The notes beneath the pieces were generated by a model, which did no database searches, had not been told where the DNA came from, and saw only the letters and a list, made by a program, of their open reading frames with translations. Made by a program: the position numbers and the translations under genes. Positions 1 through 35,878 of a stretch of 35,878 nt of DNA are shown here, in pieces. Source of the DNA: a virus (lineage: Duplodnaviria; Heunggongvirae; Uroviricota; Caudoviricetes); the IMG/VR virus record IMGVR_UViG_2703718854_000001, one strand, 5' to 3'. Position 1 is the first letter of the stretch, and each line of letters opens with the position of its first letter.

Positions 1-333
1 ATGGGGGAAGGTGAGGTGAATAAAATAGCTGCTATATCATTAATTAGTGTTTTTCTTATGTCTGGTTGTGCTGTGCATAATGATGAGACAAGTATCGGTA
101 AATTTGGCCTTGCATATAAAAGTAATATTCAGCGTAAACTCGATAACCAATACTACACCGAAGCCGAAGCTTCTTTAGCCAGGGGTAGAATATCTGGTGC
201 AGAAAATATAGTAAAAAATGATGCAGCCCATTTCTGTGTTACTCAGGGCAAAAAAATGCAAATAGTTGAGCTGAAGACAGAAGGTGTAGGATTACATGGT
301 GTCGCTCGTCTGACATTCAAATGTGGAGAGTGA
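1..333 (+). CDS. Putative small lipoprotein in the host flank; may be truncated by the window start (alternative GTG start at 16)
   Basis: ORF runs from base 1; the N-terminus has a lipoprotein-type signal (hydrophobic stretch ending LMSGC); function not recognised. Confidence 0.45.
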   Translation: MGEGEVNKIAAISLISVFLMSGCAVHNDETSIGKFGLAYKSNIQRKLDNQYYTEAEASLARGRISGAENIVKNDAAHFCVTQGKKMQIVELKTEGVGLHGVARLTFKCGE

Positions 334-490
334 GAATATTTTTTGGTAAGCGTCAAATATGTGCGTTCTGGTTGTGCTTAGCCGGAACCTGTGCGAGCAC
401 GATGCCGTTACGTGAAAGGCATCGTGCTATGAAGGGAGATTCTATCGATGTGGTCAATGGAAGACGGTGACCAGGGATAGGGCTTATGCA

Positions 491-518
491 TAAAAAATAA
501 GCCCGTGTAAGGGAGATT
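491..518. repeat. attL core, 28-bp direct repeat identical to the attR copy
   Basis: taaaaaataagcccgtgtaagggagatt occurs exactly at 491-518 and 34345-34372; it contains the 27-bp core I recall for P2 att. Confidence 0.8.
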
Positions 519-597
519 TAGGGTGTCACCAGTAGGGGCTTTCAACGGTACAATGCGGGTTTGAGCGGCATAAATTACCACTGAAAGCCCTTAAACG

Positions 598-1611
598 TTA
601 CTCTACTGTGGACACTGTGTGGACACTCTCGGCCTCAGTACCACCTCTTAGCGGATTAAGAGAAATGGCGTCCTGAAGGTACTCTGGCGCAAAATGAGCG
701 TAAACCATAGTTTGCTCAATCCGCGTGTGACCTAGTATCCGTTGTAGCGTGATAATACTTCCTCCATTAATCATGAAATGAGTGGCAAAGCTGTGCCTTA
801 GTGCATGTGTGGCTTGCCCCATTGGCAAATCCGGTTTTATTGCTTTCATTGTTCGTCTGAAGCGAGGGTAATCAGCATCAGGGAATAAAAAACCTCGTTT
901 GTTATCCGCGATCATTTTGGCAACAGCCTCTGAGATCGGGACGGTGCGTGGTTTGTTTGTTTTCGTTTTAACAAACGTGACGCGGTTATGGATGATATTT
1001 TCTGCTTTCAAACGAGCTGCTTCTCCCCAACGTGCTCCAGTACTCAGGCAAAGAATCGCAATCTTTTTGTTGTCGCCGTCAAGAGCAGCAAGCAGTAAGG
1101 CAATTTCTTCCTGCGTGAGATAGCCTGTGTCTGGTTTTTCCTCCTTAAGCCTTTTTGTCCCTCTGATAGGGTGCTCACCAAAGAATAACTCCGCTTCAAT
1201 CAGGGCTGTAAACATGCCGCTAATACATGTTAAATCACGATTGATACTCGAAGGTTTAATACCCTGACTTCTTCGGGTGGCGCAGTACTGGCTGATAAGC
1301 GATTTCGTAATTTGAAATGCGCATGGGTCATTCGTTATTTTTGTGAAGATTTCAATTTTTCCAAGATTAGATTTCCCATGCTCTTCGTGTTTACCCTTTA
1401 AATCCCACCAGATCTGTGTCAGCTCCGACAGACGTCGCTTGTCTGTTGGTTTTGATAGCCATTCTTTATTGTGGTGGTTGTACAACGTGTATTTCTCGAA
1501 AGCGACAGCTTCGCTTTTCTTATCAAACTTCCTACGGATGCGTTTTCCATTACGTCCAGTAGGGCGGATGTCCACTTCATATCGACCATCATCGAGTTTT
1601 TTGATTGCCAT
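598..1611 (-). CDS. int: Tyrosine integrase, P2 Int-like (337 aa)
   Basis: 337 aa, same length as P2 Int; C-terminal catalytic signature (ARWGEAARL, HALRHSFATHF, MVYAHF); sits beside attL. Confidence 0.93.
   Translation of the reverse strand: MAIKKLDDGRYEVDIRPTGRNGKRIRRKFDKKSEAVAFEKYTLYNHHNKEWLSKPTDKRRLSELTQIWWDLKGKHEEHGKSNLGKIEIFTKITNDPCAFQITKSLISQYCATRRSQGIKPSSINRDLTCISGMFTALIEAELFFGEHPIRGTKRLKEEKPDTGYLTQEEIALLLAALDGDNKKIAILCLSTGARWGEAARLKAENIIHNRVTFVKTKTNKPRTVPISEAVAKMIADNKRGFLFPDADYPRFRRTMKAIKPDLPMGQATHALRHSFATHFMINGGSIITLQRILGHTRIEQTMVYAHFAPEYLQDAISLNPLRGGTEAESVHTVSTVE
607..625. promoter_or_regulatory. Candidate Int arm-type binding sites: two direct TGTGGACAC repeats 10 bp apart
   Basis: Direct repeats at 607-615 and 617-625; a similar TGTGG(T/A)C pair lies on the other arm at 34286-34304. 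Confidence 0.35.
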
Positions 1612-1726
1612 CAGAAAACCCTCCGAGTGGTGTGTTTTTTTGCGACTACTAATCGCTTTTTTCGTGGTGGCTGAAATTTAGCCACCAATAGTAGGCACTT
1701 GTGATGAATATATTCACGATGAATTG

Positions 1727-2026
1727 TTAACCAGTCTTTTGACCGGAGTGGGGTGACGTTGTTTCGTTTTGCCCAAAGTGTGCGAGAGCGGGCGCAATTT
1801 GCCCGGACTCAGGAGCGATCTGATTGGTCATGAACCATAAAGTGTATTTGGTGAATTGTGGGGTCTGCAGGATGTTCATCATGACATCTGTTGGAGGTGT
1901 TGAACGACCACTTTCATAGTAACTCAGCGTGCCATACGGAACCCCTGTTAAATCAGCAAGTTGTTGTCTGCTCAAATACTCTGATTTTCGCATTAAGACT
2001 ATCTTCTCGCTTATCGTGTTTGACAT
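1727..2026 (-). CDS. C: Immunity repressor C (99 aa)
   Basis: 99 aa as in P2 C; HTH-like QQLADLTGVPYGTLSYYESG; divergent from cox. Confidence 0.9.
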   Translation of the reverse strand: MSNTISEKIVLMRKSEYLSRQQLADLTGVPYGTLSYYESGRSTPPTDVMMNILQTPQFTKYTLWFMTNQIAPESGQIAPALAHFGQNETTSPHSGQKTG

Positions 2027-2029
2027 GGT

Positions 2030-2074
2030 GTTTAGATCTCAATAGTATTTAGTTTAGATGTAGATTGTTTAGTG
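2030..2074. promoter_or_regulatory. Lysogeny/lytic switch region with direct operator repeats (GTTTAGAT twice, 22 bp apart)
   Basis: GTTTAGAT at 2030-2037 and 2052-2059 between the divergent C and cox genes; P2 C is known to bind direct repeats. Confidence 0.5.
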
Positions 2075-2140
2075 CTTGGATGTGGGCACTAAAAGGCATT
2101 ATAAGACATTAAACGCAATTCATGAGGGCTAGAGGACGAC

Positions 2141-2416
2141 ATGAGCAAGCAAGTAACACTCATGACTGATGCGATTCCTTATCAGGAGTTCGCAAAACTA
2201 ATAGGAAAATCGACAGGAGCGGTTCGTCGGATGATCGATAAAGGAAAGCTGCCTGTAATTGATATGACCGATCCACAATCAGCTTCAGGTCGTGCAGGTG
2301 AATATTGGGTATACCTTCCGGCATGGAATAACGGACTAAAACTGGCTTATGAAAGCCGCCCTAAAGAGATTCGTGACGGCTGGTTGATGTGGTTAGGTCT
2401 CGGTGAACCACGTTAA
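2141..2416 (+). CDS. cox: Cox excisionase / transcriptional regulator (91 aa)
   Basis: 91 aa as in P2 Cox; first gene of the early operon, divergent from C. Confidence 0.9.
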   Translation: MSKQVTLMTDAIPYQEFAKLIGKSTGAVRRMIDKGKLPVIDMTDPQSASGRAGEYWVYLPAWNNGLKLAYESRPKEIRDGWLMWLGLGEPR

Positions 2417-2426
2417 GGAGAACCGT

Positions 2427-2597
2427 ATGAATGAGCCTCGTTGTATTGCTCAGTTACTGCGTAACGAAAGCCCCAGGGCGATTGACTTCACCATCACCCA
2501 TGGTAAGGGGCGTAAGGGAATCATTATCCGCACCAAAAAACAGAGTCCGTTAAAAAAGGCTCTGACCTTTCTGAAAAGCCGGAGGGTATGGAAATGA
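2427..2597 (+). CDS. Small early protein at the P2 orf78 position
   Basis: ATG at 2427 preceded by AAGGAG with a 6-nt spacer; position between cox and B. Confidence 0.55.
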   Translation: MNEPRCIAQLLRNESPRAIDFTITHGKGRKGIIIRTKKQSPLKKALTFLKSRRVWK

Positions 2598-3094
2598 CAG
2601 TGATGACGCTCAATCTCGTTGAAAAACAGCCAGCAGCTATGCGCCGGATAATTGGTAAGCATCTTGCCGTTCCTCGCTGGCAGGATACATGTGATTATTA
2701 TAATCAGATGATGGAGCGCGAACGGCTAACAGTTTGCTTTCATGCGCAGTTAAAACAGCGTCACGCAACGATGCGTTTTGAAGAAATGAACGACGTCGAA
2801 CGTGAACGACTGGTATGTGCAATTGATGAATTGCGTGGGGCATTCTCAAAACGTCGTCAGGTCGGTGCAAGTGAGTATGCATATATTAGTTTTTTAACAG
2901 TCAGTCAGCGTCGTACTTTATTTATGCATGCCGGATTGACTGAAAAAGAATTTAACCAGCCATACTGGCGAATTAATGAAGAGTCATGTTACTGGCGTGA
3001 TGCTTTATTCCGTGCATTACGTGAATTATTCAGCCTGTTTGAGTATGCACCGACAATTCTGACATCGGTAAAACCAGAGCAATATCTGCATTAA
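2594..3094 (+). CDS. B: Replication protein B (helicase-loader-like), 166 aa
   Basis: Position and 166-aa length match P2 B; GGAGGG Shine-Dalgarno 7 nt upstream of the ATG at 2594. Confidence 0.75.
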   Translation: MTVMTLNLVEKQPAAMRRIIGKHLAVPRWQDTCDYYNQMMERERLTVCFHAQLKQRHATMRFEEMNDVERERLVCAIDELRGAFSKRRQVGASEYAYISFLTVSQRRTLFMHAGLTEKEFNQPYWRINEESCYWRDALFRALRELFSLFEYAPTILTSVKPEQYLH

Positions 3095-3157
3095 GTAATT
3101 AACCAGAGTTTTTAACGCACTTAATTGTGCGGGGCTTCTTTTTGCCTGGAGAAAGTC

Positions 3158-3382
3158 ATGCATACAGTTTCTGAAAATCAGTGCGGTAAATACGCATTAC
3201 TGCTGCAACAGGCCAGAACCGAAGCACAGGCCGATGCAGCGACGCGCTTTTCTTCTCATCTTGACGCCATGATTCGCCACATCACAAAGGCGGAGTTATC
3301 CCGCGTGGAGATAGTCGAGCTGCTCAGTCAGGAGTCGGAAAAATTTCACAACATCGGATTGTCTCGCGGGGAGGTGCTTTGA
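3158..3382 (+). CDS. Small early protein at the P2 orf80 position
   Basis: Position in the early operon; ATG at 3158 with GGAGAAAG upstream. Confidence 0.5.
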
Positions 3383-3684
3383 TGTCCTGTTCTCGTTCAG
3401 TTGTTTTACTGAACAATGCCTTAAAAATCGCCGTTATGAAAAATGGCGATTTGTCTCTTATTCAACTTGGTCTTGATAAAGAAAAACGCGAAATAACTGA
3501 ATCTGTTATCGCGATTTATCAGAGTGAATTAAACCTCCTGTCTGATGTGGTCAATTTACTTGTTAAACGCGCTGTATTTCACAAGCAAATTTCCTCCGTG
3601 GATGAACTGACGAAATTAACGACAGAAATCGCCAGCTATTGCGCTGATGAATTTAAAAAACTGAACGACAAAAGGAACTGGTAA
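3382..3684 (+). CDS. Small early protein at the P2 orf81 position
   Basis: Translationally coupled to the previous ORF; GGGGAGG Shine-Dalgarno. Confidence 0.55.
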   Translation: MSCSRSVVLLNNALKIAVMKNGDLSLIQLGLDKEKREITESVIAIYQSELNLLSDVVNLLVKRAVFHKQISSVDELTKLTTEIASYCADEFKKLNDKRNW

Positions 3685-3908
3685 TGCCGGACAACGTAGA
3701 TTTTATTCAGGAACAACAGGCTGAATTACTGGAGCGCCAGATTAACGCGGCAAGGGTAAAACATTGCGGTGCTTCTGCGCTGGTTTGCGAAGAGTGTGAC
3801 GCGCCAATACCTGCTGCCCGTCGTGCGGCTTATCCGTCAGCCACGCGTTGTGTTTCCTGTCAGGCAGTCTTTGAAGCAAAAAACAAACATTACCGGAGAA
3901 CGGCATGA
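3684..3908 (+). CDS. C4 zinc-finger protein, TraR/DksA-like, at the P2 orf82 position
   Basis: CxxC...CxxC motif (CEECD...CVSCQ); translationally coupled. Confidence 0.65.
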   Translation: MPDNVDFIQEQQAELLERQINAARVKHCGASALVCEECDAPIPAARRAAYPSATRCVSCQAVFEAKNKHYRRTA

Positions 3909-4180
3909 GTATTCGTATTGAAATTGGCGAACGTTATGTCGTTACCAGTGACAGCTTTCAGTTTATTCTCCACGAGAAAAAGAGAGCGGAAAGCGGTAAA
4001 AACGCCGGTCAGGAATGGCTGGCGGTGGTTGGTTATTACCCGAAATTAAGCCAGCTCGTTTCCGGCCTGATGCATCACGATATTCTGACCGGAAGCGCAA
4101 AATCTTTTGCCGATTTAAACGTGCAGGTTGAGCAACTCAGCAGGCGTTGTTCAGAGGCTTTTGGCTCATATGGACGTTAA
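3905..4180 (+). CDS. Small early protein at the P2 orf83 position
   Basis: Position immediately upstream of A; overlapping start/stop. Confidence 0.55.
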   Translation: MSIRIEIGERYVVTSDSFQFILHEKKRAESGKNAGQEWLAVVGYYPKLSQLVSGLMHHDILTGSAKSFADLNVQVEQLSRRCSEAFGSYGR

Positions 4181-6458
4181 AGCCTCCGGGCGTTTTGTCC
4201 CTCCGTCAGCATTTGCCGCAGACACCGGTAAGACGTTTACCGGTGCTTATGCATGGAACGCGCCACGCGAGGCTGTCGGGCGCGAAAGACCCCTTACACG
4301 TGACGAGATGCGTCAGGTGCAAGGTGTTTTATCCACGATAAATCGCCTGCCTTATTTTTTGCGCTCGCTGTTTACTTCACGCTATGACTACATCCGGCGC
4401 AATAAAAGCCCGGTGCACGGGTTTTATTTCCTCACATCCACTTTTCAGCGTCGTTTATGGCCGCGTATTGAGCGTGTGAATCAGCGCCATGAAATGAACA
4501 CCGACGCGTCGTTGCTGTTTTTGGCAGAGCGTGACCACTATGCACGCCTGCCGGGAATGAATGACAAGGAGCTGAAAAAGTTTGCCGCCCGTATCTCATC
4601 GCAGCTTTTCATGATGTATGAGGAACTCTGCGATGCCTGGGTGGATGCGCATGGCGAAAAAGAATCGCTGTTTACGGATGAGGCGCAGGCTCACCTGTAT
4701 GGTCATGTTGCTGGCGCTGCACGTGCTTTCAATATTTCCCCTCTCTACTGGAAAAAATACCGTAAAGGGCAGATGACCACGAGGCAGGCATATTCTGCCA
4801 TTGCCCGTCTGTTTAACGATGAGTGGTGGACTCATCAGCTTAAAGGCCAGCGTATGCGTTGGCATGAGGCGTTACTGATTGCTGTCGGGGAGGTAAATAA
4901 AGACCGTTCACCTTATGCCAGTAAACATGCTATTCGTGATGTGCGTGCGCGCCGCCAGGCAAATCTGGAATTTCTTAAATCGTGTGACCTTGAAAACAGG
5001 GAAACCGGCGAACGCATCGACCTTATCAGTAAGGTGATGGGCAGTATTTCTAATCCAGAAATTCGCCGGATGGAGCTGATGAACACCATCGCCGGAATTG
5101 AGCGTTACGCCGCCGCAGAGGGTGATGTGGGGATGTTTATCACGCTGACCGCGCCGTCAAAGTATCACCCGACACGTCAGGTCGGAAAAGGCGAAAGTAA
5201 AACCGTCCAGCTTAATCACGGCTGGAACCATGAGGCATTTAATCCAAAGGATGCGCAGCGTTATCTCTGCCGTATCTGGAGCCTGATGCGCACGGCATTC
5301 AAGGATAATGATTTACAGGCCTACGGTTTGCGTGTCGTTGAGCCACACCACGACGGAACGCCGCACTGGCATATGATGCTTTTTTGTAATCCACGCCAGC
5401 GTAACCAGATTATTGAAATCATGCGTCGCTATGCGCTCAAAGAGGATGGCGACGAAAGAGGAGCCGCGCGAAACCGTTTTCAGGCAAAACACCTTAACCG
5501 GGGCGGTGCTGCGGGGTATATCGCGAAATACATCTCAAAAAACATCGATGGCTATGCACTGGATGGTCAGCTCGATAACGATACCGGCAGACCGCTGAAA
5601 GACACTGCTGCGGCTGTTACCGCATGGGCGTCAACGTGGCGCATCCCACAATTTAAAACGGTTGGTCTGCCGACAATGGGGGCTTACCGTGAACTACGCA
5701 AATTGCCTCGCGGCGTCAGCATTGCTGATGAGTTTGACGAGCGCGTCGAGGCTGCACGCGCCGCCGCAGACAGTGGTGATTTTGCGTTATATATCAGCGC
5801 GCAGGGTGGGGCAAATGTCCCGCGCGATTGTCAGACTGTCAGGGTCGCCCGTAGTCCGTCGGATGAAGTTAACGAGTACGAGGAAGAAGTCGAGAGAGTG
5901 GTCGGCATTTACGCGCCGCATCTCGGCGCGCGTCATATTCATATCACCAGAACGACGGACTGGCGCATTGTGCCGAAAGTTCCGGTCGTTGAGCCTTTGA
6001 CTTTAAAAAGCGGCATCGCCGCGCCTCGGAGTCCTGTCAATAACTGTGGAAAGCTCACCGGCGGTAATACTTCGTTACCGGTTCCCACGCCTTCTGAGCA
6101 CGCCGCAGCAGTGCTTAATCTGGTTGATGACGGTGTTATCGAATGGAATGACCCGGAGGTCGTGAGGACGCTCAGGGGTGCATTAAAACACGGACTGAGA
6201 AGACCAAACCGTCAGCAAAGAAACGGAAGCCCGTTAAAACCACATGAAATTGCGCCATCGGCCAGACTGACCCGGTCGGAACGAATGCAAATCACCCGTA
6301 TCCGCGTTGACCTTGCTCAGAACGGTATCAGGCCGCAGCGATGGGAGCTTGAGGCGCTGGCGCGTGGGGCAACCGTAAATTATGGCGGAAAAAAATTCAC
6401 GTATCTGGTTGCTAATGAGTGGTTCGGGTTTCAAGATGACGTGTCATTTTTCATATAA
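4170..6458 (+). CDS. A: Replication initiation protein A (rolling-circle nickase), about 762 aa
   Basis: Size and position match P2 A (761 aa); HWH and YIAKYISK motifs are typical of rolling-circle initiators; start taken at the in-frame ATG at 4170. Confidence 0.88.
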   Translation: MDVKASGRFVPPSAFAADTGKTFTGAYAWNAPREAVGRERPLTRDEMRQVQGVLSTINRLPYFLRSLFTSRYDYIRRNKSPVHGFYFLTSTFQRRLWPRIERVNQRHEMNTDASLLFLAERDHYARLPGMNDKELKKFAARISSQLFMMYEELCDAWVDAHGEKESLFTDEAQAHLYGHVAGAARAFNISPLYWKKYRKGQMTTRQAYSAIARLFNDEWWTHQLKGQRMRWHEALLIAVGEVNKDRSPYASKHAIRDVRARRQANLEFLKSCDLENRETGERIDLISKVMGSISNPEIRRMELMNTIAGIERYAAAEGDVGMFITLTAPSKYHPTRQVGKGESKTVQLNHGWNHEAFNPKDAQRYLCRIWSLMRTAFKDNDLQAYGLRVVEPHHDGTPHWHMMLFCNPRQRNQIIEIMRRYALKEDGDERGAARNRFQAKHLNRGGAAGYIAKYISKNIDGYALDGQLDNDTGRPLKDTAAAVTAWASTWRIPQFKTVGLPTMGAYRELRKLPRGVSIADEFDERVEAARAAADSGDFALYISAQGGANVPRDCQTVRVARSPSDEVNEYEEEVERVVGIYAPHLGARHIHITRTTDWRIVPKVPVVEPLTLKSGIAAPRSPVNNCGKLTGGNTSLPVPTPSEHAAAVLNLVDDGVIEWNDPEVVRTLRGALKHGLRRPNRQQRNGSPLKPHEIAPSARLTRSERMQITRIRVDLAQNGIRPQRWELEALARGATVNYGGKKFTYLVANEWFGFQDDVSFFI

Positions 6459-6535
6459 AACATTTCAAAATTCAATGTAATGAAAGCATATCGTATATCG
6501 CTTTAATATGTGTTATTCTTCTTGGTTGTTAATGT

Positions 6536-6563
6536 TTGATTTTATATGAAAAAATATTATATA
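6536..6563 (+). promoter_or_regulatory. Candidate sigma70 promoter for the RT locus (TTGATT, 16-nt spacer, TATATA)
   Basis: Sequence match only, in a very AT-rich segment where chance matches are common. Confidence 0.25.
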
Positions 6564-6619
6564 TAGAAAGATCAAATACAACGGTTTACTTGTTATGATG
6601 CAATTATTGGTTAGTTAGT

Positions 6620-6870
6620 GAGATACATCGCCATCAATTGGGTATTTTTTACCCGTGGAAAGTTAACACTTTCTACCGTTTACCCCGCGCAACGCCCCTG
6701 CCAGCGACAAGAGTCACAGGACCAGGTGGTATGGCGTATGGGAATTCGAACCCTTTGGGCGACAAAGGGTTCGTGGAGCAGGGAGCTAGTGCTGTTCAAT
6801 CTCATCCTTATGAGGGCGAACCATAGTGTTGGAGCAGACATACCGTTTGCACACTATGGGCATAAGGAGC
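6620..6870 (+). ncRNA. Candidate structured non-coding RNA or leader upstream of the RT operon (possible retron msr-msd)
   Basis: Perfect 11-bp hairpin at 6747-6773; 9-bp stem 6821-6829/6851-6859 nested in an 8-bp stem 6805-6812/6861-6868 that pairs with the downstream Shine-Dalgarno; the overlapping ORFs have no ribosome-binding site and look non-coding. Confidence 0.3.
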
Positions 6871-6875
6871 AAATC

Positions 6876-7031
6876 ATGAAGAATGATAAATTAACCAACG
6901 AACAGCAGGCGCAGAACAAGTCAAACCTGAAAAAGAGGGCTGGTTATGCTTGGGAATTATTCAAATGGGGTATTAGACTGTTTGATTTAGTCACTCGAGC
7001 ACTGGACTACTTAGAAGGGGGTGGTGAGTAA
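6876..7031 (+). CDS. Small protein (51 aa), first ORF of the RT operon
   Basis: ATG at 6876 with AAGGAG 6 nt upstream; hydrophilic N-terminus and amphipathic C-terminus; no recognisable domain. Confidence 0.35.
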   Translation: MKNDKLTNEQQAQNKSNLKKRAGYAWELFKWGIRLFDLVTRALDYLEGGGE

Positions 7032-7067
7032 TGCGTCCTCCCTAGTTTCAATAGCATGGAGTTGCCT

Positions 7068-7376
7068 ATGTTACATAAAGCCCTTCGTTTAATAAGGCAA
7101 TACCATAAAGAATCAATAGTTGAGTTATCTTCATCTTTAGGTATTCCAAAAGACAAAATAGTATCGCTTGAAAGCGGAGTTTGGTCACCGTCGATTGAAG
7201 TCTTAGAGCGTTACGCCTCCCATTTCGACATACCAGTATCCTCTTTAGTATTCTTTTCGGAATCATTAGGCACGCAAGGCCGTTTGTCTAAGCGATTGCG
7301 TTTAAATTTAGCCGGTAAAGTTCTGGATGTTCTGGAGTGGGTAAGTAATAAAAATGAAAAAACGGAAAAAGCTTAA
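7068..7376 (+). CDS. XRE-family HTH protein (about 102 aa) immediately upstream of, and overlapping, the RT gene
   Basis: Cro/C1-like HTH (SIVELSSSLGIPKDKIVSLESG); GGAG 6 nt upstream of the ATG at 7068 (alternative ATG at 7056); 3' end overlaps the RT start by 23 nt. Confidence 0.65.
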   Translation: MLHKALRLIRQYHKESIVELSSSLGIPKDKIVSLESGVWSPSIEVLERYASHFDIPVSSLVFFSESLGTQGRLSKRLRLNLAGKVLDVLEWVSNKNEKTEKA

Positions 7377-8304
7377 GGTTAATACTAAAAATAAATCTTA
7401 TGACATAATGGATTCGCCATTTTACAAACTCAAAAGTAAAAGAAAACTGGCGAATTTGCTTTGTGTTAGTCTTGAAGAATTATACTCTTTGAGAAAAGAT
7501 GAAGGAAACTATTCCGTTTTTGAGCAACTTTCTAAAAAAGGAAAAGCACGAAAAATACAAAAGCCTTTAGAAAAACTAGAACTTGTACATACACGAATTG
7601 CAAGTTTGTTATCACGGATTGCTTTGCCAGAATATCTGCACTCGGGGAAGAAGAAGTGCTCTAATGTGACGAATGCTAAAGCTCATCTTAATAATGAAAA
7701 GATGATGACAACAGATATTAAAGCTTTTTTTCCATCAACTACAAGAGGGATGATATTTTCTTTTTTCTTTTCGATGATGAAAATGTCATCTGATGTTGCT
7801 GATGTTTTGTCCCACATATGTACTTGTCATGACCGATTACCAACAGGTAGTCGCATCAGTATGCCGTTGGCATATTTTGCAAATTCAAGAATGTTTGGTG
7901 AAATATATCAACTTTGCCAAAAGTTACGAGTTAACATGACTGTTTATGTTGATGATCTCACTTTTTCAGGTGGTAACGTAAATCGATTGTTTTGCGCTGT
8001 AATTCGTAAGATCGTTAATAAGCATGGACATGTTATACACCCAACGAAAACAAAATTATATGCCAGAGATAAGCCTAAGTTGGTAACTGGAGTTATTGTA
8101 TTCGGTAATGCTTTAAAAGTTAGGAATGAGCAGCATTTTTTGATGGCTAGGGAAATAGATTATTGGAAAATAATTAAAGACGCCGAAAATGCGAGAGAAA
8201 CAATCATTGCCAAAAAGCTCTTTGGCCGTTTGCATTCAATGGGAGTGATTGAGCAACGTTACAAATCGAAGGTGCTTACTTTAAAGGCTAATACTGCAAA
8301 TTAA
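7354..8304 (+). CDS. Reverse transcriptase, retron-type (316 aa)
   Basis: YVDD active-site motif; NAKAH (NAxxH), DIKAFFPS, LPTGSxxSxxLA and a VTG motif (KLVTGVIVF) align block by block with the retron Ec86 RT recalled from memory; 316 aa is retron-sized; AT-rich cargo. Confidence 0.8.
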   Translation: MKKRKKLKVNTKNKSYDIMDSPFYKLKSKRKLANLLCVSLEELYSLRKDEGNYSVFEQLSKKGKARKIQKPLEKLELVHTRIASLLSRIALPEYLHSGKKKCSNVTNAKAHLNNEKMMTTDIKAFFPSTTRGMIFSFFFSMMKMSSDVADVLSHICTCHDRLPTGSRISMPLAYFANSRMFGEIYQLCQKLRVNMTVYVDDLTFSGGNVNRLFCAVIRKIVNKHGHVIHPTKTKLYARDKPKLVTGVIVFGNALKVRNEQHFLMAREIDYWKIIKDAENARETIIAKKLFGRLHSMGVIEQRYKSKVLTLKANTAN

Positions 8305-8427
8305 CATATTGAATGTATTGCATAAAAGCATCAATAATTAAAATGACTTGGCGTTAGTAACGCCGCAAGTGCAGGAATTTACTTTCGATGCAGGCGGCGT
8401 TGATTAGAAACCTCAGAAAGTAGTTAG

Positions 8428-8865
8428 CTATGAAGCTGACGTCACAAAATTAACGCCAAGAGTCAACAGGTTTGTCACTGCTCCAGCAATTACACCTGGA
8501 GTTCCGTCTTTTACTGCACTGATAATTTTATCACCCATCGTTTCATTACCGCCAAGTGCTTCGGGTTTTTTGTTGAGCACCGCGAGTGCTTTCTCGGTCA
8601 GGCGCACATCATGAAAACCGGTCTGATGGTCTGTTCCGTACAGAATATAGCCGTTTTCGCTTAGGAAAGTGAATGTGCCATCAACCACACTACGCAACTG
8701 ATTCAGTGCTTTCATTTCTGGTGAGTTAAGTTGGTCAAAGTAGTCATCAGGTAACGCGGCGTTAAATTTTTTGTAGGTGATGACTTGTGGTACAGGAAAG
8801 TTATCCCATAGCACCGCAAAGATTTCTGCCGTCTGTTGGTTGAATAATTCGAGATTTTTGGACAT
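8428..8865 (-). CDS. Hypothetical protein (145 aa) with a predicted C-terminal transmembrane anchor
   Basis: Good Shine-Dalgarno (GAAAGGGAA); C-terminal hydrophobic stretch GVIAGAVTNLLTLGVNFV; convergent with the RT gene. Confidence 0.55.
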   Translation of the reverse strand: MSKNLELFNQQTAEIFAVLWDNFPVPQVITYKKFNAALPDDYFDQLNSPEMKALNQLRSVVDGTFTFLSENGYILYGTDHQTGFHDVRLTEKALAVLNKKPEALGGNETMGDKIISAVKDGTPGVIAGAVTNLLTLGVNFVTSAS

Positions 8866-9196
8866 GCATAGTTCCCTTTCATCAATTAAAGACCCTTATG
8901 CCGACTGGGCAAAGAGGCTAACTGTAATGGCCTCAAATAACGACCTGAGCTCTCGCGAGGTGGATAGTTACACTGAAAAAATGGTTGAACAAGCCAGTAA
9001 AGATGAGCTTATGGTCGTTATAAAATACCTGTTAAATCACATCAGAATGAATAAATAAAATGATCTATATCAAGATGTTATCTCACATTTATGAAAGTCC
9101 GTGGACAACGATTTTTCTGCTAATTGTTGTCAGTACGTGCCTCAACAGTGTGATTGGTGCATTGCGCGGCCAGTGACAACTATAAAAATTGATCAG

Positions 9197-9224
9197 AACC
9201 GGCATCATGAATGCCGGTTTTTTT
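9197..9224 (+). terminator. Rho-independent terminator (9-bp GC-rich stem, T-run)
   Basis: aaccggcat-catga-atgccggtt followed by tttttt. Confidence 0.5.
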
Positions 9225-9382
9225 GTGCTTTTTCTGTGATATCCCCGTTTTTATCTGTGCATGCAATATGTGCATGGTTTTGCATGTGCCGGAGTTACAT
9301 GTTCTGGCCGTGCGTCCGCCAAGACTGGCGTGGCTCAAAAGCGGTATTGCAACTGCATTAAAACCGCCCCATGAAGCGGGCG

Positions 9383-9401
9383 GGCGAGGCGGGGAAAGCA
9401 C
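9383..9401. other. cos site: P2-type 19-nt cohesive-end sequence GGCGAGGCGGGGAAAGCAC
   Basis: Exact match to the P2 cohesive-end sequence as I recall it; lies between the old/tin-type region and Q, as in P2. Confidence 0.55.
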
Positions 9402-9545
9402 TGCGCGCAGCCCGTCAAGAATAAAAAACTCTCTTGCAGGTAGAAAACATTCTGTTAACATTTGTCTGGATGAAGTTTAAGTTAGAAATTTATGTTAATG
9501 AACTGATTGATACTTATGTTTTGTCAATAATTTAGGAATGTTAAG

Positions 9546-10682
9546 ATGACAAGCTATGTTACATGGGCAAATAAAGGTGGAATAGGTAAATCAACATTAT
9601 CTTTCCAATTGGCGTTAAAATACGCGAGATTAAACACGAATAAAAAAGTAATCATAATAGATATGAGCCCTCAGTGTGATGTCTCTAGAATGTTATTGGG
9701 GGGAGGGCATTTTAACGGTGAGCAAAAGATCTTGGATAGAATGACCTCTAATCCAAGGTTGACAATTTACCGGTATCTTGAGGCCTGTGTTAATGATGTT
9801 CCTTCTGGGAGGGGATGGCCTGATTCATTATCATACTTAATTGAACCTAATTCTTTTCGAGACGAAAACGCAGAAAAATTGCCTGATAATATTAGTATGG
9901 TCTGTGGAGATTTCGACTTAGAGAGGGTTACTCATAGTTTAGATAATTTGCCACAACCTCAACCAAGAGGCGGGCGTGTTCCGTCGGGTGCTCATTACTC
10001 AGCATATTTATTGCCACGCACTTTTCTACGGAAAATGGTGGAGGACTTTGAGCGCGAATACAGGGATGTGACAATTTTTATTGATACGGATCCATATTAT
10101 TCGGTAGTAACAACACATCTGGGGCTTCTGGCTGCAGACAGGTTGATTTCGGCATACTCTCCTTCATCTCAAGCAAGCCAGTATGCAGTATATCGTAGCT
10201 TAGAGTTTCTATACGATCCTAATTATGGACTGGTGCAAGAGGTTAATACACAGAGAGCAATATATGGTACCCCTTGGTTTGATAGTTTAAATAATATAAT
10301 TACAACACCGAATATATCTGTTGCAAATCTTTATATGGTAGTAAGTAACATGAATACGCCTCAGGCTGGAAGAGGACAACCTCCATACAGCCAACCCCAA
10401 AAACTACATAGACAATCGCAACAAGAAGTTATATCTAGAATTAATGACACATTAAGTAGTTTGGGGATCGCGCATGATTATGTTCATGACTATTTATGGG
10501 ATCTCAAGAGATTAGGTTTGATTTGTGATTATAATGGTTTTGATTTAGCAACAATTCAATTAGGGGAAAATTATGCGGAACCAAGTGATGATGGTAATTA
10601 TTATGTAAATACTACAGGTGGAACACCGATCCAATTATCATCCTATAATGCTAGGATCGAAACTGTTACATCAAAACTATAA
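9546..10682 (+). CDS. ParA/MinD-family P-loop ATPase with an unrecognised C-terminal extension of about 130 aa (378 aa)
   Basis: Deviant Walker A KGGIGKST; A' (IIIDMSPQ) and Walker B-like (IFIDTDP) motifs; AT-rich; no parB-like partner nearby. Confidence 0.7.
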   Translation: MTSYVTWANKGGIGKSTLSFQLALKYARLNTNKKVIIIDMSPQCDVSRMLLGGGHFNGEQKILDRMTSNPRLTIYRYLEACVNDVPSGRGWPDSLSYLIEPNSFRDENAEKLPDNISMVCGDFDLERVTHSLDNLPQPQPRGGRVPSGAHYSAYLLPRTFLRKMVEDFEREYRDVTIFIDTDPYYSVVTTHLGLLAADRLISAYSPSSQASQYAVYRSLEFLYDPNYGLVQEVNTQRAIYGTPWFDSLNNIITTPNISVANLYMVVSNMNTPQAGRGQPPYSQPQKLHRQSQQEVISRINDTLSSLGIAHDYVHDYLWDLKRLGLICDYNGFDLATIQLGENYAEPSDDGNYYVNTTGGTPIQLSSYNARIETVTSKL

Positions 10683-10688
10683 GAACTA

Positions 10689-10710
10689 GGGGAGCAAATG
10701 CTCCCTTTCT
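10689..10710 (+). terminator. Candidate rho-independent terminator after the ParA-like gene
   Basis: gggagc-aaat-gctccc hairpin followed by tttct. Confidence 0.4.
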
Positions 10711-10754
10711 ATATATGGGTTATTAATTACCCGCTTATATAAATATTGAAGAAA

Positions 10755-11774
10755 CTATAGGGTGTATTGTCTGAATTTTATTACATTCTGACCGAGCCAG
10801 CCGTTTATTTCCCGAATCCTGTCCTGTAACGGGATAAGCTCATTGCGGACAAAGACCTTTGCCACTTTCTCAATATCACCCAGCGCCCCGACGTTCTCCG
10901 GCTTGCCGCCCATCAACTGAAAGGGGATGCGGTGCGCGTCCAGCAGGTCTGCGGCGCTGGCTTTTTTGATATTAAAAAAATCATCCTTCGTTGCCACTTC
11001 ACTGAGCGGGATAATTTTAATGCCGTCGGCTTTCCCTTGTGGGGCATAGAGAAACAGGTTTTTAAAGTTGTTGCGGCCTTTCGACTTCACCATGTTTTCG
11101 CGGAGCATTTCGATATCGTTGCGATCCTGCACGGCATCGGTGACGTACATGATGTATCCGGCATGTGCGCCGTTTTCGTAATACTTGCGGCGGAACAGCG
11201 TGGCCGACTCATTCAGCCAGGCAGAGTTAAGGGCGCTGAGATATTCCGGCAGGCCGTACAGCTCCTGATTAATATCCGGCTCCAGCAGGTGAAACACGGA
11301 GCCGGGCGCGAAAGGTGTCGGCTCATGGAAGGACGGCACCCACCAGTAAACATCCTCTTCCACGCCACGGCGGGTATATTTTGCCGGTGAGGTTTCCAGT
11401 CTGATGACCTTACCGGTGGTGCTGTATCGCTTTTCCAGAAACGCATTACCGAACACCAGAAAATCCAGCACAAAGCGGCTGAAATCCTGCTGGGAAAGCC
11501 ACGGATGCGGGATAAATGTCGAGGCCAGAATATTACGTTTGACGTAAATCGGTGAGCTGTGATGCACGGCAGCACGCAGACTTTTTGCCAGACCGGTAAA
11601 GCTGACCGGTGGCTCATACCATCTGCCGTTACTGATGCACTCGACGTAATCCAGAATGTCACGACGGTCGAGTACCGGCACCGGCTCACCAAAGGTGAAT
11701 GCCTCCATTTTCGGGGCGCTGGCGGTCATTTTTTTTGCCGCAGGTTGCGGTGTTTTCCCTTTTTTCTTACTCAT
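10755..11774 (-). CDS. Q: Portal protein
   Basis: 339 aa at the position of P2 Q (344 aa); stop/start overlap with P. Confidence 0.88.
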   Translation of the reverse strand: MSKKKGKTPQPAAKKMTASAPKMEAFTFGEPVPVLDRRDILDYVECISNGRWYEPPVSFTGLAKSLRAAVHHSSPIYVKRNILASTFIPHPWLSQQDFSRFVLDFLVFGNAFLEKRYSTTGKVIRLETSPAKYTRRGVEEDVYWWVPSFHEPTPFAPGSVFHLLEPDINQELYGLPEYLSALNSAWLNESATLFRRKYYENGAHAGYIMYVTDAVQDRNDIEMLRENMVKSKGRNNFKNLFLYAPQGKADGIKIIPLSEVATKDDFFNIKKASAADLLDAHRIPFQLMGGKPENVGALGDIEKVAKVFVRNELIPLQDRIREINGWLGQNVIKFRQYTL

Positions 11775-13546
11775 CAGTAAAACTCCAGAATGGTGGATGT
11801 CAGCGGGGTGCTGATACCGGCGGTGAGTGGCTCATTTAACAGGGCGTGCATGGTCGCCCAGGCGAGGTCGGCGTGGCTGGCTTCCTCGCTGCGGCTGGCC
11901 TCATAGGTGGCGCTGCGTCCGCTGCTGGTCATGGTCTTGCGGATAGCCATGAACGAGCTGGTGATGTCGGTGGCGCTGACGTCATATTCCAGACAGCCAC
12001 GGCGGATAACGTCTTTTGCCTTGAGCACCATTGCGGTTTTCATTTCCGGCGTGTAGCGGATATCGCGCGCGGCGGGATAGAACGAGCGCACGAGCTGGAA
12101 CACGCCGACACCGAGGCCGGTGGCATCAATCCCGATGTATTCAACGTTATATTTTTCGGTGAGTTTGCGGATGGATTCCGCCTGGGTGGCAAAGTCCATG
12201 CCTTTCCACTGGTGACGCTCAAGTATTCTGAATTTGCCACCGGCCACCACCGGCGGTGCCAGCACCACGCATCCGGCGCTGTCGCCACGGTGTGACGGGT
12301 CGTAACCAATCCATACCGGGCGGGAGCCGAACGGATTGGCGGCAAACGGCGCATAGTCTTCCCATTCTTCCAGCGTGTCGACCATGCAGCGTTGCAGCTC
12401 CTCGAACGGGAACACCGACGCCTTGTCGTCAACAAATTCACACATGAACAGGTTTTTAAAATCGTCGGCGCTGTTTTCACGTTTGAGCTGCTCAATGTCG
12501 AACAGCGTGCAGCCACCTTTCAGGGCGTCCTCAATGGTGACAATCTGCCGCCACTGGCCGTCCGCACAGAGAAGCCCACCGGCAAGGGCGTTATGACTGA
12601 CGTCGATTTCCACGCGTTCGGCGGCGCTGGCGCGTCCCCGGTTGAACAGTTCACCTGACCAGAACGGGTAGGCGTCGTGCGCCAGCGTGGACGGGGTGGA
12701 GAAATAGGTCGAACGCAGGTGACTCTGTGAGGCCATACCTGATGCCACCTTACGCAGTACCTGAAAATTCGGGATCCAGAAAATCTCGTCGACGTACAGG
12801 TCGCCGTTATGGCTCTGTGCGGTGTTGGAGTTGGTGCCGAGAAAAATTAGTTTTGCGCCGTTATTGCCCAGGACAATCGGGTCACCGGTCAGGTCAACGT
12901 CAACCAGACGGGCAAAGGCGATGATGTATTCGCGGAACACATACGCCTGCGTTTTACTGGCCGACAGAAAAATCTGGTTATGGCCGGTTTTCAGGGCGCG
13001 CAGCAGCGCCTCGCGGGAAAAATAAAACGTTGCGCCAATCTGGCGGGATTTCAGTATATCGCGGATGCGGTGCTCAAGCCCGGCGCGATACCAGTGCAAC
13101 TGATAGTCGAAAGACTGCTCAAAGAAAATCTGCTCCAGCTTTTCGATGGCTTCGTCACTGAAAAAATTCTTTTTCGGTTTGCGACGCCCGCCTTTGTTGC
13201 GGTTAGCGACGTTCGGATTAAGGTCTGCCTCGTTGCCGGTCTGACTGTAGCGGTTGACCCGCGCCAGTCGTTCAATCTGGCGTCCCAGCAGGTCAATTTC
13301 CTTGAAGTCACCGCCGGTTTTCTGCGGTTTGATGATGAGCTGGGTCAGCCGCGCTTCCAGGCTCATTTCGACACGGCTGATGGGGGCAACGCTGTCCCAG
13401 CCGTCGCGCTGTTTCCAGCTCTGTACCGTCGGGCGTTTCATCTGCAACATGGCGGCAATCTGCGGCACGGAAAACCCCTGCCAGTACAGCAGCGCCGCCT
13501 GCCGACGCGGGTCGTGTAAAAGAGTGGTGTCTGTGGTGATGGTCAT
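11774..13546 (-). CDS. P: Terminase large (ATPase) subunit, 590 aa
   Basis: Length equals P2 P when started at the ATG with a GAGG Shine-Dalgarno; divergent from O. Confidence 0.88.
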   Translation of the reverse strand: MTITTDTTLLHDPRRQAALLYWQGFSVPQIAAMLQMKRPTVQSWKQRDGWDSVAPISRVEMSLEARLTQLIIKPQKTGGDFKEIDLLGRQIERLARVNRYSQTGNEADLNPNVANRNKGGRRKPKKNFFSDEAIEKLEQIFFEQSFDYQLHWYRAGLEHRIRDILKSRQIGATFYFSREALLRALKTGHNQIFLSASKTQAYVFREYIIAFARLVDVDLTGDPIVLGNNGAKLIFLGTNSNTAQSHNGDLYVDEIFWIPNFQVLRKVASGMASQSHLRSTYFSTPSTLAHDAYPFWSGELFNRGRASAAERVEIDVSHNALAGGLLCADGQWRQIVTIEDALKGGCTLFDIEQLKRENSADDFKNLFMCEFVDDKASVFPFEELQRCMVDTLEEWEDYAPFAANPFGSRPVWIGYDPSHRGDSAGCVVLAPPVVAGGKFRILERHQWKGMDFATQAESIRKLTEKYNVEYIGIDATGLGVGVFQLVRSFYPAARDIRYTPEMKTAMVLKAKDVIRRGCLEYDVSATDITSSFMAIRKTMTSSGRSATYEASRSEEASHADLAWATMHALLNEPLTAGISTPLTSTILEFY

Positions 13547-13719
13547 GAATACCTCGCCGTGATGAATACACGGCAAGGCTACTGAGTCGCGCCCCGCGAT
13601 TCGCTAAGGTGCTGTTGTGTCAGTGATAAGCCATCCGGGACTGATGGCGGAGGATGCGCATCGTCGGGAAACTGATGCCGACATGTGACTCCTCTAATCA
13701 CTATTCAGGACTCCTGACA

Positions 13720-14574
13720 ATGGCAAAAAAAGTCTCAAAATTCTTTCGTATCGGCGTTGAGGGTGACACCTGTGACGGGCGTGTCATCAGTGCGCAGGAT
13801 ATTCAGGAAATGGCCGAAACCTTTGACCCGCGAGTCTATGGTTGCCGCATTAACCTGGAACATCTGCGCGGCGTCCTGCCTGACGGTATTTTTAAGCGTT
13901 ATGGCGATGTGGTCGAACTGAAGGCCGAAAAGATTGACGATGATTCGGCGCTGAAAGGCAAATGGGCGCTGTTTGCGAAAATCACCCCGACCGATGACCT
14001 TATCGCGATGAACAAGGCCGCGCAGAAGGTCTATACCTCAATGGAAATTCAGCCGAACTTTGCCAATACAGGCAAATGTTATCTGGTGGGTCTGGCCGTC
14101 ACCGATGACCCGGCAAGCCTCGGCACGGAATACCTGGAATTCTGCCGCACGGCAAAACACAACCCTCTGAACCGCTTCAAATTAAGCCCTGAAAACCTGA
14201 TTTCAGTGGCAACGCCTGTTGAGCTGGAATTTGAAGACCTGCCTGAAACCGTGTTCACAGCCCTGACCGAAAAGGTGAAATCCATTTTTGGCCGCAAACA
14301 GGCCAGCGATGACGCCCGTCTGAATGACGTGCATGAAGCGGTGACCGCTGTTGCTGAACATGTGCAGGAAAAACTGAGCGCCACTGAGCAGCGCCTCGCT
14401 GAGATGGAAACCGCTTTTTCCGCACTTAAGCAGGATGTGACTGACAGGGCGGATGAAACCAGCCAGGCATTCACCCGCCTGAAAAACAGTCTCGACCACA
14501 CCGAAAGTCTGACCCAGCAGCGCCGCAGTAAAGCCACCGGCGGTGGCGGTGACGCCCTGATGACGAACTGCTGA
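13720..14574 (+). CDS. O: Capsid scaffolding protein, 284 aa
   Basis: Length and position match P2 O. Confidence 0.88.
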   Translation: MAKKVSKFFRIGVEGDTCDGRVISAQDIQEMAETFDPRVYGCRINLEHLRGVLPDGIFKRYGDVVELKAEKIDDDSALKGKWALFAKITPTDDLIAMNKAAQKVYTSMEIQPNFANTGKCYLVGLAVTDDPASLGTEYLEFCRTAKHNPLNRFKLSPENLISVATPVELEFEDLPETVFTALTEKVKSIFGRKQASDDARLNDVHEAVTAVAEHVQEKLSATEQRLAEMETAFSALKQDVTDRADETSQAFTRLKNSLDHTESLTQQRRSKATGGGGDALMTNC

Positions 14575-14632
14575 CCGGCGTCAGTCAGTCCGGGAAAACC
14601 TTCACGATTAACCCTTAATTTCAGGAAAAACT

Positions 14633-15706
14633 ATGCGCCAGGAAACCCGCTTTAAATTTAATGCCTACCTGTCCCGTGTTGCCGAACTGAACGGCATCGA
14701 CGCCGGTGATGTGTCGAAAAAATTCACCGTTGAACCGTCGGTCACCCAGACCCTGATGAACACCATGCAGGAGTCCTCTGACTTTCTGACCCGCATCAAC
14801 ATTGTGCCGGTCAGCGAAATGAAAGGGGAAAAAATTGGTATTGGTGTCACCGGCTCCATCGCCAGCACCACCGACACCGCCGGTGGCACCGAGCGTCAGC
14901 CGAAGGACTTCTCGAAGCTGGCGTCCAACAAGTACGAATGCGACCAGGTTAACTTCGATTTTTATATCCGCTACAAAACGCTGGACCTGTGGGCGCGTTA
15001 TCAGGATTTCCAGCTCCGTATCCGTAACGCCATTATCAAACGCCAGTCCCTTGATTTCATCATGGCCGGTTTTAACGGCGTGAAGCGTGCCGAAACCTCT
15101 GACCGCAACAGTAATCCGATGCTGCAGGATGTGGCGGTCGGCTGGCTGCAGAAATACCGCAATGAAGCCCCGGCGCGCGTGATGAGCAAGGTCACTGACG
15201 AGGAAGGCCGCACCACCTCTGAGGTTATCCGCGTGGGTAAGGGCGGTGATTATGCCAGCCTTGATGCACTGGTGATGGATGCGACCAACAACCTGATTGA
15301 ACCGTGGTATCAGGAAGACCCTGACCTTGTGGTGATTGTGGGACGTCAGCTACTGGCGGACAAGTATTTTCCCATCGTCAACAAGGAGCAGGACAACAGC
15401 GAAATGCTGGCCGCTGACGTCATCATCAGCCAGAAACGCATCGGCAACCTGCCAGCGGTACGCGTCCCGTACTTCCCGGCGGATGCGATGCTCATCACGA
15501 AGCTGGAAAACCTGTCCATCTACTACATGGATGACAGCCATCGCCGCGTGATTGAGGAAAACCCGAAACTCGACCGCGTGGAGAACTACGAGTCAATGAA
15601 CATTGATTACGTGGTGGAAGACTACGCCGCCGGTTGTCTGGTGGAAAAAATTAAGGTCGGTGATTTCTCCACACCGGCTAAAGCGACCGCAGAGCCGGGA
15701 GCGTAA
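14633..15706 (+). CDS. N: Major capsid protein, 357 aa
   Basis: Length and position match P2 N. Confidence 0.9.
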   Translation: MRQETRFKFNAYLSRVAELNGIDAGDVSKKFTVEPSVTQTLMNTMQESSDFLTRINIVPVSEMKGEKIGIGVTGSIASTTDTAGGTERQPKDFSKLASNKYECDQVNFDFYIRYKTLDLWARYQDFQLRIRNAIIKRQSLDFIMAGFNGVKRAETSDRNSNPMLQDVAVGWLQKYRNEAPARVMSKVTDEEGRTTSEVIRVGKGGDYASLDALVMDATNNLIEPWYQEDPDLVVIVGRQLLADKYFPIVNKEQDNSEMLAADVIISQKRIGNLPAVRVPYFPADAMLITKLENLSIYYMDDSHRRVIEENPKLDRVENYESMNIDYVVEDYAAGCLVEKIKVGDFSTPAKATAEPGA

Positions 15707-15709
15707 CCG

Positions 15710-16453
15710 ATGACGAGTCCCGCACAGCGCCACATGATGCGGGTCTCGGCAGCGATGACCGCGCAGCGGGAAGCCGCCCCGCTGCGACATGCAACTGTCT
15801 ATGAGCAGATGCTGGTCAAGCTGGCCGCAGACCAGCGCACACTGAAAGCGATTTACTCAAAAGAGCTTAAGGCCGCGAAAAAACGCGAACTGCTGCCGTT
15901 CTGGTTGCCGTGGGTGAACGGCGTGCTGGAGCAGGGCAAAGGCGCACAGGATGACATTCTGATGACAGTCATGCTGTGGCGTCTGGATACCGGCGATATT
16001 GCCGGTGCGCTGGAGATTGCCCGCTATGCCCTGAAGTACGGTCTGACCATGCCGGGTAAACACCGCCGCACCCCGCCGTACATGTTCACCGAGGAGGTGG
16101 CGCTTGCGGCCATGCGCGCTCACGCTGCCGGTGAGTCTGTGGATCCCCGCCTGCTGACGGACACCCTTGAACTGACCGCCACGGCTGACATGCCTGATGA
16201 AGTGCGCGCAAAGCTGCACAAAATCACCGGTCTGTTTCTGCGTGACGCTGGTGATGCCGCAGGGGCGCTGGCGCACCTGCAACGTGCGACACAGCTCGAC
16301 TGTCAGGCAGGCGTCAAAAAAGAGATTGAACGACTGGAGCGGGAGCTGAAACCGAAGCCGGAGCCGCAGCCAAAAGCGGTCACCCGCGCCCCGCGTAAGA
16401 CCCGGAGCGTGACACCGGCAAAACGTGGACGCCCGAAAAAGAAAGCCAGTTAA
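15710..16453 (+). CDS. M: Terminase small subunit, 247 aa
   Basis: Length and position match P2 M. Confidence 0.88.
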   Translation: MTSPAQRHMMRVSAAMTAQREAAPLRHATVYEQMLVKLAADQRTLKAIYSKELKAAKKRELLPFWLPWVNGVLEQGKGAQDDILMTVMLWRLDTGDIAGALEIARYALKYGLTMPGKHRRTPPYMFTEEVALAAMRAHAAGESVDPRLLTDTLELTATADMPDEVRAKLHKITGLFLRDAGDAAGALAHLQRATQLDCQAGVKKEIERLERELKPKPEPQPKAVTRAPRKTRSVTPAKRGRPKKKAS

Positions 16454-16552
16454 CAACCGAATGCGCCCCGCGCCAGGGCGGCACGCCGGTCAGTGACGGT
16501 GAATCACCTGACACTGCACCGGCGTCCACCGCCCGACTTTTCAGAGGTAGTC

Positions 16553-17062
16553 ATGATGACGCTGATTATTCCGCGAAAGGAGGCTCCCGTGTCCGGTGAG
16601 GGTACGGTGGTCATCCCGCAACCGGCAGGCGACGAGCCGGTGATTAAAAACACGTTCTTTTTTCCCGATATCGACCCGAAGCGCGTCCGGGAACGTATGC
16701 GCCTTGAGCAGACCGTCGCCCCCGCCCGTCTGCGTGAGGCCATCAAGTCAGGCATGGCTGAAACGAATGCGGAGCTGTACGAGTACCGCGAACAGAAAAT
16801 TGCCGCCGGTTTTACGCGTCTGGCTGACGTCCCGGCGGACGATATCGACGGTGAAAGCATCAAGGTTTTTTACTACGAGCGCGCCGTGTGTGCGATGGCG
16901 ACCGCGTCGCTTTATGAGCGTTATCGCGGCGTGGATGCCAGTGCGAAAGGCGACAAGAAGGCCGACAGCATTGACAGCACCATTGATGAACTGTGGCGGG
17001 ATATGCGCTGGGCGGTGGCGCGCATCCAGGACAAGCCGCGCTGCATCGTGAGTCAAATCTGA
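16553..17062 (+). CDS. L: Head completion protein, 169 aa
   Basis: Length and position match P2 L. Confidence 0.85.
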   Translation: MMTLIIPRKEAPVSGEGTVVIPQPAGDEPVIKNTFFFPDIDPKRVRERMRLEQTVAPARLREAIKSGMAETNAELYEYREQKIAAGFTRLADVPADDIDGESIKVFYYERAVCAMATASLYERYRGVDASAKGDKKADSIDSTIDELWRDMRWAVARIQDKPRCIVSQI

Positions 17063-17265
17063 TGAAGACCTTTGCGCTACAGGGCGACACGCTCGACGCC
17101 ATCTGTGTCCGGTATTACGGGCGCACTGAGGGCGTGGTTGAGACCGTGCTCGCCGCAAATCCGGGACTGGCTGAACTGGGTGCGGTGCTGCCACACGGCA
17201 CCGCTGTCGAACTGCCCGACGTTCAGACCGCGCCCGTGGCTGAAACTGTCAATCTGTGGGAGTAA
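17062..17265 (+). CDS. X: Tail protein X, 67 aa
   Basis: Length and position match P2 X; ATGA overlap with L. Confidence 0.85.
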   Translation: MKTFALQGDTLDAICVRYYGRTEGVVETVLAANPGLAELGAVLPHGTAVELPDVQTAPVAETVNLWE

Positions 17266-17268
17266 CGC

Positions 17269-17550
17269 ATGACAGCAGAAGAAAAAAGCGTCCTGTCGCT
17301 TTTCATGATTGGGGTGCTGATTGTTGTCGGCAAGGTGCTTGCCGGTGGTGAACCCATCACCCCGCGTCTGTTTATCGGGCGCATGTTGCTCGGTGGTTTT
17401 GTCTCGATGGTTGCCGGTGTTGTTCTGGTGCAGTTTCCTGACCTGTCACTGCCTGCGGTGTGCGGCATCGGCTCCATGCTGGGTATCGCCGGTTATCAGG
17501 TGATTGAGATTGCCATTCAGCGCCGCTTTAAGGGCAGGGGGAAACCGTAA
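17269..17550 (+). CDS. Y: Holin, 93 aa
   Basis: Hydrophobic membrane segments with a charged C-terminus; length matches P2 Y. Confidence 0.85.
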   Translation: MTAEEKSVLSLFMIGVLIVVGKVLAGGEPITPRLFIGRMLLGGFVSMVAGVVLVQFPDLSLPAVCGIGSMLGIAGYQVIEIAIQRRFKGRGKP

Positions 17551-18047
17551 TGCCGGTAATTAACACGCATCAGAATATCGCCGCCTTTCTCGACATGCTG
17601 TCGGTATCCGAAGGGACGGCGAATCATCCGCTGACGAAAAACCGTGGCTATGACGTGATAGTCACCGGACTGGACGGGAAGCCGGAAATTTTCACCGACT
17701 ACAGTGACCACCCGTTCGCGCATGGCCGACCGGCGAAGGTGTTTAACCGTCGCGGTGAAAAATCCACGGCCTCCGGTCGCTATCAGCAGCTTTACCTGTT
17801 CTGGCCGCATTACCGCAAACAGCTTGCCCTGCCGGATTTCAGTCCGCTGTCACAGGACAGACTTGCCATTCAGTTGATCCGCGAACGCGGTGCACTGGAT
17901 GACATCCGGGCGGGACGCATTGAGCGCGCCATTTCACGCTGTCGCAATATCTGGGCGTCCCTGCCGGGTGCCGGTTACGGTCAGCGTGAGCATTCACTGG
18001 AAAAACTGGTCACCGTCTGGCGTACCGCTGGCGGCGTACCGGCTTAA
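17550..18047 (+). CDS. K: Endolysin (lysozyme/transglycosylase), 165 aa
   Basis: Length and position match P2 K. Confidence 0.88.
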   Translation: MPVINTHQNIAAFLDMLSVSEGTANHPLTKNRGYDVIVTGLDGKPEIFTDYSDHPFAHGRPAKVFNRRGEKSTASGRYQQLYLFWPHYRKQLALPDFSPLSQDRLAIQLIRERGALDDIRAGRIERAISRCRNIWASLPGAGYGQREHSLEKLVTVWRTAGGVPA

Positions 18048-18061
18048 ACGGAGTAAACACC

Positions 18062-18487
18062 ATGAAGAAATTATCCCTTTCACTGATGCTGAACGTGTCG
18101 CTGGCGCTGATGCTGGCACTGTCCCTGATTTACCCGCAGAGCGGGGCCGTCAATTTTGTCGCTGCCTGGGCGATTCTGGCGACGGCTATCTGTGTGGTTG
18201 CCGGTGGTGTTGGCGTGTATGCCACTGAGTATGTACTGGAACGCTACGGGCGAGAGCTGCCGCCGGAATCGCTGGCCGTGAAGATTGTCACGTCGCTGTT
18301 TTTGCAGCCGGTGCCGTGGTGCAGACGGGCGGCGGGTCTGGTGGTGATGGTGGCGACGTTTCTCTCGCTGGTCGCTGCCGGGTGGATTTTTACCGCGCTG
18401 ATTTATCTCGTGGCATCGCTGTTTTTCCGACTGATGCAGACTGCCTGCCGTCAGCGTCTTGAGGGGCGGGAACTATGTCAAAGCTGA
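18062..18487 (+). CDS. lysA: Lysis timing protein LysA, 141 aa, membrane protein
   Basis: Multi-transmembrane composition; length and position match P2 lysA. Confidence 0.8.
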   Translation: MKKLSLSLMLNVSLALMLALSLIYPQSGAVNFVAAWAILATAICVVAGGVGVYATEYVLERYGRELPPESLAVKIVTSLFLQPVPWCRRAAGLVVMVATFLSLVAAGWIFTALIYLVASLFFRLMQTACRQRLEGRELCQS

Positions 18488-18900
18488 TGATTGTGCTGGT
18501 TGTGTTGTTATCGCTGGCGGTGGCGGGTCTGTTTCTGGCGAAGCATAAAAACGCCAGCCTGCGCACCTCACTGGACAGGGCAAACAACGTCGCCAGTGAA
18601 CAGCAGGCGACTATCTCCATGCTGAAAAATCAGCTTCATGTTGCCCTCTCCAGGGCAGACAAAAACGAGCTGGCGCAGGTGGCACTGCGTCAGGAACTGG
18701 AGAACGCCGCGAAGCGTGAAGCTCAGCGCGAGAAAACCATCACGAGATTACTCAATGAAAACGAAGATTTTCGCCGCTGGTACGGTGCTGACCTGCCTGA
18801 TGCTGTGCGCCGGTTGCACCAGCGCCCCGCCTGCACCGACGCCAGTGATTGTCCACAACGCCTGCCCGAAAGTGAGTCTTTGCCCGATGCCGGGCAGTGA
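18475..18900 (+). CDS. lysB: LysB (Rz-like inner-membrane spanin), 141 aa
   Basis: N-terminal transmembrane segment with a coiled-coil-like remainder; length matches P2 lysB. Confidence 0.8.
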   Translation: MSKLMIVLVVLLSLAVAGLFLAKHKNASLRTSLDRANNVASEQQATISMLKNQLHVALSRADKNELAQVALRQELENAAKREAQREKTITRLLNENEDFRRWYGADLPDAVRRLHQRPACTDASDCPQRLPESESLPDAGQ

Positions 18901-19045
18901 CCCGGAGACGAACGGCGATTTAAGTGCCGATATCCGGCAGCTTGAGAACGCGCTGGCACGCTGTGCCAGCCAGGTAAAAATGATTAAACACTGTCAGGAC
19001 GAAAACGATGCTCAAACCCGACAGCCTGCGCAGGGCGCTGACTGA
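18755..19045 (+). CDS. lysC: LysC (Rz1-like outer-membrane lipoprotein spanin), 96 aa, in the +1 frame inside and beyond lysB
   Basis: Lipoprotein signal (LMLCAGC), Pro-rich; length and embedded arrangement match P2 lysC. Confidence 0.6.
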   Translation: MKTKIFAAGTVLTCLMLCAGCTSAPPAPTPVIVHNACPKVSLCPMPGSDPETNGDLSADIRQLENALARCASQVKMIKHCQDENDAQTRQPAQGAD

Positions 19046-19475
19046 TGCCGTCACGGTGCTGAAAACCAGTCCAGAGATGCTGCGGATATTCGTGGATAAC
19101 GGGAGTATTGCCTCCACACTGGCGACGTCGCTGTCATTCGAAAAGCGTTACACGCTCAATGTGATTGTGACCGACTTTACCGGTGATTTTGACCTGCTCA
19201 TCGTGCCGGTGCTGGCGTGGCTGCGGGAAAATCAGCCCGACATCATGACCACCGACGCAGGCCAGAAAAAGGGCTTCACGTTTTATGCAGACATCAACAA
19301 TGACAGCAGCTTTGATATCAGCATCAGCCTGATGCTGACCGAGCGCACGCTGGTCAGTGAGGTTGACGGCGCGCTGCATGTGAAGAATATCCCGGAACCT
19401 CCGCCGCAGGAGCCGGTCACCCGCCCGATGGAGCTTTATATCAATGGCGAACTGGTGAGCAAGTGGGATGAATGA
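19008..19475 (+). CDS. R: Tail completion protein R, 155 aa
   Basis: Length and position match P2 R. Confidence 0.85.
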   Translation: MLKPDSLRRALTDAVTVLKTSPEMLRIFVDNGSIASTLATSLSFEKRYTLNVIVTDFTGDFDLLIVPVLAWLRENQPDIMTTDAGQKKGFTFYADINNDSSFDISISLMLTERTLVSEVDGALHVKNIPEPPPQEPVTRPMELYINGELVSKWDE

Positions 19476-19920
19476 GTTTAAGCGTTTTGAAGACCGGCTG
19501 GCCGGACTTATTGAATCGCTGTCACCGTCAGGGCGTCGGCGACTGAGTGCCGAACTGGCGAAACGTCTGCGTCAGAGTCAGCAGCGTCGGGTGATGGCAC
19601 AGAAAGCCCCGGACGGCACACCCTACGCGCCACGCCAGCAGCAGAGCGCCAGAAAAAAGACCGGTCGCGTTAAGCGAAAAATGTTTGCGAAACTTATCAC
19701 CAGTCGTTTTTTGCATATCCGCGCCAGCCCGGAACAGGCATCAATGGAATTTTACGGCGGGAAGTCACCGAAAATCGCCAGCGTGCATCAGTTTGGTCTG
19801 TCGGAAGAAACCCGGAAAGACGGTAAGAAAATTGATTATCCGGCGCGTCCTTTGCTCGGCTTTACCGGTAAGGATGTGCAGATGATTGAAGAGATTATCC
19901 TGGCTCACCTCGATCGTTAG
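19468..19920 (+). CDS. S: Tail completion protein S, 150 aa
   Basis: Length and position match P2 S. Confidence 0.85.
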   Translation: MNEFKRFEDRLAGLIESLSPSGRRRLSAELAKRLRQSQQRRVMAQKAPDGTPYAPRQQQSARKKTGRVKRKMFAKLITSRFLHIRASPEQASMEFYGGKSPKIASVHQFGLSEETRKDGKKIDYPARPLLGFTGKDVQMIEEIILAHLDR

Positions 19921-20070
19921 TTGTGCAATTTTTTTACGCTTTATTGCTGAGTTGTTGATTGTTGTATAACACTCTTTGTATTTTCGTCGGATAAGTTTTA
20001 ATTGCCACTTGAAAATATACAGTCGATTGGGGCATAAGGATTCATCAATGGTGATCGTTTGAATGTTTAA

Positions 20071-20101
20071 GGCCGCGATAAAATGTCGCGGCCAGTTTTT
20101 T
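20071..20101 (+). terminator. Rho-independent terminator after S (possibly bidirectional)
   Basis: ggccgcga-taaaat-tcgcggcc hairpin followed by tttttt. Confidence 0.5.
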
Positions 20102-20124
20102 CCGTTTGCGAACTGACCAGGTTG

Positions 20125-20868
20125 TTATCTGGTTAAATAAGTGAGCTCACTCTCTTTAGGTATTAGCTGAGTGTCTCCTCCCCATTCGTTCATGATGTTT
20201 TTTCTCGCATTCCAGTATTCTTGGTAAGTATCTTGATGAACAGTGTAGATACTTGCTAAAAGCCAGTGTTGATACTTAAGAGTCGTGTATTGGTATTCTT
20301 CTATTATCGGTAAAATGAATAAGTTTTTTTGCTTTAGTGAGATTAAATATTCTTTTGTTTGTTTGGTGGTTCTGTCATTGTTTAAGATTCTTTCAATCTT
20401 AAATGAAAAGCCGTGCATGTTTATATTTCTTTGGAGGTGCATGAATGATGATATTGATGGGGCGATCATGTTTTGATGCGTCAGGATGTTTCTTAAATCC
20501 TCCATTAATTTTATTACTGGATTATTTCGGAATTCATGATTGATGAATGCCTCTGATTTGATTTTAATGTCGGCAATATTTAATGCTTTTGTTTTAAGTA
20601 GGTTGCGCGTTGAATCTCTAAATGATAATGCTGAAGATATATAATTGAAAAGGTGTCTTGATATGTTTAAATGTTCTTTTTTAAATTTGTCTCTGTTAAA
20701 TGAATGACGGGAAACAATGTCAGGGGAGTTGAATTTGCTTAATTCATGTTGGACAACTTCGTAATTGGCAATATGCATATGTCCAAGTAAATTGGTGTCG
20801 GAGATTTTTAAATACTCTTGATGGGCGATGGTGTCTTTTTGATTTTCCCAGATTTGATATTTATCCAT
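20125..20868 (-). CDS. AT-rich hypothetical protein (247 aa) on the opposite strand between S and V (P2 orf30 position)
   Basis: Long ORF with much lower GC than the backbone, antisense to the late operons; no domain recognised. Confidence 0.6.
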   Translation of the reverse strand: MDKYQIWENQKDTIAHQEYLKISDTNLLGHMHIANYEVVQHELSKFNSPDIVSRHSFNRDKFKKEHLNISRHLFNYISSALSFRDSTRNLLKTKALNIADIKIKSEAFINHEFRNNPVIKLMEDLRNILTHQNMIAPSISSFMHLQRNINMHGFSFKIERILNNDRTTKQTKEYLISLKQKNLFILPIIEEYQYTTLKYQHWLLASIYTVHQDTYQEYWNARKNIMNEWGGDTQLIPKESELTYLTR

Positions 20869-20887
20869 ACTTCAGTTCCTTCTTGAT

Positions 20888-20905
20888 TGTGCCAAAAATG
20901 ATACA
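20888..20905 (+). promoter_or_regulatory. Candidate Ogr-dependent late promoter for V (TGT-N12-ACA dyad)
   Basis: TGT gccaaaaatgat ACA at 20888-20905, with a TATAAAT-like -10 about 25 bp downstream and the V ATG at 20952. Confidence 0.45.
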
Positions 20906-20951
20906 ACGGGTTGTAATGGTTTATCGAGTATAAATCTCTCATTATTGCCGT

Positions 20952-21587
20952 ATGAGCACATTATCAAATATTCAGGAACTCGCGCGCGCACTGCGCAACA
21001 TGATACGCACCGGCATTGTCGTCGAAACCGACCTTAACGCCGGTCGCTGCCGTGTGCAGACCGGCGGCATGTGCACCGACTGGCTTCAGTGGCTGACCCA
21101 TCGCGCCGGGCGTTCGCGCACATGGTGGGCACCTTCCGTGGGGGAACAGGTGCTGATTCTGGCCGTGGGCGGTGAACTTGACACGGCGTTTGTTCTGCCG
21201 GGGATTTATTCCGGCGATAACCCCGCGCCGTCTGCGTCGGCGGATGCCCTGCATATCCGTTTCCCTGACGGGGCGGTGATTGAGTATGAACCCGAAACCA
21301 GTGCACTCACGGTAAGCGGAATTAAAACGGCCAGCGTGACGGCTTCTGATTCTGTTACTGCCACGGTGCCGGTGGTCACGGTGAAAGCATCAACCCGCGT
21401 CACCCTGGACACACCAGAGGTGGTCTGCACCAACAGGCTGATTACCGGCACGCTGGAAGTGCAGAAGGGCGGGACGATGCGCGGCAACATTGAACACACC
21501 GGCGGTGAACTCTCATCAAACGGTAAGGTACTGCATACCCATAAACACCCCGGCGACAGCGGCGGCACAACCGGGAGTCCTCTATGA
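20952..21587 (+). CDS. V: Baseplate spike / assembly protein V, 211 aa
   Basis: Length and position match P2 V. Confidence 0.88.
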   Translation: MSTLSNIQELARALRNMIRTGIVVETDLNAGRCRVQTGGMCTDWLQWLTHRAGRSRTWWAPSVGEQVLILAVGGELDTAFVLPGIYSGDNPAPSASADALHIRFPDGAVIEYEPETSALTVSGIKTASVTASDSVTATVPVVTVKASTRVTLDTPEVVCTNRLITGTLEVQKGGTMRGNIEHTGGELSSNGKVLHTHKHPGDSGGTTGSPL

Positions 21588-21931
21588 CAGCGCGTTATCT
21601 CGGAATGAATCGCAGTGATGGCCTGACTGTCACTGACCTTGAGCATATCAGCCAGAGTATCGGCGATATCCTGCGCACACCGGTCGGCTCACGGGTGATG
21701 CGTCGTGATTACGGCTCGTTGCTGGCGTCAATGATTGACCAGCCGCAGACTCCGGCGCTTGAGTTGCAGATTAAGGTCGCCTGTTACATGGCAGTGCTGA
21801 AATGGGAACCCCGCGTCACCCTGTCATCCGTCACCACGGCGCGCATTTTTGACGGGCGAATGACGGTCACGTTAACCGGTCAGCACAACGACACCGGCCA
21901 GCCACTTTCGTTAACCATCCCTGTGAGTTGA
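21584..21931 (+). CDS. W: Baseplate protein W (gp25-like), 115 aa
   Basis: Length and position match P2 W. Confidence 0.88.
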   Translation: MTARYLGMNRSDGLTVTDLEHISQSIGDILRTPVGSRVMRRDYGSLLASMIDQPQTPALELQIKVACYMAVLKWEPRVTLSSVTTARIFDGRMTVTLTGQHNDTGQPLSLTIPVS

Positions 21932-21935
21932 AACC

Positions 21936-22844
21936 ATGCCGATTATCGACCTGAACCAGCTACCCGCACCGGATGTGGTCGAGGAGCTGGACTTTGAAAC
22001 CATTCTTGCCGAACGCAAGGCGACACTGATTTCCCTTTACCCGGAAGACCAGCAGGAGGCGGTCGCCCGTACCCTGACGCTGGAATCCGAACCTCTCGTC
22101 AAACTGCTGGAGGAAAATGCTTATCGTGAGCTTATCTGGCGTCAGCGTGTGAATGAGGCCGCACGGGCGGTAATGCTGGCCTGTGCCGCCGGTAATGACC
22201 TTGATGTGATTGGTGCCAATTACAACACCACGCGCCTGACTATCACCCCGGCAGATGATTCGACCATCCCGCCGACACCGGCAGTGATGGAGTCTGACAC
22301 CGATTATCGTCTGCGTATTCAGCAGGCGTTTGAGGGCTTAAGCGTCGCCGGGTCGGTGGGAGCCTATCAGTATCATGGTCGCAGTGCCGACGGGCGTGTC
22401 GCGGATATCTCTGTCACCAGTCCGTCTCCGGCCTGCGTCACTATCTCCGTGCTGTCTCGCGAAAATAACGGTGTCGCATCCGAAGACCTGCTGGCGGTGG
22501 TGCGCAACGCCCTGAATGGTGAGGACGTCAGGCCGGTGGCCGACCGCGTGACCGTGCAGTCTGCCGCCATCGTTGAATACCAGATAAACGCCACGCTTTA
22601 CCTTTACCCTGGTCCCGAAAGCGAACCCATCCGCGCTGCTGCCGTGAAAAAACTGGAAGCGTACATCACGGCACAGCACCGGCTGGGGCGCGACATCCGT
22701 CTGTCTGCTATTTATGCCGCTTTGCATGTGGAAGGCGTGCAGCGTGTCGAGCTGGCTGCACCACTGGCCGACATTGTGCTCAACAGTACGCAGGCGTCTT
22801 TCTGCACCGAATACCGCGTCGTGACCGGGGGCTCGGATGAGTGA
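21936..22844 (+). CDS. J: Baseplate protein J, 302 aa
   Basis: Length and position match P2 J. Confidence 0.88.
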   Translation: MPIIDLNQLPAPDVVEELDFETILAERKATLISLYPEDQQEAVARTLTLESEPLVKLLEENAYRELIWRQRVNEAARAVMLACAAGNDLDVIGANYNTTRLTITPADDSTIPPTPAVMESDTDYRLRIQQAFEGLSVAGSVGAYQYHGRSADGRVADISVTSPSPACVTISVLSRENNGVASEDLLAVVRNALNGEDVRPVADRVTVQSAAIVEYQINATLYLYPGPESEPIRAAAVKKLEAYITAQHRLGRDIRLSAIYAALHVEGVQRVELAAPLADIVLNSTQASFCTEYRVVTGGSDE

Positions 22845-23367
22845 TTCGCGACTGCTGCCGACCGGCTCATCACCGCTTGAAGTTGCCGCCGCAAAAGCCT
22901 GTGCGGAAATTGAAAAAACGCCGGTCAGTATTCGTGAACTGTGGAACCCGGACACCTGTCCGGCAAATCTGCTGCCGTGGCTGGCGTGGGCGTTTTCGGT
23001 CGACAGGTGGGATGAAAAGTGGCCGGAAGCGACAAAACGCGCCGTTATCCGCGATGCCTATTTCATCCACTGTCATAAGGGCACGATAGGTGCAATCCGG
23101 CGTGTGGTGGAGCCGCTGGGCTATCTCATCAACGTGACGGAGTGGTGGGAAACCAGTGACCCGCCGGGCACCTTCCGGCTTGATATTGGTGTACTGGAAA
23201 GTGGCATCACAGAGGCAATGTATCAGGAAATGGAACGGCTGATTGCTGATGCCAAACCTGCAAGCCGTCACCTTATTGGCCTGAACATTACCCGGGACAT
23301 TCCCGGCTACCTGTTCGCCGGTGGTGTGGCTTACGACGGCGATGTAATTACGGTTTACCCCGGATAA
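22837..23367 (+). CDS. I: Baseplate protein I, 176 aa
   Basis: Length and position match P2 I. Confidence 0.88.
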   Translation: MSDSRLLPTGSSPLEVAAAKACAEIEKTPVSIRELWNPDTCPANLLPWLAWAFSVDRWDEKWPEATKRAVIRDAYFIHCHKGTIGAIRRVVEPLGYLINVTEWWETSDPPGTFRLDIGVLESGITEAMYQEMERLIADAKPASRHLIGLNITRDIPGYLFAGGVAYDGDVITVYPG

Positions 23368-23377
23368 GTGAGGAATA

Positions 23378-25306
23378 ATGAGCACAAAATTCAGAACCGT
23401 TATCACCACTGCCGGTGCAGCAAAGCTGGCAGCGGCAACCGCGCCGGGAGGGCGGAAGGTCAACATTACCACGATGGCCGTCGGGGATGGCGGTGGTAAA
23501 TTGCCTGTCCCGGATGCCGGACAGACCGGGCTTATCCATGAAGTCTGGCGACATGCGCTGAACAAAATCAGCCAGGACAAACGAAACAGTAATTATATTA
23601 TCGCAGAGCTGGTTATTCCGCCGGAGGTGGGCGGTTTCTGGATGCGTGAGCTTGGCCTGTACGATGATGCGGGAACATTAATTGCCGTGGCGAACATGGC
23701 CGAAAGTTATAAGCCAGCTCTTGCCGAAGGCTCAGGGCGTTCGCAGACCTGTCGCATGGTCATCATCGTCAGCAGTGTGGCCTCAGTGGCGCTGACCATT
23801 GACACCACAACGGTGATGGCGACGCAGGATTACGTTGATGACAAAATTGCAGAGCATGAACAGTCACGACGTCACCCGGACGCCTCGCTGACCGCAAAAG
23901 GTTTTACTCAGTTAAGCAGTGCGATCAACAGCACGTCTGAAACACTGGCCGCAACGCCGAAAGCGGTAAAGGCCGCGTATGATCTTGCTAACGGGAAATA
24001 CACTGCGCAGGATGCCACCACAGCGCGAAAAGGCCTTGTCCAGCTCAGTAGCGCCACCAACAGCACGTCTGAAACGCTCGCCGCAACACCAAAAGCGGTA
24101 AAGGCAGCATATGACCTTGCTAACGGGAAATACACTGCACAGGACGCCACCACAGCGCGAAAAGGTCTTGTCCAGCTCAGTAGCGCCACCAACAGCGATT
24201 CTGAAACGCTTGCAGCAACGCCAAAGGCGGTTAAGACAGCGTATGACCTTGCTAACGGGAAATACACTGCGCAGGATGCCACCACGGCGCGAAAAGGCCT
24301 TGTCCAGCTCAGTAGCGCCACCAACAGTGATTCTGAAACGCTGGCCGCAACACCAAAAGCAGTGAAGTCTGCCTATGACAATGCTGAAAAACGTCTTCAG
24401 AAAGATCAGAACGGTGCGGATATTCCGGGAAAGGATACCTTCACGAAAAATATCGGTGCCTGTCGTGCTTATAGCGGCGCTTTGAGCACTGAAGCCGGAA
24501 ACTGGACAACCGCTCAGTTTATTGAATGGCTGGATTCCCGTGGTGCATTTAATCATCCGTACTGGATGTGCAAATGTTCATGGTCATACGGCAATAATAA
24601 AATTATTACCGATACTGGCTGTGGAACTATTCATCTTGCAGGTTGCGTTATTGAGGTTATGGGTAATAAAGGTGCCATGACCATCCGTGTAACAACACCA
24701 AGCACTTCCACCGGAGGCGGCACCACTAACGCTCAATTCACTTATATTAATCATGGTGATGCTTATGCTCCTGGCTGGCGACGAGACTACAACACGAAAA
24801 ACCAGCAGCCTGCATTTGCTTTAGGGAAAACAGGAAGCACTGTCGGAAATGATAAAGCTGTTGGCTGGAACTGGAATAGCGGGGTCTATCAAGCAAATAT
24901 TGGTGGCGCATCGACATTAATCCTCCATTTCAATATGAGCGAGGGGAGTTGCCCTGCCGTACAGTTCCGTGTGAATTATAAGAACGGCGGTATTTATTAT
25001 CGTTCAGCGCGTGATGGTTATGGATTTGAGGCTGACTGGTCAGAGTTTTACACCACAACCCGCAAACCCTCTGCGGGAGATGTTGGTGCATATACCAAAG
25101 ATGAATCGGATTCTCGCTATGTACGAGATATTCGCCTGGGCACACGTGTTGTTCAGACTATGCAAAAAGGTGTGATGTATGAGAAAGCAGGGCACGTAAT
25201 TACCGGGCTTGGTATTGTCGGTGAAGTCGATGGTGATGACCCCGCAGTATTCAGACCAATACAAAAATACATCAATGGAACATGGTATAACGTCGCACAG
25301 GTGTAA
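23378..25306 (+). CDS. H: Tail fiber protein H (642 aa) with an internal repeat array and a divergent C-terminal receptor-binding region
   Basis: Conserved P2-like N-terminus; 44-aa repeats; lower-GC C-terminal third. Confidence 0.85.
   Translation: MSTKFRTVITTAGAAKLAAATAPGGRKVNITTMAVGDGGGKLPVPDAGQTGLIHEVWRHALNKISQDKRNSNYIIAELVIPPEVGGFWMRELGLYDDAGTLIAVANMAESYKPALAEGSGRSQTCRMVIIVSSVASVALTIDTTTVMATQDYVDDKIAEHEQSRRHPDASLTAKGFTQLSSAINSTSETLAATPKAVKAAYDLANGKYTAQDATTARKGLVQLSSATNSTSETLAATPKAVKAAYDLANGKYTAQDATTARKGLVQLSSATNSDSETLAATPKAVKTAYDLANGKYTAQDATTARKGLVQLSSATNSDSETLAATPKAVKSAYDNAEKRLQKDQNGADIPGKDTFTKNIGACRAYSGALSTEAGNWTTAQFIEWLDSRGAFNHPYWMCKCSWSYGNNKIITDTGCGTIHLAGCVIEVMGNKGAMTIRVTTPSTSTGGGTTNAQFTYINHGDAYAPGWRRDYNTKNQQPAFALGKTGSTVGNDKAVGWNWNSGVYQANIGGASTLILHFNMSEGSCPAVQFRVNYKNGGIYYRSARDGYGFEADWSEFYTTTRKPSAGDVGAYTKDESDSRYVRDIRLGTRVVQTMQKGVMYEKAGHVITGLGIVGEVDGDDPAVFRPIQKYINGTWYNVAQV
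23887..24390 (+). repeat. In-frame tandem repeat array within H: 132-bp unit, about 3.8 copies
   Basis: Unit starts at 23987, 24119 and 24251 (period 132 bp); encodes KGLVQLSSATNS(T/D)SETLAATPKAVKAAYDLANGKYTAQDATTAR. Confidence 0.8.
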
Positions 25307-25309
25307 TTT

Positions 25310-25837
25310 ATGCAGCATTTAAAAAATATTATTGCGGGTAATCCAAAAACTGTTGCCCAATATCAACTGACAAAAAATTTTGATGTTATCTGGTTATGGT
25401 CCGAAGAGGGAAAAAACTGGTATGAGGAAGTAAGTAATTTTCAGGAGGACACGATAAAGATTGTTTACGACGAGAATAATATAATTGTCGGCATCACCAG
25501 AGATGCTTCAACACTTAACCCTGAAGGTTTTAGCGTTGTCGAGGTTCCTGATATTACCGCCAACCGACGTGCTGATGACTCAGGTAAATGGATGTTTAAG
25601 GATGGTGCCGTGATTAAGCGGATTTATACGGCAGACGAACAGCAACAACAGGCCGAATCACAAAAGGCCGCGTTACTTTCCGAAGCGGAAAGCGTTATCC
25701 AGCCGCTGGAACGCGCCGTCAGGCTGAATATGGCGACGGATGGGGAGCGCGCACGACTGGAGTCATGGGAACGCTACAGCGTTCTGGTCAGCCGTGTGGA
25801 TCCTGCAAATCCTGAATGGCCGGAAATACCGCAATAA
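25310..25837 (+). CDS. G: Tail fiber assembly chaperone G, 175 aa
   Basis: Length and position match P2 G. Confidence 0.8.
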
Positions 25838-26127
25838 GTTGTATGATATCTGGAGTGAGCTAACGTATCTATGGCACAGAGTAAAACTTAATCTGACAGT
25901 CTGCTCTGTACCAAAAGCGGAACTTGCTTACATCGTGCTATGTTAGTTTGCTGGGAGCAGGTCATTATCTACGTGATTGCTATTTTATAACTTGGATAAA
26001 ATGGGGGATGAACATAATATCGAGACAGTGATTGCAGAGTTAGTCATTATAGGCGGGCATCAGTTCATGCCGGATCTCTAATGCAATTATCAGGAAAATA
26101 TGGGACGTTTTATCAATCAGAGGAAAT

Positions 26128-27354
26128 ATGTTACAGTTCAGCTTTGTATCAAATGACGTTGTTATGACTTACGACGGTGACAGCGGAGAACAAATAATTT
26201 GGGTTTGGGAGAGTTTAAATAAATTTCAAACAGTATGCATTTCACGAATTTTTAACTTTCAACTCCAGGATTTGAGAAACCCACCGTCAACCGTTCAGGA
26301 TTTTAATGATTACGAATATTCCTTTAATTTTGGCACGCTTAATAATGAATACATAACAGTTCCGGGACGGATTCTAAGCATTAATCGAGATGTCCTTATA
26401 CATAAGTCCATCAAGCTTGAAAGGAAAGTATTTGCGTCAGAACGCAACGTCTCCATTTTTGGTCGGCTTTCAAAACTACTCGATCACACTAATCCCATCA
26501 TCATCGGAGGAGATAAGCCGGAAGCTATACCAAAAAGCGTATTCCAGGAGTTGCAAAGTAAATTCCCCAACACAGGGGAACTGGATCGCTATGCTAATGC
26601 AAGGGTTCACGCTATTCTCGCAGGTTATCTTGATGGTATGAAAGATGCTCGCGAACGGTATGAACATTACCTAAACAGAAAAACAGTGATCAGAAAAACC
26701 GACAAACTGGGTTTAGAAGTTTTAAATAAGCTCGAAATTGAGAAATATACACTCATAAGAGACATTATCCAGGATGCGTTGAATAACAAAACTAACTTGT
26801 CTGAAGATGACTGGCAGAGCCTGATGATACCCTTCATCACATTACTTTTTCCAAAATATATCAAGGTCCTCGAGAAGGTTAAAATTTTCGACTATTACTC
26901 TAATCCTTCGGCTAAAACAAATCGGTTTATAGACATTGCACTGGTGGATGCAAACGGCAACCTTGATATCATCGAAGTCAAAAAGCCGTTTGATGATAAG
27001 ATCCTTCGCAAGACGCCCTATCGCGATAACTATATTCCTACATCAGAACTTAGCGGCGGTATTATGCAGGCTGAAAAGTATATTTTTCATTTATCTAAAT
27101 GGGGTGTTAAGGGTGAAAAAGAGCTTACGAATGCCTACAAGAATTCTCTGCCAGCGGGAATGTGTATTCGTATATCTAACCCAAAAGCCATCATCATTGT
27201 CGGGCGCGATCAGATAGCGAACGGTAACATGACCGACGGTCAGTTGCTTGATTTTGAGATAATCAAACGTAAGTACGCCAACATGATAGACATATTGACG
27301 TACGACGACCTGTTGCGTCGACTTAATAATACGATTGAAGCATTGAAAGGTTGA
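26128..27354 (+). CDS. Cargo protein at the Z/fun position (408 aa) with a C-terminal PD-(D/E)xK-like nuclease motif; Shedu (DUF4263)-like candidate
   Basis: IDIALVD...DIIEVKKP...QAEKY pattern in the C-terminal third; N-terminal 250 aa unrecognised; AT-rich; sits in the G-FI variable locus. Confidence 0.5.
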   Translation: MLQFSFVSNDVVMTYDGDSGEQIIWVWESLNKFQTVCISRIFNFQLQDLRNPPSTVQDFNDYEYSFNFGTLNNEYITVPGRILSINRDVLIHKSIKLERKVFASERNVSIFGRLSKLLDHTNPIIIGGDKPEAIPKSVFQELQSKFPNTGELDRYANARVHAILAGYLDGMKDARERYEHYLNRKTVIRKTDKLGLEVLNKLEIEKYTLIRDIIQDALNNKTNLSEDDWQSLMIPFITLLFPKYIKVLEKVKIFDYYSNPSAKTNRFIDIALVDANGNLDIIEVKKPFDDKILRKTPYRDNYIPTSELSGGIMQAEKYIFHLSKWGVKGEKELTNAYKNSLPAGMCIRISNPKAIIIVGRDQIANGNMTDGQLLDFEIIKRKYANMIDILTYDDLLRRLNNTIEALKG

Positions 27355-27516
27355 ATGCCCATGAGGTTCACACCCACAACGGGGAGCAGGTCACTTCCTC
27401 TTGTTTGATTGACATACCATAACGTCTGCTTTTGGCTCAAAGCAGACTGTCTGATTTGATAGCTTTTGGGCTATGTAAATTGTCAGTTGAAAAATGAGTG
27501 AGTACAAATCAGGACG

Positions 27517-27543
27517 GGCGGGCGAGTTGCCCGCCTTTTCTTT
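27517..27543 (+). terminator. Rho-independent terminator after the Z/fun-locus gene
   Basis: ggcgggc-gagtt-gcccgcc hairpin followed by ttttcttt. Confidence 0.6.
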
Positions 27544-27640
27544 AATCTGTTGTTTCATCCACTGACCAGTCAGGTCAAATAGCGTCTTATGCACTGCCCA
27601 ACAGAAAATAGTTGCACCCATTAACCACGGAGTTAAACGG

Positions 27641-28831
27641 ATGAGTGACTATCATCACGGCGTGCAGGTGCTGGAGATTAACGACGGCACCCGCGTCATT
27701 TCCACCGTATCCACCGCCATTGTTGGCATGGTCTGCACGGCCAGCGATGCGGATGCGGAAATCTTCCCCCTCAATAAACCGGTGCTGATTACCAATGTGC
27801 AGAGCGCAATTGCAAAGGCCGGTAAAAAAGGCACGCTGGCGGCGTCGTTACAGGCCATCGCTGACCAGTCAAAACCGGTCACCGTTGTCGTACGTGTGGA
27901 AGACGGCACCGGCGACGACGAGGAAACGAAACTCGCGCAGACCGTTTCCAATATCATCGGCACTACCGACGAAAACGGTCAGTACACCGGACTGAAAGCC
28001 CTGCTGGCGGCGGAGTCGGTAACCGGTGTTAAACCGCGTATTCTCGGTGTGCCGGGGCTGGATACCAAAGAGGTGGCAGTTGCACTGGCATCAGTCTGTC
28101 AGAAGCTGCGCGCTTTCGGGTATATCAGCGCATGGGGCTGTAAAACCATTTCCGAGGTGAAAGCTTACCGCCAGAATTTCAGCCAGCGTGAGCTGATGGT
28201 CATCTGGCCGGATTTCCTCGCATGGGATACGGTCGCCAGTACCACCGCCACCGCGTATGCCACCGCCCGTGCGCTGGGTCTGCGCGCTAAAATCGACCAG
28301 GAGCAGGGCTGGCATAAAACGCTGTCCAACGTCGGGGTGAACGGTGTTACCGGCATCAGCGCATCTGTATTCTGGGATTTGCAGGAGTCCGGTACTGATG
28401 CTGACCTGCTTAACGAGTCAGGTGTCACTACGCTGATTCGCCGCGACGGTTTCCGCTTCTGGGGTAACCGTACCTGCTCTGATGACCCGCTGTTCCTCTT
28501 TGAAAACTACACCCGCACCGCGCAGGTGCTGGCCGACACGATGGCTGAGGCGCACATGTGGGCGGTGGACAAGCCCATCACCGCAACGCTGATTCGCGAC
28601 ATCGTTGACGGCATCAATGCCAAATTCCGAGAGCTGAAAACAAACGGCTATATCGTGGATGCGACCTGCTGGTTCAGCGAAGAATCCAACGATGCGGAAA
28701 CCCTCAAGGCCGGAAAACTGTATATCGACTACGACTATACCCCGGTGCCTCCTCTTGAAAATCTGACCCTGCGCCAGCGTATTACCGATAAATACCTGGC
28801 AAATCTGGTCACCTCGGTTAACAGCAATTAA
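27641..28831 (+). CDS. FI: Tail sheath protein, 396 aa
   Basis: Length and position match P2 FI. Confidence 0.93.
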   Translation: MSDYHHGVQVLEINDGTRVISTVSTAIVGMVCTASDADAEIFPLNKPVLITNVQSAIAKAGKKGTLAASLQAIADQSKPVTVVVRVEDGTGDDEETKLAQTVSNIIGTTDENGQYTGLKALLAAESVTGVKPRILGVPGLDTKEVAVALASVCQKLRAFGYISAWGCKTISEVKAYRQNFSQRELMVIWPDFLAWDTVASTTATAYATARALGLRAKIDQEQGWHKTLSNVGVNGVTGISASVFWDLQESGTDADLLNESGVTTLIRRDGFRFWGNRTCSDDPLFLFENYTRTAQVLADTMAEAHMWAVDKPITATLIRDIVDGINAKFRELKTNGYIVDATCWFSEESNDAETLKAGKLYIDYDYTPVPPLENLTLRQRITDKYLANLVTSVNSN

Positions 28832-28843
28832 GGAGCCTGACCG

Positions 28844-29362
28844 ATGGCAATGCCGCGCAAACTCAAGTTAATGAACGTCTTTCTGAACGGCTACTGCTAT
28901 CAGGGCGTCGCGAAGTCCGTCACGCTACCAAAACTGACCCGTAAGCTCGAAAACTATCGCGGTGCGGGGATGAACGGCAGCGCACCGGTAGACCTCGGCC
29001 TTGATGACGATGCGCTGTCAATGGAGTGGTCGCTCGGTGGCTTCCCGGATTCGGTTATCTGGGAGCTTTACGCCGCAACCGGTGTGGATGCCGTACCGAT
29101 TCGTTTTGCAGGCTCTTACCAGCGCGACGATACCGGCGAAACGGTGGCCGTCGAGGTGGTCATGCGTGGACGTCAGAAAGAAATCGACACCGGCGAGGGC
29201 AAACAGGGAGAAGACACCGAGTCGAAAATCTCCGTGGTCTGCACCTATTTCCGGCTGACGATGGACGGTAAGGAGCTGGTCGAAATCGACACCATCAACA
29301 TGATTGAGAAGGTGAACGGCGTCGACCGGCTGGAGCAACACCGTCGCAATATCGGCCTGTGA
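28844..29362 (+). CDS. FII: Tail tube protein, 172 aa
   Basis: Length and position match P2 FII. Confidence 0.93.
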   Translation: MAMPRKLKLMNVFLNGYCYQGVAKSVTLPKLTRKLENYRGAGMNGSAPVDLGLDDDALSMEWSLGGFPDSVIWELYAATGVDAVPIRFAGSYQRDDTGETVAVEVVMRGRQKEIDTGEGKQGEDTESKISVVCTYFRLTMDGKELVEIDTINMIEKVNGVDRLEQHRRNIGL

Positions 29363-29418
29363 TTTTCATCCGGTCAGCCTGGCTGACCGGTTAACCCCGA
29401 TTCAGAAGTGAGAAAACC

Positions 29419-29694
29419 ATGAACAAAGAAAACGTCATTACCCTGGACAAGCCGGTCAAACGTGGTGAGCAGGTTATCGAACAGGTCACGCTGATGAAAC
29501 CTAATGCCGGGACGCTGCGCGGTGTCAGTCTGGCTGCGGTCGCAAACTCCGAAGTCGATGCACTGATCAAAGTGCTGCCGCGCATGACCGCACCGATGCT
29601 GACCGAGCAGGAAGTCGCCGCGCTGGAACTGCCTGACCTTGTGGCGCTGGCCGGTAAGGTGGTCGGTTTTTTGTCGCCGAACTCGGTGCAGTGA
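29419..29694 (+). CDS. E: Tail assembly chaperone E, 91 aa
   Basis: Length and position match P2 E; contains the T6G slippery site near its 3' end. Confidence 0.85.
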   Translation: MNKENVITLDKPVKRGEQVIEQVTLMKPNAGTLRGVSLAAVANSEVDALIKVLPRMTAPMLTEQEVAALELPDLVALAGKVVGFLSPNSVQ

Positions 29695-29846
29695 CGTTTC
29701 CGAAAAATCTCTCGGTCGATGATCTGATGGCGGATGTGGCAGTGATATTTCACTGGCCGCCATCAGAACTGTATCCCATGAGCCTGACCGAACTCATCAC
29801 ATGGCGCGAAAAGGCGCTCCGGCGAAGCGGAAACACGAATGAGTAA
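29419..29846 (+). CDS. E': E+E' tail assembly chaperone produced by a programmed -1 frameshift at TTTTTTG (29667-29673)
   Basis: The -1 frame stays open from the slippery heptamer to a TAA at 29844-29846, overlapping the T start; the product is about 142 aa, matching P2 E+E'. Confidence 0.6.
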
Positions 29847-32286
29847 CAATGTAAAATTACAGGTATTGCTCAGGGCTGTTGACCAGGCATCCCGCCCGTT
29901 TAAATCCATCCGCACAGCGAGCAAGTCGCTGTCGGGGGATATCCGGGAAACACAAAAATCACTGCGCGAGCTGAACGGTCAGGCATCCCGTATTGAGGGG
30001 TTCCGCAAGACCAGTGCACAGCTCGCCGTGACTGGTCAGGAACTGAAAAAAGCCAGACAGGAAGCCGCAGCACTGGCTGTCCAGTTTAAAAATACTGAAC
30101 GACCAACAAATGCACAGGCAAAGGCAATGGAAGCCGCGCGTAAAAATGTGTCGGAGTTACAGGCGAAATATAACAGCCTGAGATTGTCGGTACAGCGCCA
30201 GCGTCAGGAACTGAGTCAGGCGGGTATTAATACCCGTAATCTGGCGCATGATGAACGAGGGCTGAAAAACCGTATCAGTGAAACCACCGTACAGCTTAAC
30301 CGGCAGCGTGACGCGCTGGCGCGTGTCAGTGCGCAACAGGCAAAACTTAACGCAGTAAAACAGCGTTATCAGGCCGGAAAGGAACTGGCCGGAAATATGG
30401 CCTCAGTGGGCGCTGCCGGTGTGGGGATTGCTGCTGCGGGAACGATGGTCGGAGTTAAGCTGCTGATGCCCGGTTATGAGTTTGCGCAGAAAAACTCAGA
30501 ATTGCAGGCCGTGCTAGGAGTGGCAAAAGACTCCGCCGAAATGACCGCACTCCGCAAGCAGGCGCGCCAGCTCGGCGACAATACCGCAGCCTCGGCAGAT
30601 GATGCGGCCGGTGCGCAGATTATCATTGCGAAAGCGGGTGGAGATGCTGCGGCTATTCAGGCGGCAACGCCGGTCACGCTGAATATGGCACTGGCGAATC
30701 AGCGGTCGATGGAAGAAAACGCGCAACTGTTGCTGGGGACTAAGGCATCCTTTCAACTGTCAAATGATGATGTCAGCCATGTGGGCGACGTGTTGTCGGC
30801 AACGATGAATAAGTCGGCGGCTGATTTTCAGGGACTCAGTGATGCACTGACTTACCTCGGGCCGGTTGCGAGGACTGCAGGTGTAAGTCTTGAGCAGGCA
30901 GCAGCCATGACAGGTGTGCTGCATGACAATAACATCAGGGGGTCAATGGCGGGGACGGGTAGCAGTGCCGTTGTCACCCGATTACAGGCACCGACTGGAA
31001 AAGCATGGGATGCACTCAAAGAGCTTGGCGTTAAAACCTCGGACAAAAAGGGAAATATGCGTCCGTTGTTCACCATTCTGAAAGAGATTCAGGCCAGCTT
31101 TGATAAACACAAGCTGGGAACGTCTCAGAAGGGGGAATACCTTAAAACCATTTTTGGTGAGGAAGCCCTGAAATCAGCGAACGTTTTACTGGCAGCGGCA
31201 GCAAGCGGAAAACTGGATAAGCTGACCGCCACGCTGAAAGCCTCGGACGGTAAAACGGAAGAGCTGGTTAAAATCATGCAGGATAACCTCGGCGGTGACT
31301 TTAAGGAGTTTCAGTCCGCTTATGAGGCGGTGGGGACTGACCTGTTTGACCAGCAGGAAGGCGCACTGCGTAAGCTCACGCAGACGGCCACAAAGTATGT
31401 GTTAAAACTCGACGGCTGGATACAGAAAAATAAATCACTGGCGTCAACCATCGGCCTCATTGCCGGTGGCGCACTGGCGCTGACTGGCATCATCGGTGCC
31501 ATTGGTCTTGTAGCCTGGCCGGTTATCACCGGCATTAATGCCATCATCGCGGCAGCAGGCGCAATGGGGGCAGTCTTCACGACGGTTGGCAGTGCTGTTA
31601 TGACGGCCATCGGGGCGATTAGCTGGCCGGTTGTGGCTGTGGTGGCCGCCATTGTCGCCGGGGCGTTACTTATCCGTAAATACTGGGAGCCTGTCAGCGC
31701 ATTCTTTGGCGGTGTGGTGGAAGGGCTGAAAGCGGCATTTGCGCCGGTGGGGGAACTGTTCACGCCACTTAAGCCGCTGTTTGACTGGCTGGGCGAAAAG
31801 TTACAGGCCGCGTGGCAGTGGTTTAAAAAACTGATTGCCCCGGTTAAAGCCACACAGGACACCCTGAACCGTTGCCGTGACACGGGCGTCATGTTCGGGC
31901 AGGCACTGGCTGACGCGTTGATGCTGCCGCTTAATGCGTTCAACAAACTGCGCAGTGGTATTGACTGGGTACTGGAAAAACTCGGTGTCATCAACAAAGA
32001 GTCAGACACACTTGACCAGACCGCCGCCAGAACTCAAGCCGCCACGTATGGCACCGGTGGTTATATTCCGGCGACCAGCTCTTATGCAGGCTATCAGGCT
32101 TATCAGCCGGTTACGGCACCGGCTGGTCGCTCTTATGTGGACCAGAGTAAAAACGAATATCACATCAGTCTGACGGGCGGTACTGCGCCGGGGACTCAGC
32201 TCGACCGCCAGTTACAGGATGCGCTCGAAAAATACGAGCGGGATAAACGTGCGCGCGCCCGTGCCAGCATGATGCATGACGGTTAA
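29839..32286 (+). CDS. T: Tail tape measure protein, 815 aa
   Basis: Length and position match P2 T; coiled-coil N-terminus and Gly/Ala-rich transmembrane-like middle. Confidence 0.9.
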   Translation: MSNNVKLQVLLRAVDQASRPFKSIRTASKSLSGDIRETQKSLRELNGQASRIEGFRKTSAQLAVTGQELKKARQEAAALAVQFKNTERPTNAQAKAMEAARKNVSELQAKYNSLRLSVQRQRQELSQAGINTRNLAHDERGLKNRISETTVQLNRQRDALARVSAQQAKLNAVKQRYQAGKELAGNMASVGAAGVGIAAAGTMVGVKLLMPGYEFAQKNSELQAVLGVAKDSAEMTALRKQARQLGDNTAASADDAAGAQIIIAKAGGDAAAIQAATPVTLNMALANQRSMEENAQLLLGTKASFQLSNDDVSHVGDVLSATMNKSAADFQGLSDALTYLGPVARTAGVSLEQAAAMTGVLHDNNIRGSMAGTGSSAVVTRLQAPTGKAWDALKELGVKTSDKKGNMRPLFTILKEIQASFDKHKLGTSQKGEYLKTIFGEEALKSANVLLAAAASGKLDKLTATLKASDGKTEELVKIMQDNLGGDFKEFQSAYEAVGTDLFDQQEGALRKLTQTATKYVLKLDGWIQKNKSLASTIGLIAGGALALTGIIGAIGLVAWPVITGINAIIAAAGAMGAVFTTVGSAVMTAIGAISWPVVAVVAAIVAGALLIRKYWEPVSAFFGGVVEGLKAAFAPVGELFTPLKPLFDWLGEKLQAAWQWFKKLIAPVKATQDTLNRCRDTGVMFGQALADALMLPLNAFNKLRSGIDWVLEKLGVINKESDTLDQTAARTQAATYGTGGYIPATSSYAGYQAYQPVTAPAGRSYVDQSKNEYHISLTGGTAPGTQLDRQLQDALEKYERDKRARARASMMHDG

Positions 32287-32300
32287 GGAGGTGACGAAAA

Positions 32301-32780
32301 ATGATGCTCGCGTTAGGTATGTTTGTTTTTATGCGCCAGACGCTGCCACACCAGACCATGCAGCGTGAATCAGATTATCGCTGGCCGTCAAATTCCCGTA
32401 TCGGCAAACGGGATGCCTACCAGTTTCTCGGTGTGGGTGAGGAAAACATGACGCTTGCCGGTGTGCTTTATCCCGAACTGACTGGCGGCAAGCTGACGAT
32501 GACCACGCTCAGGCTGATGGCAGAGGAAGGCCGGGCGTGGCCGTTGCTGGATGGTACCGGCATGATTTACGGCATGTATGTCATCAGCAAGGTGAGTGAA
32601 ACAGGGAGTATTTTCTTTGCAGACGGCACACCCCGAAAAATTGATTTTACGCTGTCGCTCACCCGCGTTGACGAATCACTGGCCGCGCTTTATGGCGATA
32701 TCGGTAAACAGGCGGAATCGCTCATCGGTAAGGCTGGCAGTATGGCGACTAAATTCACAGGTATGACGGGGGCGGGATAA
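32301..32780 (+). CDS. U: Tail protein U, 159 aa
   Basis: Length and position match P2 U. Confidence 0.9.
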   Translation: MMLALGMFVFMRQTLPHQTMQRESDYRWPSNSRIGKRDAYQFLGVGEENMTLAGVLYPELTGGKLTMTTLRLMAEEGRAWPLLDGTGMIYGMYVISKVSETGSIFFADGTPRKIDFTLSLTRVDESLAALYGDIGKQAESLIGKAGSMATKFTGMTGAG

Positions 32781-33943
32781 TGCTGGATGCACTGACATTT
32801 GATGCAGGCAGTACGCTGACGCCGAATTACATGCTGATGCTCGACAGCAGGGATATTACCGGCAATATCAGCGACCGTCTGATGAGCATGACTCTGACGG
32901 ATAACCGGGGCTTTGAGGCTGACCAGCTTGATATTGAACTGAACGATGCCGACGGGCAGGTCGGACTGCCGGTTCGTGGCGCTGTCCTGACGGTGTATAT
33001 CGGCTGGAAAGGTTTTGCCCTGGTATGCAAAGGGAAATTTACCGTTGATGAGGTTGAACACCGGGGCGCGCCGGATGTGGTCACCATCCGCGCCCGGAGT
33101 GCAGATTTTCGCGGGACGCTCAATTCCCGCCGGGAAGGCTCCTGGCATGACACCACGCTCGGTGCGATTGTTGAGGCGATAGCCACCCGTAACAGGCTGG
33201 AAGCCAGTGTCGCTCCGTCACTGGCCGGAATTAAAATCCCGCACATCGACCAGTCGCAGGAGTCCGATGTGAAATTCCTGACCCGTCTTGCTGAACGCAA
33301 CGGCGGCGAGGTGTCGGTAAAAATGGGAAAACTGCTGTTTCTCAAAGCGGGGCAGGGGGTGACGGCCAGCGGTAAAAAAATCCCTCAGATTACCATCACC
33401 CGCAGCGACGGTGACCGTCATCATTTTGCGATTGCTGACCGTGGAGCCTATACCGGCGTAACAGCAAAGTGGTTACACACCAAAGACCCGAAACCGCAAA
33501 AGCAGAAGGTAAAACTGAAACGCAAAAAGAAAGAAAAACACCTGCGCGCACTGGAGCACCCGAAAGCGAAACCGGTCAGGCAGAAGAAAGCGCCAAAAGT
33601 GCCGGAAGCGCGCGAAGGTGAATACATGGCCGGTGAGGCTGACAATGTTTTTGCCCTGACCACGGTATATGCCACGAAAGCGCAGGCCATGCGCGCCGCT
33701 CAGGCGAAGTGGGATAAGCTGCAACGGGGCGTTGCGGAGTTCTCCATCAGTCTGGCTACTGGTCGGGCAGATATTTACACGGAAACGCCGGTCAAAGTAT
33801 CAGGCTTTAAGCGCGTCATAGACGAGCAGGACTGGACAATCACTAAGGTGACACATTTTCTGAATAATAGCGGCTTCACGACGTCCCTGGAGCTTGAGGT
33901 CAGGCTTTCTGATGTGGAGTACGAAACAGAAGATGATGAGTGA
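32780..33943 (+). CDS. D: Tail protein D, 387 aa
   Basis: Length and position match P2 D. Confidence 0.9.
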   Translation: MLDALTFDAGSTLTPNYMLMLDSRDITGNISDRLMSMTLTDNRGFEADQLDIELNDADGQVGLPVRGAVLTVYIGWKGFALVCKGKFTVDEVEHRGAPDVVTIRARSADFRGTLNSRREGSWHDTTLGAIVEAIATRNRLEASVAPSLAGIKIPHIDQSQESDVKFLTRLAERNGGEVSVKMGKLLFLKAGQGVTASGKKIPQITITRSDGDRHHFAIADRGAYTGVTAKWLHTKDPKPQKQKVKLKRKKKEKHLRALEHPKAKPVRQKKAPKVPEAREGEYMAGEADNVFALTTVYATKAQAMRAAQAKWDKLQRGVAEFSISLATGRADIYTETPVKVSGFKRVIDEQDWTITKVTHFLNNSGFTTSLELEVRLSDVEYETEDDE

Positions 33944-34024
33944 TATTTTTATTTTATCTATTTGTTTTATAAGGATAAATTAACTAAAATGGCACCATCA
34001 ACAAAACCGGAAGAGGTGCTCGCG

Positions 34025-34243
34025 ATGTTTCATTGTCCTTTATGCCAGCATGCCGCACATGCGCGTACAAGCCGCTATATCACTGACACGACAAAAGAGC
34101 GTTATCACCAGTGTCAGAACGTGAATTGCAGCGCCACGTTCATCACTTATGAGTCGGTACAGAGATACATCGTGAAGCCGGGAGAAGTCCACGCCGTGAG
34201 GCCGCACCCGTTGCCGTCAGGGCAGCAAATTATGTGGATGTAA
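34025..34243 (+). CDS. ogr: Late gene transcription activator Ogr (zinc finger), 72 aa
   Basis: CPLCQH...CQNVNC zinc finger; 72 aa from the third in-frame ATG; last phage gene before attR. Confidence 0.85.
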   Translation: MFHCPLCQHAAHARTSRYITDTTKERYHQCQNVNCSATFITYESVQRYIVKPGEVHAVRPHPLPSGQQIMWM

Positions 34244-34253
34244 TTACAAACAG

Positions 34254-34281
34254 AAAGCCCCTCAGTCGAGGGGCTTTTTTT
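34254..34281 (+). terminator. Rho-independent terminator after ogr
   Basis: gcccctc-agtc-gaggggc hairpin followed by ttttttt. Confidence 0.7.
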
Positions 34282-34344
34282 GTCGATGTGGTCAATGTGT
34301 GGACTTGACCAGAAATAAATCCTTTTATTTCAATTTGTTGTACG

Positions 34345-34372
34345 TAAAAAATAAGCCCGTGTAAGGGAGATT
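34345..34372. repeat. attR core, 28-bp direct repeat identical to attL; it is the 3' terminator end of cyaR
   Basis: Exact repeat of 491-518. Confidence 0.8.
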
Positions 34373-34432
34373 ACACAGGCTAAGGAGGTGGTTCCTGGTA
34401 CAGCTAGCATTTTATGGGTTATGTTTTTCAGC
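34346..34432 (-). ncRNA. cyaR: CyaR (RyeE) Hfq-dependent small RNA
   Basis: The reverse complement of 34346-34432 reads GCTGAAAAACATAACCCATAAAATGCTAGCTGTACCAGGAACCACCTCCTTAGCCTGTGTAATCTCCCTTACACGGGCTTATTTTTT, which matches the E. coli CyaR sequence as I recall it, including the terminator. Confidence 0.8.
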
Positions 34433-34500
34433 GAAACGGATGATAACCTTAATAAATGCAGCTGTATGTGATCGGTTTCTAAGAATTTTCCATCCGGGAA
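34433..34500 (-). promoter_or_regulatory. cyaR promoter region with a candidate CRP half-site
   Basis: On the minus strand, a TATCAT -10-like element lies just upstream of the CyaR 5' end, with TCACA-containing CRP-like sequence further upstream; CyaR is known to be CRP-activated. Confidence 0.3.
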
Positions 34501-34516
34501 AAATAATCGAAATTAA

Positions 34517-35878
34517 TCACTTACCGTGTGGGTTACGCGTGGTTTCCCCGGAGAAATTACGCATCAGCAGAGCGTAATTGAGCTCAAGATCCTGCGGGAC
34601 CGGGAGCCACACAGTATAACCATCGCCTGGTGCGACCGGCATCGCTTCACCTTTGGCGTTTTCCATGTGCTCAAGGGTAAAGTTAATGTTGCCTTGCGGC
34701 GTCATCAGCTCAAGGCTGTCGCCAACGGAGAATTTATTTTTCACCGCTACCGCCGCGAGGTCCCCCTTGCGCTCACCGGTAAACTCACCAACAAACTGCT
34801 GGCGGTCAGAAACTGAATAACCGTATTCGTAGTTCTGATAATCGTCGTGAGTATGACGACGCAGGAAACCTTCGGTATAGCCACGATGCGCCAGACCTTC
34901 CAGAGTTTCCAGCAGGCTGGTATCGAACGGTTTGCCCGCAGCGGCGTCATCGATAGCTTTACGGTAAACCTGTGCGGTGCGTGCGCAATAGTAGAAAGAT
35001 TTAGTACGGCCTTCGATTTTCAGCGAATGCACGCCCATTTTGGTCAGGCGTTCTACATGGGCGATGGCGCGCAGATCTTTCGAGTTCATGATGTAAGTGC
35101 CGTGCTCATCTTCAAACGCGGTCATATACTCGCCCGGACGCTGGGCTTCTTCGATCATAAACACTTTGTCGGTTGGCGCGCCGATACCCAGCGTCGGCTC
35201 AACATTTTGCACCGGAATCGGCTCGTACTTGTGTACGATGTTGCCAACGTCATCTTCTTTCCCTTCCTGGACGTTGTACTCCCAGCGGCAGGCGTTGGTG
35301 CAGGTACCCTGGTTCGGATCGCGCTTGTTGATATAGCCAGAGAGCAGGCAGCGACCGGAGTAGGCCATGCACAGTGCGCCGTGAACGAAGATCTCGATCT
35401 CCATATCCGGCACCTGATTGCGGATCTCTTCAATCTCTTCCAGCGACAGCTCGCGAGAGAGGATCACGCGGGTCAGGCCCATTTGCTGCCAGAATTTCAC
35501 CGTCGCCCAGTTTACGGCGTTAGCCTGCACCGAGAGGTGGATCGGCATTTCAGGGAAGTGCTCACGCACCAGCATAATCAGCCCTGGATCGGACATAATC
35601 AGCGCATCCGGCCCCATTTCCACCACCGGTTTCAGGTCACGGATAAAGGTTTTCAGCTTGGCGTTGTGCGGTGCAATGTTGACCACGACATAAAACTTTT
35701 TCCCCAGCGCGTGGGCTTCATTGATGCCGAGCTGAAGATTTTCGTGGTTGAATTCGTTGTTGCGCACACGCAGGGAGTAACGCGGCTGGCCCGCATAAAC
35801 AGCATCTGCGCCATAAGCGAAAGCGTAACGCATATTTTTCAGCGTTCCCGCCGGGGAAAGGAGTTCCGGTTTAAACAT
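34517..35878 (-). CDS. yegQ: Peptidase U32-family protein YegQ (TrhP), 453 aa, complete; start codon at the window edge
   Basis: 453 aa, N-terminus MFKPELLSPAGTLKNMRYAFAYGADAVYAG as recalled for E. coli YegQ; adjacent to cyaR as in E. coli. Confidence 0.88.
   Translation of the reverse strand: MFKPELLSPAGTLKNMRYAFAYGADAVYAGQPRYSLRVRNNEFNHENLQLGINEAHALGKKFYVVVNIAPHNAKLKTFIRDLKPVVEMGPDALIMSDPGLIMLVREHFPEMPIHLSVQANAVNWATVKFWQQMGLTRVILSRELSLEEIEEIRNQVPDMEIEIFVHGALCMAYSGRCLLSGYINKRDPNQGTCTNACRWEYNVQEGKEDDVGNIVHKYEPIPVQNVEPTLGIGAPTDKVFMIEEAQRPGEYMTAFEDEHGTYIMNSKDLRAIAHVERLTKMGVHSLKIEGRTKSFYYCARTAQVYRKAIDDAAAGKPFDTSLLETLEGLAHRGYTEGFLRRHTHDDYQNYEYGYSVSDRQQFVGEFTGERKGDLAAVAVKNKFSVGDSLELMTPQGNINFTLEHMENAKGEAMPVAPGDGYTVWLPVPQDLELNYALLMRNFSGETTRNPHGK

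What the first reader, a model, noticed from the sequence alone, without database searches (positions are those of the whole stretch)
26128..27354. Z/fun-locus cargo: 408-aa protein with a C-terminal PD-(D/E)xK-like nuclease core, Shedu (DUF4263)-like
A single AT-rich gene with its own terminator sits between G and FI, the position of P2 Z/fun and a known variable locus. The C-terminal third contains IDIALVD, then DIIEVKKP, then QAEKY, which fits the D...(D/E)xK pattern of restriction-endonuclease-fold nucleases. The single-gene architecture with a variable N-terminal domain is what I associate with Shedu. The assignment rests on motifs alone.
Basis: partly seen in the sequence, partly recalled or inferred. 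Interest (0 to 1): 0.6.

Follow-up and report, generated by a model that had tools for sequence, protein, structure and literature searches.

The report
Known Shedu nuclease in P2 prophage

Summary
The ORF at 26128-27354 (+) is real and encodes 408 aa. It has 39.6% GC against 50.5% for the window. It is the only gene in a 1.5-kb cassette (25914-27419) between tail-fibre-assembly gene G and tail-sheath gene FI of a P2-like prophage. Pfam SduA_C (DUF4263) matches at 3e-33, and a PADLOC SduA model matches end to end at 4e-219. The protein is 407/408 identical to PDB 8PS4/8PS5/8PS6, which is EcSduA from Loeff et al. Every residue shown there to be essential is present: the active site E226, Q230, D269, E283, K285 and Q314, the end-stacking W25, and the DNA-binding patches. 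The published mechanism therefore transfers directly. A homotetramer uses N-terminal clamps to capture free dsDNA ends, and its PD-(D/E)xK domain nicks the 5' strand about 13-14 nt from the end. This blocks T-even phages without killing the cell. The same paper already notes Shedu in the P2 Z/fun locus. The near-identical ECOR31 gene was validated as PD-T4-8 in 2022. RefSeq already names this exact sequence a Shedu immune nuclease. The only peculiarity is a rare D195G allele. The verdict is already known, with low interest.

The parts
25310..25837 (+). Context: tail fibre assembly gene (P2 gpG type), the last gene before the hotspot
   Evidence: Pfam Caudo_TAP at 5e-35. RefSeq names it 'tail fiber assembly protein' in the syntenic genome.
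25890..25921 (.). Left arm of the imperfect inverted repeat that straddles the left cargo junction
   Evidence: the repeat finder I1: 32-nt arms, 84% complementary. It corresponds to the 'left inverted repeat' feature of AJ512677.1.
25914..27419 (+). Cargo cassette of the Z/fun hotspot: 1,506 bp, ~40% GC, a single gene
   Evidence: Homology to reference P2 ends at 25913 and resumes at 27420. The whole of 25900-27640 is 99.5% identical to the P2-EC31 Z-region. No other ORF of 50 aa or more fits inside on the + strand.
25992..26020 (+). Putative weak sigma-70 promoter (TTGGAT-17-TAATAT), transferred from the P2-EC31 annotation
   Evidence: The -35/-10 features of AJ512677.1 at 185-190 and 208-213 map here. 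The consensus scan did not pick it up. Functional support is indirect: the ECOR31 gene with 257 bp of upstream DNA defended from its native promoter.
26119..26124 (+). Shine-Dalgarno sequence AGAGGA
   Evidence: Read directly from the sequence.
26128..27354 (+). sduA: Shedu immune nuclease, 408 aa (G195 allele)
   Evidence: The exact sequence is in NCBI as WP_061362396.1 'Shedu immune nuclease family protein'.
26128..26562 (+). N-terminal DNA-end-sensing clamp domain (aa 1-145), containing W25, R106 and K116
   Evidence: Domain limits come from Loeff et al.. The residues are present. The region is identical to 8PS6 over aa 1-188.
26563..26691 (+). Alpha-helical linker (aa 146-188), containing R154 and Y181
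26710..27351 (+). DUF4263 / SduA_C PD-(D/E)xK nuclease domain (aa 195-408). Active-site residues are E226, Q230, D269, E283, K285 and Q314. Codon 195 (26710-26712, GGT) carries the single difference from the PDB protein.
   Evidence: Pfam match over aa 224-396. Residues checked. Mutational data. The G/A difference is at 26711.
27425..27456 (.). Right arm of the inverted repeat at the right cargo junction. It also forms a local hairpin at 27424-27447.
   Evidence: It lies near the 'Right inverted repeat' feature of AJ512677.1, which maps to about window 27424-27514.
27516..27536 (+). Intrinsic-terminator-like hairpin (9 bp, 7 GC, then a T-run) in the conserved P2 backbone upstream of FI
   Evidence: It lies within the block 27420-27640 that is conserved across P2-like phages.
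27641..28831 (+). Context: tail sheath gene (P2 gpFI type), the first gene after the hotspot
   Evidence: Pfam Phage_sheath_1 and Phage_sheath_1C. RefSeq annotation.

Best explanation
The gene is sduA, the single-protein Shedu anti-phage system of E. coli (type I, also known as EcSduA or PD-T4-8). It is carried as the sole cargo of the Z/fun hotspot of a P2-like prophage. By near-identity to the characterised protein, it should form a homotetramer. The DUF4263 PD-(D/E)xK nuclease domains make the core, and the N-terminal domains form two clamps. Each clamp admits only a free end of double-stranded DNA, with W25 stabilising the bound end. Capturing the end lays the duplex along basic patches and over an active site. 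With Mg2+, that site nicks the 5' strand about 13-14 nt from the end, independently of sequence. The circular chromosome and circular plasmids have no ends and are spared. Phages that expose linear ends are blocked, especially T-even phages whose recombination-dependent replication relies on DNA ends, and the infected cell survives. The N-terminal domain also restrains the nuclease, because the isolated nuclease domain is toxic. The sequence, domain, residues and context are shown here. The oligomer, end sensing, nicking and phenotype are shown in the literature for a protein differing at one residue. It is an inference that this G195 allele behaves the same way and is expressed from the prophage. 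A further inference from general knowledge of P2 biology is that the carrier tolerates the nuclease. P2 replicates and is packaged from circular monomers, and its virion DNA has 19-nt cohesive ends, so it exposes few blunt dsDNA ends.
For: The Pfam SduA_C match is 3.2e-33. The full-length PADLOC SduA match is 4e-219, whereas other SduA models match only the C-terminal domain. The protein is 407/408 identical to PDB 8PS4/8PS5/8PS6. All functionally tested residues are present: W25, R106, K116, R154, Y181, E226, Q230, Y256, K263, D269, E283, K285 and Q314. The published data for EcSduA are as follows. EOP on T2 and T6 drops more than 30,000-fold. Cultures survive at MOI 5. The protein is a tetramer by SEC-MALS and cryo-EM. 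The isolated nuclease domain is toxic. Cleavage is dsDNA-specific and Mg-dependent and gives a ~13-nt product. Active-site, W25A and patch mutants lose defence. Transformation by linear DNA, but not circular DNA, is reduced about 10-fold. T6 escapers map to uvsW. The ECOR31 version defended against T4 from its native promoter on a low-copy plasmid. The cassette sits in the Z/fun position of a P2-like prophage. RefSeq annotates the gene as a Shedu immune nuclease in 53 complete E. coli genomes, always on the chromosome. The exact G195 protein is in NCBI under the same name.
Against: Nothing in the sequence argues against this reading. Several caveats remain. This window has G195 where the PDB protein, P2-EC31, the closest genome and apparently all 53 complete genomes have D195, and the effect of that change is untested. 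The published DNA-bound structure places the scissile phosphate about 12 A from the catalytic centre, so the activation step is unresolved. Purified T2, T6 and T7 genomic DNA was not substantially degraded in vitro, so the in vivo target, whether incoming ends or replication intermediates, is inferred. The only promoter annotated for this cassette is weak at 7 of 12 consensus positions, and the scan did not detect it.
Confidence: 0.95

Rival explanations
1. It is the same Shedu protein but acts by abortive infection. The activated nuclease would damage host as well as phage DNA, so the infected cell dies or arrests and only the population is protected.
For: [quoted passage not shown]. Vassallo et al. 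classified 12 of their 21 systems as Abi by MOI dependence. The isolated nuclease domain is toxic to E. coli.
Against: Loeff et al. found that cultures carrying EcSduA grew like uninfected controls after T6 infection at MOI 5, and they concluded it is not Abi. Full-length protein is not toxic and circular plasmids are untouched. The two studies used different phages (T4 and T6) and different expression systems (native promoter and arabinose induction). I could not read the per-system Abi call in Vassallo's figure.
Confidence: 0.1
2. It works like B. cereus Shedu rather than by end-nicking. Infection would trigger a conformational change that releases autoinhibition. Tetramers would then pair into octamers and make sequence-independent double-strand breaks with 7-nt 3' overhangs.
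For: The DUF4263 core is shared, and several other PADLOC SduA models match the C-terminal domain at 1e-12 to 1e-5. N-terminal autoinhibition is seen in both proteins. The 12-A gap between DNA and active site in EcSduA implies an unseen rearrangement.
Against: The N-terminal domain here is unrelated to that of the B. cereus protein. Other SduA models align only from about aa 180-280 onward. Vassallo et al. found no homology to the B. cereus system outside DUF4263, and Gu et al. place PD-T4-8 in a different class, type 1B. For the near-identical EcSduA the observed product is a nick about 13 nt from 5' ends, and the structure shows an end bound in the clamp.
Confidence: 0.04
3. The gene is a lysogenic-conversion or other non-defence cargo gene, or an inactive allele. 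This follows the 2004 annotation as 'putative lysogenic conversion protein', or supposes that D195G disables the protein.
For: AJ512677.1 annotates the orthologue as a 'putative lysogenic conversion protein'. The G195 allele is rare, seen on 5 contigs against 409 for D195, and absent from 53 complete genomes.
Against: The 2004 label predates the discovery of Shedu and was placed on a CDS truncated by a 1-nt deletion. The ORF here is intact and all essential residues are conserved. Residue 195 is not among the active-site or DNA-contact residues reported.
Confidence: 0.02

Closest known systems
EcSduA, Shedu of E. coli KTE10 (PDB 8PS4, 8PS5, 8PS6; Loeff, Walter, Rosalen & Jinek, bioRxiv 10.1101/2023.08.10.552762)
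   Same: 407 of 408 residues are identical, with the same length and domain layout. All catalytic, end-stacking and DNA-patch residues are shared. The genomic niche is the same, since the authors note Shedu in the P2 Z/fun locus.
   Different: There is a single substitution, G195 here against D195, at the start of the nuclease-domain construct (aa 195-408). Its effect is untested.
PD-T4-8 (Vassallo et al. 2022, Nat Microbiol, PMC9519451), from E. coli ECOR31, protein RCP52534.1
   Same: It is a single DUF4263 gene of 1,227 nt, the same length as this ORF. It comes from the strain whose P2-like prophage Z-region (P2-EC31, AJ512677.1) is 99.5% identical to this window over 1.74 kb. The paper reports a second P2 defence hotspot that holds fun in reference P2. 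The gene was validated against T4 from its native promoter.
   Different: I could not retrieve RCP52534.1 to compare it residue by residue. The 2004 P2-EC31 sequence implies N121 and D195, against T121 and G195 here. It was reported before the mechanism was known, and Gu et al. cite it as 'proposed Abi'.
P2 fun(Z), the cargo of the same locus in reference phage P2
   Same: It sits in the same position between G and FI, in the same orientation, as a single gene. Vassallo et al. refer to it as a previously identified defence gene. That it blocks T5 is from my own knowledge.
   Different: The protein is unrelated: 300 aa with no BLASTP similarity, best E = 0.97. The hotspot is shared but the gene is not.
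Bacillus cereus B4264 Shedu (Doron et al. 2018; Gu et al., bioRxiv 10.1101/2023.08.10.552793)
   Same: Both have a C-terminal DUF4263 PD-(D/E)xK nuclease, are single-protein systems, form homotetramers and show N-terminal autoinhibition.
   Different: The N-terminal sensor domain is different. The reported active form is also different: an octamer making double-strand breaks with 7-nt 3' overhangs, rather than a tetramer nicking near 5' ends.

Membership tests
Shedu (SduA) anti-phage nuclease family | DUF4263 / SduA_C domain scoring above Pfam's gathering score | tested here: met
   PF14082 scores 115.6 bits against a cut-off of 27, E = 3.2e-33, covering aa 224-396 and profile positions 2-159 of 159.
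Shedu (SduA) anti-phage nuclease family | Intact PD-(D/E)xK active site (E226, Q230, D269, E283-x-K285, Q314 in EcSduA numbering) | tested here: met
   All residues are present at the same positions. Their necessity was shown by alanine mutants in the literature.
Shedu (SduA) anti-phage nuclease family | Single-gene system with no obligatory partner gene | tested here: met
   The cassette 25914-27419 holds only this ORF. The orthologue alone confers defence.
Shedu type I, E. coli EcSduA / PD-T4-8 subtype | Full-length similarity including the subtype-specific N-terminal end-clamp domain (W25, R106/K116 patch) and the linker | tested here: met
   PADLOC PDLC04067 matches 1-407 of 407 positions at 4e-219. 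The protein is 407/408 identical to 8PS4 and identical over aa 1-188 to 8PS6. Residues checked.
Shedu type I, E. coli EcSduA / PD-T4-8 subtype | Homotetramer that binds dsDNA ends and nicks the 5' strand about 13-14 nt from the end, with defence against T-even phages | not testable with these tools
   This is biochemistry and phenotype. It is shown for the protein that differs only at residue 195 and is transferred here by identity.
P2-like phage Z/fun defence hotspot cargo | Located between tail-fibre-assembly gene G and tail-sheath gene FI of a P2-like prophage. Backbone homology breaks at both junctions and composition is atypical. | tested here: met
   Flanking genes. Homology to P2 stops at 25913 and resumes at 27420. 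GC is 0.40 against 0.505. 901 of 5,426 E. coli genomes match part of the 25900-27640 query, and apart from the 53 full-length carriers the matches are 80-99% identical, consistent with the conserved backbone segment seen in the phage search. Only 53 carry this cargo.
P2 Fun(Z) protein family | Sequence similarity to P2 Fun(Z) | tested here: not met
   BLASTP of SduA against the 300-aa protein at the same locus of P2 gives a best E of 0.97.
B. cereus-type Shedu (type 1A of Gu et al.) | The shared N-terminal sensor domain of that class | tested here: not met
   Apart from the two full-length subtype models (PDLC04067, PDLC00388), the other PADLOC SduA models align only with aa ~180-408. Gu et al. 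place PD-T4-8 in type 1B. Vassallo et al. found no homology to the B. cereus protein beyond DUF4263.

The most novel reading that the evidence does not exclude
The only unexplored angles concern this particular copy. First, the rare D195G substitution lies at the linker/nuclease boundary and might alter how tightly the N-terminal domain restrains the nuclease, changing phage range or toxicity. Second, an end-sensing nuclease may be tolerated by P2-like phages specifically because P2 replicates and is packaged from circular monomers. This prophage also carries a type VI retron-like system in its other hotspot, so the pair could form a deliberate two-layer anti-phage set. None of this was tested, and the default expectation is a neutral polymorphism and an ordinary hotspot cargo.
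Probability: 0.07. Interest if true: 0.3.

Novelty: already known. Interest (0 to 1): 0.08.

Why it matters
It matters little for discovery. The gene, its structure, its mechanism, its defence phenotype and its residence in the P2 Z/fun hotspot are all published, and RefSeq already names this exact sequence a Shedu immune nuclease. The result is useful as validation. A reader working from motifs alone correctly identified a Shedu nuclease and its hotspot context, and the case gives a clean positive control for the scan. For annotating this window, it establishes that the prophage carries at least two defence cargoes: Shedu at Z/fun and a retron-like RT system at the gpA-gpQ hotspot.

Tried and rejected
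(1) NCBIfam gave no hit for the protein, although RefSeq names it a Shedu immune nuclease. That name presumably comes from another evidence type, so the miss was not pursued.

(2) I searched for an exact Ogr-type late-promoter dyad, TGT-N12-ACA, upstream of FI, hoping to show that the terminator at 27516-27536 separates the cargo from the F operon. No match lies there. The window has 4 matches against 9 expected by chance, so the test is uninformative.

(3) The consensus promoter scan found no + strand promoter upstream of sduA. The only candidate is the weak TTGGAT-17-TAATAT transferred from the P2-EC31 annotation.

(4) Folding the 3' flank as RNA gave only z = -2.3. This shows nothing beyond the hairpins already listed.

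(5) I tried to confirm by accession that PD-T4-8 (RCP52534.1) is the same protein. The cluster look-up shows at most four accessions per member and did not list it, so that link rests on strain, gene length, domain and locus.

(6) I considered structure prediction and fold search and rejected them as unnecessary, because an experimental structure of the same protein exists.

(7) I considered whether the gene might be related to P2 fun(Z) and rejected this after BLASTP.

(8) I considered whether the shorter CDS in AJ512677.1 indicates a different start or a genuinely truncated variant. It is a 1-nt deletion relative to the window at position 27083. It is probably a sequencing error, because the ECOR31 genome gene is full length.

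Full report
**Observation**

It runs 26128..27354 on the + strand, starts with ATG and encodes 408 aa. An AGAGGA ribosome-binding site lies at 26119-26124. The gene has 39.6% GC in a window of 50.5%.

The upstream gene, 25310-25837, is a Caudo_TAP tail-fibre assembly protein. The downstream gene, 27641-28831, is a tail sheath protein. In a syntenic RefSeq genome the order is tail fibre, tail fibre assembly, this gene, sheath, tube, tape measure. That is the P2 H-G-[Z/fun]-FI-FII arrangement.

**Cargo boundaries**

BLASTN against reference P2 shows backbone homology ending at 25913 and resuming at 27420. The cassette is therefore 25914-27419, which is 1,506 bp, and it holds a single gene. An imperfect inverted repeat straddles the two junctions, with arms at 25890-25921 and 27425-27456 that are 84% complementary. 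It matches the 'left/right inverted repeat' features of the 2004 GenBank record for the P2-EC31 Z-region.

Reference P2 carries the 300-aa fun(Z) gene in the same place and orientation. Fun(Z) is unrelated to this protein, with a best BLASTP E of 0.97.

The strong terminator-like hairpin at 27516-27536 lies in the block from 27420 onward that is 92-96% identical in all P2-like phages. It belongs to the backbone, not to the cargo.

**Identity**

- Pfam SduA_C (PF14082, formerly DUF4263) matches aa 224-396 at 3.2e-33, with 115.6 bits against a cut-off of 27.
- PADLOC's SduA model PDLC04067 matches end to end at 4e-219. Apart from a second full-length model (PDLC00388, 3.8e-171), the other SduA models match only the C-terminal domain. 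This is the expected pattern for a family with a conserved nuclease and variable sensors.
- PHROG 18241 matches over the full length, with function listed as unknown.
- NCBIfam has no model for it.
- Against the PDB, the protein is 407/408 identical to 8PS4/8PS5 'Shedu effector protein'. It is identical over aa 1-188 to the N-terminal-domain crystal structure 8PS6.
- The single difference is G195 here against D195.

**Published mechanism**

The PDB entries belong to Loeff, Walter, Rosalen and Jinek (bioRxiv 10.1101/2023.08.10.552762), who studied EcSduA from E. coli KTE10. Their findings are:

- EOP of T2 and T6 drops more than 30,000-fold.
- Cultures infected with T6 at MOI 5 grow like uninfected controls, so the system is not abortive.
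- The protein is a 195-kDa homotetramer. The DUF4263 domains form the core, and the N-terminal domains form two clamps.
- The isolated nuclease domain is toxic, while the full-length protein is not.
- Cleavage is dsDNA-specific and Mg-dependent and gives a ~13-nt product.
- The active site comprises E226, Q230, D269, E283, K285 and Q314, and alanine mutants lose both activity and defence.
- In the DNA-bound structure a duplex end sits in the 17-A clamp, stabilised by W25. Basic patches (R106/K116, R154/Y181, Y256/K263) guide the DNA over the active site, so that phosphate 14 of the 5' strand faces the catalytic centre.
- Both ends of a linear oligonucleotide are nicked at the same distance.
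- Transformation by linear fragments, but not by circular plasmid, falls about 10-fold.
- T6 escapers carry uvsW mutations that suppress recombination-dependent replication.

I checked that every one of these residues is present in the window's protein.

**Earlier descriptions of the same gene**

- The DNA of 25900-27640 is 99.5% identical to AJ512677.1, 'Bacteriophage P2-EC31 proviral Z-region, ORF1', annotated as a 'putative lysogenic conversion protein'. That record's CDS is shorter only because it lacks one base relative to window position 27083, which shifts the frame.
- Vassallo et al. 2022 (PMC9519451) recovered PD-T4-8 by functional selection on T4. It is a single DUF4263 gene of 1,227 nt from ECOR31. 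They validated it from its native promoter on a low-copy plasmid, in a cloned region running 257 bp upstream to 324 bp downstream of the gene. They also pointed out a second P2 defence hotspot that holds fun in reference P2.
- Gu et al. classify PD-T4-8 as a type 1B Shedu.
- I could not compare RCP52534.1 directly. Its equivalence to this protein rests on strain of origin, length, domain and locus.

**Distribution**

In the complete E. coli genome collection, 901 of 5,426 genomes match part of the query. Only 53 carry the whole cassette at 99% identity or more. All copies are chromosomal, and RefSeq labels them 'Shedu immune nuclease family protein'.

A 61-nt probe centred on codon 195 matches all 53 at 60 of 61 bases and none exactly. 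This is consistent with D195 in all of them, although I verified it only for the closest genome and for P2-EC31.

An exact-sequence look-up finds both alleles. D195 is on 409 contigs. The window's G195 protein is on 5 contigs and is already in NCBI as WP_061362396.1/KXR54048.1, 'Shedu immune nuclease family protein'.

**How it most likely works here**

By identity, the protein should act as a tetrameric sensor-effector. It would capture free dsDNA ends with its N-terminal clamps and nick the 5' strand about 13-14 nt from the end. This would cripple phages whose replication depends on linear ends, while the circular chromosome is ignored.

- Shown here: the sequence, domain, residues and context.
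- Shown in the literature: the assembly, end sensing, nicking and phenotype.
- Inferred: that G195 is neutral, and that the prophage expresses the gene. The only annotated promoter is weak and my scan did not detect it, but the ECOR31 fragment with 257 bp of upstream DNA was active.
- Suggested from general knowledge of P2, not tested: P2 tolerates this nuclease because it replicates and is packaged from circular monomers and has 19-nt cohesive ends.

**Rivals**

[quoted passage not shown] The two studies used different phages and different expression systems, so this is an open discrepancy in the literature rather than in the sequence.
- *B. cereus-style activation.* Octamerisation with staggered double-strand breaks is unlikely here, because the sensor domain is different and the observed product is a 5'-proximal nick.
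- *A non-defence or inactive gene.* This is very unlikely given the intact ORF and conserved residues.

**Verdict**

The finding is already known in all respects, so interest is low. The only feature specific to this copy is the rare D195G allele.

**Rest of the window (context only)**

The window spans a complete P2-like prophage. Its right end abuts the host CyaR sRNA at 34349-34434 (-) and a peptidase U32 gene. This is the neighbourhood where, from my own knowledge, E. coli K-12 keeps a P2 remnant (ogrK/yegZ).

The other P2 hotspot, between gpA and gpQ at about 6.5-10.7 kb and 35-44% GC, holds an HTH protein and a reverse transcriptase. They match PADLOC's type VI retron models at 8e-31 and 4e-105. 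A ParA-like ATPase and several proteins of unknown function lie alongside.

A third AT-rich insert at 20125-20868 (-), between S and V at the P2 orf30 position, encodes a 247-aa protein with no Pfam or PADLOC hit.

Noticed in passing
window 7056-8304 (+), with upstream region 6460-7055: An HTH protein (7056-7376) and an overlapping reverse transcriptase (7354-8304) match PADLOC HTH_VI (7.7e-31) and RT_VI (3.9e-105). This is a type VI retron-like defence system in the gpA-gpQ (tin/old) hotspot of the same prophage. The region is about 82% identical to Klebsiella P2-like phages annotated with an RNA-directed DNA polymerase and an XRE regulator. Rfam found no msr/msd RNA, and I did not locate the ncRNA.
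   Followed up: partly
window 8428-10682: The rest of the low-GC gpA-gpQ island contains a 378-aa ParA/AAA_31-like ATPase (9546-10682, +) and two small minus-strand ORFs (8428-8865 and 9180-9461). The small ORFs match only PHROGs of unknown function, and none of these proteins hits PADLOC. They may form a second, unrecognised cargo module.
   Followed up: partly
window 20125-20868 (-): A 247-aa ORF on the opposite strand sits in a 34-37% GC insert between the virion-morphogenesis gene S and baseplate gene V, which is the position of P2 orf30. It matches PHROG 12680 (unknown function) over its full length but has no Pfam or PADLOC hit. RefSeq calls the equivalent gene 'hypothetical protein'. 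This is a third variable, AT-rich cargo site in the same prophage.
   Followed up: partly
window 34349-35878 (-): The host flank contains CyaR/RyeE sRNA (Rfam 100.7 bits) at 34349-34434 and a peptidase U32 gene at 34517-35878. The prophage's right end (ogr-like ORF at 33962-34243) therefore abuts cyaR. From my own knowledge, E. coli K-12 keeps a P2 remnant in the same neighbourhood.
   Followed up: no
window 23378-25306 (+), repeats about 23900-24330: The tail fibre protein (642 aa) contains three to four near-perfect tandem copies of a ~39-aa unit (…ATPKAVKAAYDLANGKYTAQDATTARKGLVQLSSATNS…). A long ORF on the opposite strand mirrors the repeat and is probably an artefact of it.
   Followed up: no
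L001 (AJ512677.1) position ~1276, equivalent to window 27083: The 2004 GenBank record for the P2-EC31 Z-region lacks one base relative to the window. This truncates its annotated ORF1 to 362 aa. It is probably a sequencing error, because the ECOR31 genome gene (PD-T4-8) is 1,227 nt.
   Followed up: yes
window 26710-26712 (codon 195, GGT): This copy encodes G195, whereas the PDB protein, P2-EC31 and the closest genome have D195. A 61-nt probe matched none of the 53 complete E. coli genomes exactly. The G195 protein exists on only 5 contigs in the 15-billion-protein collection (WP_061362396.1), against 409 contigs for D195.
   Followed up: yes
literature: The published accounts disagree on whether the E. 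coli Shedu (PD-T4-8/EcSduA) acts by abortive infection. Gu et al., citing Vassallo et al., say it was proposed to. Loeff et al. report direct immunity, with survival at MOI 5.
   Followed up: partly
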